A stretch of DNA of 64,000 nucleotides from an uncultured Brevinematales bacterium. Lineage in GTDB: Bacteria; Spirochaetota; Brevinematia; Brevinematales; JAOACQ01. Position 1 is the first letter of the stretch. Each line of letters starts with the position of its first letter. The notes under the pieces were generated by a model, which was given only the letters and a program-made list of their open reading frames with translations, did not search any database and was not told the DNA's origin. Positions 1-64,000 of the stretch are shown here, one piece after another. The stretch covers positions 8,822 to 72,821 of the forward strand of contig CAYPRX010000006.1 of assembly GCA_964413265.1 (NCBI GenBank). The letters run 5' to 3'. Made by a program: the position numbers and the translations under genes.

Positions 1-54
1 GGCTTCTTCAAGGCTGCCCTTAGGAAGCCCCAGTTTTAAGATCTTATCATTCAT
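1..54 (-). CDS. hisG: ATP phosphoribosyltransferase, first 18 codons only (gene runs off the window)
   Basis: The reverse-strand ATG at 54 reads MNDKILKLGLPKGSLEEA, which resembles the LxLPKGxLxEE N-terminus of short-form HisG. It starts 12 nt after the hisI stop. It is too short to appear in the ORF track. Confidence 0.5.
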   Translation of the reverse strand, partial: MNDKILKLGLPKGSLEEA

Positions 55-65
55 AAAACATTACC

Positions 66-455
66 TTATTTTTTATAAACATTTCCTGGATCGAATTTCT
101 TTTCCTCGCCGTTATATTCCCACTCCCCGTCTCTCCAGGTCCTGAAAAAACAGCTTTCATAACCCTCATGACATGCGGCGCCGCCACGCTGAAATACACG
201 GTAAAGCAGTGTATCGTTGTCGCAGTCAATAAGTATCTCCTTTATTTCCTGGCAATTACCCGATTCCTCTCCCTTTTTCCATAATTTTTCCCTCGAACGC
301 GACCAATAAACAGCTTTACCGGTTTTAACAGTTTCCTCAAATGCTTCTTTATTTACATAGGCGAGCATCAGAACCTTCCCGCTTTCAGCGTCCTGAGTGA
401 CTACAGGCACAAGGCCACCCAATTTATCGAAATCTATCTTCATGATCTTCCCCAC
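66..455 (-). CDS. hisI: phosphoribosyl-AMP cyclohydrolase (monofunctional HisI)
   Basis: 129 aa. PRA-CH signatures are present: [27 protein letters not shown], and CD.DTLLY.V...[12 protein letters not shown] with the metal-binding Cys residues. There is no HisE pyrophosphohydrolase domain. Confidence 0.85.
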
Positions 456-472
456 ACATACTTCAAATTCGA

Positions 473-1318
473 TTATTTACCGGACCAGGAAGCAATATAT
501 ACAAGGTTGCCCGAATTCAGGACCGGTTCCCGTGTCTCCCAGGAACCATCCAGGCCAAGCTCCCTTGCCGTAAATTCAAAATGGCACATTGCTATCCCTA
601 TATCGAGATTTTGCAGCTTTATATCCTTAAAAAAATTGTTATATATTTTATCTTCATTTAAATAGATATGGAAGATACTTTTATCTTTATCCCGTATAAC
701 CCTCCATGGCTGTTTATTTGAAGCAGATGGTGCAAGCCTTACGCCTTCAAGAACAGATCCGTATTTTCCGAGATCCTTTTTATTTAATGGATTATTGATG
801 TCCCTTTCAAAAAAAAGCTCATCAAAGCTTTTACGGTTCCGGTTGCCTCTTGACATTCCCATCAGACCAACAATAAACGAACTTTTATCTCCAGGGTACC
901 CCAGCGGAGTTACTGCAGGAATGACTTCTTCCTGGCCAAGATCCATTTTCTTCGAGAATGAACTGCGGTTGAGGGTACCACCAAGCCAGCAGGTGCTTAT
1001 TCCCAATTCAGTTGCCTTGAGTATAGCGGCTTCCATGCAGTATCCAAAGTCTTCCATTGAGTTCTTACCTTTCTTTACAGCTCCAGAGAGGTAAAGAGTC
1101 GCACCTTTTATCATGCTATTGGTTCCAAGCTTTTTCAACTCGCTCGAATTTCCATCTGCTACCTCTACAAATGCAAAGCGAACCATATTGCCGAAAGGAC
1201 CCTTACAATGCTCAAGAATATAATCCATCAGCAGTTTTTTCAAGATGTCTTCCACTTTCCTGTCAGCATAGGCCCTGTTTGAAAATCTCTTATTTATAAC
1301 ATCAATTATCGATCCCAT
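473..1318 (-). CDS. nitroreductase-family protein (two-lobed putative-nitroreductase type)
   Basis: 281 aa. It has RFSNRAY near the N-terminus and [12 protein letters not shown] in the second half, as in the nitroreductase fold. Confidence 0.65.
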
Positions 1319-1420
1319 AAATTCTCCTTAATGCTAAAATTATAACTTTTAAAGTGTAATTTTGCAAAGAAGCCGATATTAAGTGAGTTGATTACTATTA
1401 ATTCCCCTTTTTCGCGCCTT

Positions 1421-1603
1421 GAATCAGTAAGCTTGATTTGCTAAGGCTCAAAACTGCTGCAAGTTGAACTTACACAGACCCTGAAAGATATTAACTTTAT
1501 AAATGTTATTATTTTACGACTAACTTGATTGATTAGCAGGGTCTGTGCTCGGACAAGAACTTGCTTTTCGCAGTTTTTCGCCTTGCAAATCTACGCTTAC
1601 TTC
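1421..1603. repeat. 183-nt long imperfect inverted repeat (hairpin-capable) in a divergent intergenic region; function unknown
   Basis: Paired blocks read by eye: 1427-1432/1595-1600, 1435-1441/1585-1591, 1443-1447/1580-1584, 1451-1457/1570-1576, 1459-1465/1558-1564, and a perfect 11-bp core CACAGACCCTG 1473-1483 / CAGGGTCTGTG 1537-1547. They enclose a 53-nt AT-rich apical region. A ~17-nt motif TTTTTCG(CG)CCTTG.AATC occurs directly at 1409-1426 and 1575-1591 and inverted at about 1435-1453. Confidence 0.7.
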
Positions 1604-1717
1604 ATATGTTGCGGATAGGGGAACAGGTGTTGATTACAATGAAACTTTATTTTTTTTCCTTTCCCCATTAAAATAAAAATTTAAAAGATCTCCCGATTAA
1701 GCTTATTTGGAGGAATC

Positions 1718-2788
1718 ATGTCTTACAATATCGCAGTTATAGGCGGTGACGGCACAGGTCCTGAGGTTGTCAGTGAGGGAATAAAAGTCCTTAAATCCGC
1801 TGAAAATAAATTTAACCTCAAATTCGATTTTCATTACTACGATTTCGGCGGTGAGAGATACCTCAAATCCGGCAAAATAATTTCCAAAGAGGAAATTGAT
1901 GAACTGAGAAATTATAATGCCATTTACCTGGGTGCAATTGGTCATCCGGATGTAAAGCCCGGAATTCTTGAAAAGGGACTACTCCTGCGCATACGCTTTG
2001 ATATGGACCAGTATATAAACCTCAGGCCAGTAAAGCTATACCCGAATGTCGAAACACCAATCAGGGATAAGGGACCGGCCGATATAGATTTCGTAGTTGT
2101 GAGGGAAAATACAGGCGGCATCTATACGGGGCATGGCGGCGTTACCAGAGAAGGAACACCGGACGAAATAGCATCTCAATTGATGATCTATGACAGGAGG
2201 ACTGTCGATAGGTGTCTTAAGTATTCCTTTGAACTTAAGAAAAAGAGAAACTCTTTGAAGAAAGCTTACAGCGAAAAGCCGATTCACCTTGTACACAAGA
2301 TAAATGTACTGACTTATTGCGGTGATCTATGGTACAGGGCATTCGAGGAAATGGGCGGTAAATCATATCCGGCGATAAAACGAGACTATGCGCATGTGGA
2401 TGCTACAACAATGTGGTTTGTCAAAAATCCAGAATGGTTTGATGTTGTTGTAACGGAAAATCTCTTCGGAGATATAATCACGGACCTAGGAGCCATGATC
2501 CAGGGCGGCATGGGGATTGCTGCAGGCGGCAATATAAATCCTGACGGCGTCTCTATGTTCGAACCCATCGGCGGTTCCGCCCCGAAATATACCGGCATGC
2601 ACGTGATCAATCCGCTTGCGGCCATAGAGGCAGGAAGGATGATGCTTGAAGAACTGGGTGAGAGTAAAGCAGCTCAGGCAATTGAAAAGGGAGTAGCCTT
2701 TGCCTGCACAAAGATGAAAAGTCAGTCCGCTGGTAAAATGGGATTTTCTACTGAACAGGTCGGTGATCTGGTAGCCGGCGCGATCTAA
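1718..2788 (+). CDS. isocitrate/isopropylmalate dehydrogenase-family enzyme (3-isopropylmalate or tartrate/D-malate dehydrogenase-like)
   Basis: 356 aa. Signatures: N-terminal IAVIGGDGTGPEV, LGAIGHP, NLRPVK, VVVRENTGGIYTG and NLFGDIITDLGA. It is not embedded in a leu operon. Confidence 0.8.
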   Translation: MSYNIAVIGGDGTGPEVVSEGIKVLKSAENKFNLKFDFHYYDFGGERYLKSGKIISKEEIDELRNYNAIYLGAIGHPDVKPGILEKGLLLRIRFDMDQYINLRPVKLYPNVETPIRDKGPADIDFVVVRENTGGIYTGHGGVTREGTPDEIASQLMIYDRRTVDRCLKYSFELKKKRNSLKKAYSEKPIHLVHKINVLTYCGDLWYRAFEEMGGKSYPAIKRDYAHVDATTMWFVKNPEWFDVVVTENLFGDIITDLGAMIQGGMGIAAGGNINPDGVSMFEPIGGSAPKYTGMHVINPLAAIEAGRMMLEELGESKAAQAIEKGVAFACTKMKSQSAGKMGFSTEQVGDLVAGAI

Positions 2789-2887
2789 TAGATTTCAGCA
2801 CCGGATTTTCATTTATAATCAAGCAGAAAAATTTTACTCTTCTTTTTCATAATTAGTAAATTTATGAAAGAGGGTATATAATAACAT

Positions 2888-5158
2888 ATGGAAATAAATG
2901 AAGAATTGAACCGGATTATTCTTGCCGGATACAATGAGGCTAAGAACAGGCGGCATGAATATTATACTCCCGAACATCTACTTTATGCCTCACTTTTTTT
3001 CAATAGCGGAGTCGATATCCTCGTTCATTGCGGGGGTGACATAGGCAGCCTGAAGCGGAATCTGGAGGCTTATTTTAAAAATTACCACGAGGCTTTAATC
3101 GGCGAGACAGAACCACTTGAATCCTTAGGGCTTCAGAGTGTTCTTACAAGAGCGCTTTACTCTTCCTCCGATCCACATAAAAAAGAAATCACAATTGGAG
3201 ACGTATTTATAGCTATCATGGATGAGCAGGACTCATTCGCTTCTTACTATATCAACAGAGAGGGAATAACACGGCTAGATCTGCTTAACTACATCTCTCA
3301 TGGCATATCAGTGGTACCCGAGGATGTTATTCCCCGCCTGTCTCAGACTAAACCGGGTGAAGAGATCATTACAGAAAACAACACTGAAAAAGAGAACAAG
3401 AAGAGTATTCTCAGCTACTATACCTCCGAGCTTGTTCAAAGGGCAAGGTCACACGAATTTGAGCCTCTTATAGGCAGGGAGGATATCCTGGGCCGGACTA
3501 TCCAGGTACTTTGCAGGAGATTCAAGAACAATCCAATACATGTCGGAGAACCAGGCGTTGGAAAAACCGCCATTACCCAGGGCCTGGCAAACCTTATTGC
3601 CTCAGGTTCTGTTCCATCCTCTCTGAAAAATTCCAAAATTTTTTCCCTCGATATGGGTTCCCTTCTTGCAGGTACAAGATACAGGGGAGATTTCGAAGAG
3701 AGGCTGAAAAAGATCATTAACGAATTATTGCTGATGGACAGTGTAATTCTTTTTATAGATGAGATACATACCATTGTCGGCGCAGGAGCCGTTACCGGCG
3801 GATCTCTTGATGCATCCAATATATTAAAACCTGCTCTTATGTCAGGAAAACTCAGGTGTATAGGGACAACCACCTTCGAGGAATACAGGAAGTATTTCGA
3901 GAAAGACAGGGCTCTGTCAAGAAGGTTTCAGAAAATTGAGGTGGCTGAACCTTCCCGGGAAGAGACAATCCGTATCCTTAAGGGACTTAAAAATAATTAT
4001 GAGGATTTCCATAAGGTCACATATTCAGACATGGCGCTTAAATCCGCAGTGGAATTATCTGCTAAATACATAAACGACAGGCAGCTGCCTGATAAGGCCA
4101 TAGATGTCATAGACGAAGCAGGGGCGCAGATGAGGATCAAAAGAGGCCCTGATTTGAAAAAAAAGATGACAGTCAGGGCGAGGGACATTGAAAAGATAGT
4201 CGCAAAAATGGCCAAGATACCAGAAAAATCCGTCTCCTCTAATGAGATTGGAAGCCTTAAAAACCTTGAAACAGAACTCTCAAATAAAATTTTCGGCCAA
4301 GCAGAAGCGGTGAGGATGGTCTCCGAGGCGATAAAGAGGTCAAGAGCCGGTTTCCATGAGGATACGAGGCCGGTGGCTTCATTTCTCTTTATAGGACCTA
4401 CCGGCGTTGGTAAAACAGAACTTGTAAAAGTACTCTCATTATGTCTGGGTATACCGCTGATCCGCTTCGATATGAGCGAATACCAGGAAAAGCATACTGT
4501 AGCAAGGCTCATCGGAGCTCCTCCCGGTTACGTAGGATATGAAGAGGGAGGGCTACTGGTCGAGGAAGTCCGCAAGAAACCCTACTCTGTCCTTCTCCTT
4601 GATGAAGTTGAAAAGGCCCACCCGGATATTTTCAATACACTCCTCCAGGTTATGGACTATGCAACCCTTACTGATAATTCGGGTAAGAAGGCCGATTTCA
4701 GGAACGTTATAATTATTATGACAAGCAATGCGGGAGCCAGGGATATGGCACAGGCCTCCATTGGATTCAGCGATAATAGTGAGAAAAGAAAATCAGCTGC
4801 CAAAGCGCTTGAATTGCTTTTCTCGCCGGAATTCAGGAACAGGCTAGATTCGATCGTCCAGTTCAAGGCCTTAAGCAGGGAAATAGTCAAGGATATAGTT
4901 AGAAAGCAGATCAGGGAATTTCAGGACCAGCTGAAGGCAAAACATATTGTCCTTAATGTTACAGAAAGCTGTTTAGATCTCATAACTGAAAAGTCATTTT
5001 CAAAAACCTTTGGCGCCCGCGAAGTATCCAGGTGGATACAGGAAAAAATCAAAAATTATTTTGTCGATGAAGTGCTTTTCGGGAGCCTGACAAAGGGTGG
5101 TAAAGTTAAGGCATTCGCAAAGGGTGACGAAATAACCTTTAAAAATTCCAACTCCTGA
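2888..5158 (+). CDS. clpA: ATP-dependent Clp protease ATP-binding subunit ClpA
   Basis: 756 aa. It has a Clp N-domain and two AAA+ modules: Walker A GEPGVGKTA and GPTGVGKTE, Walker B LFIDEIH and LLLDEVEKAH, and the RRFQKI sensor region. There is no middle M-domain, so it is ClpA-type rather than ClpB. Confidence 0.9.
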   Translation: MEINEELNRIILAGYNEAKNRRHEYYTPEHLLYASLFFNSGVDILVHCGGDIGSLKRNLEAYFKNYHEALIGETEPLESLGLQSVLTRALYSSSDPHKKEITIGDVFIAIMDEQDSFASYYINREGITRLDLLNYISHGISVVPEDVIPRLSQTKPGEEIITENNTEKENKKSILSYYTSELVQRARSHEFEPLIGREDILGRTIQVLCRRFKNNPIHVGEPGVGKTAITQGLANLIASGSVPSSLKNSKIFSLDMGSLLAGTRYRGDFEERLKKIINELLLMDSVILFIDEIHTIVGAGAVTGGSLDASNILKPALMSGKLRCIGTTTFEEYRKYFEKDRALSRRFQKIEVAEPSREETIRILKGLKNNYEDFHKVTYSDMALKSAVELSAKYINDRQLPDKAIDVIDEAGAQMRIKRGPDLKKKMTVRARDIEKIVAKMAKIPEKSVSSNEIGSLKNLETELSNKIFGQAEAVRMVSEAIKRSRAGFHEDTRPVASFLFIGPTGVGKTELVKVLSLCLGIPLIRFDMSEYQEKHTVARLIGAPPGYVGYEEGGLLVEEVRKKPYSVLLLDEVEKAHPDIFNTLLQVMDYATLTDNSGKKADFRNVIIIMTSNAGARDMAQASIGFSDNSEKRKSAAKALELLFSPEFRNRLDSIVQFKALSREIVKDIVRKQIREFQDQLKAKHIVLNVTESCLDLITEKSFSKTFGAREVSRWIQEKIKNYFVDEVLFGSLTKGGKVKAFAKGDEITFKNSNS

Positions 5159-5169
5159 AAAACTTTTGT

Positions 5170-6147
5170 CTAATCCACAGGAAGTACTCTTATGCTTCCG
5201 TCCACTTTTTCATCAAGGTAATTCTGTATAGCATATAGCGTCCCGGTTGTGCTGGCTGGACACCCCCTGCAGGCGCCGACATAATTTATATAAAGATCAG
5301 TATGCCCTTCGCTTTCTTTCAAATCCACAATTTCCAGATTCCCTCCGTCAGCCGCCAGCATGGGCTTTATTTCCTCATCAAGTACTTTCTCTATAGCCTT
5401 GAGTTTCTGGACAATTCCCATACCCTTAAAGCTGGATGATTTCATGGATTCTTGAACTTGTTCTTTTTCCATTTGTGCCCTCACTTCATTTAATATATCT
5501 TCAAGGTAATATTTTCTTTCTTCATGGCCGCCAGGCCGGATACAGCTCTTGCAGAAGCCTCCTGCTTTAGTGTACTGCGTGATCTGTTCGACCGTCTTCA
5601 GGTTGTTTATCCTGATGACCTCTTTTATCGTCCCAAGCGATACCCTCGCACATTCGCAAACAATCTCCTCGTAATCAAAAGATTCCATATCAACGCCTTT
5701 GTAAATCGAGGCAGCTTTTTTTATGACATCATAGGCCATAACACTGCAGTGCATTTTCTGGGGCGGGATAGAAGGCGTGTCCTCATTATCCCTCATTGCA
5801 TGTTCAACGTCAAGATTCGTGATCTTAATAGCCTCATCCACTGTCTTTCCTATGCACATTTCAGCCATAGTATCGCACGATGCTATAGCAGTCCCGCAGC
5901 CAAAACTCTTGAATTTGGAATCCAGTATCTTATCAGTTTTAGGATCAACTGCCCAGTAAAGGCGAACTGCGTCTCCGCATGCCTCCGCTCCCCAATCAGC
6001 AACTACGAGCTGCGCGCCCATAGCCCCTGCATCTGCTTCTGTTATTTCGCCCCTGTGAACAGGGTTATTCATCTTCTCGCTTACTTTATCAGAATACTGC
6101 TCCCAAAGAGCGCCGCCAATTAAATCAATTTTCGCCACAAAATCCAC
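5170..6147 (-). CDS. nifU: NifU-type Fe-S cluster scaffold (IscU-like N-domain, central BFD-like [2Fe-2S] domain, C-terminal NifU domain)
   Basis: 325 aa. Signatures: N-terminal GAEACGDAV...FGCGTAIAS...HCS, central CECARVS...CKSC, and C-terminal GACRGCPAS. It lies directly downstream of nifS. Confidence 0.85.
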   Translation of the reverse strand: MDFVAKIDLIGGALWEQYSDKVSEKMNNPVHRGEITEADAGAMGAQLVVADWGAEACGDAVRLYWAVDPKTDKILDSKFKSFGCGTAIASCDTMAEMCIGKTVDEAIKITNLDVEHAMRDNEDTPSIPPQKMHCSVMAYDVIKKAASIYKGVDMESFDYEEIVCECARVSLGTIKEVIRINNLKTVEQITQYTKAGGFCKSCIRPGGHEERKYYLEDILNEVRAQMEKEQVQESMKSSSFKGMGIVQKLKAIEKVLDEEIKPMLAADGGNLEIVDLKESEGHTDLYINYVGACRGCPASTTGTLYAIQNYLDEKVDGSIRVLPVD

Positions 6148-6160
6148 CTGAAAAAATTTT

Positions 6161-7369
<1,209 letters not shown>

Positions 7370-7571
7370 TCAATATTTATATGCCAGATTAATGATTCAT
7401 GTATGCTGATAAACAGGTTTCTGTTTGCCGGATGATCCGCTGAAAAAATTTGATTCCTCAGAGGGGTTTGTTCTAAAATTTTTGAATTATAAATAAAAGC
7501 TTTTTATAATTCTAAATACTTCAAAAGATACAGATAAAAACATGCGATCATCTGATATTTAAGGATTTTAT

Positions 7572-9950
7572 ATGAGATTCCTTTTTTTAATAATCGCTAT
7601 TTCAGTTATTGTGCCGGTATCTCTTTTTGCTTCAGAAACGTTGAACGATCCTGAATTCAGGGCTGATAATTACGGTATCTGGCATATAAGAGATAATCCT
7701 GCAGGACCCGGCCTTTCACCGGATATATTTGACACTGGGGTATTGTATGCTCCCGGGGAATGGGACATCGCAGCCCAATGTCCTTTTCTCAATTATAGCT
7801 ACAACTATACCTATAATGATGCGCTTCAAAGGGTTGGAATTTCTCTCGGCTTTGATAAGGGCTTTTCTTTCGGATATGATTATCAATGGTGGCAGCAGCA
7901 GACATATGCCGACTTTTCATCGATCGGGTTACTGATCCGCCCCTATGATTTTCTATCCGTCGGGCTTACATGCGATATTTCTAATTCATCTTCTTTCGGT
8001 TTCGGAATCGGGATCAGGCCGCTCTCTTTCATACAGGGTATTGGGTCAGCACTGACAATTACTGCTGACGCTCATACCGAATCAAACTCTTTCGTTTTCG
8101 AAAGTATCGGCTGCCGGATCGCATTAAATGATTCTATAAGTTTAAGGTCATGGTACGATTTTCAAAACAGTATGGCAGGCCTCGAGCTAACCTTTACAAT
8201 AGGTCCATTTGAGACAAGGGTAGCTGCGCCCTATTTACCTGATATTTCCGACTTCAGGGCTGGTGAGAGTATCAGAATAGCGAAGAGCACCTCATCATCC
8301 CAGGGGATAGATTTATCAGGCAGCAAGATACTCGTTATAAATAATATCGACGAGATATACCCGACTCCTCAAACCAACAGCCTTCTCAGGACAATTTTCT
8401 TCGATAAGAATACTATCGACCTACCCTCATTATTGAATATGATCCGCAGGGCCGGGAAAGATCCCGGCATAGTCGCTATAGCTTTCGAAAATCTTCCTTC
8501 AGTCGGAATTTATGCGGCCGCACAGGAATTGGCCAACGCACTGGGTGAATTCAGACGAACTGGAAAAAAGGTATATTTTTATGCTGACGAATATTATTTT
8601 TCAGGGCAATACCAGATTCTTGCATCTCAGGCGGATTTAATTTTTTTAAACCCGTCAGGCTCAGTTAACCTGACAGGGATCGGTTTTAAGCGGCTTTATT
8701 TCAGGGATTTTCTGGATAAACTAGGCATCCGGTGTGTAAATCTGGCCCCATGGGAAACAAAATCGGCTAATAATCCTTTTACATACAATGAAATGCCTGC
8801 CGGAGAACGGGATATGACAAAGAGGTATTTAAAGGATATAAGCGATCAGGAGTTAATGAGCTTTTCAGAAGGAAGGGCCGGCAGGCTTAAAGACAGTCCA
8901 CTGGAAGCGATCGAAACAGGGCCCTATCTCGCTTCCGGAAAAGCTCTCGACGCGGGGATTGTCGATGCTGTTATGTATGAAGATGATTTTGAAGACTGTA
9001 TAGTCAAATCCAATGAAGGAGCCCATATAATAACAAAATATACTGTTCCCGAAGACACGACCTGGGGACCTCCATCCGCAGCAAAAAAAGTTGCTGTTCT
9101 CTATCTCAACGGACCGATAATACTGGGTTTTGGAAACGCTGGAACCAGTATAGGGACATCGGCTGTTGAAGAAATCAGACAACTCAGAAATAACCAGGGT
9201 ATTTCCGCTATACTCATCAGGATCAATTCTCCAGGTGGAGTAGTTATAACAAGCGATGCAATAGGCCGTGAAGTTAAGAAAACTGTATCAGCCGGTAAAA
9301 CTGTAGTAGTTTCAATGGGTGATGTCGCAGCATCAGGAGGATATTATGCATCCTGTTTCGCATCTAAGATCTTCGCTGAGCCCGGAACATTGACCGGTTC
9401 CATAGGGGTTACTGGTCTGCTCGTCAACTTTTCAGGAACTCTCGGCAAACTCGGAATTCATAGCGACAGGGTCGATCTATATAAAAGTTCGGGTTTTCTC
9501 GATCCTTCAAGAGAATTCAAGGAAAGCGACATTTCAAATGTTCATGATATGATAATATCAATGTACGACCGTTTCGTCTCGGATGTTTCTGAGGGTAGAA
9601 GACTATCAGATACAAGAGTGCGTGAACTCGGCGAGGGCCGGATCTGGACAGGAAGGGAAGCTCTGACAAACGGTCTTATAGACAAACTGGGAAGCCTTGA
9701 AGATTCAAAAAATTACCTCAGAGAAAAACTTGGGGGCTGGGTAGAATTCAATGACTATATAGTAGGAAATTTCAATTTCGCCGAAGACCTGCTGGGGGAC
9801 CTTACAAAGGCGACCCTGAGTTCAATCTCTGGGGCGGATACGGAAAATATATCAACATCTCTTAAACCTTATATCAGGGCCGCTTCGGAACTCCTGAGCA
9901 TTGGATCGGGACCTGTTTTATATTATGATTGGATGGGCGCTGGAGAATAG
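7572..9950 (+). CDS. sppA: signal peptide peptidase SppA, 67K (tandem S49) type, with a ~230-aa N-terminal extension
   Basis: 792 aa with a signal/anchor sequence and two S49 repeats. The C-terminal repeat carries MGDVAASGGYYAS, which contains the catalytic Ser. The first ~250 residues are Gly/Ser/aromatic rich (GFSFGYDYQWW, SSFGFGIGIRP). Confidence 0.8.
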   Translation: MRFLFLIIAISVIVPVSLFASETLNDPEFRADNYGIWHIRDNPAGPGLSPDIFDTGVLYAPGEWDIAAQCPFLNYSYNYTYNDALQRVGISLGFDKGFSFGYDYQWWQQQTYADFSSIGLLIRPYDFLSVGLTCDISNSSSFGFGIGIRPLSFIQGIGSALTITADAHTESNSFVFESIGCRIALNDSISLRSWYDFQNSMAGLELTFTIGPFETRVAAPYLPDISDFRAGESIRIAKSTSSSQGIDLSGSKILVINNIDEIYPTPQTNSLLRTIFFDKNTIDLPSLLNMIRRAGKDPGIVAIAFENLPSVGIYAAAQELANALGEFRRTGKKVYFYADEYYFSGQYQILASQADLIFLNPSGSVNLTGIGFKRLYFRDFLDKLGIRCVNLAPWETKSANNPFTYNEMPAGERDMTKRYLKDISDQELMSFSEGRAGRLKDSPLEAIETGPYLASGKALDAGIVDAVMYEDDFEDCIVKSNEGAHIITKYTVPEDTTWGPPSAAKKVAVLYLNGPIILGFGNAGTSIGTSAVEEIRQLRNNQGISAILIRINSPGGVVITSDAIGREVKKTVSAGKTVVVSMGDVAASGGYYASCFASKIFAEPGTLTGSIGVTGLLVNFSGTLGKLGIHSDRVDLYKSSGFLDPSREFKESDISNVHDMIISMYDRFVSDVSEGRRLSDTRVRELGEGRIWTGREALTNGLIDKLGSLEDSKNYLREKLGGWVEFNDYIVGNFNFAEDLLGDLTKATLSSISGADTENISTSLKPYIRAASELLSIGSGPVLYYDWMGAGE

Positions 9951-9951
9951 A

Positions 9952-12177
9952 TCAATGAAGGGGCAGCGGTAAACCGACATAGCCGTAAAACAGGCTGTAA
10001 AAATAACGGGTCTGTATTACTCTTCTTATATATTCCCGTGTCTCATCGTAATCTATGGATTCAATCCAGAGCTCGTTGCCATATGGGAACCTCTTTTTCC
10101 ACCGGTTCACGGCAGGTTCCCCGGCATTATAAGCAGCAAGGGCATAAAGATAGTTATGATGGTACTTCCTGAACAAATAATTTATATGAAAAGCTCCAAT
10201 TTCAAGATTATCCCTGAAATCAAAACAATTGTATTCTTCCTTTTTCATATTTCTTTTTATAATTTCCGCTGTCGCCGGCATCAGCTGTGCCATACCGGCA
10301 GCTCCCGCAGGCGAGACCGAATTCTTATTAAAATGGCTCTCCTCCCTGAAAACTGAAAGGGTCCAGAGGGAATCATTCGTATCTCTGGAGAAAGCCAGGA
10401 TATTGCTGAAATACAGTAGTGGATATAAGATCTTTCGCATCCTTTCCTCCAGGATCGGATGATATTCCCTCCCTCCGCAAATTTTTGTTATATAGAGGTT
10501 AAGCCTGGACAGAGCCGCTCCTTCCATTCCTATGCTTCTGTAAAAATCTCCGTAGTTATAAGATGCTTTCAGTCTGCTCACAGGGTCTGTTATTCTTCTG
10601 TCAACGATATTGAAGATTTCATGATTATAAGAAAGAAGCCCCCTGTTGAAGAATAAGAACAATTTCATAGGTAATATACCCGTAAGCGAGTCATCGGCAA
10701 AGCCCCTGGCAATTCCATCCTGAAAATCTTTAGAGAGTTTTGACTCCTCCGGAGAAGAATCTATTTCTCCTAAAGCAGTCAGTGAATTCAGCCTGTCGGC
10801 AGGATTCATATTTATATTTTTCTTCCTGAATTCCACGGTTTCTGAAGAGAAGATATTAGAAAATGATGATCGAAGGCTGGATTCATAAGTTCCAGAAACT
10901 ATACCTTCAAAAGTAAAAGGATGATATAGCTTAACCTTCAAAAATTTTATGTAAGCGTCAGAATTGTTCCCGGCGTTCAGATCATACAGAGCGTTCACAT
11001 AGAGAAAATAGGGATCGTCATCATTAAACTTCAGCATCTCCCTGGCTATTTTTTCAGCATTTCCCCTGTTATCCCCTAAGATAAGCCTGAAAATTTTCCT
11101 GCTGTTGGTCTGGTCGATCTCTCCTTTTGAAATTAGAGGATACGCCCAGGAGTAAAGCTCTTCATACTTGTGCATCTTATCAAGAATTCTTATCCAATCC
11201 TGTGTCAGCTCCGCAGTATATATTTCTACGGCTTTTTTAAGTAAAGAATAGGCCTCTCCATTATGGGAGTATTCCTGGAGAATGCCTGAAAAAGATTCTA
11301 TGCAGCAAGCCGAACATCCCCCGTGATTAAAACTCACATTAAATAATTTCAAAGCTTCATCAAAATCACCCTCCCTGCATAAAAGATAAAGCCGGCTTCT
11401 CAATATCAAATCTGCATCGTTGGTTATCGAGGCATATCTTTTCAGAAGGCGCGATGCAAAATCTGTCATATTGAATCTGTAAAAAACGTTTAAAGCCTGT
11501 GGAATTCTGTCAGGCAAAATCCTGTCAATGTCATCCTGCCTGATCAGGTTTGTTATACCGGCGAAAATAAGATTAAAATCCCTTTCATCATTAAAATCGA
11601 ATATTTCCGAAAAGAATTCATGCCTGCCCAGAGCATAGGACGAAAAAGCTCTGTACATCAACGCTGATGAATTTGTCTGTTTTAATCTGTCCAGCAATGC
11701 ATAATTAAGAGTCTTCCATTCGTAAAGAAGATAAATTTTTAAAACATCGTCATAGTATACCGAACCTTGATCTAGGCGGGCGAAAAGATCTATGATTTTG
11801 CCCGGAGAATTGGTCAGAATGTTTTCATCTTCCCTGCAATAGTCTCCGTATAAGATGAGGGAATAGTAATAGATATAATTTTCCCTGAAAAATCCTGATT
11901 CAGGATAATTGTTAAAACTGTCAGGATTTATCTTTGAGAACGCATCAGCAGCATTTTTATTATCTCTCATTTCCTGGAAATCCCTTCCAAGAAGATAACA
12001 CTCGACAGGTGAAAGGGACCCTTTCATGGATAAGACACTAATTGAGCGGCGGTAGCTGCCATCTTTGTAAAGTTTAAGTGCATCATCAAAAGTATTCGAA
12101 TAAATATAGTCAATCATTAAGACTATTAAAAATTCAGTTGTCAAGAGGACTTTCATGCAAATACCAAATTCTTTCAT
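9952..12177 (-). CDS. soluble lytic murein transglycosylase (Slt70-like: long helical N-domain plus C-terminal lysozyme-like domain)
   Basis: 741 aa. The C-terminus has REESHFN (catalytic E-S), GAAGMAQLMPATA and AAYNAGEPAV. The start codon overlaps the rnr stop by 1 nt. Confidence 0.75.
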   Translation of the reverse strand: MKEFGICMKVLLTTEFLIVLMIDYIYSNTFDDALKLYKDGSYRRSISVLSMKGSLSPVECYLLGRDFQEMRDNKNAADAFSKINPDSFNNYPESGFFRENYIYYYSLILYGDYCREDENILTNSPGKIIDLFARLDQGSVYYDDVLKIYLLYEWKTLNYALLDRLKQTNSSALMYRAFSSYALGRHEFFSEIFDFNDERDFNLIFAGITNLIRQDDIDRILPDRIPQALNVFYRFNMTDFASRLLKRYASITNDADLILRSRLYLLCREGDFDEALKLFNVSFNHGGCSACCIESFSGILQEYSHNGEAYSLLKKAVEIYTAELTQDWIRILDKMHKYEELYSWAYPLISKGEIDQTNSRKIFRLILGDNRGNAEKIAREMLKFNDDDPYFLYVNALYDLNAGNNSDAYIKFLKVKLYHPFTFEGIVSGTYESSLRSSFSNIFSSETVEFRKKNINMNPADRLNSLTALGEIDSSPEESKLSKDFQDGIARGFADDSLTGILPMKLFLFFNRGLLSYNHEIFNIVDRRITDPVSRLKASYNYGDFYRSIGMEGAALSRLNLYITKICGGREYHPILEERMRKILYPLLYFSNILAFSRDTNDSLWTLSVFREESHFNKNSVSPAGAAGMAQLMPATAEIIKRNMKKEEYNCFDFRDNLEIGAFHINYLFRKYHHNYLYALAAYNAGEPAVNRWKKRFPYGNELWIESIDYDETREYIRRVIQTRYFYSLFYGYVGLPLPLH

Positions 12178-13778
12178 CAGTTCGTTTCGAAAAGCAGGTC
12201 TAAAAAACCCTTTTCTACATTGACCTTTTTCACGGTAATGTTAACTCTGTCGCCAAGCGTATATTTTCTTTTAGATTTTTTCCCTATTGCGCAATAATTC
12301 TTTTCATCGTAATAATAATAATCATCGCTCATATCGCGGTATCTAACCAGACCTTCAACCCCGAATATCCTGATCTGTACAAAAATACCAAAGGATGAAA
12401 CACCTGTAATAATTCCATCGAATTTCTTATGGACTTTCGATTCCATAAAACGGATCGATTTTATTTTATAAAAATCCCTCTCGCTTTCCATAGCAACCCT
12501 TTCCATTGTGGATATATGGTCTGCTATCTTTCTCAATTCATCCTTGCTATAGACGGCAGAGTCTTTTTTGTTTTTCGATATGTAATTTTTAATCAACCTG
12601 TGAACAATAAGGTCGGCATAACGCCTGATAGGAGAAGTAAAATGTGTATAGTACTCGAAACCCAGGCCGAAATGTCCTATATTATCGGTATCATACCTCG
12701 CCTGCTGCATTGAACGGAGTAGAAGCTGGCTTACGAGCTCCCTGTGAGGCATATTCCTTGATTCGTCCAGTACCCTCTGGAGTTCAACAGGTGACGGGAC
12801 CGGAACACCGTAAATTTTATGACCCAGTTTCAGTGCGAGCCTGACAAAATCCTGGATTTTCTCCGCTGTAGGTTCGCTGTGTATCCTGTAAATCGATATA
12901 CCCTTTTCACCGAGGAATTTCGCTGTTATCCGGTTTGCAACAAGCATAAACTCCTCGATTATCCTTTCTGAAGCGAGGCGATCCTTAAGCCAGAATTTAA
13001 CCGGTTCGCCACTTTCATCAAGAACACATTTTTGCTCCCTGAAATCCAGGTCCAGGGCGCCTTCCCTGATCCTCTTTTTATAGAGGATCTGGTACAGTTC
13101 GTTCATCTGAGTCAAGCTTTTTTTTAGTTCCGGCGAGGGATATGCCTCTTTTCCATCTATGTAATCCTGAACTTTTTCATAGGTCAGCCTGTAGCTTGTG
13201 TGTATTATAGATTCATGCAGGGAATATTTTATTACTGTCCCCATCCTGTCTATCTCCATGATAATAGACAGCGTCAGCCTGTCCACGTCAGGGTTAAGAC
13301 TGCAAATTCCGTTTGAAAGCTTTTCGGGGAACATCGGCACAACCCTTGTGATAAAATAGAAACTGTTGGCCCGTCTCCGGGCTTCCCTGTCCAGAAGAGA
13401 ATCTTTTTTTACATAATATGAGACATCAGCGATATGAACACCCAGTTTCCAGCCGTCTGATAATTTTTCGATAGAGACAGCGTCATCAAGATCCTTAGCG
13501 TCCTCACCGTCAATCGTGAAGACTAAATCCCGCCTGAGATCCCGGCGATTAAGAATATCGCGTGTATCTATTCTTTCCGGGATTACTTCCGATTCGCGAA
13601 GTACCCTCGATGGAAATTTTTCCCTTATTTTATATTTCTCAAGAATAGCTCGAAAATCATCCGCTGCAGCGGAGCCTTTCCTGAAGGCCTTTTCAATAAA
13701 ACGCCTGTCGACCGGGGTTCCATCAGATCTCACTTTTCCCCTCATCATGGAACCTTTTCTCATTTCCTGAAGTGCCAA
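12177..13778 (-). CDS. rnr: RNase II/R-family 3'-5' exoribonuclease, short form (RNB + S1, no N-terminal cold-shock domains)
   Basis: 533 aa. RNB motifs are TIDGEDAKDLDDAVS, HIADVS, HFGLG...YTHFTSPIRRYADLIVHR. The C-terminal S1 domain has GIITGVSSFGIFVQI. The start is TTG, preceded by AGGAG 6 nt upstream. Confidence 0.8.
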   Translation of the reverse strand: MALQEMRKGSMMRGKVRSDGTPVDRRFIEKAFRKGSAAADDFRAILEKYKIREKFPSRVLRESEVIPERIDTRDILNRRDLRRDLVFTIDGEDAKDLDDAVSIEKLSDGWKLGVHIADVSYYVKKDSLLDREARRRANSFYFITRVVPMFPEKLSNGICSLNPDVDRLTLSIIMEIDRMGTVIKYSLHESIIHTSYRLTYEKVQDYIDGKEAYPSPELKKSLTQMNELYQILYKKRIREGALDLDFREQKCVLDESGEPVKFWLKDRLASERIIEEFMLVANRITAKFLGEKGISIYRIHSEPTAEKIQDFVRLALKLGHKIYGVPVPSPVELQRVLDESRNMPHRELVSQLLLRSMQQARYDTDNIGHFGLGFEYYTHFTSPIRRYADLIVHRLIKNYISKNKKDSAVYSKDELRKIADHISTMERVAMESERDFYKIKSIRFMESKVHKKFDGIITGVSSFGIFVQIRIFGVEGLVRYRDMSDDYYYYDEKNYCAIGKKSKRKYTLGDRVNITVKKVNVEKGFLDLLFETN

Positions 13779-13815
13779 CTTTAACTCCTAATATGTAAGA
13801 CATCCGCCGGTCAGG

Positions 13816-14148
13816 TCAGTCTATAATATCGATAAAGTTTCCTTTACCCTCTTCCTTTTTCGCCGGTTTATAAGTATCATTCACAGGTCTGCTTTTTTTC
13901 CCTTTTCCTTTCGGAATTCCCCCGCCGCCCTCTTTGTTCTTGCCTGAATCCGGGTTTATTTTATTAAATTCACCCGAATATTGCTCCAGATATTTGACAG
14001 TTGCATTTGTTTCAATGGATTGCTGACGGGTCTTTTCAAAGCTCATCAGCTGGCCGCTTTGAGCAGCATTTGTAGCACGTGCAATATTTTCCGAATGATC
14101 AGGTACCTTTGAAAAAAGGACCTGCAGGTCAATAGGTAAAACGCTCAT
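13816..14148 (-). CDS. hypothetical protein with a Lys/Gly-rich C-terminal half
   Basis: 110-aa ORF, co-directional with rnr, 37 nt upstream of it and immediately downstream of rnpB. I recognise no family. Confidence 0.4.
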   Translation of the reverse strand: MSVLPIDLQVLFSKVPDHSENIARATNAAQSGQLMSFEKTRQQSIETNATVKYLEQYSGEFNKINPDSGKNKEGGGGIPKGKGKKSRPVNDTYKPAKKEEGKGNFIDIID

Positions 14149-14183
14149 TGGCGCCTCTCCGAATATCGCCCCTTTTATTATTT

Positions 14184-14586
14184 GAAAGCAGGCTTTTAAG
14201 CCGGGTCCTGTCAGCGGAAACCCAAAGTTCCCGAAGGGGAAACATCTATCTTGATTTATTCTTACGAATAAATTCTAGCGGTTTACCCGCATTCCCTTCC
14301 CACTGAGTGGGAAGCCGCAAAGCCGCGTAGTCAGAATGCCTATTTAACCTTGCATCAGAGGGGGCTTGCCATGCCGGGCTACTTATGCAGCCCGCGGTGG
14401 TCTCTTAAACCGCCTTTTCACCCTTACCCGGTATCTTATAAAGAAACCCGGCGGTATCTTTTCTGTGGCGCTATCCATCCCCGCTCTTTTTGACCGGGGT
14501 CCGGCTGTTAACCGGCCTCCTGCTATAAAATGCCCGGACTTTCCTCCCTCCCGAAACCGGGAGAGCGTTTCCCCAGCCTGCTTTAA
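14184..14586 (-). ncRNA. rnpB: RNase P RNA, bacterial type A
   Basis: The reverse complement carries the universally conserved GAGGAAAGUCCGGGC (plus-strand 14532-14546). It also has GGGUAAGGGUGAAAAGGCGGUUUAAGAGACCACCGCGGG (around 14400-14440) and the 3' ACAGGACCCGGCUUA (14197-14211). The P1 helix is AAAGCAGGC (5' end, about 14576-14584) pairing with GCCUGCUUU (3' end, about 14185-14193). Length is about 400 nt. Confidence 0.88.
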
Positions 14587-14632
14587 CCATAATATATATT
14601 GATACTTAAAAGGCCTTTTGTCAAGTCTTTAC

Positions 14633-15445
14633 CTAAATGCACTGGTTATCCTGAATATTGTCAAAAGCTATTTCTTTCTCGCTTAATGCAGGATAAAGTT
14701 CCAGTAAATTAAGATTTTTTCTGCCGTTCCTGACTTCGAAATATACACCTGGACTTCCGGTCTTTTCCACATTCCCTGCACTGCCGATTACCTGGTTTAG
14801 AGATACAGTCTCACCCTCTTTCACCAATCTTTCACCCAGAAAACCGTAAACTGCAAAAAGATCTCCGCCATAATAAATAACGATCACATTATTATAGCCG
14901 TTTATTCTGCCTGAAAATTTGACTATGCCATTCCCTATGCTTTTAATTTTTGCATTTTCATTTAAAAATACAATCACTCCTCTCCCCCTGTTCTTGACCT
15001 GTTTGACATCCCCCATCTCAGCTGGCATAATAAATTTTTTATCTTTCATATAATCCTGTGGATTTTCATCCTGCAGGGATTCGTGAGACTTTACGCCTGT
15101 CGGGAGAATCAGAACCTGCCCTTCCCTGACATTTTCATTTTCAAGCTTGTTGATTATCCTTACGGTGTCAACTTTTACATTATAATAACGGGCTATTTTT
15201 GAGAGATTATCACCTTTTTTGACAGTATACCGGGTCAATCCCTCCGGTATGTAAAGGAGCTGCCCCCGTGAAATCATAACGGCCTGCAATTGGTTCATTG
15301 AAGATATGACATTAGAGGGTATGTTAAATTTTTTTGAAATGCTCCAAAGTGTATCCCCGCTTTTTACCTTATATTCAAGTGAAAAAAACTGGCAAAATGT
15401 GAATAGAAAGATATTAAGCAGGCTCAAACGGCAAATAACAAGCAT
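14633..15445 (-). CDS. LysM-LysM-degenerate LytM (M23-like) envelope protein, NlpD/EnvC-like
   Basis: 270 aa with a signal sequence and two LysM repeats (YKVKSGDTLWSISKKFNIP; YTVKKGDNLSKIARYYNV). The C-terminal M23 fold has lost its zinc ligands: GVYFEVRNG replaces HLHFE and YYGGDLFAVYGF replaces H.GG..T.Y.H. Confidence 0.75.
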   Translation of the reverse strand: MLVICRLSLLNIFLFTFCQFFSLEYKVKSGDTLWSISKKFNIPSNVISSMNQLQAVMISRGQLLYIPEGLTRYTVKKGDNLSKIARYYNVKVDTVRIINKLENENVREGQVLILPTGVKSHESLQDENPQDYMKDKKFIMPAEMGDVKQVKNRGRGVIVFLNENAKIKSIGNGIVKFSGRINGYNNVIVIYYGGDLFAVYGFLGERLVKEGETVSLNQVIGSAGNVEKTGSPGVYFEVRNGRKNLNLLELYPALSEKEIAFDNIQDNQCI

Positions 15446-15525
15446 AATTTGAAAAATAGCCCCCTATCCTTATTAAGAGACACCTTATTGTCGGAAAACG
15501 CTTAAAGGTTCTGAACTAATAAAAA

Positions 15526-15552
15526 GGCCCCGTCTTTTGAAAGGACGGGGCC
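15526..15552 (-). terminator. Rho-independent terminator downstream of the ABC ATPase gene
   Basis: On the minus strand, GGCCCCGUCC-UUUCAAAA-GACGGGGCC forms a GC-rich 9-bp stem followed by UUUUU. It lies 25 nt after the stop at 15577. Confidence 0.65.
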
Positions 15553-15576
15553 TATCCCCAACTTAGTTTATAATGT

Positions 15577-16683
15577 TTAGATTATGCACATTTCGGTCTC
15601 ATTGTCGAATAAATGGGCGTTCTTCAGTTCAAATATGAAATTAACATCCGTGTCACCGATATTAAGCACAATTGACGGGTCATATTTGGCTGTAAATGTT
15701 GTGGATGATGTAGAGAAAAATATATGCTGTTCAGAACCGAGATGTTCAACAATTTCAACATTTCCAACACCTACATTGCTGTCCAGCTGGGTGTGGTAGG
15801 TAGACTTATCATATATATCCTCGGGTCTTATACCGAAGGTAACTTCCTTCCCGACATATTTAGCCGCCTTCTCGTGAAATTGAGCTGGAAGCTTCATTTG
15901 GAAGTCGCTGAAATCAGCCCATAAAGAACCCTGCTTTTCCGTCAGCACAACATTGAAAAAGTTCATAGGAGGCGTTCCAATAAATCCCGCAACAAATTTG
16001 TTTACTGGATTTGAATACACATCCATCGGAGAACCAATCTGCTGAATGAGCTGATTGTTCATAACTACGATCTTAGTTCCCATAGTCATAGCTTCAAGCT
16101 GGTCATGTGTGACATAAATAGATGTAACTTTGAGTTTTGCATGAAGCTTGATAAGCTCAGCTCTCATCTGGACCCTGAGTTTAGCATCGAGGTTCGAAAG
16201 AGGTTCATCGAATAAAAACACCTTCGGCCTTCTCGTTATTACCCTGCCGATCGCGACCCTCTGTTTCTGACCGCCAGAGAGTGCTTTCGGTTTCCTCTTC
16301 AAATAATCAGTTATGTTAAGGGTTTCCGCCGCTTCTTTTACCCTCCTTTTTATCTCTTCCCTGGGATAATTTCGCAATCTGAGTCCGAATGCCATATTTT
16401 CCTCAACCGTCATGTGGGGATAAAGCGCATAATTCTGGAAAACCATAGCTATATCCCTGTCTTTAGGCTGTTTGTTATTGACAAGCACATTGTCGATATA
16501 AATCTCTCCTTCAGATATCTCTTCAAGCCCGGCAAGCATCCTCAGGGTCGTAGACTTTCCGCATCCGGATGGTCCAACCAGAATAACGAATTCGCGGTCT
16601 TTGATCTCAAGGTTGACATCTTTAACGGCAACAACACCTCCTTCATAAATTTTTGTGACGTGTTTAAACAACACTTCAGCCAT
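15577..16683 (-). CDS. sugar ABC transporter ATP-binding protein, MalK/MsmX/UgpC type, with no adjacent permease or binding-protein genes
   Basis: 368 aa. Signatures: Walker A GPSGCGKST, Q-loop, signature LSGGQKQRVAIGR, Walker B VFLFDEPLSNLD, H-loop VTHDQ, and a C-terminal TOBE/MalK regulatory domain. Confidence 0.9.
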   Translation of the reverse strand: MAEVLFKHVTKIYEGGVVAVKDVNLEIKDREFVILVGPSGCGKSTTLRMLAGLEEISEGEIYIDNVLVNNKQPKDRDIAMVFQNYALYPHMTVEENMAFGLRLRNYPREEIKRRVKEAAETLNITDYLKRKPKALSGGQKQRVAIGRVITRRPKVFLFDEPLSNLDAKLRVQMRAELIKLHAKLKVTSIYVTHDQLEAMTMGTKIVVMNNQLIQQIGSPMDVYSNPVNKFVAGFIGTPPMNFFNVVLTEKQGSLWADFSDFQMKLPAQFHEKAAKYVGKEVTFGIRPEDIYDKSTYHTQLDSNVGVGNVEIVEHLGSEQHIFFSTSSTTFTAKYDPSIVLNIGDTDVNFIFELKNAHLFDNETEMCII

Positions 16684-16815
16684 TTGTATCCTCCTAATTT
16701 TTTTAACAATAATTTGGGTATATTATTAATTTTCCAATATATATTTTACTTTGAAAATCAAAATGGTCAATATTTTAGATAAATATATGACATATTTAAT
16801 TATCATCATGAAAGT

Positions 16816-17859
16816 TTATTCCGGCATTCTGATCATGACTTTCATTACTTTATCCTTTACTTTATCTATATATTGATAAGCCTTGTCATAATCCCCGAAA
16901 CTGTAATAATCTGTAATCAGCTTGTCTGCAAAGATTTTTTTCTTACTGATCAAATCTATGGCATCGAGATAATCATTAGTCTGGTACATCAATGTGCCTA
17001 TGATTCTCAGTTCCCTGTCCTGGATAAAACCCAGGTTCACTTTTACTTCTTCAGGATAAACCGCAACTGCAATAATATCGGTGCCTTTCCGGGCATTAGC
17101 TACCGCCTGCGACAATACCTCCTGAACTCCGGCACATTCAAGAATGAGATCCGCTTTATCAGCCCCGAAGGCTTTGTTTATTTCCTCTGCAAGGATGGAT
17201 TTCGATGTATTAACAGCAACATCTATCCCGCATTCAAGAGCTTTTTGAAGTCTGAAATCACTGATATCCGTGATCATTGCCTTCCCCGCTCCTCTTGCCT
17301 TAGCCGTTTGTGCAACAAGATTTCCTATCGGGCCGGCGCCAAGGATAAGAATATTCTTCCCTTCGATTTTCAGACCGCTTCTTCCAAGGCAGTGACAGGC
17401 AACTGCTTCAGGCTCAACAAGGGCGCCCTCATCAAAACTCATGGAGGAGGGAATTTTTAATACCTTAGCCATATCCACCTTGAAATACTCCCTTGCACAG
17501 CCTTCGGTTTGAAAACCCATTACTTTCAGATTATCGCATATATTATAATTTCCAGTCCGGCATGGATAACATTTACCACAGACAACCTGAGGCTGCACAA
17601 CAACCTTGTCGCCCATTTTGAATTTATTGGCCCCTGAACCGATCTCGCTGATCTCTCCTGAAAATTCATGTCCCTGTATGACAGGGTAATGAGTATAGGG
17701 ATGCTTTCCATGATAGACATGAATATCGGAGCCGCATATGCCGATACGCTTGATCTTTATGATAATTTCATTGTCTGATGGTTTTGGGACCTTAACTTCT
17801 CTGAAAGATATCTTCCCAGGGGACATCATAATTGCTTCCATCATATATCTATCTCCCAA
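16816..17859 (-). CDS. zinc-dependent medium-chain dehydrogenase (sorbitol/L-iditol/threonine dehydrogenase-like)
   Basis: 347 aa. Signatures: GICGSDIHVYHG, GHEFSGE, the structural-zinc motif CGKCYPCRTGNYNIC, and the Rossmann motif LGAGPIGN. Confidence 0.85.
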   Translation of the reverse strand: MGDRYMMEAIMMSPGKISFREVKVPKPSDNEIIIKIKRIGICGSDIHVYHGKHPYTHYPVIQGHEFSGEISEIGSGANKFKMGDKVVVQPQVVCGKCYPCRTGNYNICDNLKVMGFQTEGCAREYFKVDMAKVLKIPSSMSFDEGALVEPEAVACHCLGRSGLKIEGKNILILGAGPIGNLVAQTAKARGAGKAMITDISDFRLQKALECGIDVAVNTSKSILAEEINKAFGADKADLILECAGVQEVLSQAVANARKGTDIIAVAVYPEEVKVNLGFIQDRELRIIGTLMYQTNDYLDAIDLISKKKIFADKLITDYYSFGDYDKAYQYIDKVKDKVMKVMIRMPE

Positions 17860-17981
17860 AAATATTTCTGAATTTTATTAAAAGTCAGGGAAAAACTTTC
17901 AAGATGAATTGAATGAATATTATAGTGGAATAATATTATTTTATCAATGGTCAAAACTGCCCATCCTGATCACCTTACACT

Positions 17982-18009
17982 TTGACAAAATCCATGGATC
18001 TTTTATAAT
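17982..18009 (+). promoter_or_regulatory. sigma70-type promoter candidate for the cNMP-binding protein/purB/mutS unit
   Basis: TTGACA (17982-17987), a 16-nt spacer, then TATAAT (18004-18009), about 30 nt upstream of the start codon. Confidence 0.45.
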
Positions 18010-18038
18010 ATTGTTTTATTTAATAAAAGTTTAGAGAG

Positions 18039-19307
18039 GTGGAAATGCCAGGAGGTAATTTCAATCTCGTACGTTTCAGGAAGGATGCCTATATACTCAT
18101 GGAGGGCCAGGCAGAGAACAGTGATTTTTATATAATAAAAAAGGGATCAGTCAGGGTAAGCAGTTCTATCAGTTTTTCGGAAAAACAATTAAAAGACGGT
18201 TCCTCCCTCCTTGGAGCAGGAGATTTTTTCGGCGTTATTTCATGCATGGCAAAGCGGCCCAATCTAGAAACAGTTTCGGCCGAGGAAGATACCCTGGCTG
18301 TAGCAGTACCCTGTGAAAAATTCGGTCTGCTGATCGAAAACAACCCATCAATAGCCTTGAAAATCATTCGTTATTTCAGCCGTATGCTCAGATATTACGA
18401 TTCCTTCTTATCAGGGATGGCATCCCGTATCTCTTACGTGGGAATGGAAGAGGACAGCCCGGAGAAATTGTTTGAGCTGGGGGAATACTTCTATACAAAG
18501 AAGGGAAACTATCCTTATGCAGGATATGCCTATCTTAAATTCCTGAGTGAAATGCCATCCAGCCGGAATAGCGAAATGGCCAGGGATAGGCTCAGTAATA
18601 TAGACAGCGCATCAGTTAAGACCGCACCGAAAAAAGACGGTAATATATTCATATATGATGATCAGCAGATAATTTTTCTTCAGGGTGAAACCGGTCAAGC
18701 CCTTTATGTTATACAGGAGGGTGAGGTCAAAATCAATAGATATCACGACAACCAGGAGATCCTCCTCAGCGTACTTAAAAAAGGTGATATTTTCGGAGAG
18801 ATGGCAATTCTCGATAATAAACCTAGGAACGCCAATGCTTTTGCCGATGCAGGACTTAAATTAATGCTGATAACAAAAGAGAATTTCAATTTCGTTGTAG
18901 ATAACTATCCTATGATTGCCACAAAAATTATAGAGCTCCTATCCGACAGAATCTGGATTATTTACCGTCAGATGATCAATATGCTTATTTCAAATCCTGA
19001 AATAAAAATATATGATGCATTATACACACAGCTTCTCAAGAACAGGGCTAATACAGGAGGGAAAAGACCATACACATTCGATTTTGGAGCCGAAGACCTT
19101 TTGAAATACACCGGTTTGCTCAATGAAGCGGGATGGTCGGTCTGGAATGATATCAGCAGGAATGACAGGGATTTCAGCATCTCTTCCGAAGGAAAAATAG
19201 TATATAATGATATTTCACAGATTGAACGCAAGATCAATCAAATTCGCCGGCAGATAGAGATCAAAGAGAACTTAATATCAAAAGCCGCGGATGAAGGGGT
19301 ACAATGA
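18039..19307 (+). CDS. protein with two cyclic-nucleotide-binding (cNMP/CAP-effector) domains
   Basis: 422 aa. The two cNMP folds are EGQAENSDFYIIKKGSVRV...GDFFG and GETGQALYVIQEGEVKI...GDIFGEMA...RNANA. I recognise no output domain. An ATG at 18045 is an alternative start. The stop overlaps the purB start (ATGA). Confidence 0.75.
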   Translation: MEMPGGNFNLVRFRKDAYILMEGQAENSDFYIIKKGSVRVSSSISFSEKQLKDGSSLLGAGDFFGVISCMAKRPNLETVSAEEDTLAVAVPCEKFGLLIENNPSIALKIIRYFSRMLRYYDSFLSGMASRISYVGMEEDSPEKLFELGEYFYTKKGNYPYAGYAYLKFLSEMPSSRNSEMARDRLSNIDSASVKTAPKKDGNIFIYDDQQIIFLQGETGQALYVIQEGEVKINRYHDNQEILLSVLKKGDIFGEMAILDNKPRNANAFADAGLKLMLITKENFNFVVDNYPMIATKIIELLSDRIWIIYRQMINMLISNPEIKIYDALYTQLLKNRANTGGKRPYTFDFGAEDLLKYTGLLNEAGWSVWNDISRNDRDFSISSEGKIVYNDISQIERKINQIRRQIEIKENLISKAADEGVQ

Positions 19308-20731
19308 TGGGTGTTTATAATAATCCGCTTGAAACAAGATACGCGTCTAAGGAAATGCTCAAATTGTTTTCGGATGAAACAAAATTTCTTACGTGGCGGG
19401 ATTGCTGGATAGCCCTGGCGTTGATCGAAAAAAAACTTGGACTTAATATCACTACCGAACAGCTTGACGATCTCAGAAATAACAGGGATAATCTTAACCT
19501 TAAGAGAGCAGTGGAGATTGAAAGGGAAATCCATCATGACGTGATGAGTCATATACGCGCATATGGAGAGGTCGCACCTATCGCCTGCAGTATCATACAT
19601 CTTGGCGCCACATCGGCCTTTGTTACAGATAATACTGATATGATTATTTTCAGGAAAGCTCTTGTCCTGATAAAAAAGCGGCTGGTCACTCTTATCGACA
19701 TATTAAAAAGGAAATGCATGGAATACAGGACTATGCCTGTTCTCGGATATACCCACCTCCAGCCGGCACAGCCAACAACTCTTGGAAAAAGGTTAAGCCT
19801 ATGGCTTTACGATCTTGTTCTCGACTTAAACGATCTTAACGGAATCATATCCGGGCTTGTTACTCTTGGAGTAAAGGGAACAACAGGCACACAGGCAAGT
19901 TTTATGGAGCTTTTCAATAACGATGAGGAAAAGGTCAGGCAGCTTGATAGACTAGTGGTTAAGGAACTTGGCTTTGATAAGAGCGCACCAGTATGCGGGC
20001 AAACCCTGACCAGAAAACACGATGTAAGAATACTTGAAACTCTTTCAGGAATAGCTCAGTCTGCGCACAGGGCGGCCAATGATATAAGAATACTCCAGCA
20101 CAGTTCCCAGATTGAAGAACCGTTTGATAAAAAACAGGTCGGTTCTTCGGCTATGCCCTATAAACGCAATCCTATTCTGGCGGAGAGGATGACCTCCCTT
20201 GCACGTTATCTTATCAATGATGTTATGAATGCCGTATATACCTTTGCAAACCAGTTTCTCGAAAGGACTCTCGATGATTCGGCCAATCGCCGTATTTCGA
20301 TGGCAGAAGGTTTCCTGACTGCTGATTCAATCCTGATCATATATCAAAAGCTGATAGCAGGGCTTAACATTTATCCTGAAGTCATCGAAACACATCTCAG
20401 AAACAATCTCCCTTTTTTCGCCACTGAAAATATTATTATGAAGGCAGTCAAGGCAGGAGGCAACAGGCAGGAACTCCATGAAAAGGTTCGTTCCTATGCC
20501 ATGAAAGCCGTTGAGTCCGCCAGGAAGGGTATGCAGTATGATATGCTCGGAGAGATGAAAAAAAGCGGCATTTTTAAACTGACAGAAGATGAATGGAAAA
20601 CCGCTTCAGATTACAGTGTTTACACAGGAAGAGCGGCCAAACAGGTGGAAGAATTCATAATTGAATATATAGATCCTATCTTGAAGGAAAACAAAGAATT
20701 CCTAGATTCGAAAGCCGAGATACGGGTCTGA
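19304..20731 (+). CDS. purB: adenylosuccinate lyase
   Basis: 475 aa. Signatures: N-terminal NPLETRYASKEM, GYTHLQPAQPTT, and the fumarate-lyase signature GSSAMPYKRNP. Confidence 0.9.
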   Translation: MMGVYNNPLETRYASKEMLKLFSDETKFLTWRDCWIALALIEKKLGLNITTEQLDDLRNNRDNLNLKRAVEIEREIHHDVMSHIRAYGEVAPIACSIIHLGATSAFVTDNTDMIIFRKALVLIKKRLVTLIDILKRKCMEYRTMPVLGYTHLQPAQPTTLGKRLSLWLYDLVLDLNDLNGIISGLVTLGVKGTTGTQASFMELFNNDEEKVRQLDRLVVKELGFDKSAPVCGQTLTRKHDVRILETLSGIAQSAHRAANDIRILQHSSQIEEPFDKKQVGSSAMPYKRNPILAERMTSLARYLINDVMNAVYTFANQFLERTLDDSANRRISMAEGFLTADSILIIYQKLIAGLNIYPEVIETHLRNNLPFFATENIIMKAVKAGGNRQELHEKVRSYAMKAVESARKGMQYDMLGEMKKSGIFKLTEDEWKTASDYSVYTGRAAKQVEEFIIEYIDPILKENKEFLDSKAEIRV

Positions 20732-20751
20732 TCGAGGATAGGGGGCCGGCG

Positions 20752-23376
20752 ATGCCGGAGGAAAATATTACCCAGTTGACCCCGATGGTCAGACAATATA
20801 ACAACATAAAGTCGCGCCATCGTGACAAAATACTGCTGTTCCGGGTCGGCGATTTTTATGAAATGTTTTTTGACGATGCGAGGGATGCTGCAGCCATTCT
20901 AAATATCGCACTAACATCACGCAACGATATGCCCATGGCCGGATTTCCCCACCACGCCTCTTTGCAGTACATTCACAGGCTAATCTCTGCCGGTAAAAAA
21001 GTTGCCGTTTGCGAACAGCTTGAAGATCCTTCAAAAGCAAAGGGCCTAGTAAAGCGGGACATTGTCAACATCGTTACTCCAGGTACTGTGATCGATGAAA
21101 ATTTCCTCGGGAAAAAACAGAACAATTATTTATTATCAATATTCAGCTTTTCCGGTAATACTGGTCTGACCTTTTTCGATGTTTCCACTGGAGACCTATT
21201 TTCACGTAAAATTGAATCAGGTCGCCTTCTTAAGGATGAGATAGAGAGGTTTTCGCCTTCGGAGATCATTTACAATGAAAGGGCAAAGACTGAAGAGGCC
21301 TTTTTTCACGAGCTTGATTCTTCGGGCGTCCTTCATGAGGCATTTCCCGAATGGTATTTCGGGGATTTTTCCTCTTCAAAAGAATCTCTCGTTTTCCCTG
21401 ACGGCTTACTTTCCGATCCCGTATTAAAAAAGAGCATCCTCGGGTCTTTTCATTACATTTTTGAAACGAGGGGAGAAAGCACCTTAAGAGACAGAGAAAT
21501 CTTTTTTAAAAATCTTCAGCTTTCCCTCGATAATATTCACATCCTGGGAAGCAATAAAATAGTAGAACTTGACGACTTTACGATCAGGAACCTGGAACTT
21601 GTTAAAAACATGCAGGACGGGGGTAAACAATATTCGCTCCTTGATGTTCTCGACAGAACAATGACACCGATGGGAGGAAGGCTTCTGAGACAGTGGATTC
21701 TAATGCCACTGTTTGATGCCGGGGAAATTTATGAAAGGCAGAACTGTGTTGAGGCATTTTTCGATAATGGAATACTGGTATCAAATATAAGGGGTATCCT
21801 TGAAAAAATCAGCGACATCGAGAGGCTGTCATCCAGAATATCCCTGAAAAGGGTCATTCCGAAGGAGCTGATTTCCCTTTCTTATTCTTTAAAACAGGCC
21901 AAGCTTTTAAAGACAGGACTATCCGGCCTGGCAGTCCTGAAGCAACTCAGTGAAAATCTGGATGACCTTGGAACTATATCTTCCCTCATCGACTCATCCA
22001 TCAAAGAGGAACCGTCCTCGACATTCGGGGGAGATGTAATAAAAAACGGCTTCAATAAAGAGCTGGATTCAATCCGCAATATAATGCGGGAGGGAAGGGA
22101 TTTTATCCTCAAACTCCAGGAAAGCGAGAGGATAAAAACAGGTATCTCTTCTCTGAAAATAAAATTCAATAACATTTTCGGATACTTTATCGAGATCAGC
22201 AAGGCAAATATAGAAAGCGTCCCGGTGCACTATATCAGAAAGCAGAGCCTTGTAAATGCTGAACGCTATACTATCCCGGAGCTTTCCGAACATGAAGCCA
22301 TGATTAACAGTGCATCCGAACGGGTCTTAAAACTTGAAGAGGAGATTTTTGCCCGGGTTGTGGAAAAGATCTCCGAAAGCTCGAAACAGCTGCAGATACT
22401 TGCTCATACGATAGCCTTGATAGATATATATTCCAATTTTGCCCTCATTGCAGGGGAGAACAGTTATACGAAACCGGCCATAAGCTCTGGCACCGAATTT
22501 TTTATAAGGGAGGGAAGGCATCCTGTTGTTGAAAAGTATATCGGTAAAAACCTTTTCGTCCCCAATGATGCACTGCTGGATGATGAGGACAACAGGATAA
22601 TTATCTTGACCGGGCCGAATATGGCGGGAAAATCCACCTATCTCCGCCAGAATGCACTTATCGCTCTAATGGCCCAGATAGGATGCTATGTCCCGGCATC
22701 CGAGGCACGGATCGGGATGGTGGATAAAATATTCACCAGAATAGGAGCTTCAGACAACCTCTCAATGGGCAGGTCTACATTCCTTGTAGAAATGCAGGAA
22801 GCTGCCAATATAATAAGGGGATCTACACCTAAAAGCCTTATTATTATGGATGAACTAGGGCGAGGTACCTCGACCTATGACGGTCTCTCGATAGCCTGGT
22901 CGGTTATTGAACATCTTCATGAACAAAAACTAAAAACGGGAAGGGTACTTTTTGCAACGCATTATCACGAACTCACAAGGCTCGGCAGTAAAAAGGGGAT
23001 CAGGAATTACAACATAGCCGTCAGAGAATACGGTGAAGAGCTGATATTTCTCCGCAGGGTTGTAGAGGGACCTTCAGACAGGAGCTATGGTATTTACGTT
23101 GCGAAGCTGGCCGGCATTCCCCAGGAAATTGTCGAAAGGGCGAAAATCATTCTCGAAACTCTTGAGGCAGAAGGCGACATGGCAGGAGAGAGGATCGAAA
23201 AAATATTTGACAAAAAATACAGGAAGCCGGAAGATCGTAAAGAGTCCCAGGAGATCAGCCTTTTCACGGACACTTCTTATCAGAATATAATTGATAAAAT
23301 CATGAATATCGATATCAATAGGATCACCCCCCTTGAAGCAATTGCATTTCTCGCTGAAATTAAAAAATTGATATGA
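20752..23376 (+). CDS. mutS: DNA mismatch repair protein MutS
   Basis: 874 aa. Signatures: N-terminal TPMVRQY...FRVGDFYEMFFDDA (mismatch-binding Phe), Walker A GPNMAGKST, DELGRGTSTYDG and THYHEL. Confidence 0.95.
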   Translation: MPEENITQLTPMVRQYNNIKSRHRDKILLFRVGDFYEMFFDDARDAAAILNIALTSRNDMPMAGFPHHASLQYIHRLISAGKKVAVCEQLEDPSKAKGLVKRDIVNIVTPGTVIDENFLGKKQNNYLLSIFSFSGNTGLTFFDVSTGDLFSRKIESGRLLKDEIERFSPSEIIYNERAKTEEAFFHELDSSGVLHEAFPEWYFGDFSSSKESLVFPDGLLSDPVLKKSILGSFHYIFETRGESTLRDREIFFKNLQLSLDNIHILGSNKIVELDDFTIRNLELVKNMQDGGKQYSLLDVLDRTMTPMGGRLLRQWILMPLFDAGEIYERQNCVEAFFDNGILVSNIRGILEKISDIERLSSRISLKRVIPKELISLSYSLKQAKLLKTGLSGLAVLKQLSENLDDLGTISSLIDSSIKEEPSSTFGGDVIKNGFNKELDSIRNIMREGRDFILKLQESERIKTGISSLKIKFNNIFGYFIEISKANIESVPVHYIRKQSLVNAERYTIPELSEHEAMINSASERVLKLEEEIFARVVEKISESSKQLQILAHTIALIDIYSNFALIAGENSYTKPAISSGTEFFIREGRHPVVEKYIGKNLFVPNDALLDDEDNRIIILTGPNMAGKSTYLRQNALIALMAQIGCYVPASEARIGMVDKIFTRIGASDNLSMGRSTFLVEMQEAANIIRGSTPKSLIIMDELGRGTSTYDGLSIAWSVIEHLHEQKLKTGRVLFATHYHELTRLGSKKGIRNYNIAVREYGEELIFLRRVVEGPSDRSYGIYVAKLAGIPQEIVERAKIILETLEAEGDMAGERIEKIFDKKYRKPEDRKESQEISLFTDTSYQNIIDKIMNIDINRITPLEAIAFLAEIKKLI

Positions 23377-23421
23377 ATTTGGCATGAAAATATCTGCACC
23401 GACAAAATTCCCCTTATATTC

Positions 23422-23450
23422 TTGACGATTTTGAGTTTGTTTATTATATT
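23422..23450 (+). promoter_or_regulatory. sigma70-type promoter candidate for groEL
   Basis: TTGACG (23422-23427), a 17-nt spacer, then TATATT (23445-23450). A GGAG Shine-Dalgarno sequence lies 8 nt before the ATG at 23487. Confidence 0.45.
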
Positions 23451-23486
23451 ATAAACTAAAAATTTATTAAATAAAGGAGAGTAAAT

Positions 23487-25115
23487 ATGGCAAAAGACTT
23501 ATTATTTTCAAGCGATGCCCATCAGAAGATCCTAAGTGGTGTCGAGAAACTGGCAGCCACAGTGGGCGCGACTTTAGGACCGCGCGGACGGAACGTAGTT
23601 ATCGATAAAAAGTTCGGCGCTCCGACTATTACAAGAGACGGTGTTACCGTAGCAAAGGAAATCGAACTGGAAGATAAGTTCGAAAATATGGGAGCACAGC
23701 TTGTCAAGGAAGTGGCGACAAAAACAAATGATATTGCAGGTGATGGAACAACGACAGCAACAGTACTTGCGCATGATATTATTAAAGAGGGATTTAAAAA
23801 CGTCACAGCCGGAAGCAATCCTACTCTGATTAAAAAGGGGATAGATAAAGCGGTAGCGGTGGTTGTCGAAGAGATCAAGAAGAACTCTAAAACTGTAGCC
23901 GGCAGAAATGAAATACGCGATGTAGCGGCAATTTCAGCCAATAACGACCTTGCTATAGGAGAATATATAGCTGACGCTATGGATAAGGTCGGCAAAGACG
24001 GCGTTATCACTGTTGAAGAATCAAAGGTCATGGAAACAATCATAGAGGTTGTCGAAGGTATGCAGTTCGACAGGGGTTATCTTTCCGCCTATATGGTGAC
24101 AAATTCCGAGAATATGACAGCTGAACTGGAAGATCCCTTCATTCTTATCTATGATAAAAAAATCTCTTCATTGAAGGAAATTGTTCCCCTTCTTGAAAAA
24201 ATCGCTCAGAGCGGCAAACCCCTTTTGATCATCGCTGAGGATGTCGAGGGTGAAGCCCTTGCTACCCTTATCGTAAACAAGCTCAGGGGGACACTGAACT
24301 GCGTGGCCGTTAAAGCACCTGCTTTCGGTGACAGAAGAAAAGCTATGCTGGAAGATATCGCGATACTTACGAAAGCACAGGTTATATCAGAGGAAAAGGG
24401 TATGAAACTCGAGAACGCTACCCTCAATGATCTCGGCAAGGCGAAAAAGGTAAAAGTAGACAAGGACAATTCCATTGTGGTCGGCGGTGAAGGCTCAAAG
24501 GATTCAATTCAGGCCCGCATTAAACAGATTAAAAAGCAGATCGAGGATACGACATCCGATTATGACAAGGAAAAATTACAGGAAAGACTCGCCAAGATCT
24601 CCGGCGGGGTTGCCGTTATAAAAGTCGGAGCAGCAACCGAAACCGAGCTCAAGGAGAGAAAGGCAAGGGTCGAGGACGCTCTCTCGGCAACCAAGGCAGC
24701 CATTGAGGAAGGGATCGTCAGCGGCGGCGGACTTGCCCTTTTAAAATGCCAGAAAACGCTCGACAATCTCAAATCTGATACACCCGAAGAAAAGGTCGGC
24801 ATTGATATTGTCAGGAAAGCCCTTGAAGCCCCGATGAGAATGATAGCCGATAACGCCGGCATCGATGGATCCGTAATCGTTCATAAAGCCAAAGAAGCCA
24901 AAGAGGGTTTCGGCTATAATGCCCTGACCGACGAATGGGTTGATATGGTCAAGGACGGCATTATCGACCCGGCGAAAGTCGAGAGGACTGCCCTTCAGAA
25001 TGCAGCAAGCATTGCAGGCCTTCTCCTCATTACAGAAGTACTTGTCACCGACAAGCCTGAAAAAGAAAAGATGCCTCCAATGCCTGGAGGCGGTGGAATG
25101 GGCGATATGTATTAA
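23487..25115 (+). CDS. groL: chaperonin GroEL (Cpn60)
   Basis: 542 aa. Signatures: canonical [11 protein letters not shown], the VAVKAPGFGDRRK-like [13 protein letters not shown], and the C-terminal GGGGMGDMY tail. Confidence 0.97.
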
Positions 25116-25133
25116 ACATTATTGTAAAATATA

Positions 25134-25165
25134 GGGGCTGTCCTGAAAGGGGCAGCCTTTTTTTT
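25134..25165 (+). terminator. Rho-independent terminator after groEL
   Basis: GGGGCUGUCC-UGAAA-GGGGCAGCC hairpin followed by U8, 19 nt after the stop. Confidence 0.65.
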
Positions 25166-25229
25166 GCAAATTCACTAGTTATTTGATAAAATTCTAAACA
25201 CTCTTAACCAGCATGCCGGAGGGTATAAA

Positions 25230-26216
25230 ATGAAAAACTGGCCGACCGTTTTTTTGTTATTTTTTATTTCAGCAGAGGGTTTTTCCGATCAGTTCGCCGA
25301 TGAGAGGGAAATCGTGCATACCCGTGAAATACGCGATTTTTCATATATCTTAACAAATACCAATTTTTCGCAAATAGGTTATGATACTGAGGTTTCTTTT
25401 GAAAATCCTGCCGGTTTTCAGGCTGAATTTTTTTACATTCAAACCTCAGAGAGCTCCCTTGGCACTCTGGAGACAAAACTCACAGGCGCCCTTACTCCTA
25501 TAACAGTAAGTGCTGCTCTTGATTATACTTATACGGCACCCATACCGTTTCTTCAACTCAACTCGGGGCTTCTTGTCGGTTCAGGCTGGCCTTTGCCGGG
25601 TTACGGCAACGGCATCGGGATGCAGAGTAATTTTTACGAAAGTTCAATTCAGAGCAATGTTTATTCCCAGGAAGTCCTTGACAAACAATATCTCAGGTTT
25701 TACGGCGGAACTGGCCTGCAGTTCGATCTGGCTTCCATTTTCCCGGGTGAATGGAGCCACCTTCAATTCCGTACCTATCAGGAGCTGTATTATCAGTATC
25801 TGTTAGGCGCTACTTCCGATTCCGATATTTACGAATATGATAATGTTCCGGATAAATTGAAAAATCTGCGCTATTATGGAAGCTATTACATCGGATATGA
25901 AATGCCTTTTTTTCTGCACCGTATCGGATTTCTTTATGAAACTGATTTAGATGTCTATCGATATTCATATTCACCGGTTTCTTCAAGTGGATGGGGTTCC
26001 GATTTCATTCTCCAGACCGTGGGATTCATACAGACTTTTTTCTTCGATAACGAAGGCAATGAAACACTTGATATGATGGTCCAGTGGGGCAACTACATAG
26101 TTTACAGGAATGGCTACGGCACTGAATTGACTCTGTTTGACAGGGAGGTCGATCCGGATTACTATTGGTTCTGGCGACTTCATCAGGTCTATCTTGTATT
26201 CACAATGAAAATCTGA
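25230..26216 (+). CDS. secreted hypothetical protein, Tyr/Gly-rich with alternating beta-like pattern (possible outer-membrane protein)
   Basis: 328 aa with an N-terminal signal-like segment (WPTVFLLFFISAEG). I recognise no family. Confidence 0.45.
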   Translation: MKNWPTVFLLFFISAEGFSDQFADEREIVHTREIRDFSYILTNTNFSQIGYDTEVSFENPAGFQAEFFYIQTSESSLGTLETKLTGALTPITVSAALDYTYTAPIPFLQLNSGLLVGSGWPLPGYGNGIGMQSNFYESSIQSNVYSQEVLDKQYLRFYGGTGLQFDLASIFPGEWSHLQFRTYQELYYQYLLGATSDSDIYEYDNVPDKLKNLRYYGSYYIGYEMPFFLHRIGFLYETDLDVYRYSYSPVSSSGWGSDFILQTVGFIQTFFFDNEGNETLDMMVQWGNYIVYRNGYGTELTLFDREVDPDYYWFWRLHQVYLVFTMKI

Positions 26217-26240
26217 TCCATTAATCAAAAGCAAGACTCT

Positions 26241-26903
26241 CTAAAAAGCTGCGCCGATGTTCAATCCGATCATGGATACACAGAGCTGAATGATTCTTGT
26301 CTGGCTCTGGTAGGTATCGCTTAACGGTATCATCAGATCGAAGTATGGTTCGAGCATGAACAATCCGTAATTGAATTTATAGCCGATAAGTATTTGTGTA
26401 TATTCTATTCCAAAATTAAGAATTACGGTCTGATCGCTATTTAAGGTCGAAACAACATTGGCATAACCGAAGCCGAATCCGAGGTTCAGGCCATGAAGGC
26501 CCTGATGGTCAAAATAGTAATCCAGCATGAAATCTTCAGCTGTAATGTACATGTTCTCATTATTCGTATAAAAATTCTTGATGACAAGACCCTGACGGAA
26601 TCTTGCCGAAAAGGTTTCATTAATAGCTTTTTCAAATTCAATCCCCCACCCAAGTGAAGATTCATCACCGTACAAATCCTGCCTGAGGGCTTCATCGAGC
26701 CATCCATTATCCACGCAGACAGAAGTATCAGGATATCTGTTGGTATAAGGCATGCTCTGTGGAATAAAAATACATGTAACAAGGGCTGCAACCGCTATGC
26801 CGTCTCCCAGTTCTCCAGGTAGACTTATAATGGCCGCATTTAAGTCTGTCAGTGTAAAAGCAATAAAGACATAAACCATGAAAAGAAACATCCTGAAATT
26901 CAT
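26241..26903 (-). CDS. putative small outer-membrane beta-barrel protein
   Basis: 220 aa with an N-terminal hydrophobic signal and alternating-hydrophobicity strands (GLNLGFGFGYA, ILNFGIEYT). The C-terminus ends GLNIGAAF, a terminal Phe typical of OMP beta-signals. Confidence 0.5.
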   Translation of the reverse strand: MNFRMFLFMVYVFIAFTLTDLNAAIISLPGELGDGIAVAALVTCIFIPQSMPYTNRYPDTSVCVDNGWLDEALRQDLYGDESSLGWGIEFEKAINETFSARFRQGLVIKNFYTNNENMYITAEDFMLDYYFDHQGLHGLNLGFGFGYANVVSTLNSDQTVILNFGIEYTQILIGYKFNYGLFMLEPYFDLMIPLSDTYQSQTRIIQLCVSMIGLNIGAAF

Positions 26904-26982
26904 TATATTCTCCTTGGCATTTTGCCGGGTTTTTCAAAATTAATAGGCGAAATTATAAGGAAGGTCAGAAATTACTGCAAAT

Positions 26983-27405
26983 TTAAAGGTTTTCAAGCAT
27001 ACCGGTCAGCATGCTTATTGTAAATGGCTTTTTTAATACTCCGAGGGCGCCTTCTTTCAGTAAATCTGTTATGATATCATCCTGAGACAAACCGGATGTC
27101 AGAAGGACATTTACATCCGGATTGATTTTTTTCATTTCCTTGAAGATTTCCCTCCCTGACATATCAGGCATGATCAGGTCCAGCATTACAAGGCTGATAT
27201 CAGCATGACTTTCTCTGAATTTCGCCATGGCGTCAGGCCCGGTACTGGAAGATAGTACCCTGTACCCTATTTTACCAAGTATAATTGATGTCGTTTTTAA
27301 TATAGATTCTTCATCATCCACCAGCAGTATTAATCCGCCTGGCGTCAAAATCTTTGAATTTGTACCTTTATAACCCATAAAACAAATAATTACTCCCTGA
27401 AACAC
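26983..27405 (-). CDS. single-domain response regulator (CheY-like receiver)
   Basis: Signatures: ILLVDDEE, the phospho-acceptor region VMLDLIMPDMSG, LLTSG, and KPF near the C-terminus. The real start may be the ATG at 27378 (MGYKG...). No output domain and no adjacent kinase. Confidence 0.8.
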   Translation of the reverse strand: MFQGVIICFMGYKGTNSKILTPGGLILLVDDEESILKTTSIILGKIGYRVLSSSTGPDAMAKFRESHADISLVMLDLIMPDMSGREIFKEMKKINPDVNVLLTSGLSQDDIITDLLKEGALGVLKKPFTISMLTGMLENL

Positions 27406-27515
27406 TTATTTTATAATTTAAAGCTTGTAATATAATAACCATGGCTGTTTAAAAGTCAATTTTCCATTGTCCGGTTCGGATGACCATATTGAGCAGTATG
27501 ACGATTTATCCAATC

Positions 27516-27544
27516 TTGTTAAAATTTTAATTAAGTGGTATAAT
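27516..27544 (+). promoter_or_regulatory. sigma70-type promoter candidate (extended -10)
   Basis: TTGTTA (27516-27521), a 17-nt spacer ending in TGG, then TATAAT (27539-27544), about 30 nt upstream of the ORF start at 27574. Confidence 0.35.
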
Positions 27545-27573
27545 TATGTATAGATAATTTTGAATCTTCGGCC

Positions 27574-28905
27574 GTGGGAGGAAGCGAGATGAATCAAATT
27601 TTATCAAAATTAGACAGGTTCGGAAGACCCCGCATTGTCATCGTGGGATCTATCGTCCTGCTAACACTTATTACGCTCTTAGCATTATTCTGGTTTTTCA
27701 GTTCAGCCCCGCCCAGCAGGCTTGTAATCTCAGCAGGGCCGGTGGGCAGTTCATTATATCATTACGCTGAGAGATATCAGGCAATTCTTAAGCAGAGCGG
27801 AGTTGATCTGATCATTATTCCTTCCGACGGCTCCATTGAAAACTACAGGAACCTTACACAAAAAACCAACAGGGTCGATATCGGGTTCGTGCAGAGCGGA
27901 ATCGTGAGCAATTCGAACTTCGAAAGCCTGGTCTCGCTTGGTGCCATAGGTTATGAGCCGATTTACATATTTTACAGGAGCCCCGTCGCCCTTAACCTGA
28001 TTTCTGATTTTAAGGGAAAACGTATTGAAGTAGGCGAACGCGGAAGCGGTACAAGGAAGTTTTCCCATCTCCTCCTTTCTAATAATGATATTCTGCCAGG
28101 CGGTCCTTCAACTCTTCTGGAAATAAAACCTGATGAGGGTGCCCAGGATCTTATCAGCGGCAAGATCGATGTTGCATTTATGATGGGCGATTCGGTTACC
28201 ACCGATACTATGCATAATCTTTTAAGGGATCCGTCGGTCAGACTTTATAACTTTACCCAGGCCGAAGCTTATATAAAGCGTTTCATCTATCTGCATAAGG
28301 TCGTGTATCCTATGGGCGGCATTGATTTCGGTAAAAACATTCCTTCTCATGACGTAACCCTGATCGGTCCTGTAGTAGAGATCATAGCAAAAAAGAGACT
28401 TCATCCTGCACTTTCCGACCTGATACTTGAAGCTGCAACCAAGGTTCATTCGAACCCCGGTCTCATAAAATCACGCAATGAATTTCCGACACCGCTTGAG
28501 AACGACATTGCAGTAAGCGCCGATGCAAAACGTTTTTATAAATCAGGACAGGGCATCTTTTACAAAATACTGCCGTTCTGGGTTGCAAGCCTGGTCGACA
28601 GGATCATTGTACTGATCCTGCCTCTTGTTGTAATTTTTCCATCGGTAATCCGGGGAATTCCTGCCTTTTTTCAGTGGAGGATACGCAGGCGAATTTACAG
28701 GTGGTATCGAGAGCTTCTCAATATTGAAGAGAAAGTCATAAAAGAGCCGCCTGCTCAGCTGACTGAGATATACGCAGATCTTGACAGGATAGAGAATGAG
28801 GCGAATAAGAACGTTCCCGTTTCATTCGCAGAATCTTTTTATATTCTGAGGGAACATATCGACTTCGTAAGGGAAAAGATCAGGCTCAACAGATCAATGG
28901 TTTAG
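27574..28905 (+). CDS. membrane-anchored TAXI-family (TRAP-type) solute-binding-like protein with C-terminal TM segment and cytoplasmic tail
   Basis: 443 aa. Order of elements: an N-terminal TM helix; a periplasmic-binding-protein core resembling TAXI receptors (ISAGPVGSSLYHYA...GSIENYRNL...VDIGFVQSG); a second hydrophobic stretch (ILPFWVASLVDRIIVLILPLVVIFP); and an Arg-rich helical tail. No TRAP permease genes are nearby. Confidence 0.55.
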   Translation: MGGSEMNQILSKLDRFGRPRIVIVGSIVLLTLITLLALFWFFSSAPPSRLVISAGPVGSSLYHYAERYQAILKQSGVDLIIIPSDGSIENYRNLTQKTNRVDIGFVQSGIVSNSNFESLVSLGAIGYEPIYIFYRSPVALNLISDFKGKRIEVGERGSGTRKFSHLLLSNNDILPGGPSTLLEIKPDEGAQDLISGKIDVAFMMGDSVTTDTMHNLLRDPSVRLYNFTQAEAYIKRFIYLHKVVYPMGGIDFGKNIPSHDVTLIGPVVEIIAKKRLHPALSDLILEAATKVHSNPGLIKSRNEFPTPLENDIAVSADAKRFYKSGQGIFYKILPFWVASLVDRIIVLILPLVVIFPSVIRGIPAFFQWRIRRRIYRWYRELLNIEEKVIKEPPAQLTEIYADLDRIENEANKNVPVSFAESFYILREHIDFVREKIRLNRSMV

Positions 28906-28931
28906 ATAGAATTTTTTTTGGATGGTAATTC

Positions 28932-29738
28932 ATGAGTAGCATCAAATCCATTACCTTTCTTCAGATCTTGAATATAGCAGGTTTTATCGGAATGATCGCA
29001 GTTAATGCGTTTGCCGACATTCTGCGCTTTAACGGTAAAAGCACCGGAGAGATTTCAGATGAGTACCCCACTCTTTTCACTCCGGCGGGCATAACTTTCG
29101 CTATATGGGGGGTTATCTATCTCCTCCTCCTTGTTTTCACAATTTACCAAGCTAGGGACCTGTTCATCAGGAAAAAGACTACTTTTACCATTCATGAAAG
29201 GATCAGTTTTTTATACTTACTAACATGCTGCTTCAACAGTTTCTGGATTTTTGCATGGCATTATGAGATGACATTTATTTCCCTGTTAGATATAATCCTG
29301 CTTCTCTCAGCCCTTATCGCTATTTATATGAGACTCGGCATAGGCTTAAAACCGGCTCCCATTGGTGAAAAACTCTGCGTTCACCTGCCTTTCAGCATTT
29401 ACCTGGGGTGGATCTCAGTAGCGGTCATTGCTAATGCTGCAGTTCTTTTAAATAAAATCAATTGGGACCGTTTCGGTATAGATGAGTTATACCTGGCAAT
29501 TGCATTGATCATAATAGCGGCGTTACTGGCTCTTGTAATGATCACCTGGAGGAATGATTTTTTTTACAGCCTTGTGATCCTGTGGGCCTTCACCGGCATA
29601 ATAATCAAACACTCAAAGCATTTCACCGATGTTTCCCAGAACATCATAATGACTGCTGCAGTATGCATAGTCATTATCGTGCTCGGAATGATGAGCCGTT
29701 TCCGGAAATGGTTGAATTATTTAGGCCGGTCCGCTTAG
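28932..29738 (+). CDS. polytopic membrane protein, possibly TspO/MBR-related (tryptophan-rich sensory protein-like)
   Basis: 268 aa with about 7 hydrophobic helices. The motif FTPAGITFAIWGVIYLLLL and Trp-rich helices resemble proteins usually annotated TspO/MBR-like. I recognise this only weakly. Confidence 0.4.
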   Translation: MSSIKSITFLQILNIAGFIGMIAVNAFADILRFNGKSTGEISDEYPTLFTPAGITFAIWGVIYLLLLVFTIYQARDLFIRKKTTFTIHERISFLYLLTCCFNSFWIFAWHYEMTFISLLDIILLLSALIAIYMRLGIGLKPAPIGEKLCVHLPFSIYLGWISVAVIANAAVLLNKINWDRFGIDELYLAIALIIIAALLALVMITWRNDFFYSLVILWAFTGIIIKHSKHFTDVSQNIIMTAAVCIVIIVLGMMSRFRKWLNYLGRSA

Positions 29739-30759
29739 ATGAGGAATACGATAGCAGGGAATATTCGTAATTAAACCTGTACTGTCTTGAAATCGTGTCA
29801 AGGATAAGCCCGATTGACATGAGCAGAAAACTGATTATTATGAATCCCATCGCAAGAATCGCTGATGGTACCTTAAAGATATAACGATACTTTATATATT
29901 CTGCAATGACAGGAAGTCCAATAATAATGCCGGCCAGGAAACAAAAAATTGCCGTAGAGCCGAAGAATTGCAGGGGTTTGTAATCCCTTAATATCCTGAA
30001 AATAGTCATAATCACTTTGAAGCCGTCTTTAATAGTGTTCAGCTTTGATTTACTTCCCTGGGGTCTGTCCCGGTAATCTACAGGAATTTCAACTATCCTG
30101 AACCGCTTGTCAAGGGCATGCAGTGTCATTTCTGTCTCGATCTCAAAACCTTCGGAAAGAATCGGAAAATTCTTCACAAACTTTCTGTTGAACACCCTGT
30201 AACCGCTCATTATGTCTTTCAGGGAAGATTTGAATATGAAATTTATAATCAATTTCACAAGGTGATTCCCGAAATTATGGAAAGGCCTTTTATTCTCTCT
30301 GCTGTAATAACCCCCGGAAATTCTGTCACCCACAACCATATCAGCACTGTCATTTGACACAGGAAACAAAAGCCCGGCGGCATCATGGGGACTGTAAGTG
30401 CAATCAGCGTCTACAAGTACAAAAATATCCGAATCTATTTCGGTAAAAGCTCTTCTCACAGCACTGGCCTTTCCCCTGCGGGGTTCGAAGATTACATCAC
30501 CCTTCAGTCCGAGTTTTTTAATCGCAGCTTCTGCTGCCTTCCTGGTGAAGTCGGTTGAATTGTTATCTATAACATAAAAATAAGCCTTCGGGAGTGCTCG
30601 GTAAAAACCTTCTAAAACCTTTCTTATTGTTGCCTCTTCATTATAAGCAGGTATGATAACGCTGATTCTCGGCAAATAAATCCTCCACGCCTGAAAAACC
30701 GGATAAGTATAATATGAGGAATGATTAAAGTCAAAATCAAAATTGAAGCGGCAATGCAA
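29674..30759 (-). CDS. family-2 glycosyltransferase of the polyprenyl-phosphate sugar synthase type (DPM1/GtrB/ArnC-like) with C-terminal TM helices
   Basis: 361 aa. Signatures: ISVIIPAYNEE, VIDNNSTD, VLVDADCTY and two C-terminal TM helices. The last ~21 codons overlap the convergent gene 28932..29738. Confidence 0.8.
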   Translation of the reverse strand: MHCRFNFDFDFNHSSYYTYPVFQAWRIYLPRISVIIPAYNEEATIRKVLEGFYRALPKAYFYVIDNNSTDFTRKAAEAAIKKLGLKGDVIFEPRRGKASAVRRAFTEIDSDIFVLVDADCTYSPHDAAGLLFPVSNDSADMVVGDRISGGYYSRENKRPFHNFGNHLVKLIINFIFKSSLKDIMSGYRVFNRKFVKNFPILSEGFEIETEMTLHALDKRFRIVEIPVDYRDRPQGSKSKLNTIKDGFKVIMTIFRILRDYKPLQFFGSTAIFCFLAGIIIGLPVIAEYIKYRYIFKVPSAILAMGFIIISFLLMSIGLILDTISRQYRFNYEYSLLSYSSSKRTGLNNSTISGNGSSFRAR

Positions 30760-30795
30760 ATTTCATCAATGTTTTATAAAATATTGCCCCGGCTC

Positions 30796-31188
30796 TTACT
30801 TTTTTCCTTTGAAAATCATCGAGTCAATACTCCAGATCCCCGAACTGCGGGCCGCAATTAAAAGGAATGTGAAGCAAAATAATGCTGCCAATTCACCCTT
30901 ATTGACAACAGGAAGAAAAGCTTGAGGTGCATGGATCATAAAGTAAGCACACGCCATTTCGCCGCTGGCGATAAAAGCTGCTACAGGAGTAAATAGACCA
31001 ACCATTACCAGCAAACCGCCGAAAAATTCAATTGTGCCGCTGATATATAATAATAATAAAGGTATTTGGCCACCCCCCGCAGGAAATCCGAATAATTTCA
31101 TAGAACCATGCCACAAAAACAAAAATCCGGCAATTATCCGGAAAATTGAATAGATATAGGGTTCTAACTTCTCAATAAAAGATTTCAT
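30796..31188 (-). CDS. DoxX-family membrane protein
   Basis: 130 aa with 4 TM helices and RIIAGFLFLWHGSMKLFG, typical of DoxX. Confidence 0.7.
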   Translation of the reverse strand: MKSFIEKLEPYIYSIFRIIAGFLFLWHGSMKLFGFPAGGGQIPLLLLYISGTIEFFGGLLVMVGLFTPVAAFIASGEMACAYFMIHAPQAFLPVVNKGELAALFCFTFLLIAARSSGIWSIDSMIFKGKK

Positions 31189-31381
31189 GATACCTCCTTT
31201 TTTTAAGCCCTGAACCGATTAAATTCAATTTATAATACTAAAAAAATTCAGAAAAGGAAAATATTGAACACTTAAACTCCATCTTTTTTAATTCATATTG
31301 TAATTGACACGGCCTTAAAGTTCAATGTTTCTTGTCTATTCCTGCTGATTAGATTAAAATTCATGTTGTAAAGGAGCACTG

Positions 31382-32488
31382 ATGAGGATTGTTCTTGATG
31401 CAAGAATGGTTAAAATGTCAGGGATCGGCAGGTATATCGATTCACTGATCCCATTTTTAGCAGTAAATTTCGATCTGACGCTGCTCGGCAATCCAGGAGA
31501 TCTTGAAAAATACGGCATCCATATCATCCGCGCTTCTTCAAGGCCCTATTCACCCTTAGAACAGACAGAGCTGCCCCTGAAGATACCGTCTGCGGATCTT
31601 TTCTGGACACCTCATTTCAACGCCCCGATCCTGCCTATAAAGGCCGCTAAAAGGATAGTTACCATACATGATGTATTCCACCTTACATGTCTCTCAAAAG
31701 ACGGTTTTTTTCGCAGAAAATATGCGATGATTCTCTATTCAAACGCCATCAAAAGATCCGATGCTGTTTTCACGATCTCTGAATTTACAAAAACTGAGAT
31801 TGAAAGATTTTTCCCGCGGAAGAGAAAATATCTTTCAAGGATCAGGGTCATACCAAGGTATCCGGATCCTAAATTCAGAAAACTCGATATGACTGAAGAA
31901 TCAATCATTGATTTCATGGACAAGACGAAGCTTCCTGCAAGGTTCGTCCTTTATGTCGGAAATATAAAACCCCATAAAAATATAACAGGTCTCTTGAGAG
32001 CCTTTGATCTAATCCGTAAAACAGATAACTCTCTCCATCTTGTTTGCGTAGGCCAGAAGAATAATTTTCTTACCGGTTTTAACGGAATGCAAAATCTCAT
32101 AAGATCACTGGGCCTCGAGAGTAAGGTTTTTTTCACAGGGATTCTGGATGACGAAAAACTCGTCAAAATTTACAACTCTGCGCAGGTTCTAGTTCTTCCG
32201 TCTTTTTACGAGGGATTCGGCCTTCCTTCCCTCGAGGCTATGGCCTGCGGTTGCCCGGTTGTCGCTTCCTCCATACCCCCCTTAAGAGAGGTTTGCTCAA
32301 ATGCCGCTGTTTATGTTGATCCACATTCAGAACAGGATATTGCCGGTACCGTTTTGAGTGTCATAAATGACAAAAAAATACGGAAACATCTTATCAAAGA
32401 GGGATTGACACGGGCGGCAGAATTTAAACGAGAAAAAATTGAACGGAAATATATAATGGAACTTGAATCAATATTCAGGAATATGTGA
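31382..32488 (+). CDS. family-4 (GT-B, Glycos_transf_1) glycosyltransferase
   Basis: 368 aa. The C-terminal half has VGNIKPHKN, LPSFYEGFGLPSLEAMACGCPVV (EX7E motif). Confidence 0.85.
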   Translation: MRIVLDARMVKMSGIGRYIDSLIPFLAVNFDLTLLGNPGDLEKYGIHIIRASSRPYSPLEQTELPLKIPSADLFWTPHFNAPILPIKAAKRIVTIHDVFHLTCLSKDGFFRRKYAMILYSNAIKRSDAVFTISEFTKTEIERFFPRKRKYLSRIRVIPRYPDPKFRKLDMTEESIIDFMDKTKLPARFVLYVGNIKPHKNITGLLRAFDLIRKTDNSLHLVCVGQKNNFLTGFNGMQNLIRSLGLESKVFFTGILDDEKLVKIYNSAQVLVLPSFYEGFGLPSLEAMACGCPVVASSIPPLREVCSNAAVYVDPHSEQDIAGTVLSVINDKKIRKHLIKEGLTRAAEFKREKIERKYIMELESIFRNM

Positions 32489-33736
32489 ATGCATGCACTG
32501 ATTCTGGCAGGCGGTCTCGGAACAAGGCTGTCCACCATCCTTAAAGACCAGCCAAAACCTATGGCACCCATCGGAAAAAGACCCTTTCTGGAATTCATTA
32601 TAGCTATGCTTGAAAAACAGGGGATCAGGGATATTGTCCTTCTTACAGGACATAAAAGTGGAACTGTCGAAAAGCATTTCGGGGATGGACGAAATTTTGG
32701 CGTATCTATAATTTATTCAATTGAAAGGGAGCCCCTTGGAACAGGCGGGGCTGTGAAACTGGCTTCCGGCTTGCTCTCAGGTGATGAGGATTTTTTAGTT
32801 CTGAATGGAGATACTTATTTTAACATAGATTACATGAACCTCATAGATTTTCATAAGAAGAAAAAAGCCCTGATGACTGTATCGCTTAAATATGTGGATG
32901 ATCCGGGCCGATACGGTTCCATCACAATACAGGATTACCGTGTGTCAGGTTTTATTGAAAAAGGTTCTATTTCAGGCGGAGGCTATATAAACGGAGGAGT
33001 TATGGTTCTCTCACCCGGAGCTCTTTCGTATTTCAGAAGGGATGGTTTCCTTTCACTTGAGAGAGAGGTAATGCCCTCCCTGCTTGAAACAGGAAGGGTT
33101 TTTGGAATTCCCTTTGGAGGAAAATTCATTGATATCGGAATTCCGGATGATTACAGAGCATCACTGGAAAAACTGCCCTTGTGGGAACGAACACACATGA
33201 TCAGGGCCGCTTTCCTGGACCGTGACGGAATTATCAATGAAGACAACGGATACCTGTACAGGGTCAAAGAACTGAAGCTGCTGGACGGTTCAGTTTCCTT
33301 TTTAAAAGTCTTGAAGAAAATGGGTTTTAGTTTTATTATAATAACCAACCAGTCCGGGATTGGTAAGGGAATTTTCAGTGAAGAGGATTATCATATTTTT
33401 CAGAACGAACTCATTAGAAAGCTCTCAACAGAGGGGATCGATATTTTAGACAGTTTTTTCTGCCCATTTCATCCTGAAGCAAGCATTTTGGAATACAGGT
33501 GGGAGAGCATCTTAAGGAAACCTGAGCCGGGGATGGTCCTTGCTGCCGCTGATAAGCACTTTATCGATATAGCCAAAAGCGTAATGATAGGAGACAAGGA
33601 AAGCGATCGTATACACCTCCCCTATCTAAGAAATTACATATTAAGAGGCCATTACGATGTCGATGAGTCACTCGGGGTTTATTCTGATTTCGATGAAATA
33701 CTGGAGGCCATAAAAAATGACTGGCGGGATAGTTAG
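32489..33736 (+). CDS. fused sugar-1-phosphate nucleotidyltransferase (HddC-like) / D,D-heptose 1,7-bisphosphate phosphatase (GmhB)
   Basis: 415 aa. Residues 1-~235 form an NTP-transferase (ILAGGLGTRL, PLGTGGA, NGDTY). Residues ~245-415 form a HAD-IIIA domain (AFLDRDGIINED, ITNQSGIGKG, CPFHPE, RKPEPGM, IGDKESD). The start abuts the GT4 stop (TGAATG) and the 3' end overlaps the kinase gene by 20 nt. Confidence 0.8.
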   Translation: MHALILAGGLGTRLSTILKDQPKPMAPIGKRPFLEFIIAMLEKQGIRDIVLLTGHKSGTVEKHFGDGRNFGVSIIYSIEREPLGTGGAVKLASGLLSGDEDFLVLNGDTYFNIDYMNLIDFHKKKKALMTVSLKYVDDPGRYGSITIQDYRVSGFIEKGSISGGGYINGGVMVLSPGALSYFRRDGFLSLEREVMPSLLETGRVFGIPFGGKFIDIGIPDDYRASLEKLPLWERTHMIRAAFLDRDGIINEDNGYLYRVKELKLLDGSVSFLKVLKKMGFSFIIITNQSGIGKGIFSEEDYHIFQNELIRKLSTEGIDILDSFFCPFHPEASILEYRWESILRKPEPGMVLAAADKHFIDIAKSVMIGDKESDRIHLPYLRNYILRGHYDVDESLGVYSDFDEILEAIKNDWRDS

Positions 33737-34751
33737 AAGCAAGGCTCCGCTGCGTCTCGGGCTTGCCGGCGGAGGGACTGATGTTTCCCCCTATTCAGAG
33801 ATTTACGGAGGGGCTGTCCTTAACGCCACAATCGATATGAGCACTTACACTACACTCGAAGTGCTAGACAGGCCCCTGATAATACTGGAGGCTCTGGAAA
33901 GGGGTGAGATCTATGAGTACCCCCTTGCATCCCATCTTGACATAGATGGAAAACTCGACATGCACAAGGGTGTTTATAACCGAATCATGAAGGATTTTAA
34001 CGGGGGCATTGCTTTACCTGTTAAGATAACCACCCACAGCGACGCTCCGGCTGGTTCAGGGCTTGGCACTTCTTCCTCTCTTGCAGTATCGATCATCGCT
34101 GCCTTCCAGGAACTTCTCAGCATACCAATCGGCGAGTACGAAGTGGCTCACCTGGCTTATGAAATCGAAAGGATTGACCTCCGTATGGAAGGTGGAAAAC
34201 AGGATCAGTACGCCGCAGCTTTCGGAGGTTTTAATTTCATAGAGTTCTTCAACGGAGATAAGGTCATAGTGAACCCTCTAAGGATAAAAAAGAAATTCAT
34301 TAACGAACTTCAGTATAACCTTTTACTCTATTATACCGGTACAAGCCGCCTTTCAGCAGAAATCATCAGGAATCAGGTAAAAAATGTTACGAACGGCGAT
34401 AATAAATCAATAGAAGCCATGCATAAAGTCAAGGAACAGGCAGTAATGATGAAAGAGGCCCTCCTTAAGGGTGAAATAGACAGGATCGGGGAAATTCTCG
34501 ATTACGGCTGGCAGTATAAGAAAGAGATGGCGGGATGTATAACAAATTCAGTTATAGATTCCGTTTATGAAAGTGCAATGAAGCATGGCGCCATAGGATG
34601 CAAGGTCACCGGAGCCGGAGGCGGAGGTTTCATGATGATTTACTGTAACGGATTAAAAAGGTACGATATATATAAAGGACTCGAACAGTTCGGAGGCCGT
34701 TTTGTCGAATTCCATTTTAGCGAACAGGGAGTTGAGACATGGCGGCTTTAA
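33717..34751 (+). CDS. hddA: GHMP kinase, D-glycero-D-manno-heptose 7-phosphate kinase (HddA) type
   Basis: 344 aa. Signatures: RSKAPLRLGLAGGGTDVSPY, PAGSGLGTSSS (GHMP motif II), GKQDQYAAAFGG and TGAGGGGF. Confidence 0.8.
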   Translation: MTGGIVRSKAPLRLGLAGGGTDVSPYSEIYGGAVLNATIDMSTYTTLEVLDRPLIILEALERGEIYEYPLASHLDIDGKLDMHKGVYNRIMKDFNGGIALPVKITTHSDAPAGSGLGTSSSLAVSIIAAFQELLSIPIGEYEVAHLAYEIERIDLRMEGGKQDQYAAAFGGFNFIEFFNGDKVIVNPLRIKKKFINELQYNLLLYYTGTSRLSAEIIRNQVKNVTNGDNKSIEAMHKVKEQAVMMKEALLKGEIDRIGEILDYGWQYKKEMAGCITNSVIDSVYESAMKHGAIGCKVTGAGGGGFMMIYCNGLKRYDIYKGLEQFGGRFVEFHFSEQGVETWRL

Positions 34752-34841
34752 TATTTACATTAAAAAGTGGCAATATAAAATAGTTTAAATAAAATAATAG
34801 TTATTTTTTTGATTTTATATTATTAATCAAGTATAATAATA

Positions 34842-34857
34842 ATTGGATTGATCCAAT
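34842..34857. repeat. short inverted repeat ATTGGAT-TG-ATCCAAT (function unknown)
   Basis: Read directly. It lies in the 315-nt AT-rich gap upstream of the small-protein operon. Confidence 0.6.
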
Positions 34858-35069
34858 CGTTTCTTTATCTATGACGGGAACATTATCGGGGGTTAGTTGT
34901 AGATAAGGAATTTCTGTTTTTCTTTTACGAAATAATGAGCATCTGCTTGAATAATGTATTAAAGGGCGTGTCTTGAAAATATTTTTGCTTAGGGGCAAAT
35001 TTTAATTGCCTTTTTGTATTTTTGTTAGTAAATTTTATTGGCGGATTATTTCCGTCAGAAGAGGTGGAT

Positions 35070-35282
35070 ATGTCTATATTTTTATCCCTGACTTATAAGC
35101 ATCCGGAGGACGCCGAGGCTATAAAAATCGAGAAGGAATATAAGGCCGTTATGAAAGATTTCCTGAAATTCATGTCATACAGGGACGCCAAGAAACTGTT
35201 CATTAAAACAGCTATCGAGGCCATGAAGGCTCTGCAAGCTAAGAATAAAGAAAAAGCGGCCAGAGCAGCATCAAAAAAATAA
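35070..35282 (+). CDS. small charged helical protein (70 aa), paralogue of the next gene
   Basis: ATG at 35070 preceded by GAGGTGG. It shares E.EYKA(V/M).K ... KK(L/M)(F/I)(I/M)K..(A/V)I.A(M/L)K with the product of 35303..35494 in an ungapped alignment. The longer track ORF from 35022 uses a TTG with no SD. Confidence 0.5.
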   Translation: MSIFLSLTYKHPEDAEAIKIEKEYKAVMKDFLKFMSYRDAKKLFIKTAIEAMKALQAKNKEKAARAASKK

Positions 35283-35302
35283 ATATTATATAAGGAGGGC
35301 TT

Positions 35303-35494
35303 ATGCCCATCAATCTCCCTGACTACGCGGACAACGAAGAAGAAAGAAAACTGGAGGCTGAGTATAAAGCCATGCGAAAAATATTGATACGCGATTGCGA
35401 TCCTTCAGTTCTTGATAAAATGATAATGAAAAAGGTCATCCCCGCTCTTAAAGAAGCCACAAAGAAAAGAGTGGCAAGCATGAATCTCTTTTAA
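35303..35494 (+). CDS. small charged helical protein (63 aa), paralogue of the previous gene
   Basis: A strong SD (TAAGGAGGG) lies 4 nt before the ATG. See the paralogy noted above. Confidence 0.55.
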   Translation: MPINLPDYADNEEERKLEAEYKAMRKILIRDCDPSVLDKMIMKKVIPALKEATKKRVASMNLF

Positions 35495-35508
35495 GGCGGT
35501 TAAATAAT

Positions 35509-35883
35509 ATGGAATTGAATTTCAGTACCTTCACAGTCTCCAGGGACGTTTACAAGAGGTTTTTTGATCTGCAGAAAAAGTACATGGAAGTTCATTTCGC
35601 GGGTAAAAGACGGCTTTTCAACGAATTCGTGATTAAAAACGGCTGCGATACGCTGTTAAAGCAGAAAGGAGTCGCTTACAAGTACAATCAGTCTGAAAAG
35701 GTGCATCTTAAATTGTGGTTTTACGATTTTATTGTCGATATACTGGACAAGACGAGAGAAAAGCTCATTAAGAGCGGCGGCCTGACGGCACCCAGGATCA
35801 ATAACAAGAAAATTCTTATCAACGACCTGATTATAAGCGCCGGGTGCAATAAAGTCATTGAATTCGTTAAAAAAGCCTCTTAA
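35509..35883 (+). CDS. hypothetical 124-aa protein, third gene of the small operon
   Basis: It starts 14 nt after the previous stop. It is basic and has two segments with a strand-helix pattern reminiscent of ribbon-helix-helix (FTVSRDVYKRFFDLQKKY; VHLKLWFYDFIVDILDKTREKL). That reading is speculative. Confidence 0.45.
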   Translation: MELNFSTFTVSRDVYKRFFDLQKKYMEVHFAGKRRLFNEFVIKNGCDTLLKQKGVAYKYNQSEKVHLKLWFYDFIVDILDKTREKLIKSGGLTAPRINNKKILINDLIISAGCNKVIEFVKKAS

Positions 35884-35884
35884 A

Positions 35885-36715
35885 TCATACCCTGCTGAAA
35901 TCCCTTATAAACCAGTCTATAAGCTTTCTAGCCACACTGATAGAAATGGGGCCGTACTGTATTTCAGCCGGAGAAAACCAGGCAGCATCCAGTATTTCCC
36001 TGCCGTCTATCATTATCTCGCCCGATTCATAAAGAGCAGTGTAGGCAAGCATCAGTGAATCCGGAAAGGGCCAGGGTTGGCTTCCAAAATATTTTATATC
36101 TTTTATCCTGATATTTGTCTCTTCCTGGACCTCCCTTTTTACACATTCCTCAGCTGATTCACCTGGTTCTATAAAGCCTGCAATAACGCTGTAAAATTTG
36201 CTCCTGAACCTGGCAGCCCTGGCCATCAGGAGTTTCCCTTCTCTAATCACGGCAACTATCACAGCTGGAGATATTCTTGGATAAACGGTATTTCCGCAGT
36301 TTTCACAATGCCTGGCCCGTTCACGGGCGGAGTCGGACATTACCATCCCGCATTTCCCGCAGTACTTATTGTTTTTCATCCAGTGTACAAGGTGATTACC
36401 AAGACCCGCGGCCTTGAAAAAAGCATCGCCGGTTTTACCGAATAGATCATAGACTCTCAAAAATAATAAGTCTGTACCGGCGTGAGAAGGCTGAAACCCT
36501 TCCAAAATTCCGCCCGCGATGCATGGAGTTTTGTCAATTTCGCCTATGTACTGTGTAAGATCCATATTCAATTGCCCAATTTCATCAGAACTCATCAGCG
36601 GCACTGAATATCCTCCTTCTTCATGGCGTAGAAGAAGTTCGTCGCTTTTGTAAAGAAAAATATAACTCCTTTCGGGCGGAGCCGTTATTATTTTATATCC
36701 AGGATTGAATACCAT
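35885..36715 (-). CDS. nudC: NADH pyrophosphatase (Nudix, NudC type)
   Basis: 276 aa. It has the zinc ribbon CGKCG...CENCG followed by YPRISPAVIV, and the Nudix box GFIEPGESAEECVKREVQEETNI. Confidence 0.85.
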   Translation of the reverse strand: MVFNPGYKIITAPPERSYIFLYKSDELLLRHEEGGYSVPLMSSDEIGQLNMDLTQYIGEIDKTPCIAGGILEGFQPSHAGTDLLFLRVYDLFGKTGDAFFKAAGLGNHLVHWMKNNKYCGKCGMVMSDSARERARHCENCGNTVYPRISPAVIVAVIREGKLLMARAARFRSKFYSVIAGFIEPGESAEECVKREVQEETNIRIKDIKYFGSQPWPFPDSLMLAYTALYESGEIMIDGREILDAAWFSPAEIQYGPISISVARKLIDWFIRDFSRV

Positions 36716-36728
36716 ATTTCACCTCCGC

Positions 36729-37907
36729 CTAAATGACAATGCAGACAAGACCTTTAAGATATTCGGACTGCGGATAAGACAGGAGCACCGGATGGTCAGT
36801 AGCCTGTGTCAGCACCTGTACAATCTGAACCTCTCTCAATGCATCTGTCCCTGCCCAGCTGACAGTCATCCTGAAATCAGCTGCACTGATACCACCGGAG
36901 CATGAAAATGTCACAAGGATCCCGCCAGGCCTCAGGATGTTCATGGCCAGGAGATTGATGTCTTTGTAGGCCCTCATACCCCTGTTCCTGTATTGTCGGC
37001 TAGGCGCGAACTTCGGCGGATCAAGCACTACCATGTCAAAGAGCCTCCCTTCATCCCTGAATACACGGAGGCAGGTAAAGACATCATCCCTCTGAATCGA
37101 ACAAATCCCTTCCGGAATATTATTGAGCCTGAGATTTTCTTCGAGAAGTTTTAAAGCCTCTGCTGAGGAATCGATCGAAACGACAGAAGATGCACCCGCC
37201 TTCAGCGCAGACAGCGTGAATCCTCCGGAATAGCAGAAACAATCCAATATCTCCTTCCCAGCAGCATACGAAGAGGCAATTTTTCTATTGTCACGCTGAT
37301 CCAGGAAAAAACCCGTTTTCTGACCAATTGCAGGTTCTACGGAATACATTATCCCATTTTCTTTTATTATAACGTCCCCAGGAGTTCTGCCCATCAGGGG
37401 TCCTGACGATTCCGGAAGTCCTTCAAGAGCGCGGATTGCCGCATCGCTTCTCTCATAAATATCATCAAGTTTTAAAATAGAATGTAGAATTCCGGCTATG
37501 ATGCCTTTTATATTTTCAACACCTGCTGTCAGAGCCTGCAGCACCAAAGTGCTTCCGTAGCGGTCGACAATAAGGCCGGGAAGAAAATCAGCTTCACCGA
37601 ATACAAGTCTCATGGCATCGGTTTCTGACGATAATTCCCTCCTCCTGCCAATGGATGCCCTGATCATTCTCTCCCACCAGGCTGCATCGATTATAATGTC
37701 CTCTCTGAATTCCAGTATCCTGGCGCAGATCTTTGAACGCGGATTATAATGTGCCTGGGCCAGGAACGCCCCCTCATAGTCCCTGATATGAACGATCTCT
37801 CCCGCCGTCGGCTCACCGGTAGTTTTTAGAACTGCCCCCGTAAAAATCCATGGATGGCGATGATGAATTGACCTTTCTCTTCCGGGTTTAATAATGATGG
37901 AATTCAT
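36729..37907 (-). CDS. rlmI: 23S rRNA (cytosine-C5) methyltransferase RlmI-like (PUA + class I SAM MTase)
   Basis: 392 aa. Signatures: N-terminal GRERSIHHRHPWIF (PUA-like), LDCFCYSGGFT, DSS and VLDPPKFA. Confidence 0.8.
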   Translation of the reverse strand: MNSIIIKPGRERSIHHRHPWIFTGAVLKTTGEPTAGEIVHIRDYEGAFLAQAHYNPRSKICARILEFREDIIIDAAWWERMIRASIGRRRELSSETDAMRLVFGEADFLPGLIVDRYGSTLVLQALTAGVENIKGIIAGILHSILKLDDIYERSDAAIRALEGLPESSGPLMGRTPGDVIIKENGIMYSVEPAIGQKTGFFLDQRDNRKIASSYAAGKEILDCFCYSGGFTLSALKAGASSVVSIDSSAEALKLLEENLRLNNIPEGICSIQRDDVFTCLRVFRDEGRLFDMVVLDPPKFAPSRQYRNRGMRAYKDINLLAMNILRPGGILVTFSCSGGISAADFRMTVSWAGTDALREVQIVQVLTQATDHPVLLSYPQSEYLKGLVCIVI

Positions 37908-37945
37908 TTCTATATCTTATCCTTGGTCAACTCCGCCTTTTTAAA

Positions 37946-39289
37946 TCAGCAGTTAAATTTAAAATTTTCAAGGAAATTTGTCGAGTACATGCCCTTCAGA
38001 AAATCCGGGCTTTCAAGTAGTTTTTCATAAAAAGGAATGGTCGTTTTTATGCCTGATGCCCTGAATTCCTGCAGGGCCCTTTTCATTCTGGCAATTGCCT
38101 CTTCCCTGTTCCTTCCCCAAACAATGACCTTTGCAAGCAGAGAATCATAGAATTTAGGAATTTCATAACCGGAGTAGCAATGTGTATCCACTCTGATCCC
38201 CGGCCCTCCGGGTAAATGAAAATCCTGGATTACACCTGGAGTCGGCATGAAATTCATGTAGGGATCTTCCGCATTAATGCGGCATTCTATGGCATTGCCC
38301 TTGAATTCCACATCTTCCTGCTTGAACGACAGCCTTTCGCCCATAGCAGTCCTTATCTGCTCTTTAACTATATCAATGCTGGTCCTCATTTCCGTAACAG
38401 GGTGTTCAACCTGGATCCTTGTATTAACTTCCATAAAGTAGAATTTACCGTCGGTATCATAAAGGAATTCCATTGTACCGGCACCTGAATAGCCGACCTT
38501 TTTAACACCCTTCTTGACAGCCTCACCCATCTTCTCCCGTACATCGGCCGAAAGGCTCGGGCTTGGAGATTCCTCGACCAGCTTCTGATGCCTTCTCTGT
38601 ATCGAGCAGTCTCTTTCTCCCAGGTGTACTACATTTCCATAATTGTCCGCCAGGAATTGAATCTCTATATGTCTGGGTTCCCTCAGAAACTTTTCCACGT
38701 AGACATCTGGATTTCCGAAAGCTGACTTAGCTTCAGCCTGGGCGATGGGTATTATATTGGCAAGTTCCTCATCAGACCATGCGACCCTCATCCCCTTTCC
38801 GCCTCCTCCGGCAACCGCTTTGACTATTACCGGATAGCCTGCTTTGGAGGCGAATTCAAGCGGCTCGCGGGTATCCGTAATAATGTCAGTTCCGGGAGTT
38901 ATCGGGACCCCGATCTCCTTCATGGTATTCCTTGCATATGCCTTGTTGCCGAGCAGGTCTATGACTTCGGCAGAAGGCCCTATGAAGGTGATTTTGTGAT
39001 CCTTGCATATCCCTGAAAATTTGGGGTTCTCCGCCAGGAAACCATAGCCAGGATGTATGGCGTCGGCCCCGGTAATCTCTGCTGCACTGATGACGGCAAG
39101 TATATTTAAATAACTTTCGCTGGAAAGCGCCGGGCCAATGCAGACATCCTGATCCGACAGCTGGGTATGGAGGCATTGCTCGTCAGCCTCGGAGTGAACA
39201 GATACAGTCGGTATTCCCAGTTCCTTAGCTGCACGGATAATCCTGACAGCTATTTCACCCCTGTTTGCAATCAGTATTTTTCTAAACAT
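37946..39289 (-). CDS. accC: acetyl-CoA carboxylase biotin carboxylase subunit
   Basis: 447 aa. Signatures: MFRKILIANRGEIA, GGGGKGMRV, EVNTRIQVEHPVTE and AIECRINAEDP. Confidence 0.95.
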   Translation of the reverse strand: MFRKILIANRGEIAVRIIRAAKELGIPTVSVHSEADEQCLHTQLSDQDVCIGPALSSESYLNILAVISAAEITGADAIHPGYGFLAENPKFSGICKDHKITFIGPSAEVIDLLGNKAYARNTMKEIGVPITPGTDIITDTREPLEFASKAGYPVIVKAVAGGGGKGMRVAWSDEELANIIPIAQAEAKSAFGNPDVYVEKFLREPRHIEIQFLADNYGNVVHLGERDCSIQRRHQKLVEESPSPSLSADVREKMGEAVKKGVKKVGYSGAGTMEFLYDTDGKFYFMEVNTRIQVEHPVTEMRTSIDIVKEQIRTAMGERLSFKQEDVEFKGNAIECRINAEDPYMNFMPTPGVIQDFHLPGGPGIRVDTHCYSGYEIPKFYDSLLAKVIVWGRNREEAIARMKRALQEFRASGIKTTIPFYEKLLESPDFLKGMYSTNFLENFKFNC

Positions 39290-39301
39290 TATTATTCTCC
39301 A

Positions 39302-39736
39302 TTAATGCTCAATTTCAAAGCGCATAACAGGCTGTCCGTATTCAATGGGCTGACCCTCCTCAACCAGAACTTCTTTCACTTTGCCGTTTACCTCAGACGT
39401 GATATCCTGAAGAACACCCAGCACCCGTACATGCCCGACAATGTCTCCCTTTTTAACAACATCCCTTAACTTAATATAATTCTCGCCAGTTTTGGAGTTG
39501 AGCCTTGTAAAAAATCCAATCCATTTTGAGTGAAGTTCATAAATTCCGGGATCGGCAGGTGATGGGTCGGCTGCTTTCGGCGGAGCAGGCGGCTTCACCC
39601 GGTTTGTTCTGAGCTTTTTTTTCGCATGTGAGATCGTCATCCTGAGAGCGTCTTTGCCATGACGAATTTCTATCTCGCCTATATCGCTCCCTGAAAATAT
39701 ATTCTGAATCTTTTTAATGTCCTTGATATCTATCAT
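39302..39736 (-). CDS. accB: biotin carboxyl carrier protein-like (AccB fold) lacking the canonical biotinyl-lysine
   Basis: 144 aa. It has the AccB-like N-region, a Pro/Ala linker (PPAPPKAADPSPADP) and a C-terminal biotinyl-domain fold ending GQPIEYGQPVMRFE. The E-A-M-K-M position reads R-V-L-G-V. Confidence 0.8.
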   Translation of the reverse strand: MIDIKDIKKIQNIFSGSDIGEIEIRHGKDALRMTISHAKKKLRTNRVKPPAPPKAADPSPADPGIYELHSKWIGFFTRLNSKTGENYIKLRDVVKKGDIVGHVRVLGVLQDITSEVNGKVKEVLVEEGQPIEYGQPVMRFEIEH

Positions 39737-39745
39737 AACACCCCC

Positions 39746-40306
39746 CTACTTGACCCTTTCTATGTATCTGTCATCCCTTGTATCTATCCTGATCTTCTCG
39801 CCTTTTCCGACAAAAAGAGGCACCTGCACAACTGCCCCTGTTTCAAGTGTAGCCGGCTTCGACCCTCCGCTTACCGTATCACCCCGCAGGCCGGGGTCTG
39901 TTTCAGTTATAAAAAGATCTACGAACATTGGCGGCTCCACGCTGATTATCTCATCTTTATAGATGGAAAGTGTGCATGCCATCTCGTTTTTCAGATATTT
40001 CGCAGCTTCTCCCACAATATCCTCCGGAACTGAATACTGCTCATATGTCTCATTATCCATGAAAAGAAAATGGTCATCTTCCTTATAAAGGAGCTGTGCT
40101 TCCTTGCTTTCCACGAAAACGTCCTCAAGGGACTCGCCTGCACGGAAGGTTTTCTCAATCACCGTATCCTTTATAATGTTCCTCAGCTTTGTTCTTACTA
40201 TAGCGCCACCCTTGCCGGGTTTGTGATGCTGATACCAAAGTACTGAATAAAGTTCACCGTCTATTTTAAGAACTAACCCTTTTTTTAAAACGTTAGACGA
40301 AACCAT
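39746..40306 (-). CDS. efp: translation elongation factor P
   Basis: 186 aa. Signatures: the HHKPGKGGAIVRTKLRN loop with the conserved Lys, three OB/KOW-like domains, and GDTVSGG.KPA.LETGA.V.VP.F. Confidence 0.95.
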   Translation of the reverse strand: MVSSNVLKKGLVLKIDGELYSVLWYQHHKPGKGGAIVRTKLRNIIKDTVIEKTFRAGESLEDVFVESKEAQLLYKEDDHFLFMDNETYEQYSVPEDIVGEAAKYLKNEMACTLSIYKDEIISVEPPMFVDLFITETDPGLRGDTVSGGSKPATLETGAVVQVPLFVGKGEKIRIDTRDDRYIERVK

Positions 40307-40317
40307 ATGTCCTCCAA

Positions 40318-41397
40318 TTATAGTTCATACCTGGAGGCTGTCAAGACATCGCATCCTTTTTTTTTCACGAGAACCATATCCTCAAGCCTGATTCCGCCCT
40401 TCCCCGGGAGATAAATACCCGGCTCTACTGTGATGATCATTCCCTCCGCCAGGACCGATTCTTCGCTTTCTGACAACGCGGGGGCTTCATGTACCTGAAG
40501 TCCCACCCCATGCCCTGTCGAGTGAGGAAAAAATTCTCCGTATCCAGCGTCCCTTATCACACCTGCCGCTGCTTCATGCACTTCTCCGCTTTTTACGCCG
40601 TCACTGACCAAAGACTCGGATTTCTTAAGGGCTTCCAGAACAACTCTGTGGATCTCCTGTATTTTCGGGTCGATTATTTTACCTAAATAATAGCATCTTG
40701 TAAAGTCTGAGCAGTATCCATCTTTTTTTATCCCGAAATCAAGAAGGATAATTTCATCATTTGAAATTAATTTAGAGCTCGCAGTTCCATGCGGCAATGC
40801 GCTCCTGGGGCCAGATGCCACGATCGTTTCAAATGAAGGAGCCTTTGCTCCCTGTTTTATGAGGTAGAACTCGATTTCTGCGGCTATTTCCTTTTCACTA
40901 AGTCCCTCTCTTATCAGAGGAAGTGCCATATGGTAACCAAGCTCTGTGATCATAAGATTATTCCTGATAATCTCGATCTCGTATTCGTCCTTGCATAGTC
41001 GAAGGTCTTTTATTATCGAGCTGTTCCTGATTTCTATTTCTGCAGGTTCAAGGATCTTTTTAATCTCTTCTGCAAACTCAAGGCTTATCTCCCTTTTTGA
41101 GAGAAGGAGAACCGAGATCCTAAGATCTTCTATCAGCGATTTAAGAAGTGCCATCAGCCTTTTTCCCGGCTTCACCTCTTCTACGTTAACCTCAACCCTT
41201 TTTTCTATCCTGAACTGCTCAATGTAGCGGCCGTCAGTTATAAAGTAGGCTCCTCCCTGAACAATGAAAAGGCTCGAATCATCCCCCGTGAACCCTGTCA
41301 GATAGTAAACCTCTTCAGGGACATTGACATAAATCGCCTCTCCCTCCTTTATGCTTTCCATTATCTTTGAAAGGCGGATGCTAAAATAATTACGCAT
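40318..41397 (-). CDS. Xaa-Pro aminopeptidase / M24B family peptidase
   Basis: 359 aa with a creatinase-like N-domain. The pita-bread domain has the metal ligands DFG...DFTR, HSTGHGVGL.VHE, and EPG...IRLED. Confidence 0.85.
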   Translation of the reverse strand: MRNYFSIRLSKIMESIKEGEAIYVNVPEEVYYLTGFTGDDSSLFIVQGGAYFITDGRYIEQFRIEKRVEVNVEEVKPGKRLMALLKSLIEDLRISVLLLSKREISLEFAEEIKKILEPAEIEIRNSSIIKDLRLCKDEYEIEIIRNNLMITELGYHMALPLIREGLSEKEIAAEIEFYLIKQGAKAPSFETIVASGPRSALPHGTASSKLISNDEIILLDFGIKKDGYCSDFTRCYYLGKIIDPKIQEIHRVVLEALKKSESLVSDGVKSGEVHEAAAGVIRDAGYGEFFPHSTGHGVGLQVHEAPALSESEESVLAEGMIITVEPGIYLPGKGGIRLEDMVLVKKKGCDVLTASRYEL

Positions 41398-41401
41398 GAT
41401 T

Positions 41402-42649
41402 CTACTCTCCGGAAGGGATCATATCATTGGAAAGGCTTTCTTCCTCGTCTGAGAGCTTTTCTTCAAAATGCTTGATATCGGAGTCTATGTCCTTCAGAAA
41501 GGTGCTGTTGGTAATGAAAGTGTTCTTGAAAATTCCCATCAAAATCTCATATTTAATGCTGACTTTATCGATAATTCCGTCCAGGCTCCCTATTTCGTTC
41601 AAGAGTTTTGCCTCGCTGGAGGAAACCGGATGGGTTGTATTAGTAACTGCATTAATATAGTTCGTAACAACATTAGTCATTGAATTTAACTGTGTGTTAG
41701 TGATAACATTAGTGATGACAACTGTGGATACCTGTACTTCAGGAGTTTTTATAGCCGCTGGAGCAACAGGCTCTACAGTATTGGAAACCGGCATGGCTGA
41801 AGACTCCGATACAGAAGCCTTTGACCGGCTGAAAGGCCCGTAAACACCGTACAGCAGCGTAATACTATTCGTAACTCCCCTTGAGAGCTTAAGCGGGCTA
41901 TAAAAAATTCCGACGGCACTATCATACTGAGGAGTGCCAAGCCTCCTGAAGTCCCTTGAGGAGTCTATATTAAAGTCCCATCTGTTCTCGTTAAATCTTT
42001 CCCATGATGCGAAGATGATCCTGACCGGTAATGTCGAATTTTCTATAGTTTCCTGTGCCCTTACAACAGGATTATTATAATTGTCACAGGAATACCAGTA
42101 TGCCGGTATAGAATCCTTGTACAGCAGAGTCTCCCTGCTTATATCGCCTGTTCCGGCTATGCTGTACATTTTAGGCTCCGAGCTCCCCAGAAACGTATCA
42201 AGGACAACCCTTGTCTCAACCGTCGCTTCTTGAGTACCGCTGTAAATATAAGAAAATGTTAATTTCATTGTATCCGGAGCCCCAGAAGAAATTCCGGCAA
42301 CTATTCCAGCAGATTGGATTACCGTGAGGTCCTGCAACACCCACTCTGAAATGATATTTTCGCCACTGATAAAGGGCTTTTGTTTGAAAAAGCCGCTTTC
42401 ACTCCCGTAAATACTGTACTGACCGTTGTAAGATATTGTCATGAAAGATGTCAGCGGAAGATACGGATATAGTATAGGCCTGTAATTAAATAAGTTGGTA
42501 TTGGTACCGGAAATTGCTTCATCCATAGTTAACCTTGCAGAATCGTAATCTTCAGAGATTATAACGTACCTGTTCGAAAGCTTTACCCAGCCTCCGTAAA
42601 GGCATCCGGCTAAAGCAAAAAATATAAAAAATAAAACTGTAAATCTCAT
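41402..42649 (-). CDS. secreted hypothetical protein with Thr/Asn/Val-rich repeat segment and acidic C-terminus
   Basis: 415 aa with a signal peptide (MRFTVLFFIFFALAGC, possible lipobox). Residues ~305-345 read VVITNVITNTQLNSMTNVVTNYINAVTNTT. The start overlaps the upstream TPR gene by 4 nt. Confidence 0.5.
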   Translation of the reverse strand: MRFTVLFFIFFALAGCLYGGWVKLSNRYVIISEDYDSARLTMDEAISGTNTNLFNYRPILYPYLPLTSFMTISYNGQYSIYGSESGFFKQKPFISGENIISEWVLQDLTVIQSAGIVAGISSGAPDTMKLTFSYIYSGTQEATVETRVVLDTFLGSSEPKMYSIAGTGDISRETLLYKDSIPAYWYSCDNYNNPVVRAQETIENSTLPVRIIFASWERFNENRWDFNIDSSRDFRRLGTPQYDSAVGIFYSPLKLSRGVTNSITLLYGVYGPFSRSKASVSESSAMPVSNTVEPVAPAAIKTPEVQVSTVVITNVITNTQLNSMTNVVTNYINAVTNTTHPVSSSEAKLLNEIGSLDGIIDKVSIKYEILMGIFKNTFITNSTFLKDIDSDIKHFEEKLSDEEESLSNDMIPSGE

Positions 42650-43446
42650 TTTGAAAAACCCTGCTCAGTCCAATTCTGCTCTTTAAGCCTTGAGAGTGCA
42701 TCGACCCTTGCAGCCTTTATCTCAAGCAGTCTCTGCTTTATTGCAAGCAGCCGCGATATCCTTTCCAGAATAGCTTTCTCCATCTCGAAATTAACGTTTT
42801 CAGTGTTATTTGTAATATTAATCAAAATATTATTTGTTTCAAAAGTGTTTGTAACCTGTTTCTCATTTAAATTCTCAAGAATTGAAATGGAATTCCTGGA
42901 CTCAAAGGTTAAATCGCTCTCCATATAATTATTAAGAATGAACTTGTAAAACGAAATTGCCTTGAAATAATCACCTTTACCAGCATAAGCCCTCGCCATC
43001 CAGTAATATGCATGATCTTCCAGTCTGTCCATTCCTCCATAGTGACTTAAGTAGTCTTCCAGGATTGCAATACCCTCATTAAGCCTCCCTGATATGATGA
43101 GGGTTCTCCCGAGTTTGTAAAGGTCCCTTGGATAGATATCCTCTTCGTAATATAATCCGGCTACGGTCTTATAAAAGTCTACAGCTCTCTCATAATCCTG
43201 CCTGATAAAGGCTATTTCCCCCAGAAAATAATACGATTTAGCAGTATAAGGGTCAAAAAGTGAATTTCTCGGCAGGCTCATTCCGATTATTCTTCTGAAA
43301 TTGTCCCCTGCTTTTTTAAGATCTCTGCCGGTAAAAGATGTCATTCCATCCAGATAAATTTTCCTTACCTGACCGATTTCCTGTGAGTTTCCCGCCGATG
43401 CCGTCCACAAGACAAATAATATCATGAATCCTGAAAGCCTAGACAT
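42646..43446 (-). CDS. secreted TPR-repeat protein
   Basis: 266 aa with a signal peptide and several TPR-like units (YYFLGEIAFIRQDYERAVDFYK; YYWMARAYAGKGDYFKAISFYK). It overlaps the aroQ 3' end by 8 nt. Confidence 0.6.
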   Translation of the reverse strand: MSRLSGFMILFVLWTASAGNSQEIGQVRKIYLDGMTSFTGRDLKKAGDNFRRIIGMSLPRNSLFDPYTAKSYYFLGEIAFIRQDYERAVDFYKTVAGLYYEEDIYPRDLYKLGRTLIISGRLNEGIAILEDYLSHYGGMDRLEDHAYYWMARAYAGKGDYFKAISFYKFILNNYMESDLTFESRNSISILENLNEKQVTNTFETNNILINITNNTENVNFEMEKAILERISRLLAIKQRLLEIKAARVDALSRLKEQNWTEQGFSK

Positions 43447-43888
43447 TATTTCCTCTCTTTAAAAATTCAGCCATAGCTTCCAGTGCCAGTTCATAGGAGT
43501 ACGCTCCGAACCCTGAAATTATGCCCAAAGCTATCCCTGACAGGTATGAGACCGTCCTGAACTCTTCCCTGGCGAAAATATTCGACATATGCACTTCCAC
43601 AAAAGGTATCTTTACCGATAGTATTGCATCCCTGATCGCAATTGAGGTATGGGTATAAGCACCTGCATTAATGACAAGCCCCGCCGCATCCTTACCCTCA
43701 GCCTGTATAAAACCAACTATTTCCCCTTCACTGTTCGACTGAAATTTTTTCAGGGAGAAGCCAAGTTTTTCCGCCTTTTTCGTCATGTGGTTTTCTATTT
43801 CAGTTAAATTTGTATGCCCGTATTTAGCGACTTCCCTTATCCCCAGCATATTAAGATTTGGTCCGTTGACAAAGAGAATGATATCCAT
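43439..43888 (-). CDS. aroQ: type II 3-dehydroquinate dehydratase
   Basis: 149 aa. Signatures: ILFVNGPNLNMLGIRE...YG, NAGAYTHTSIAIRDA and EVHMSNI. Confidence 0.9.
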   Translation of the reverse strand: MDIILFVNGPNLNMLGIREVAKYGHTNLTEIENHMTKKAEKLGFSLKKFQSNSEGEIVGFIQAEGKDAAGLVINAGAYTHTSIAIRDAILSVKIPFVEVHMSNIFAREEFRTVSYLSGIALGIISGFGAYSYELALEAMAEFLKRGNNV

Positions 43889-43913
43889 AATAAACCCCCG
43901 GTGTGTGCTTCTG

Positions 43914-44759
43914 CTAATTTTTCAAGGCATAGTTATCTTTTTTTTCTACAGTGATCCACTCGGGATTAAAATCTAAATCCCTGTTAAGGCAGTAAATAGC
44001 CTTTACCCTTACATGAAAGGCTTCCGATATTTTTACAAGTCTGGTTTTGTCTGAAGTCGATGAGATCATGTAATTATCCTCCGAACTGTTATCAAGTTCC
44101 GGCAAGGCTGTTCTTTCGAGGCTGTCAAAATTCATATAAATGAGTATGATATTGGCGCTTTTATATCTCAGGACAAAAAAACCATCCCTGGACAGAGAAA
44201 AATCAACTCCCCTTATAGACATATCGAATAAAGGTACCAGAACTGTGGAACTCAATATTTTTTTATTTTTCGTATAATAAGCGATGAATTCATCCTCCCC
44301 CACAGAGGGTTCCTTAGACAGAAGGATCAGGAAATGAGGGCTTCTGCTTAGTGTAAATTGGGAATTTATGCTTACTATTGCAAAATCATACCTGTAATTA
44401 TCCCCATATGGAGGAGTTTTTATGTATGACTTATCCAAGAAATTATCCGAGGGGATATTTACCCTGAACTGGTAGACAGCGCTCTCCTCCAGACCTCTGA
44501 ACACCATTTTGTGGAAAGAGGAAGGTTTAGGATCAGTGCGCAGCCAGTCTATATTCCCAACCATGGAAAACAGGATTGAAGTGGGTCTCTCTTCTTCTGT
44601 AAAATAGTTTATTGAAACGGAGTTCATGCTCTTATCGGCAGGAAGGAAAAAAGGACCGAATTCATGCGAAACTGTATCGGTCCTTACTGTATTTTTAGGC
44701 TCCTGAACACAGCCTGACAGGGCCACCACCATTATAAGAATAGATATTCTAATTTTCAT
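43914..44759 (-). CDS. hypothetical lipoprotein
   Basis: 281 aa with the lipobox VALSGC. The N-terminal part vaguely resembles the FN3-like N-domain of purple acid phosphatases (FRGLEESAVYQFRV), but no metallophosphatase motifs are seen. Confidence 0.45.
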   Translation of the reverse strand: MKIRISILIMVVALSGCVQEPKNTVRTDTVSHEFGPFFLPADKSMNSVSINYFTEEERPTSILFSMVGNIDWLRTDPKPSSFHKMVFRGLEESAVYQFRVNIPSDNFLDKSYIKTPPYGDNYRYDFAIVSINSQFTLSRSPHFLILLSKEPSVGEDEFIAYYTKNKKILSSTVLVPLFDMSIRGVDFSLSRDGFFVLRYKSANIILIYMNFDSLERTALPELDNSSEDNYMISSTSDKTRLVKISEAFHVRVKAIYCLNRDLDFNPEWITVEKKDNYALKN

Positions 44760-44803
44760 TCCATTAACCTTCCTTTATTTATCGGAAAAGGAAGGATACG
44801 GCT

Positions 44804-45511
44804 TTATTTAACTGTATTGTTTAATGCTGCCTGTAAAACGGGCAAAACCGCTCTGAAATATAAGAGGGTCCCGTTTTCATATTTATAGGCAGTAAAAATA
44901 AATCCGTTTTTTATAAATAAGTCATGCAGTTCTTCCTCAGAATAGAGATTTCCGATTATGCGGGATCCTGTTTCATTCCTTTCAGGAACAGGGACACTTG
45001 CAAAGAAAATCCCGCCTTTTTTGAGTACCCTTCTCATTTCCAGGAGTACCATTTCAAGGTCTGAAAAGAAGTTCAGTGAAAGGTTGCATATGCATAAATC
45101 GAACACTTTATCAATGAATGGTAGAAACTCGGCATTGGTCAGATAAAACTCAGCTTCCCTGAACCCGGCTTTTTTGAACTTTTTTAAGGCTATTTTTAGC
45201 AGACCCTTGCTTATATCGATACCATAGTAAGAATTATCATTACTCAATATATTTGCAATGCTGCCGCTTCCTGTGGCAAGCTCAAGGACCCTCTTTTTAT
45301 GGAATCCTCCAAGTTCATGCGCCAGGAATTCATAATGTTTATCCATGGAAGCATTGAATTTCTTCGGGAAAACCGATTTCTTCATAATTCCGTCATACAG
45401 GGAAGAAAAAAAATCCCCGATCCATGGCTGGGGGTTTTCCTGGCCACCATCGAGAAATAAATAATTGATCCCTTTTTTCTTTATAATTACGATTCCATCC
45501 TTTATCACCAT
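44804..45511 (-). CDS. class I SAM-dependent methyltransferase (Methyltransf_11/UbiE-like)
   Basis: 235 aa. Signatures: motif I VLELATGSGS, post-I YGIDIS and FDLCICNLSLNFF. Confidence 0.75.
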   Translation of the reverse strand: MVIKDGIVIIKKKGINYLFLDGGQENPQPWIGDFFSSLYDGIMKKSVFPKKFNASMDKHYEFLAHELGGFHKKRVLELATGSGSIANILSNDNSYYGIDISKGLLKIALKKFKKAGFREAEFYLTNAEFLPFIDKVFDLCICNLSLNFFSDLEMVLLEMRRVLKKGGIFFASVPVPERNETGSRIIGNLYSEEELHDLFIKNGFIFTAYKYENGTLLYFRAVLPVLQAALNNTVK

Positions 45512-45560
45512 GGACCTCCTTTATAACCAGAGACGTATAAAAGGGACATTTATTGCCTGA

Positions 45561-46943
45561 TTAAAAATCCTCTACCAGGTAGGGGCTCTGAGCATCCGCC
45601 ATTTCCGAAGTATATGTAAAGGCTTTTTTCACCATTAAATCCTTTGAAATCTCAAGACAGGTAAATGATGAGGGTACGAATCTGTAATTAATTGATGAGT
45701 CCCTTAAAACACCATTGAAATTTATTTTCACATCCTGATATGATTCTGAGCTCCAGTTAACACAGAAGACGCTGACATTGCCGTATTCGTCCCTGTAGAT
45801 ATAAATTCTCGCTTTTTCATTGATCTTATGAATGAATATCATATACTCCTTAATGTGATTCGAAAAAAGCAGGTATGTATAGTACGAAGGTGTGACTTTA
45901 TGAGAGCCGGCCTTAGCCTTAATAAAGCCCAGTCTCCACCCCTCAGAAATGCTCCAGGGCATGACCGAGAGCAGATTAGGCTCAGAGCTCGACACACCAA
46001 TATTGTCTGCGACCCACAGCGCTGCATTGAAAGTCCCCGGCATAGCGGATGAAGCTGCTTTCGACACATCACCGTCGGCCGATGAATTCATCTCGCCTAT
46101 AATAAGGGGAATGCCCGGCGCATAAGGATCTGTTAAAGTCCTTATTCCTGAATAAAAATTTCTAAGATCGTCATATTCTTTTATTGCAGCGTCATACGTT
46201 GCGGCTGTTACCGGCCAGTAACCGTATCTATGAAGCGAAAGAATATCCATATAGGGAAAGCATTTTGAAATGAAAGGCCTAACCCATTCTCTGTATTTCC
46301 AGCCAAGTTCAAGTCCGACAATTTTTATTCCCGGAAATTCTCTCTTCACTGCAGCGGAAATATTCGTAAAATTATCTATATAATCATTAATATTAAAATA
46401 TTCAAGTTTTTCGGAAACTTCAAGACCGGGATGGCTCTTATTAAGAGATTTATAGCCGTCAGGCTCATTTCCAATGCTGACATATGGTAGCGAATAACCC
46501 ATGCTGATAAATTCCCTTATCAGGTTGGTCGCCCTTGTTATCCTTTCTTCGACTGTGCCTCTGCTTGCTACTGGTACCTGGAGAAGCGGCTGTGCTCCGA
46601 TGGCTTTGCAATAATTCCCGAAACGGGCCAGGAATAATCCGGACAATTCCTGAGGTTTCTCCGTGTCATTATTAATCCCCCCCGCCCTGAGAATCGCAAT
46701 CTTCAAAGGCCTGACCAGGGTTTCTGTATTGCTGACGCTGTATCCAAATTTATCAACCCAGTTCCAGTAATTAAAGCCGAACAGAAGGGGGCTCACCTTC
46801 CTGGCAAATGAAGCGTTGACATCTATCTCTGTCCTGACAGCATTACCGGCAGCGGGCTTAGTTACTCCGGTACATGATGGAATTACCGTTAATGCGGCCA
46901 GTACAGCCCATACGGTTATGGCATCAAGTGTTTTTCTTTTCAA
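45561..46943 (-). CDS. secreted/lipoprotein glycoside hydrolase, clan GH-A (TIM barrel) with C-terminal beta-sandwich
   Basis: 460 aa with the signal/lipobox VIPSC. It has the candidate acid/base SIGNEPDGY and the candidate nucleophile IIGEMNSS, in the spacing typical of clan A retaining hydrolases. The family is not assigned. Confidence 0.6.
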   Translation of the reverse strand: MKRKTLDAITVWAVLAALTVIPSCTGVTKPAAGNAVRTEIDVNASFARKVSPLLFGFNYWNWVDKFGYSVSNTETLVRPLKIAILRAGGINNDTEKPQELSGLFLARFGNYCKAIGAQPLLQVPVASRGTVEERITRATNLIREFISMGYSLPYVSIGNEPDGYKSLNKSHPGLEVSEKLEYFNINDYIDNFTNISAAVKREFPGIKIVGLELGWKYREWVRPFISKCFPYMDILSLHRYGYWPVTAATYDAAIKEYDDLRNFYSGIRTLTDPYAPGIPLIIGEMNSSADGDVSKAASSAMPGTFNAALWVADNIGVSSSEPNLLSVMPWSISEGWRLGFIKAKAGSHKVTPSYYTYLLFSNHIKEYMIFIHKINEKARIYIYRDEYGNVSVFCVNWSSESYQDVKINFNGVLRDSSINYRFVPSSFTCLEISKDLMVKKAFTYTSEMADAQSPYLVEDF

Positions 46944-47084
46944 ATCTTCCTCCTCGAGACAAAAAATTAATAATATTATATACTATACAGTGGATTTATC
47001 AAAATGGAGGAGGCAATTTTAACCCTTAAACTATTGTCCGTCTGATGCCGATTATAAATCATAAATTATCACAAGGAGGCTTCG

Positions 47085-47600
47085 ATGAATAAAAAATTTA
47101 GATGGCAATATTTTATCGATAAACCTTTCCAGCTAAGATTTATTTCCAGATTTTCAGTCCTTATTATTATCAGCCTTGGGATCTTTCTTGTAGCATTGGG
47201 AGTTGTAAATTATTACAGATATAACAAGGGACTTTACGTACAGTATACTACTGATCCAAAAAAGCTTCATGTGATAGACGCGGAATCAACTGCCGAAAAG
47301 GCCAGGGACACAGAGATCCTTAGTAAATATTTTGACCTTGGCAAACAGAAGAATCTCTTTGAGTTATATTGGAAGCCGATTGTAGGTATGAACGTAATCT
47401 ATATATTCATTATCGCCCTTTTTGGCCTGTTCATTTCACATAAGATGGCTGGTCCTGTCTACAGGATAAAAAGGACACTCGAAGATGCTTCTTCTGGCAA
47501 GATCGATGTTAAATCAATTCGCTTCCGCTTGAGAAAAGGCGATGAACTCCAGGACCTCGTTGAATCCCTCAATAAATTCATAGAAAAGGCCCATAAATAA
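47085..47600 (+). CDS. 2-TM protein ending in a HAMP domain, no output domain
   Basis: 171 aa. TM1 is at about residues 20-45 and TM2 at about 100-120. A HAMP-like segment follows (HKMAGPVYRIKRTLEDASSGKIDV...KGDELQDLVESLNKFIE) and the stop codon comes right after it. Confidence 0.6.
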   Translation: MNKKFRWQYFIDKPFQLRFISRFSVLIIISLGIFLVALGVVNYYRYNKGLYVQYTTDPKKLHVIDAESTAEKARDTEILSKYFDLGKQKNLFELYWKPIVGMNVIYIFIIALFGLFISHKMAGPVYRIKRTLEDASSGKIDVKSIRFRLRKGDELQDLVESLNKFIEKAHK

Positions 47601-47646
47601 AGGCTTTTAATTAAGCCACCTCTCTGCGCAGCCTCTACGAGGCGAT

Positions 47647-48936
47647 TTATTTAGCTTCAAGGTCCTTAAAGGGAAATGTGTAAATGAGGTCCCTGTATTT
47701 TTTCGGCGCGTGAATAAAGGAGAAATCTTTATCGAGCAGTTTATCCTTGTATGATGCAACAGGGATCTTTTCGTATATGAGACCCTTTACTACTCCGGAT
47801 CTGGAAATATCGCCGACGAATACTGCCCCGGCTATGAGGCCATCTTTGATGAATATCTTCCTGTAAGTTCTTTCGTCATAAAATTTTTCCATAACCTCGT
47901 AAGAAGAGTAATCGGAAGGGTTTGTTTCTCCGAAGGAGATCGTATAGAGATCATCAAAATAAAGCGAATTCATCGGTATGGAACCATCATATTCGCAATC
48001 AATTCCCATCATTGAGAGCCCGGCAAAATATCCCATTTTTCTTGCTACAGGCCATATAGCTATAACCATATTGTCTTTACTTACGAAATTATAACCCTTA
48101 GCTACATCACCGGCCGAATAAATGTCCTTCTGACTGGTTCTCATTTTCCTGTCGACTTCAATTCCATTTGAGGTTTTGACGCCGCAATCTTCAGCAAGCT
48201 TCGCATCGGGTATCACACCAATCGATATGAATACCAGATCTGTATCAATGATCTCCCCGTTTTTAAGTCTGACAGATCTGACTTTTTTATCCCCCGCAAT
48301 CTCGGCGACCTCGTTTGCTGTATAAACATCAACACCAAAATCACAAAGTTTTTTTGTCATCATTTCTGAGCCTACGGGATCGAGGCCCCTTGTCAATATT
48401 GCCGGAGCAAGCTCAACTATCGAGACCTTTACCCCAAGATGTGAAAGCGCCTCAGTAGCTTTCAGTCCTATAAGTCCCCCCCCGATCACAACGGCCCTTT
48501 TGGCACCCTTTTCAAGGACCATCCTCCTCATACCCCTCGCATCGTCAAGGTTGAAAAAATACATAACCCCGGATAGTTCCTTTCCTGGAATAGGCGGGCT
48601 TATAGGCCTTCCCCCCATATTTAAAAGAAGTTTTTCATATTCCACTGTTTTCCCGCCGGAAATTTCAACCGTATGGTCGCCTGGTTTGATTTTTATTACC
48701 TCTTTCCCGAGCAGCGTATCAACACCCCGCAATTCTGAATAATCCAACCCCCTATAGGCTATTCCTTCATCACCTATCTTTCCCATTGCGTAGTCGACGA
48801 TTGCCGGCCTTCCATAAACGGTGAAATTCTCCCTGGTCAGGGCTAGTATTTTTGATTTCTTATCGTATTGTCTTATCGCTTCAATCATGCCTATGGCGCC
48901 GGCGGAATACCCTATGCTGACATACTTTGATTTCAT
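47647..48936 (-). CDS. FAD-dependent pyridine nucleotide-disulfide-family oxidoreductase (NADH oxidase-like)
   Basis: The probable start is the internal Met (MKSKYVSIGYSAGAIG), by frame arithmetic at about 48936. It has two Rossmann motifs (IGYSAGAIG; VIGGGLIGLK) and SAGDVA. The 48 upstream codons of track ORF 47647..49080 overlap the ferredoxin gene. Confidence 0.8.
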   Translation of the reverse strand: MKSKYVSIGYSAGAIGMIEAIRQYDKKSKILALTRENFTVYGRPAIVDYAMGKIGDEGIAYRGLDYSELRGVDTLLGKEVIKIKPGDHTVEISGGKTVEYEKLLLNMGGRPISPPIPGKELSGVMYFFNLDDARGMRRMVLEKGAKRAVVIGGGLIGLKATEALSHLGVKVSIVELAPAILTRGLDPVGSEMMTKKLCDFGVDVYTANEVAEIAGDKKVRSVRLKNGEIIDTDLVFISIGVIPDAKLAEDCGVKTSNGIEVDRKMRTSQKDIYSAGDVAKGYNFVSKDNMVIAIWPVARKMGYFAGLSMMGIDCEYDGSIPMNSLYFDDLYTISFGETNPSDYSSYEVMEKFYDERTYRKIFIKDGLIAGAVFVGDISRSGVVKGLIYEKIPVASYKDKLLDKDFSFIHAPKKYRDLIYTFPFKDLEAK

Positions 48937-48952
48937 TACATGAATTCCTCCG

Positions 48953-49483
48953 TTATTCCTGGATCGCCGTATCATCACTTTCAATAAAGATATGCATAGA
49001 GCCCTTGAGGGTCCGCCTGTCTTTGGCGAACTCGTCCCTGTCCTCGTATACCAGAGCGTTATTCGGACAGGCCTCGACACATGCCGGCCCGTTCTCCCTT
49101 CCCGGGCAGAGATCGCACTTATCGGCTATACGGAGTCCTTCATCATGATCCTGACGGGGCGTTATTGAACCCTGCGGACATGCCATAATGCACATCCAGC
49201 ACCCGATGCAGCGGTCGTCTTCAACCTTGACAAGTCCGGTTTCATCATCACGCCACATCGCCGCGACGGGGCATGCTTCAACGCATTCGGCATGCTCACA
49301 AATCCTGCAGCTTGCTGAAAATGAAATCGGCCCTTCCATCTCAACTTCTATTTTAGAATTTACCTTAGGTTTTTCAGAAAAAGCGTAAAATAAATTCTTC
49401 GATTTTGAATGTTCAACAATACAGGCCACTTCACATAGGTGGCAGGCAACGCAATATTCTTCAACCGGATAAACTCTTTTCAC
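48953..49483 (-). CDS. 4Fe-4S dicluster ferredoxin-domain protein
   Basis: 176 aa with several Cys clusters: CVACHLCEVAC, CRICEHAECVEACP, CIGCWMCIMACP and CDLCPG...ACVEACP. Confidence 0.8.
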   Translation of the reverse strand: MKRVYPVEEYCVACHLCEVACIVEHSKSKNLFYAFSEKPKVNSKIEVEMEGPISFSASCRICEHAECVEACPVAAMWRDDETGLVKVEDDRCIGCWMCIMACPQGSITPRQDHDEGLRIADKCDLCPGRENGPACVEACPNNALVYEDRDEFAKDRRTLKGSMHIFIESDDTAIQE

Positions 49484-49491
49484 TTTTCCTC

Positions 49492-51003
49492 CTACATTCC
49501 CAGGCCGGCCTGTTTAAGGCCCAGGACCTGCATTTCGCTTTCTGTCATCCCGACGGCGCGGAGCCTCTCCCTGTTACCCCTGAGGCTTTCGATGGCATTT
49601 ATACCCATACTGCCCAGGACTTCTTTCATTTCGATTTCCCAGGCTCCAAGAAGGTTTGATATCAGCTCTGCTGCGATCTCAGGGTTCTGTCTTTTCGAGA
49701 GGTAACTGTCATTAGTTGTGATCCCCCAGGCGCATCGCCCTGTATGGCATTGCTGGCAGAGCGTGCAGCCAACAGCTATCAGCGCAGCAGTGGATATGTA
49801 AACGGCGTCAGCTCCCAGCCCGATTGCCTTAAGAGTATCGGCTGCACTCCTGATGCCTCCCGCGGCAACCAATCCGACATTCTCCCTGATGCCTTCCTGT
49901 CTCAGCCTTTCATCGACCACAGCAATTGCAAGTTCAATAGGGATACCCGTATGATCCCTTACTATAAGCGGCGTAGCACCTGTTCCCCCGCGGTAGCCGT
50001 CGACAACTATTATATCAGCGCCGGCCCTTGCAATGCCAGATGCTATAGCCGCTATATTATGAACGGCTGAAACCTTGACTCCTACAGGCTTTTCATAACG
50101 AATCGCTTCCTTCAATGCATAAATAAGCTGCCTCAGATCCTCGATCGAATATATATCATGGTGAGGTGCCGGAGAAATTGCATCGCTGCCCACCGGGATC
50201 ATTCTTGTTCTGGAGACATCATCCACGACCTTTTCACCAGGAAGATGACCCCCAATTCCGGGCTTAGCTCCCTGACCGATCTTTATCTCAATCATAGCTC
50301 CTGCTTTGAGATATTCTTCATGGACTCCAAACCTTCCGGAAGCAACCTGAACAATCGTGTTCGGCCCGTATTCATAAAGATCGCTGTGAAGGCCGCCTTC
50401 TCCCGTACTCCAGAGAGTGCCATGCTCCCTGGCAGATGCTGCAAGAGCCTTCTGGACACTGAGATTTATCGAACCATAGGACATAGGGCCGAACATAACA
50501 GGTACATCAAGTCTTATGAGACCGGTCTTTTTTGCTTTTGTATCCGAAAGTTTCCTTCCCCTGTTTCCTATATATGTAGTGAGTTCCATCGGTTCTCTCA
50601 GTGGATCTATTGAAGGGTTTGTTACCTGGCATGCGTCAAAGAGGATCCTGTCAAAATAAACAGGCTGGCTCTGCAGATCATTGCCCATTCCAGTCACGAC
50701 TATTGCGCCAGTTTCGGCATTAAGGTAAATATTCTTAATATCCTCTTTTGACCAGTAGCCGTTTTCTCTGAATTGTGACGGGTTTCTCTGGATAGATATG
50801 GCGTCTGTTGGACAGTAAGCCTCGCACCTGTGGCATCCAATGCATTTGCTGTGTATAGAGTCTATCATCTGTCTATCATTATCCCAGAAATTCGCATCAT
50901 AAGAACACTGGGTAACGCAACCCTGGCATTTAATACATCTATCCTGATCTCTTACAACCTTAAAATCATAGTAATTTGTCACGAACGGCTGATAGAGCAT
51001 CAC
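49492..51003 (-). CDS. glutamate synthase large-subunit domain-2-like FMN protein with N-terminal 2x[4Fe-4S] domain (archaeal-type GltB)
   Basis: 503 aa. Signatures: N-terminal CIKCQGCVTQC and CIGCHRCEAYCP, then MSYGS, EGG, the IKIGQGAKPGIGGHLPG loop, and DGYRGGTGA. Confidence 0.85.
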   Translation of the reverse strand: MMLYQPFVTNYYDFKVVRDQDRCIKCQGCVTQCSYDANFWDNDRQMIDSIHSKCIGCHRCEAYCPTDAISIQRNPSQFRENGYWSKEDIKNIYLNAETGAIVVTGMGNDLQSQPVYFDRILFDACQVTNPSIDPLREPMELTTYIGNRGRKLSDTKAKKTGLIRLDVPVMFGPMSYGSINLSVQKALAASAREHGTLWSTGEGGLHSDLYEYGPNTIVQVASGRFGVHEEYLKAGAMIEIKIGQGAKPGIGGHLPGEKVVDDVSRTRMIPVGSDAISPAPHHDIYSIEDLRQLIYALKEAIRYEKPVGVKVSAVHNIAAIASGIARAGADIIVVDGYRGGTGATPLIVRDHTGIPIELAIAVVDERLRQEGIRENVGLVAAGGIRSAADTLKAIGLGADAVYISTAALIAVGCTLCQQCHTGRCAWGITTNDSYLSKRQNPEIAAELISNLLGAWEIEMKEVLGSMGINAIESLRGNRERLRAVGMTESEMQVLGLKQAGLGM

Positions 51004-51016
51004 TTCCTCCTGAAAT

Positions 51017-51844
51017 TTATCTTTCCCTGATATTCCTTACGGCTGGATAACCGTTCTCTTCAAATGAGCCAGGCACAACTGCCTTCCTGTCTGTAATTGT
51101 GTGCCATCCGGGAGTATAATGCTTTCCGTAAGGCCTCTTGCTCGCCGGGATTAACTTTGTAAACCTGTCATCAAGAATCTTAGTGCATTCAAGCCCAAAA
51201 GCTCTGCAGAATTCCATGACCAGAGGTTTAAGCAGCTTTAAGTCTTCTTCATCTATGTCTGAAGATTTGGCCGCTCTGTCAATCCGGTCGGCATCAACAC
51301 TGCCCCTGACATAAATCCTTCCGCCATGAATACCAGTTGCAATATTTTTTCCCAGAATCGGTACCTTGCCGGCATTAAGGCCTAAAATTACAAGATAACC
51401 CCCGGCCATATACTCTCCGAAAAAATCTCCAGCGCAGCCTCCTATAACGGCTTTGGGAATAAAATTCATATACTCCTTCATATGAATTCCGACCCTGTAT
51501 CCAGCATTACCCCTTATATATACCTCGCCGCCCCTCATTCCATAAAAAAGTACATCCCCCGCGTCTCCATCCACGTAAACCTTTCCGGAATTCATAGTAT
51601 TACCTATACCGTCCTGCGCATTGCCATATACATATATTGTCGGACCGTTCATGAAGGCAGCGAGGTCGTTTCCAGCCGTTCCGTATATGTCTATTCTAAT
51701 GCCATCGCCGCAGAGGCCGTCGCCTATGTACCTGTGGCCCAGGGCGTTTTTAACCTCAATCCGTTTTTCCCCGCCATTTATCGAATCGAATATCATTGAG
51801 TTAAGTTCTTTATAATGTAATTTCAAAGCGTCAATTGATTTCAT
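51017..51844 (-). CDS. GXGXG-motif protein (glutamate synthase alpha-subunit C-terminal domain-like / FwdC-like)
   Basis: 275 aa with repeated beta-helix GXGXG turns (IYGTAGNDL, VYGNAQDGIGN, VDGDAGDV, IRGNAGYRVG). Confidence 0.85.
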   Translation of the reverse strand: MKSIDALKLHYKELNSMIFDSINGGEKRIEVKNALGHRYIGDGLCGDGIRIDIYGTAGNDLAAFMNGPTIYVYGNAQDGIGNTMNSGKVYVDGDAGDVLFYGMRGGEVYIRGNAGYRVGIHMKEYMNFIPKAVIGGCAGDFFGEYMAGGYLVILGLNAGKVPILGKNIATGIHGGRIYVRGSVDADRIDRAAKSSDIDEEDLKLLKPLVMEFCRAFGLECTKILDDRFTKLIPASKRPYGKHYTPGWHTITDRKAVVPGSFEENGYPAVRNIRER

Positions 51845-52057
51845 CTCCGGCTCCTTTAAGGCGTCCCAATAACACAGGAAAAAAGGTTAGATATTATATT
51901 ACAAAACAATAAATTTCTCAAATAATGACAATTCAACAAATTATTCGATCTATGCGCCCCCATACAGTCAGGAAATGGCTTTGCTGATACTGTGTGTCAT
52001 GTAACTTTTATTCGTTGTCAGGAAATTGAGAATGAGGGGCCGACCTTACCACAATTT

Positions 52058-52447
52058 TCACATCCAAACTTCGCGGTACTTCATCACCTCGTTCAATTTT
52101 TCGCTGAAATAAAAGATGTATTCGTGGGGAGGGGTAGGAAGAGAAATAACGTCGAATACTTCACCGGGTGATAATAGCTTTTTGAAGTCACCGGGCGAAA
52201 TGTCCAGCTTGGGCACGCCGAGCAATCCGCCTCCATGCGCATAGGCGAGGTGGACGGTGTTGATTGAAAAATCAAAAGAATTGGTAATCCTTTTCCCATC
52301 AATGGTGTATTCAAAATCGATATTGAAAATCGTATGTTCCCCGTCTTTCGGGTCATCGCTGCACTGGCAGAATGTTATTGTCGCTTTTACTTTTTGACCT
52401 TCGGCCAGTATCTTGTTTTCAAGCTCCGCATTCGAGATATATATCAT
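52058..52447 (-). CDS. hypothetical protein
   Basis: 129-aa ORF in a locally GC-richer patch. I recognise no motif. Confidence 0.4.
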   Translation of the reverse strand: MIYISNAELENKILAEGQKVKATITFCQCSDDPKDGEHTIFNIDFEYTIDGKRITNSFDFSINTVHLAYAHGGGLLGVPKLDISPGDFKKLLSPGEVFDVISLPTPPHEYIFYFSEKLNEVMKYREVWM

Positions 52448-52771
52448 TATGGGCTCCCGTGTGATCCGGCATCCAAAATAACCCCCGTTCCGTCACTGAA
52501 ATTGACCCCTTGGCCGGATACTGATTATAGACTCATTGGATTTACCCGTCAAGAACAATCGACAATTTGGACATTGAGTGGTATCCAGACGCCCCACGTA
52601 TAAGCGCCCTCATGCGCCGCGTTTGATTTCAGTTTACTGAGTAACATCAACTGAGCCATCAAATGGGATTTTGGTAATTATAAAAATGTAGAGATAAGAA
52701 AACGGCTAAAAAGAAGAAATTTTATTTTTAAATAGAAAATCTTGTTTAGCATAATTCGTTATCCTTCAAAA

Positions 52772-53191
52772 TTAAAGGCTGATCTTAGCCCCGAGCTGAA
52801 CAAGCATTCCGTAATAATCAAACATCGCCCAGTGCTCGGCGATCTTTCCATTTTTGAAATAAACTATTCCGATCTCTGTAACAGAAACCTTTTTCCCTGT
52901 CGCAGGGATGCCGAAGATAGTATCAAGGTGGGTGCCTGTGTTCAGATGCCTGAAAACCAGCTTGTTGCCCGAGGTGAAACAGTCGAGAAGCTTTTCATGC
53001 CAGTCTGGAAACCCCTTATGAAAGAGAAGCACTCTATCCCTGACATTGTTAATGCCCATCAGGTCGCCTTCCGGAGTGTGTGCAACATAGTCCTCTGTGT
53101 AATACTTTACGATTAAATCTACCCTTCCATTATTCCATACCTCTTGTTGGGCCTCCTTAAGAATTTCGACAATGTTTGCCATATATCCCAC
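52772..53191 (-). CDS. SnoaL-like (NTF2-fold) ester/polyketide cyclase-family protein
   Basis: It shows the typical pattern VWNNG..DL...Y.EDYV.H...G...G......V..F...FPD........F..GNK...R....GTH...IFGIPATGK.V....I.I..F.NGKI.E.W. The likely true start is the ATG at 53182 (MANIVE...). Confidence 0.7.
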   Translation of the reverse strand: MGYMANIVEILKEAQQEVWNNGRVDLIVKYYTEDYVAHTPEGDLMGINNVRDRVLLFHKGFPDWHEKLLDCFTSGNKLVFRHLNTGTHLDTIFGIPATGKKVSVTEIGIVYFKNGKIAEHWAMFDYYGMLVQLGAKISL

Positions 53192-53410
53192 CTCTCTAAT
53201 ATTAAACAGGAGTTTCTCAGTTATCAGAGTGGCTTCTCAAAAAATTTGTCCGGCGGTCATGATTGCCTCCTGAATATAATTTTTGTGGAAAATTATTATA
53301 TTTCTTCAGAGGCAGTTTGACCACCTTTTTATTGGCCAACTGTCAGGTGAATACCATCAAATCATTATACAAATTTTGTTACCATGATAATAACTCCTGC
53401 AGGCAGACAA

Positions 53411-54610
53411 TTAAATTTTATTTTCTTTTATTTGTGATATGATATTCATCATTAATTCATTTATTTTATTATTATCAACAGCATTATTTTTGTTATTTAC
53501 TGTTGCCGATATTGTGTAAATATTATCCCCCTTATTTTTTTCTAAAATAAAAGTATATTGAAGAACCCCCGGTTCATATCCTCCTTTATAACCTGCAATA
53601 TACCAATCTTTTTTATTGATAAAAGCTCCTGAATTGATTTTAATTTCGTCAGAATCTTTTAACCCGTATATTAGATTACATAAATCTTTTGTCGAAAAAA
53701 ACCATTCTATTTTATCTATATCTGTCGGTTTGGAATTTATTTTTACATCAGAAATATCTTTATTATTAAATGTTTCCAGGATTTTTCTTTTTTCCTGAAT
53801 TTTACTTTTCATATATTCACTATAGATATTAATGTCTGAACTGAACTTTAGTATAAAAAAATCCTTAGTTTTAAGAAAAGGTTTATTAATATCTGATACA
53901 TTTTTTTCAATTTCTTCACGCCCTAAGTAATCAATTAATATATCAGCAGCAGTATTATCGCTTATAGATATCATTAAAGCTGCTAATGTTTTTAATGTTA
54001 ATGGAGTATTATCAGGCCAATCCTGTAATATTCCGGATTGAATAGATTTATTATTCTTTTTCAAAATAATTATATCATTCCAATTAATTTTTTTGTCAGT
54101 TATTTTTTTATATATTAATTTTAATATTAATAGTTTGAACGATGAACCAACTGCTAAAGGCTCATCTTCATTATATGATAATATTGAACTGTTATTATTT
54201 TTAAATATACTTAAAGAATTATTACCCGGGATTTTTTTAAACTCAGAAAGAATAGAATCTATTGTTAAATTAAATAGTATTATAGGACCAAACCATAATC
54301 CAATAATTTTATTGTTATCGTTTAAATAGATTTTTGACTGAATTGCACCTTTTTCAAAAATGATATTGTAAGAATCTGCTTCAATTATAACATTAGTTTG
54401 CTTTCCAAGAGACCTTTTATAAGAATTCAATATATCATAAGTTTTATCAATTGACACTTTTTCTTTAAAGGATAAGTCAAATAATTCCGCAATATCTTTT
54501 TTTTCAGAATTAAATAATTTTGTCAATAATTCAATTTTAAAGTCATGCTCCTGAGAAAATAATAAATTAAAATTTAAAATCAAAACCGAGAAAATTATTA
54601 TTTTTTTCAT
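53411..54610 (-). CDS. class-A beta-lactamase-fold serine hydrolase with extra N-terminal domain; very AT-rich gene
   Basis: 399 aa with a signal peptide. The motifs appear in class-A order and spacing: S-x-x-K (GSSFKL), S-D-N (SISDNTAADIL), and a K-T/S-G equivalent (YKGG). The SD GGGAGG lies 6 nt before the ATG. Sampled lines are about 20-25% G+C. Confidence 0.65.
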   Translation of the reverse strand: MKKIIIFSVLILNFNLLFSQEHDFKIELLTKLFNSEKKDIAELFDLSFKEKVSIDKTYDILNSYKRSLGKQTNVIIEADSYNIIFEKGAIQSKIYLNDNNKIIGLWFGPIILFNLTIDSILSEFKKIPGNNSLSIFKNNNSSILSYNEDEPLAVGSSFKLLILKLIYKKITDKKINWNDIIILKKNNKSIQSGILQDWPDNTPLTLKTLAALMISISDNTAADILIDYLGREEIEKNVSDINKPFLKTKDFFILKFSSDINIYSEYMKSKIQEKRKILETFNNKDISDVKINSKPTDIDKIEWFFSTKDLCNLIYGLKDSDEIKINSGAFINKKDWYIAGYKGGYEPGVLQYTFILEKNKGDNIYTISATVNNKNNAVDNNKINELMMNIISQIKENKI

Positions 54611-55063
54611 TTTTACCTCCCACAGTAAATTATATGATTTTGGGCAAAACGTATTCGCAATTTTCAGGTAGGGATTCTACTTTTTGAAGACGTTAAGTAA
54701 TATCTTCAATTTCAAATCTATCTAAATCCATAAATTCGACCTCCTTTTATAATAAAACAGAAGATTAACGTTATAATATATGTCATCCTATTATAATTTT
54801 ATTGGTACTTGTAAATATTATAAATCAGCCAATAGGATCTGTATATTTTTCAAGATAATCATTCAAAATTTTATGTGTCCACCAAGGCTTTTTAGCGACC
54901 CACCATATAAAATAGGATAGCCCGGTTCTTTTCAGAAGGTTAAGGAAGTTAGAGGAAGCATAATTGATACCCACCAGAGATTCCATCATCTACTTAAGTT
55001 ACTTTAATAAACAATGGGTGTGTGTTATAATAAGCGATCAGGCATGAGCCGGAGGTCTTCTGG

Positions 55064-55429
55064 ATGGACAGGATCGGCATTCTTCTTTACGGTTATAACA
55101 TGAATGACGCAAAAGGTCTACGCAGTATTATTGAGAAGGGATTGGGCAGAAAGATCATCCTCTTCAGCGCCTCGGGAATGGAGGATAAGAACCTCCAAGA
55201 AGTGCTGGATGCAGCCAATGTTTCCAGTTTCGAAGATTGCGAAACTAAAATATTGATTTTTCTGGGCTTTTTAGACGGAGACATGCAAAAAACCATGCAG
55301 ATGATTAGTGGCAAAGATATTACCAGACCTATATTCTGCACACTAACAGCCGAGAATATTCACTGGACCCTTAAAGTACTTATTGAGCATCTTTGCAAAG
55401 AAGCCCTTTACTGGGGAAAAAAGAAATAA
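55064..55429 (+). CDS. small conserved hypothetical protein (possibly DUF3783-like)
   Basis: 121 aa. The pattern ILLYGY...... and C-terminal RPIFCTLTAENIHWTLKVLIEHL resembles what I recall of DUF3783. This is unverified. Confidence 0.35.
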   Translation: MDRIGILLYGYNMNDAKGLRSIIEKGLGRKIILFSASGMEDKNLQEVLDAANVSSFEDCETKILIFLGFLDGDMQKTMQMISGKDITRPIFCTLTAENIHWTLKVLIEHLCKEALYWGKKK

Positions 55430-55470
55430 TCCCTCTGAATCCTATTCTCGATCCGGGGTAAAGAAGCGAC

Positions 55471-56190
55471 TTATAAAATTTTATATCCGGCATTCAGTGC
55501 GTCATTATAAAACATCCTGACAGTATCAAGCGAATATTCTTTAAGATCTTTTCCGACTATCGTCAATTTCTTCAAAATATCCGGCAAAACGGTTATAATA
55601 TGACACCCAGCCTCCTCGGCATGGAATATATTTAAAAGTTCCCTGGGGCTTGCCCAAAGCACTTCGGCGTTCGGATTCTTTCTGCATATTTCAACAGCTT
55701 TTTTCATAATGGGTACAGGATCGCGGCCGGTATCGGCTATTCTGCCCGCAAATACAGATATGATATTTTTGATCCCAGGATTTATGGCATTAATCACTTC
55801 TTCAACCTGTTCAAGCGGCATAATCGCAGTTATATTCAGAGACAGTCCCTCATCGTTCAATTTTTTGATCAGCGAAATTGAAGATTCGCCTTTTGTATTG
55901 GTTATAGGTATCTTGACGTAAACATTTTTCCCCCAGGCAGCTATCTTTTTTGCTTCAATTTCCATAGTTTTAAAATCATCGGCAAAGACCTCGAAAGAAA
56001 CGGGCAGGTCTTTTATTATGGACAGAACTTTCCTTGCAAATGCCTCATAATCCATAACTCCGGCCTGTCTCATAAGCGTCGGGTTTGTTGTAAAACCGCT
56101 GACCCATCCTTCTTTATAGGCTTTAAGCATATCGTCAATATTCGCTCCGTCCGCAAAGATCTTTATTTTTAAATCCGACAATTTAAACAT
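55471..56190 (-). CDS. transaldolase-family protein (short TalC/FSA type)
   Basis: 239 aa. Signatures: FADGAN, GFTTNPTLM, and the Schiff-base lysine context VYVKIPIT. It is the last gene of the heptose operon. Confidence 0.85.
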   Translation of the reverse strand: MFKLSDLKIKIFADGANIDDMLKAYKEGWVSGFTTNPTLMRQAGVMDYEAFARKVLSIIKDLPVSFEVFADDFKTMEIEAKKIAAWGKNVYVKIPITNTKGESSISLIKKLNDEGLSLNITAIMPLEQVEEVINAINPGIKNIISVFAGRIADTGRDPVPIMKKAVEICRKNPNAEVLWASPRELLNIFHAEEAGCHIITVLPDILKKLTIVGKDLKEYSLDTVRMFYNDALNAGYKIL

Positions 56191-56204
56191 AATTCTTACC
56201 TCAT

Positions 56205-56771
56205 TTAAGATTTAACTATCAATTTTACGGCATCCAGAAGATTGCCGGCATTAAAATCGGCAGCAGATGAAAATCCGGTATTTTCCTCACTCTTCACAAA
56301 GACCGTTCCCGTTCCTCCGTTTCTTCCGCATATTATATCAGCCTCCCTGTCCCCGATCATCCAGGATTTACCCATATCGATTGAATATAATTTTTCAGCT
56401 TTTTTAAGAAAAAATGGCTTCGGTTTCCTGCACTCGCATTCTCCTGAATATCCCGCAATAATACCAGCAGGATGATGGTAGCAATAATAATATTCCCTGA
56501 ATATTATCTTATTCTCTTTAAATATCCTGTCCAGTTTGTTGTGTACAGATATCAGGTCTTCAAGTCTGCATTTACCCTTGGCATAATCAGGCTGGTTCGA
56601 GACCAGAAACAGAGAAAAACCTCCTTCAAGAGCGATTTTCAGACTCTCCAGGGTCCATGGATAAAGATCCAGATCCTCCTCCCTGTGTGGTGGTTCGTAT
56701 ACCCCGGTGGTTTGATTTTTGACAAGCCTGTTTATTACTCCGTCCCTGTCAAGAAAAATAGCTTTATCCAT
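56205..56771 (-). CDS. gmhB: D,D-heptose 1,7-bisphosphate phosphatase (HAD-IIIA, GmhB)
   Basis: 188 aa. Signatures: IFLDRDGVIN, VSNQPDYAKG, CYHHP, CECRKPKP and IGDREAD. Confidence 0.8.
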   Translation of the reverse strand: MDKAIFLDRDGVINRLVKNQTTGVYEPPHREEDLDLYPWTLESLKIALEGGFSLFLVSNQPDYAKGKCRLEDLISVHNKLDRIFKENKIIFREYYYCYHHPAGIIAGYSGECECRKPKPFFLKKAEKLYSIDMGKSWMIGDREADIICGRNGGTGTVFVKSEENTGFSSAADFNAGNLLDAVKLIVKS

Positions 56772-57377
56772 CTATTTCACAGACTCCCATTTTCCCTGCG
56801 CGGCTTTTAATACAGGATGAGAAACAAGAAGGTGCCAGACCACTGCATGATAAGCCTCCGTCAGGGGTGTGACAGTATCAGGGCTTATTACAGGAATTAT
56901 CACAGCAGCATCGGCGGCCTTTGCCGTATAACCACCGTCACGGCCAACGAGTCCAATAATTTTTGCTCCCGTTTCTTTTGCATATTTCAAGGCTGACACA
57001 ATATTTACGCTTATGTTTTTTTCCTCGCTGCCGCCACCGACAGAAATGATGATTATACCGTCCCTTGAATTAAGCCGGCTTCCCATGAGCCAGTTGACAA
57101 AAACAGTTTCCCACCCGTCATCGTTAATCCTTGCAGTAAGCTCTGAAACGTTGTCAGTAGGCGTGTAAGACTCGATTCCGACCAGTTTCCTGAAATCGTT
57201 TACCGCATGACTGGCGTTTGCTGCACTTCCGCCTATGCCAAGAATAAAAAGCCTTCCACGGGATTCTTTTATCTCAAGAAGAATATTAACTGCCCTTTCA
57301 ATTGACTTTTTATCGATAGTTTCAGCGATCTTAACTACGCCGTCGAAATATGACTCGATATAAGTATTAACATCCAT
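56772..57377 (-). CDS. gmhA: SIS-domain sedoheptulose-7-phosphate isomerase (GmhA-like)
   Basis: 201 aa. Signatures: LGIGGSAANASHAVNDF, IIISVGGG and TPLTEAYHAVVWH. The stop abuts the gmhB start. The assignment is supported by context. Confidence 0.7.
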   Translation of the reverse strand: MDVNTYIESYFDGVVKIAETIDKKSIERAVNILLEIKESRGRLFILGIGGSAANASHAVNDFRKLVGIESYTPTDNVSELTARINDDGWETVFVNWLMGSRLNSRDGIIIISVGGGSEEKNISVNIVSALKYAKETGAKIIGLVGRDGGYTAKAADAAVIIPVISPDTVTPLTEAYHAVVWHLLVSHPVLKAAQGKWESVK

Positions 57378-57392
57378 TTATTTATCCTCATT

Positions 57393-58100
57393 CTAATTTT
57401 TATTATGCTTTAAAAGAAACTCTTTTGTTTCTTTTATTCCCTTGAAAGATCCGATTTCATAAAACCTTTCCAATACCTCAAAACCGATAAGCTCATTTTC
57501 AGATGCAAGCATGCTGTAAATGTCAGCTAGATCTGCCGTTTCATTTTCTTTAATCTGTTCAAAACAGATATTCCTGATAATCCCGAGGCCGTAGTCAATG
57601 TATTTCATTTCAGGATTCATGATTTTCTTATTATAATTTGTTACATATCCATTATCAAAAATAACGTTGCTCTTACCCCAATTGTTATTATTCTTCAATA
57701 CTGTCATTAATGCTTTTTTATTTTGTTTTACAAAGCACTCAGAAACCGAGCTGAAGTCAATCAATAAATACGAATCTCCATACATTACAAAAAAGACTTC
57801 AGGAAGTCCATTCAGGGCTTTTTTTATCGCACCGCCTGTTCCCAGCAGTTTGTCCCCGTCTGACGAATAGCGGACATTCAGGCCGAACATTTTTCCATCC
57901 CCTACATAATCACGTACCATCTCCCCCAGGAAACCGATACAGATAACCACATTTTTAATTCCATTTTTCTTCAGCAGTTCAAGCTGATGATGTATAAACG
58001 GCTTCCCGTTTATATCAATCATGGCCTTCGGTATTTTCCGAGTGACCGGATAAAGACGGGTTGCAAGGCCGCCGGCCAGAACTGCAATATCAGTTATCAT
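57393..58100 (-). CDS. sugar-1-phosphate nucleotidyltransferase (HddC-like)
   Basis: 235 aa. Signatures: VLAGGLATRLYPVT...PKAM, LLGTGGA and YGDSY. Confidence 0.75.
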   Translation of the reverse strand: MITDIAVLAGGLATRLYPVTRKIPKAMIDINGKPFIHHQLELLKKNGIKNVVICIGFLGEMVRDYVGDGKMFGLNVRYSSDGDKLLGTGGAIKKALNGLPEVFFVMYGDSYLLIDFSSVSECFVKQNKKALMTVLKNNNNWGKSNVIFDNGYVTNYNKKIMNPEMKYIDYGLGIIRNICFEQIKENETADLADIYSMLASENELIGFEVLERFYEIGSFKGIKETKEFLLKHNKN

Positions 58101-59080
58101 GACCCGGTTACTACCTTCGTCCCCTCGAAATCAAATCTAAAACGGATCTCCTCAAGCCCCTCATTCATTAATGTATGCCTCAGTCTGACTTTGTCTTTTG
58201 CATAAAACATCAGAAATCCTCCGCCTCCTGCTCCTATAAGTTTGCCTCCGACGGCCCCGCTTTTCAAGGCAAGATCATACCAGTCATTTATCTGAGGATT
58301 TGATATTGAGCCTGATCTTTTTTTCTTGCGTTCCCAATGAACATTCATTAATTCTCCGAATTTTATCAAATCACCGCTTTCAAGGGCCTTTTTATTTTTT
58401 AAACCAAGGTCCTTAATAAAATGCAGATTTTCAATCATATCCTGATCATTATCTTTGCTCTTGTCATTTTGTTCCTTCAGTATCAAGGAAGCGTTTCTTG
58501 TAAAACCTGTGAAAAAAAGGAGAAGATTGTCTTCAAGATCATACAATGCCTCCCTTTCGATTTTTAAGGGATATGATTTTACGCTTCCATCTCTGTTGAA
58601 CTCAAAACAGGTCAAACCGCCATAGGCCGAAATGTACTGGTCCTGCTTGCCGATAGGCTCTCCCAGCTTATTTATTTCAATGTCACATGCCTCTTCGGCA
58701 AGTTCTTTCGGATGAATGAAATCTCTTTTGTACATATGAAGCGCTTTCAATAAAGCTGTTGTGAAACTGCTCGAAGAACCGAGGCCGGTGCCTGATGGAA
58801 TATCTGCCATGCTTGTCAATTCCAGATAGTTATCCTTTAAACCCAGTAATTTCAATGATTCCCTGATTATGGGATGCTGTATTTCCGACACTTCCATCAC
58901 CTTTTCCATCAGTGAATATTTGATTATATACCCCGGCTGAAAGGTTTTATGAAGGGTAATATAAATATATTTGTCGATGGCAGCGGCGATAACGAAGCCG
59001 CCGTATTGTTCATAATAAGAGGCAAGGTCGGTCCCCCCTCCCCCCAGAGTTATTCTCAGCGGACTTCTCGTTATTATCAT
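58097..59080 (-). CDS. GHMP sugar kinase (HddA-like heptose-7-phosphate kinase)
   Basis: 327 aa. Signatures: TRSPLRITLGGGGTDL, PSGTGLGSSSS, GKQDQYISAYGG and GAGGGGF. Confidence 0.78.
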   Translation of the reverse strand: MIITRSPLRITLGGGGTDLASYYEQYGGFVIAAAIDKYIYITLHKTFQPGYIIKYSLMEKVMEVSEIQHPIIRESLKLLGLKDNYLELTSMADIPSGTGLGSSSSFTTALLKALHMYKRDFIHPKELAEEACDIEINKLGEPIGKQDQYISAYGGLTCFEFNRDGSVKSYPLKIEREALYDLEDNLLLFFTGFTRNASLILKEQNDKSKDNDQDMIENLHFIKDLGLKNKKALESGDLIKFGELMNVHWERKKKRSGSISNPQINDWYDLALKSGAVGGKLIGAGGGGFLMFYAKDKVRLRHTLMNEGLEEIRFRFDFEGTKVVTGS

Positions 59081-60073
59081 TTAAATTCTCCCATAGATTT
59101 TATCGACAATTTTCAGAGCCTGGTATGCATCATTCAAACTGCCGTTTAACGGCTTATTTTTTTCTATCGATTCTACGAAATCTCTAAACTCGAGTTCCCA
59201 TGAAAAGTCTTCACCCGGATATTCCCATACAGTTGTTTCAGGAGGGCCCATTTCAGGAAGCATTTTATAAAATGAGAGCTTTTCAACTCCGTAGCTTCCT
59301 CCCAGCCCGTCAATCTGGAGCTTCCCGTATTTACCATACACCTCAAGGCAGAACATATTTTTCCATTCCGTACAGCTGACCTGAAGCCAGGAAACCCTGC
59401 TTCTGCTGTTTTTCAGGTAAATAAAAGCATTGTCATCAGCGTCCATATTCCAGAAATATGTCGCCGTGATACCATCAACTTTTTCAAAATCCCCCAAAAA
59501 AAATCGCGATAAATCAATGAGGTGGATACCCTGGTCTATCAGTTCTCCTCCCCCGGAAATTTCAGGTTTTGCCCTCCATTCCTTATCATAGCCGATCCTC
59601 CCGCCATGACCGTATCTCCCGCGGATAAACATTAATTCCCCGATACCCTGAGAATCAGCAATACTTTTAGCCTTTAAAATGGCGGGATGATAACGCAGAT
59701 TAAATCCGACTTTTACCTTCTTTCCCGATTCAAGGCTTTTCCTGTAGAAGGGCTCTAATTCAACTGAATTCCTTGCCCCCGGTTTTTCAATCAGAACGTG
59801 TTTATCATGAGACAGCGCATATAATCCAATGGGGGTTAAATAATCATTCGATGTCGATACAATGACAATATCGACCCCGGGGTGATCTGCCGCTTTTTCC
59901 CAATTTTCTGCAATAAGGGCATTCTGACTGTTTATTTGACTTACTGTCTTTGCCCTTTCCATGTTTTTATCAGAAACAATTAAGAGTTTATGATTGCCGA
60001 GGGACCTTGCCCTTTTTTCTCCAATCAAACCGCAGCCTATTATAGCTACATTCATCCAAAAGACCTCATTCAA
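59081..60073 (-). CDS. Gfo/Idh/MocA-family NAD(P)-dependent oxidoreductase
   Basis: 330 aa. It has the N-terminal Rossmann motif VAIIGCGLIGEKR, plus LIEKP and a C-terminal alpha/beta domain. Confidence 0.8.
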   Translation of the reverse strand: MNEVFWMNVAIIGCGLIGEKRARSLGNHKLLIVSDKNMERAKTVSQINSQNALIAENWEKAADHPGVDIVIVSTSNDYLTPIGLYALSHDKHVLIEKPGARNSVELEPFYRKSLESGKKVKVGFNLRYHPAILKAKSIADSQGIGELMFIRGRYGHGGRIGYDKEWRAKPEISGGGELIDQGIHLIDLSRFFLGDFEKVDGITATYFWNMDADDNAFIYLKNSRSRVSWLQVSCTEWKNMFCLEVYGKYGKLQIDGLGGSYGVEKLSFYKMLPEMGPPETTVWEYPGEDFSWELEFRDFVESIEKNKPLNGSLNDAYQALKIVDKIYGRI

Positions 60074-60903
60074 ATCAATTTAATTCTTCTCAACTTTCCT
60101 GCATCGCTGTAAACGGCACTTGTATGTACGTCAGCAAATTTTTTATATTCATCCCTGAAATGAATCAGCCTTCCGCTGATCCCCTTATTCATTTCTCTAT
60201 TACATAAAAATTCAACCAGCCTTATGATATCTCCAGGTTCTGTCCCGCCGCTTCCCATTGTCTCAAACGCCTCTTCATAGGCTTTATCTCCAGACTTTTC
60301 TTTTGAACTCAGCACTTCCTCCGTCATCCTTGTTTTAACAGCACCCGGTGCTACCGCATTGATGATTATTTCTCCATGATCGTTCGATTTCAGCTCATCA
60401 GCTATCGTCTCTACAAGTCTTAAAACCCCTGTTTTTGAAACGCCGTAAGAGGAAAAGTTCGGGCGTGAATTGCATGAACCCCCTCCGGAAAATAGTATTA
60501 TCGAACCGGATATTCTCTCCTTAATTAAAATCTCAATAGCAGTTTTTGAAATGTTAAAGCTTCCAGTCAGATTTACTTTAATAACTTCTTCAAAATCATC
60601 CTGGGACAATGTCCATGCCGGCCCTAAAACTCCCTGTATCCCGGCGGTGCTGATAATAAAAGAAGGATATGATCCGTAAATTTTATAATGTTTTTCAAAC
60701 CCTTTTTTAACTTCTTTTATACTCCCCACGTTCCCTGACAGAATATTTACGTACATCCCCCTTTTTTCAACTTCATCCCTTAATGATTCCAGATTATTTT
60801 TTGTCCTTGCAAATACAGTAACCTTGCATCCTTTTTCCAGAAAATAAACAGCTATGATTTTGCCTATTCCAAGACTGCCGCCGAATACAATTACCGATTC
60901 CAA
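60070..60903 (-). CDS. short-chain dehydrogenase/reductase (classical SDR)
   Basis: 277 aa. Signatures: VFGGSLGIGK, NAVAPG-type region, the catalytic YGVSK, and an upstream Ser (SGGGS). Confidence 0.8.
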   Translation of the reverse strand: MESVIVFGGSLGIGKIIAVYFLEKGCKVTVFARTKNNLESLRDEVEKRGMYVNILSGNVGSIKEVKKGFEKHYKIYGSYPSFIISTAGIQGVLGPAWTLSQDDFEEVIKVNLTGSFNISKTAIEILIKERISGSIILFSGGGSCNSRPNFSSYGVSKTGVLRLVETIADELKSNDHGEIIINAVAPGAVKTRMTEEVLSSKEKSGDKAYEEAFETMGSGGTEPGDIIRLVEFLCNREMNKGISGRLIHFRDEYKKFADVHTSAVYSDAGKLRRIKLI

Positions 60904-60907
60904 TTCT

Positions 60908-61861
60908 CTATCTCCTCTTCAAGACCCATTCGTTTTCCTTCAAATATTCCAGGGTTTTTATGACCGCACTTTTTATTGTTAATTCAGGTTTCCAGCCCAG
61001 TTTATTAATTTTTGAACAATCCAGAAAGATGAAGGGGTTATCCCCTATCCAGCCCCGATCACCACCTGAATAACTTATTTCCGGCTTCAGGCCGAGATTT
61101 TCAACGATCCAGCCTATTGAATCGTTTACCTCGCAGTATTCATTCGTCCCGAGATTAAAAATATTGACTCTCTCGGATGACTTTTCCAATGCGAATAAAA
61201 TTGCATTAATGCAGTCTTGAATATATAAATAAGACTTCTTCTGATGACCGTTTCCCAGCACCCTCAACTCGTCTGGATTATGAAGGAGCATCTTATAAAA
61301 ATCAAAAATGTGACCGTGCGTGTACCTCTCACCAAGAATGGAAACAAACCTGAAAATCCAGCACTGAAAGCCGAAGCCCTCGCAATAAGCCTGAATTAAA
61401 GATTCCCCTCCCAGTTTTGAAGCACCGTAGATGGAGGTCTGGACTGGAAAGGGCGCATCCTCAGGGGTTGGAATGTTTATTGATTCCCCGTAAATTGAAC
61501 CAGTCGAGGAAAAAACGATTTTTTTAATTTTATTTTTTCTCATTGCCTCCAGAACATTAAAAGTCGCTATAATATTCTGATTGAGATCCTTTTGCGGATT
61601 CTCGGTCCCGAATCTGACATCTGCATTGGCTGCAAAATGTATTACAATATCACAACCGCGCATTGCTCCTGCAAGAGTTTCATTGTCCAGCAAATCGCCC
61701 TTTACCAGCCTGAAGTTTTCAGCTTTTTTCGCCTTAAATAAAAATTCTTCAATACCCGTTGAAAAATTATCATACACAATTACCTGCTCATTATTGTCAA
61801 GGAGCCTGTCTGTAATATTGCTCCCTATAAAACCGGCTCCCCCCGTTACAAAATACCTCAT
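60908..61861 (-). CDS. NAD-dependent nucleotide-sugar epimerase/dehydratase (extended SDR)
   Basis: 317 aa. Signatures: VTGGAGFIGSN, SSTGSIYG and YGASKLGGE. Confidence 0.85.
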   Translation of the reverse strand: MRYFVTGGAGFIGSNITDRLLDNNEQVIVYDNFSTGIEEFLFKAKKAENFRLVKGDLLDNETLAGAMRGCDIVIHFAANADVRFGTENPQKDLNQNIIATFNVLEAMRKNKIKKIVFSSTGSIYGESINIPTPEDAPFPVQTSIYGASKLGGESLIQAYCEGFGFQCWIFRFVSILGERYTHGHIFDFYKMLLHNPDELRVLGNGHQKKSYLYIQDCINAILFALEKSSERVNIFNLGTNEYCEVNDSIGWIVENLGLKPEISYSGGDRGWIGDNPFIFLDCSKINKLGWKPELTIKSAVIKTLEYLKENEWVLKRR

Positions 61862-62304
61862 TTCCTCTCCATAATTTTCAAATTAAAGATAATTTTATTC
61901 ATAACAAAGAATGTCAGCACCATCGTTATGACTGTCGCCGCGGCGACCCCGAAATAAATACTGATTTTAAACAGAAGAAGCAGGTTCACCACTCCAAGAT
62001 TAATCAGGTAATTTATGAATGAAAGAATCAAATATTGTACTATCTGATATTTAAGCCTCGAAAATTTTTTTTCCTGGAAAACAAACATTTTATTTAACGA
62101 GAAATGATATATCAACGCTGCAAAGTAGGAAATTGAAACAGACAGGTTATGAGTAAGTTTTAAGATATCATTTGTTAAATAAATGAAAGAAAAATTTACT
62201 ATTGCAGTCGTTCCTCCGATCAACAAAAATTTCATTACCTTATGAATTTCCGTTTTATTATTAAGTTGCTTGCGGAGAAACAAAAATAATTTCCTTGCTG
62301 GCAT
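61858..62304 (-). CDS. GtrA-family small membrane protein (putative lipid-linked sugar translocation)
   Basis: 148 aa with 4 TM helices and KFLLIGGTTAIVNFSFIYL, as in the GtrA-like family. Confidence 0.72.
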   Translation of the reverse strand: MPARKLFLFLRKQLNNKTEIHKVMKFLLIGGTTAIVNFSFIYLTNDILKLTHNLSVSISYFAALIYHFSLNKMFVFQEKKFSRLKYQIVQYLILSFINYLINLGVVNLLLLFKISIYFGVAAATVITMVLTFFVMNKIIFNLKIMERK

Positions 62305-62307
62305 AAA

Positions 62308-63267
62308 TTACTTTTTATTATGTATTATTTTAAAACCGTGCGCTTCCTGCACGATAAAAATAGGTCTTCCCTTGACTTCATCAAACATCCTTGCAAGGTA
62401 CTGGCCGATAATCCCCAGGCTTAACAGCTGAATCCCGCTGTAAAAAGAAATTAAAATAACAAGGGTCGGATTGCCCCAGGGAATTTTGATATGCATCAGG
62501 CTGAATGCTATATAAATTATACCCAATAAAAAACTGAATAGTGCAACAATTAAACCGGAGATTGATATCAAATCCAGAGGGTACTTTGAAAAGCTCAGGA
62601 TCCCGTTCAATCCGATTTTAAGAGAGCCGAAAAAGCGGTTATATTTGCCCCTGCCGCAGAATCTGGAATCTCTCTCATATAAAATGCCTGTTTGGTTATA
62701 GCCTACATAGCCGACCAGACCCCTTAAAAAGGCGTCATTTTCTTTTAATAATTTCAAATTATCAATCACCTCCCTGCTGATCAACCGAAAGTCCCCCGTA
62801 TTTCTTGGAATATGTACCTCTGAGATTTTATTGATAATCCTATAACCCAGGAAGGCCACTATTTTTTTTATTATCGTTTCACCCTTCCTGTTCTTCCGCT
62901 GGGCATATACTACATGATAACCCTCTTTCCACTTCATTATCATCTCTTTGATCAATTCAGGCGGGTCCTGAAGGTCTGCGTCAATCACAACACAGATATC
63001 GCCGGTACAGTAGTAAATCCCGGCTAATGTACAGGAGGGCTGGCCGAAACGGCGGGACATTTTCAGCAATTTAATATTTATATCCCTTTTCCTGAAATTT
63101 AATATTATTTTTTCAGTATTATCCCTGCAGGGGTCCATAGAAAATATTATTTCATATTTACATTTTATGGCAGACACGACTTTTTTAAGCCTGGCCAGAA
63201 GTGGAGGTATATTTTTTTCTTCATTGTAAACAGGAATAACTATGGAAAGTTTAAAGCTGTTACTCAT
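62308..63267 (-). CDS. family-2 glycosyltransferase of the polyprenyl-phosphate sugar synthase type (GtrB/ArnC/DPM1-like)
   Basis: 319 aa. Signatures: LSIVIPVYNEE, SMDPCRDNT, VIDADLQDPPE and two C-terminal TM helices. Confidence 0.85.
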   Translation of the reverse strand: MSNSFKLSIVIPVYNEEKNIPPLLARLKKVVSAIKCKYEIIFSMDPCRDNTEKIILNFRKRDINIKLLKMSRRFGQPSCTLAGIYYCTGDICVVIDADLQDPPELIKEMIMKWKEGYHVVYAQRKNRKGETIIKKIVAFLGYRIINKISEVHIPRNTGDFRLISREVIDNLKLLKENDAFLRGLVGYVGYNQTGILYERDSRFCGRGKYNRFFGSLKIGLNGILSFSKYPLDLISISGLIVALFSFLLGIIYIAFSLMHIKIPWGNPTLVILISFYSGIQLLSLGIIGQYLARMFDEVKGRPIFIVQEAHGFKIIHNKK

Positions 63268-63297
63268 CCCATACTTCTCATACTATCAAATATTATC

Positions 63298-63311
63298 TCT
63301 TATCGATAAGA
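63298..63311. repeat. perfect 14-bp palindrome TCTTATCGATAAGA (possible operator; function unknown)
   Basis: Read directly. It lies 31 nt upstream (minus-strand sense) of the GT2 start, in the only sizeable gap of the operon. Confidence 0.6.
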
Positions 63312-63398
63312 ATGAACACTAAGTAAAGGTATTTTATAATAAATGCCGTGTTTTGACAACATTTCGGTGCCGAAAACGGCGCTTTAAAAAAATAATGG

Positions 63399-64000
63399 TC
63401 AAAGCTTTTGATCACCCCGGAGGAGTTTTTCAACACAGTAGCAGTCAAGGTCGAAGAGGCCTCTTTTCTTGATATCAATGAAAGAGTTACTTCCGTCGTC
63501 AACCTGACTGAACACTGCTTCCCCTGAAGCACCTTTTGAAACGATTATATTTGATGTAAAACTCAATTTTATGAAGGGACTGCTCAGCTGGTTGAAAACA
63601 ATTGTACCTTTGCCGCCCGGTGAGAGCATTATATGAACTGAGCCGAAATCACGTATTGAGGAGAAAAGGTCCGGATCGCTCGATGATATTACAGACAGAC
63701 CACTGTTTTCGAGAATGGATGCGTTATCTTTTTTTTTAAAATCAAGGGGCATGTATTCATCCCAATTAAAGTGAGACCTGAGGTTTTCGTTGGACATACT
63801 TTCAGCAATTTCACGGCTGCTGAAGCTCTTATACCTGTAAAACTCGTAATTTCCGCCGACCCATACTGCCTGAATAAAGAGTATTAAACCCAGCCCAAAC
63901 CTAACTGCTTTTTCACCGTTTATCCTGGTGAAAAGCATAGTGGCAGAATCAGCATAATAGATGAATAAAATTATAGCCAGCGGAGTGATGAGGCATAACA
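63399..64000 (-). CDS. C-terminal part of a large polytopic membrane protein with ~140-aa extracytoplasmic tail (possible GT-C-type transferase); 5' end outside the window
   Basis: The reading frame stays open upstream of the track Met through position 64000 (...LCLITPLAIILFIYYADSATMLFTR...). It contains hydrophobic helices followed by a soluble C-terminal domain. The family is not recognisable from this fragment. Confidence 0.45.
   Translation of the reverse strand, partial: LCLITPLAIILFIYYADSATMLFTRINGEKAVRFGLGLILFIQAVWVGGNYEFYRYKSFSSREIAESMSNENLRSHFNWDEYMPLDFKKKDNASILENSGLSVISSSDPDLFSSIRDFGSVHIMLSPGGKGTIVFNQLSSPFIKLSFTSNIIVSKGASGEAVFSQVDDGSNSFIDIKKRGLFDLDCYCVEKLLRGDQKL

Follow-up and report, generated by a model that had tools for sequence, protein, structure and literature searches.

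Gene content and organization of the locus

The window analyzed here, a stretch of DNA of 64,000 nt from a bacterium that is probably related to spirochetes, contains ten complete, co-directional minus-strand open reading frames (ORFs) within 55471–63267, identified by ORF analysis, and an eleventh minus-strand ORF (63399–64000) that runs open to the window end. The minus-strand order is a partial GT-C gene, a GtrB-like GT2, GtrA, a GalE-like SDR, a classical SDR and a Gfo/Idh/MocA oxidoreductase, followed by an HddA-like GHMP kinase, an NTP-transferase, a GmhA-like SIS protein, a GmhB-like HAD-IIIA protein and a short transaldolase. The features are as follows.

63399..64000, minus: GT-C-fold membrane glycosyltransferase, 3' part (last 199 codons and stop), frame open to the window end
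63331..63359, minus: candidate promoter, TTGTCA-17 nt-TAAAAT, upstream of the GT2 gene, 10/12 consensus match
63298..63311, no strand: perfect 14-bp palindrome TCTTATCGATAAGA (exact match), between the promoter-like site and the GT2 start codon
62308..63267, minus: GtrB/ArnC-type polyprenyl-phosphate glycosyltransferase (GT2), 319 aa, PF00535 (98 bits)
61858..62304, minus: GtrA-family small membrane protein, 148 aa, PF04138 (53.8 bits, cut-off 26.1)
60908..61861, minus: extended-SDR NDP-sugar epimerase, GalE-like, 317 aa, PF01370 (168.6 bits)
60070..60903, minus: classical SDR oxidoreductase, FabG-like, 277 aa, PF00106 (122.9 bits)
59081..60073, minus: Gfo/Idh/MocA NAD(P) oxidoreductase, 330 aa (324 aa from ATG 60055), PF01408, PF02894, PF22725
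58097..59080, minus: GHMP anomeric sugar kinase, HddA-like, 327 aa, PF00288, PF08544
57393..58100, minus: sugar-1-phosphate nucleotidyltransferase, 235 aa, PF00483
56772..57377, minus: SIS-domain aldose-ketose isomerase, distantly GmhA-like, 201 aa, PF13580
56205..56771, minus: HAD-IIIA sugar-bisphosphate phosphatase, GmhB-like, 188 aa, TIGR01656 and TIGR01662 passed
55471..56190, minus: short transaldolase, last operon gene, 239 aa, TIGR02134 (351.2 bits, cut-off 281.95)

Spacings across 55471–63267 are 14, 0, 15, −4, 0, −4, 4, −4 and 3 nt (the −4 overlap of the Gfo/Idh/MocA and SDR genes becomes +14 if the former starts at the alternative ATG 60055), and 131 nt (63268–63398) separate the GT2 start from the GT-C ORF. 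A sequence-only reading of this DNA had already described the co-direction, the tight spacing and this gap, its gene order holds, and Pfam confirmed every one of its family calls. That reading had counted an 11-gene operon, of which the ten packed genes stand and the membership of the GT-C gene is the less likely part. The TTGTCA and TAAAAT blocks are kept upstream of the GT2 gene in two relatives (L009 and L011), and this site is the probable start of a ten-gene transcription unit. No terminator-like site was seen 3' of the GT-C gene, so read-through into the operon is possible; a unit of ten genes, from GT2 to transaldolase, is nevertheless more likely than one of eleven, because relatives share the promoter-like site within the gap and do not all carry the GT-C gene next to the block. 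The ten-gene block is intact in two related genomes, with protein identities of 60 to 87%. The palindrome, also noted earlier and present as described, is one of seven perfect 14-bp palindromes in the whole window; it is not conserved in L009 and L011 and is therefore probably a functionless chance occurrence. The gap (63268–63398) matched no Rfam family.

The operon had also been called AT-rich. Its G+C content from GT2 to transaldolase is 39.8%, compared with 42.6% for window positions 1–51844 and a mean of 41.9% (sd 1.6%) for eight-kb windows; individual genes range from 37 to 45%, except gtrA, the lowest at 30.9%. We rejected a foreign-island reading built on AT-richness, as the operon itself lacks such a composition. 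The stretch that is truly AT-rich is its neighbor at 51845–55470 (34.3% G+C), which lies outside the operon.

Core enzymes and the case for a heptose

The core had been read as a self-sufficient NDP-heptose pathway. To a route leading to GDP-D-glycero-alpha-D-manno-heptose, with the transaldolase only supplementing sedoheptulose-7-P and a redox-tailored heptose carried on the lipid, we give slightly less than an even chance. The PDB matches of the isomerase are phosphoheptose isomerases in all but one case (best E value 6e-12); the best matches of the kinase are the heptose-phosphate kinase 3K85, WcbL and C. jejuni HddA (E values 7.5e-53 to 1.8e-41), and its family is annotated as heptose-7-phosphate kinase by JGI. 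For three of the four core enzymes the best NCBIfam models belong to the heptose pathway, those of the phosphatase being GmhB after generic HAD-IIIA models. Heptoses are, moreover, common in bacterial glycans, and aldo-octoses very rare.

However, all four enzymes lie far under the curated NCBIfam cut-offs: the kinase for HddA (182 versus 600 bits), the isomerase for GmhA (TIGR00441, 56 versus 209), the phosphatase for GmhB (95.5 versus 178, 94 versus 149.6 and 73.5 versus 250) and the nucleotidyltransferase for HddC (97 versus 300; its best model is MurU, 112 versus 250). What the pathway claim had captured is thus nearest-family resemblance. In the isomerase alignment the catalytic Glu is replaced by Asp, the His is retained, and ∼4 to 6 extra residues lengthen the loop that aligns with ISTSG. 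The PDB matches of the nucleotidyltransferase (MurU 4Y7T and Yersinia HddC 6JQ8) cover its N-terminal half only. The phosphatase exceeds the cut-offs of TIGR01656 (104.3 versus 84.15 bits) and TIGR01662 (74.7 versus 44.6), and its translation holds a DxDGV motif and a CxH...CxC loop.

The transaldolase weighs on the same side. Sedoheptulose-7-P is a standard pentose phosphate intermediate for which a dedicated gene is unneeded, yet 53 of 87 loci have a transaldolase gene close to the block, and at three loci a match of only 27 to 29% identity, apparently a different transaldolase type, occupies the same position. No mention of a transaldolase in heptose gene clusters was found in the heptose-cluster literature searched, and the two papers in which the word did occur deal with other subjects.

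Tailoring enzymes

The epimerase best matches A. fulgidus GalE-1 in the PDB (3EHE, E value 5e-91) and is 58 to 72% identical to relatives in other phyla; its translation contains SSTGSIYG and YGASK motifs and lacks the Asp-Glu pair that 4,6-dehydratases carry. The classical SDR, a probable ketoreductase, hits only generic NCBIfam models, all under cut-off, and in other phyla a classical SDR sits at the same position with merely 26 to 41% identity. The nearest solved relatives of the Gfo/Idh/MocA protein, which is 46 to 64% identical to relatives in other phyla, are a putative dehydrogenase (6A3F) and DgpA (7XR9), and its best NCBIfam model is levoglucosan dehydrogenase. Campylobacter and Yersinia tailor heptoses with dehydratase, cupin-epimerase and reductase families; the tailoring enzymes of the window belong to other families, which counts against a heptose.

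An octose as a possible alternative cargo

The lmb/ccb sugar genes of lincosamide biosynthesis comprise nine enzyme types, namely transaldolase, isomerase, kinase, phosphatase and nucleotidyltransferase together with epimerase, dehydrogenase, NAD(P) oxidoreductase and aminotransferase (PMC12945683 Table 1; PMC4351081 Table 2). LmbR and LmbN form the C8 backbone from ribose-5-P and a C3 unit taken from fructose-6-P or sedoheptulose-7-P (PMC7014725). The claim that the transaldolase just supplies sedoheptulose-7-P overlooks this sole characterized precedent for the very same set of enzymes, in which a C8 sugar is built by the transaldolase (PMC7014725, PMC12945683). We consider it plausible, though somewhat short of an even bet, that the block is homologous to the lincosamide GDP-octose pathway and places an eight-carbon sugar on the lipid carrier. 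In such a scheme, an LmbR-like transaldolase might form octulose-8-P from ribose-5-P and a C3 unit; equivalents of LmbN (isomerase), LmbP (kinase), LmbK (phosphatase) and LmbO (nucleotidyltransferase) might carry this to NDP-octose; and an LmbM-like epimerase and an LmbZ-like Gfo/Idh/MocA enzyme might tailor it. We hold each of these parts with that same reserve.

Seven of the nine enzyme types occur in the window, a likeness of enzyme type, and orthology to Lmb/Ccb is putative; the operon lacks an LmbL-like dehydrogenase and an aminotransferase, both present in lmb/ccb. Related loci go some way to supply them: 21 have a gene of the UDP-glucose/GDP-mannose-dehydrogenase family, to which we take LmbL to belong, between the epimerase and SDR genes, and four have a DegT aminotransferase nearby. 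Alignment of the transaldolase to the T. acidophilum and T. maritima enzymes shows that the Asp, TTNP, Glu, Schiff-base Lys and Phe are kept, and it is therefore of the transaldolase type rather than the fructose-6-phosphate aldolase type. This, like the position of all four core enzymes outside the heptose equivalog models, favors an octose. Against it, the transaldolase falls in TIGR02134, presumably defined on stand-alone Staphylococcus and Coxiella enzymes thought to serve the pentose phosphate pathway, and the enzyme families concerned are common. To our knowledge no bacterial envelope glycan contains a linear aldo-octose, although the block is found in at least 583 species.

A conserved transaldolase within the operon, together with tailoring by epimerase and Gfo/Idh/MocA enzymes, mirrors the lincosamide GDP-octose pathway, so that we consider either a heptose or an octose as the possible cargo: the chances are about even for a heptose, rather less for a lincosamide-type octose, and small for something else.

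Delivery module and the upstream GT-C protein

The GT2 translation contains the DADLQDPPE motif and two C-terminal TM segments, as had been read from the sequence. With NCBIfam models it reaches 234 bits for PgfS and 149 bits for ArnC, each under cut-off. Its alignments with Synechocystis GtrB (5EKP, E value 2.5e-81), ArnC (7e-37) and DPMS (9e-15) extend over the whole protein and take in the TM pair, which bears out the polyprenyl-phosphate GT2 assignment. The GtrA-like protein, likewise upheld by its Pfam match, is a putative flippase for the lipid-linked sugar.

The partial upstream gene had been described as a hydrophobic multi-TM protein. The window holds only its two terminal TM segments and a β-rich soluble C-terminal domain of ∼150 aa, the multi-TM body lying beyond 64000. 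The full-length protein of 567 aa, encoded at L001:1495-3198 on a contig 99.84% identical to the window, has no Pfam match and no PDB sequence match. In its AF2 model (pLDDT 89.7, pTM 0.91) it has a predicted GT-C fold: Foldseek ranks 1 to 35 are GT-C enzymes only (PglB, STT3, EmbA/B/C, ArnT, AftA/D, ALG3 and DPY19), so that the outcome named by the sequence-only reading as refuting it, an upstream protein that is no GT-C transferase, did not arise. Distant homologs carry PF10131, PF09586 or PF13231, and 15 of 22 homologs retain the acidic residue of a WPxNH[D/E] loop that follows TM1.

By its neighborhoods, the GT-C gene is judged a variable neighbor and not a fixed operon member. It is unlikely, in our view, that this enzyme is not the partner of the operon at all, its adjacency being a local rearrangement and the lipid-linked sugar either used by another GT-C enzyme encoded elsewhere or itself the end product. 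Such a reading would fit the closest complete relative, in which the GT-C homolog (60% identity) lies ∼32 kb from the ten-gene block, a 44% identical homolog and three distant ones with no block nearby, the TraG/TrwB-like gene remnants found with the GT-C gene in L001 and in L006, and the operon's own conserved promoter-like site. Yet the GT-C gene is co-oriented with the operon and just 131 nt away, and profile matches to the same family are immediate neighbors of the block in three other phyla (252 bits in L013, 254 in L017 and 96 in L049) and lie 2.7 kb upstream of it in a second Brevinematales genome (L011). Other GT-C types also adjoin the block: YfhO in L021 and, as a weak match under the Pfam cut-off, PMT_2 in L091.

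Distribution of the sugar block

Kinases of the block are 63 to 87% identical in the loci compared, with relatives in many phyla (71–87% in the protein search, 63–76% in fetched genomes). GT2 orthologs and/or GtrA stand beside the block in Planctomycetota, Omnitrophota, Verrucomicrobiota, Nitrospirota and Pseudomonadota MAGs; one locus (L044) reads GT2-methyltransferase-GtrA-epimerase-dehydrogenase-SDR-Gfo-kinase-NTP-SIS-HAD-transaldolase. Many block loci are ordinary polysaccharide loci with GT4, GT2, priming transferase and DegT genes, so that cytoplasmic transferases can also draw on the sugar nucleotide. That this is its use in the window, with GT2 and GtrA merely co-located and working on a common donor such as UDP-glucose, the donor of GtrB enzymes (PMC11127046), is improbable. 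In its favor, no more than 12 of the 83 loci with the block carry GtrB or GtrA in the DNA fetched (GtrA homologs, 12 of 83), and the closest solved GT2 relative is the Synechocystis GtrB homolog. Against it, the ten-gene operon of three Brevinematales genomes includes no other glycosyltransferase, its GT2 and GtrA genes adjoin the sugar genes tightly (a 3-nt gap and a 4-nt overlap), and a GT2 ortholog at a constant 52 to 55% identity adjoins the block in distant phyla.

Proposed pathway

As the probable reading we favor a three-component system for glycosylation outside the cytoplasm, coupled to a dedicated pathway that makes an unusual higher-carbon sugar. The transaldolase would form a ketose phosphate, either sedoheptulose-7-P from erythrose-4-P or, as for LmbR, octulose-8-P from ribose-5-P, which the SIS isomerase would convert to an aldose phosphate. 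The GHMP kinase would then phosphorylate C1, the HAD-IIIA phosphatase would strip the distal phosphate, and the nucleotidyltransferase would yield an NDP-sugar, whose stereochemistry the GalE-like epimerase, the Gfo/Idh/MocA enzyme and the classical SDR may alter by oxidation and reduction. At the inner face of the membrane the GtrB-like GT2 would load the sugar on undecaprenyl phosphate, GtrA would aid passage of the lipid-linked sugar across, and at the outer face the 567-aa GT-C enzyme may transfer it to an envelope acceptor.

The proposal draws on fold or family assignments for each protein, on a promoter-like site that is conserved in two relatives, and on a gene set kept together from genome to genome. 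No Gtr/Arn-type system with a heptose cargo was found described in the literature searched, in agreement with the sequence-only reading. The operon is a real, uncharacterized variant of the three-component periplasmic glycosylation system, in which the delivery route is well known and the cargo sugar is so far uncharacterized; it seems to produce a rare sugar of seven or eight carbons, attach it to a lipid carrier and decorate the cell surface from outside the cytoplasm.

A conserved ten-gene unit and its movable neighbour

Ten complete open reading frames run along the minus strand from 63267 to 55471, and an eleventh (63399-64000) is open at the end of the window. Intergenic spacing ranges from -4 to +15 nt, except that 131 nt separate the GT2 gene from the partial gene. 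Pfam bore out, gene by gene, the families that a sequence-only reading had given the ten complete genes, with matches across the operon to TAL_FSA, HAD-like, SIS_2, NTP_transferase, GHMP kinase N and C, Gfo/Idh/MocA, adh_short, Epimerase, GtrA_DPMS_TM and Glycos_transf_2. For the Gfo/Idh/MocA gene two start codons come into question: a TTG at 60073 gives 330 aa and a 4-nt overlap with the SDR stop codon, and an ATG at 60055, the choice of public gene calls, gives 324 aa and a 14-nt gap.

The same ten genes, in the same order and followed by the same glutamate-synthase genes, are present in two related genomes at 60-87% protein identity. The eleventh gene, assigned below to the GT-C enzymes, is adjacent in the window; its homologue lies 2.7 kb upstream in one Brevinematales relative (L011) and about 32 kb away in L006/L009. 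The 11-gene operon of the sequence-only reading therefore contracts to a conserved unit of ten genes, with the GT-C gene as a frequent but movable neighbour.

That reading had also described the operon as AT-rich. Its G+C content is 39.8%, against 42.6% for positions 1-51844 of the window (standard deviation 1.6% over 8-kb windows), and only gtrA (30.9%) and an adjacent segment outside the operon are AT-rich. An AT-rich foreign island is thus rejected for the operon. The segment concerned, 51845-55470, spans 3.6 kb at 34.3% G+C between the transaldolase gene and the GXGXG/glutamate-synthase genes, and was probably the source of the AT-rich impression.

Features within 51845-55470
53411-54610, minus strand: class-A beta-lactamase-like gene
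52772-53191, minus strand: SnoaL-like gene
55064-55429, plus strand: DUF3783 gene

This segment looks like a strain-specific insertion, because the GXGXG/glutamate-synthase genes directly follow the transaldolase gene in the two related genomes.

The 131-nt gap holds a promoter-like site (TTGTCA, 17 nt, TAAAAT), both hexamers of which also precede GT2 in the two relatives; the palindrome in the same gap is not conserved there. The latter, a perfect 14-bp palindrome (TCTTATCGATAAGA at 63298-63311), is real, as first described, but we rejected a role for it as an operator: it is one of seven perfect 14-bp palindromes in the window, and the site is not conserved in the relatives L009 and L011. 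Another of the seven occupies 55472-55485, a single base in from the 3' end of the transaldolase reading frame. We likewise rejected a riboswitch or small RNA in the gap, which gave no match to Rfam; one sub-threshold match lay elsewhere.

GT2, GtrA and a GT-C membrane enzyme as a predicted delivery module

Three-component glycosylation is a general route by which bacteria modify LPS, teichoic acids, capsules and proteins once these have been exported. The GT2 protein belongs to PF00535 (98 bits); DADLQDPPE can be read in its translation, as can two hydrophobic segments towards the C-terminus. These two TM helices fall within the stretch (residues 4-314) that aligns with the Synechocystis GtrB homologue 5EKP (E 2.5e-81); ArnC (E 7e-37) and dolichol-phosphate mannose synthase (9e-15) also align. 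This full-length agreement with GtrB, ArnC and dolichol-phosphate mannose synthase argues that the enzyme is a polyprenyl-phosphate glycosyltransferase, as the sequence-only reading had supposed, and not a transferase acting on a growing glycan. The GtrA protein matches PF04138 over all of its 117 model positions (1-117; 53.8 bits against a cut-off of 26.1) and is a flippase candidate. In all three Brevinematales genomes the GT2 and GtrA genes occur as a pair.

A search for exact copies of the GT2 protein led to five metagenomic contigs. One of these, L001, shares 99.84% identity with the window across 11.7 kb and reaches 2.6 kb further. It supplied the complete upstream protein, of 567 aa. 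Classification of this membrane protein by sequence failed: it had no Pfam match at E values up to 10 and no PDB sequence match, either as a single sequence or as a 22-sequence profile, and the assignment came only from structure prediction and Foldseek. An AlphaFold (AF2) model built from an alignment of the only 22 homologues found (pLDDT 89.7, pTM 0.91) shows about a dozen apparently membrane-spanning helices and a C-terminal beta-rich domain. Ranks 1-35 of a Foldseek search against the PDB were all GT-C enzymes (PglB, STT3, EmbA/B/C, ArnT, AftA, AftD, ALG3 and DPY19), with query-normalised TM-scores of 0.27-0.47. A WPxNH[D/E] motif follows the first helix, the position at which GT-C enzymes carry the catalytic acid, and its acidic residue is kept in 15 of the 22 homologues. 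Distant homologues did reach Pfam models, six of them PF10131, two PF09586 (YfhO) and one PF13231 (PMT_2), which are GT-C families. Because of the modelled fold, the Foldseek ranking and the acidic residue, the expectation that the truncated gene would prove to encode a GT-C transferase survived, with membership indicated by predicted fold and not by a sequence model.

Profile matches of this GT-C family lie directly beside the sugar block, the gene set from epimerase to transaldolase, in a Planctomycetales locus (L013, 252 bits), an Omnitrophota locus (L017, 254 bits) and a Pseudomonadota locus (L049, 96 bits). Elsewhere the block adjoins a YfhO-type protein or another protein with a weak PMT_2 match below the Pfam cut-off. 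No block was found beside the GT-C homologues in L008 or L093-L095, and we rejected a general linkage of distant family members to the block, since those in L093-L095 are not linked.

Beyond the window end, upstream of the GT-C gene, L001 carries a C-terminal fragment of a TraG/TrwB coupling protein (L001:62-478), and in a relative the GT-C homologue has a 340-aa TraG-like gene (L006:14660-15682) 3 kb downstream. The GT-C gene seems to be accompanied by a mobile-element remnant, which may be the cause of its variable position. Immediately preceding the GT-C gene, and in the same orientation, L001:427-1395 encodes a multi-TM protein of 306-322 aa that has no Pfam match; a counterpart was not seen in the other loci.

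Enzymes of the sugar block

The sequence-only reading had assigned the kinase, isomerase, phosphatase and nucleotidyltransferase to an NDP-heptose pathway. The solved relatives nearest to the kinase are heptose kinases (E 7.5e-53 to 1.8e-41), namely the heptose-phosphate kinase 3K85, WcbL and C. jejuni HddA, but it scored 182.3 bits against a cut-off of 600 for the HddA equivalog (NF049969). It is nearer to 150 representatives (41-67% identity, at least 259 bits), all uncharacterised, than to the heptose kinases of the PDB. All named PDB matches of the isomerase are GmhA; its score was 56.2 bits against 209.45 for the GmhA equivalog TIGR00441, and 43-50 against 265-320 for other GmhA models. 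In this protein Asp stands opposite the catalytic Glu of GmhA, the catalytic His is retained, and the loop at ISVGGGSEEKNIS is longer, by an insertion, than the ISTSG to which it aligns.

The phosphatase fell below three GmhB models (95.5 against 178 for NF006506, 94 against 149.6 for TIGR00213 and 73.5 against 250 for NF050049) and passed only generic HAD-IIIA and histidinol-phosphatase-domain models. The nucleotidyltransferase reached 97.1 bits against 300 for the GTP-specific HddC equivalog (NF049965), with MurU scoring higher at 112 against 250; its PDB matches, MurU and Yersinia HddC, cover the N-terminal half only. The nearest solved relatives of the kinase and the isomerase are thus of heptose type, but all four core enzymes lie far below the curated equivalog cut-offs (182/600, 56/209, 95/178 and 97/300).

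The last gene of the operon fared differently from these four. Its product passes TIGR02134 (351.2 bits, cut-off 281.95) and, aligned to 3S0C and 1VPX, keeps the catalytic Asp, Glu and Lys with Phe in place of Tyr; on family score and active-site residues it is predicted to be a true transaldolase. The GalE-like enzyme has an epimerase motif, not a dehydratase motif, and the best family and structure matches of the Gfo enzyme are sugar and inositol dehydrogenases.

We propose that the transaldolase would make or supply a ketose phosphate, which would be isomerised, phosphorylated at C1 and relieved of the phosphate on its distal carbon, and then activated to an NDP-sugar. This NDP-sugar would be epimerised through oxidation and reduction. 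The GT2 would move the sugar onto undecaprenyl phosphate, GtrA would assist its flipping across the membrane, and the GT-C enzyme would attach it to an acceptor.

Distribution of the sugar block

The kinase has more than 8,000 relatives; identity is 71-87% among the 120 matches listed, and the closest named relative among them (86%) comes from a Brevinematales MAG. From this relative and the synteny shared with L009 and L011, the host is probably a member of that spirochaete order, an assignment made with moderate confidence. The kinase family also includes a protein named from Candidatus Methylopumilus universalis. With one genome scanned per species, the kinase was present in at least 583 species, and tblastn was applied to the best 80 loci together with seven fetched earlier (87 in all). 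The set of epimerase, SDR, Gfo, kinase, NTP-transferase, SIS, HAD and transaldolase genes recurs in roughly 50 of the 87, in Verrucomicrobiota, Planctomycetota, Acidobacteriota, Elusimicrobiota, Omnitrophota, Nitrospirota, Chloroflexota and Pseudomonadota, including Coxiellaceae. An extra gene of the UDP-glucose/GDP-mannose-dehydrogenase family, absent from the window, lies between epimerase and SDR in 21 loci, and DegT occurs in four related loci.

Orthologues of GtrB (52-55% identity) are present in 12 of 83 loci, as is GtrA; in a Gammaproteobacteria MAG the order GT2-methyltransferase-GtrA is followed by the entire block. Other loci with the block are polysaccharide loci of the ordinary kind, which hold GT4, GT2, a priming transferase and DegT. 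With GtrB and GtrA each in 12 of 83 loci, this GT-C family beside the block in some, and others of ordinary polysaccharide type, the gene neighbourhoods indicate that the sugar block is a general supply module, coupled to a three-component system repeatedly but in a minority of loci.

Several loci vary the arrangement. A fused methyltransferase-GT2 protein is encoded at L075:4814-6478 (Coxiellaceae MAG, 554 aa), between the kinase and GtrA/transaldolase genes, and at L095:17503-19032 (509 aa), near a distant GT-C family member. Radical-SAM genes are inserted between the GT2 and epimerase genes at L017:1708-6309 (Omnitrophota MAG) and L013:5694-7238, the latter also with a B12-binding domain and the former with a second SDR and an AICARFT/IMPCHase-like gene; these insertions suggest further tailoring of the sugar, for example C-methylation. 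Between the kinase and its relatives, identity is 63-76% for at least eight other phyla and as much as 87% within the lineage. For a gene of a surface sugar this level is unusually high, and no other block gene equals it. Strong constraint or recent wide horizontal spread could be the cause.

Comparison with known systems

In Gtr systems a sugar is loaded on undecaprenyl phosphate, flipped and transferred in the periplasm (PMC11127046). By comparison of its parts, the architecture here would be that of the three-component systems described by Whitfield and colleagues (PMC11127046), and the dedicated sugar pathway most resembles Arn. The classical three-component systems, those for O-antigen glucosylation in Shigella and Salmonella, share a GT2 with a TM pair, a GtrA-family protein and a transferase of GT-C fold. 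They draw on the housekeeping donor UDP-glucose and contain no sugar-synthesis genes, whereas eight sugar-pathway genes share the operon here; the GT-C enzyme also belongs to a different sequence family without a Pfam match, is a variable neighbour, and the gene order differs.

The Arn pathway (Ugd, ArnA, ArnB, ArnC, ArnD, ArnE/F and ArnT), which modifies lipid A with L-Ara4N, is the best-known case of dedicated nucleotide-sugar tailoring encoded with a polyprenyl-phosphate GT2 and a GT-C enzyme. The GT2 resembles ArnC, the GT-C model resembles ArnT (Foldseek ranks 18-19), and related loci carry a Ugd-family dehydrogenase adjoining the extended SDR. However, the proposed starting point is a ketose phosphate rather than UDP-glucose, no aminotransferase, formyltransferase or deformylase is encoded in the operon, and the flippase candidate is GtrA, not ArnE/F.

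CsbB/GtcA/YfhO of Firmicutes teichoic acids comprises the same three parts, and the GT-C family is connected by sequence to PF09586 (YfhO) and PF10131 proteins, although the GT-C enzyme of this genome itself reaches no Pfam model. There GlcNAc or glucose comes from housekeeping pools; the host here is probably a diderm spirochaete relative. Three-component systems for pentofuranoses, with a polyprenyl-phosphoribose synthase, a flippase and a GT-C enzyme (Kelly et al. 2024, PMC11127046), likewise adapt the scheme to an unusual cargo with dedicated epimerases alongside. Their lipid-linked sugar derives from PRPP through a different transferase family, and epimerisation is proposed to occur on the lipid-linked sugar, unlike the nucleotide-sugar route and GtrB-type GT2 proposed here.

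The GDP-D-glycero-alpha-D-manno-heptose pathway (GmhA, HddA, GmhB and HddC; Aneurinibacillus, Campylobacter, Burkholderia WcbL, Yersinia) uses the same four enzyme families. It differs in that our proteins lie below its equivalog cut-offs, the isomerase has Asp for Glu with a longer neighbouring loop, a transaldolase is included in the operon, the tailoring enzymes are of other families, and the product is proposed to pass to a polyprenyl-phosphate GT2, not to cytoplasmic transferases. Among described systems, we know of none with this cargo pathway or this GT-C family, for which Pfam has no dedicated model.

Heptose or octose

Which sugar is carried is a choice mainly between a heptose and an octose. 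The solved relatives of the kinase, isomerase and nucleotidyltransferase point to the GDP-heptose pathway, and we put the chance of a heptose at about even. This reading is weakened by the missed cut-offs, the Asp and longer loop of the isomerase, the transaldolase within the operon and the lincosamide precedent. Sedoheptulose-7-P needs no dedicated gene for its supply; a transaldolase gene nevertheless lies near the block in 53 of the 87 loci, and in three loci a transaldolase-family match of only 27-29% identity occupies the same position. The heptose gene-cluster literature that we found does not mention a transaldolase, the two papers containing the word not being heptose-cluster papers, and a search for heptose with GtrA, GT-C or transaldolase returned nothing relevant.

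The alternative is an octose, which we regard as a serious contender at somewhat below even chances; any other sugar would be a surprise. In mass, an NDP-octose exceeds its NDP-heptose counterpart by 30 Da. In Streptomyces lincolnensis the GDP-octose pathway of lincosamides (LmbR, N, P, K, O, M, L, Z and S) begins with the addition by LmbR of a C3 unit to ribose-5-P, after which LmbN, P, K and O lead to GDP-octose and LmbM (epimerase), LmbL (dehydrogenase) and LmbZ (NAD(P) oxidoreductase) tailor it (PMC7014725, PMC12945683, PMC4351081). The cluster encodes a transaldolase together with a SIS isomerase, GHMP kinase, HAD phosphatase, nucleotidyltransferase, GalE-like epimerase and NAD(P) oxidoreductase (PMC12945683, PMC4351081). 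By family, the window holds seven of the nine enzyme types, among them, at the level of enzyme family only, all of the LmbR/N/P/K/O types with their cluster-encoded transaldolase (for the Lmb functions, PMC12945683 and PMC4351081). Missing from the operon are a dehydrogenase of LmbL type and an aminotransferase like LmbS; a classical SDR is present in addition. As part of actinobacterial secondary metabolism, the Lmb pathway supplies an antibiotic rather than a lipid carrier. To our knowledge, no other characterised pathway has the full Lmb-like set including a cluster-encoded transaldolase.

The octose reading is an argument from gene content. A literature search for GDP-octose outside lincosamides found none. 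Neither the high-G+C-like relatives among the 150 representatives nor the most actinobacterial-looking one led to a Streptomyces or Lmb entry, a result that reflects lacking reference sequences and is not evidence against an octose. In its widest form, which we offer tentatively and think less likely than not, the five-enzyme block would make an NDP-octose as LmbR/N/P/K/O do, and the octose would be a widespread, unnoticed envelope aldose of Verrucomicrobiota, Planctomycetota, Acidobacteriota, Omnitrophota, Elusimicrobiota, some Pseudomonadota (including Coxiellaceae) and Brevinematales; here it would be carried as Und-P-octose through GtrB, GtrA and GT-C, and the lincomycin sugar pathway would have been recruited from this block.

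The cargoes of characterised three-component systems known to us are hexoses, amino or uronic sugars and pentofuranoses. If the cargo here is a seven- or eight-carbon sugar with its own pathway from ketose phosphate to NDP-sugar, that list would be extended. The sugar block reaches well beyond one genome, with its kinase in at least 583 species and the compared kinases 63-87% identical across many phyla; its members are all uncharacterised and are currently annotated as a GDP-heptose pathway. Should the transaldolase assemble the carbon chain in the manner of LmbR, an octose would be present in the envelopes of these bacteria, and, were the octose reading true, the origin of the lincomycin sugar pathway would be explained.
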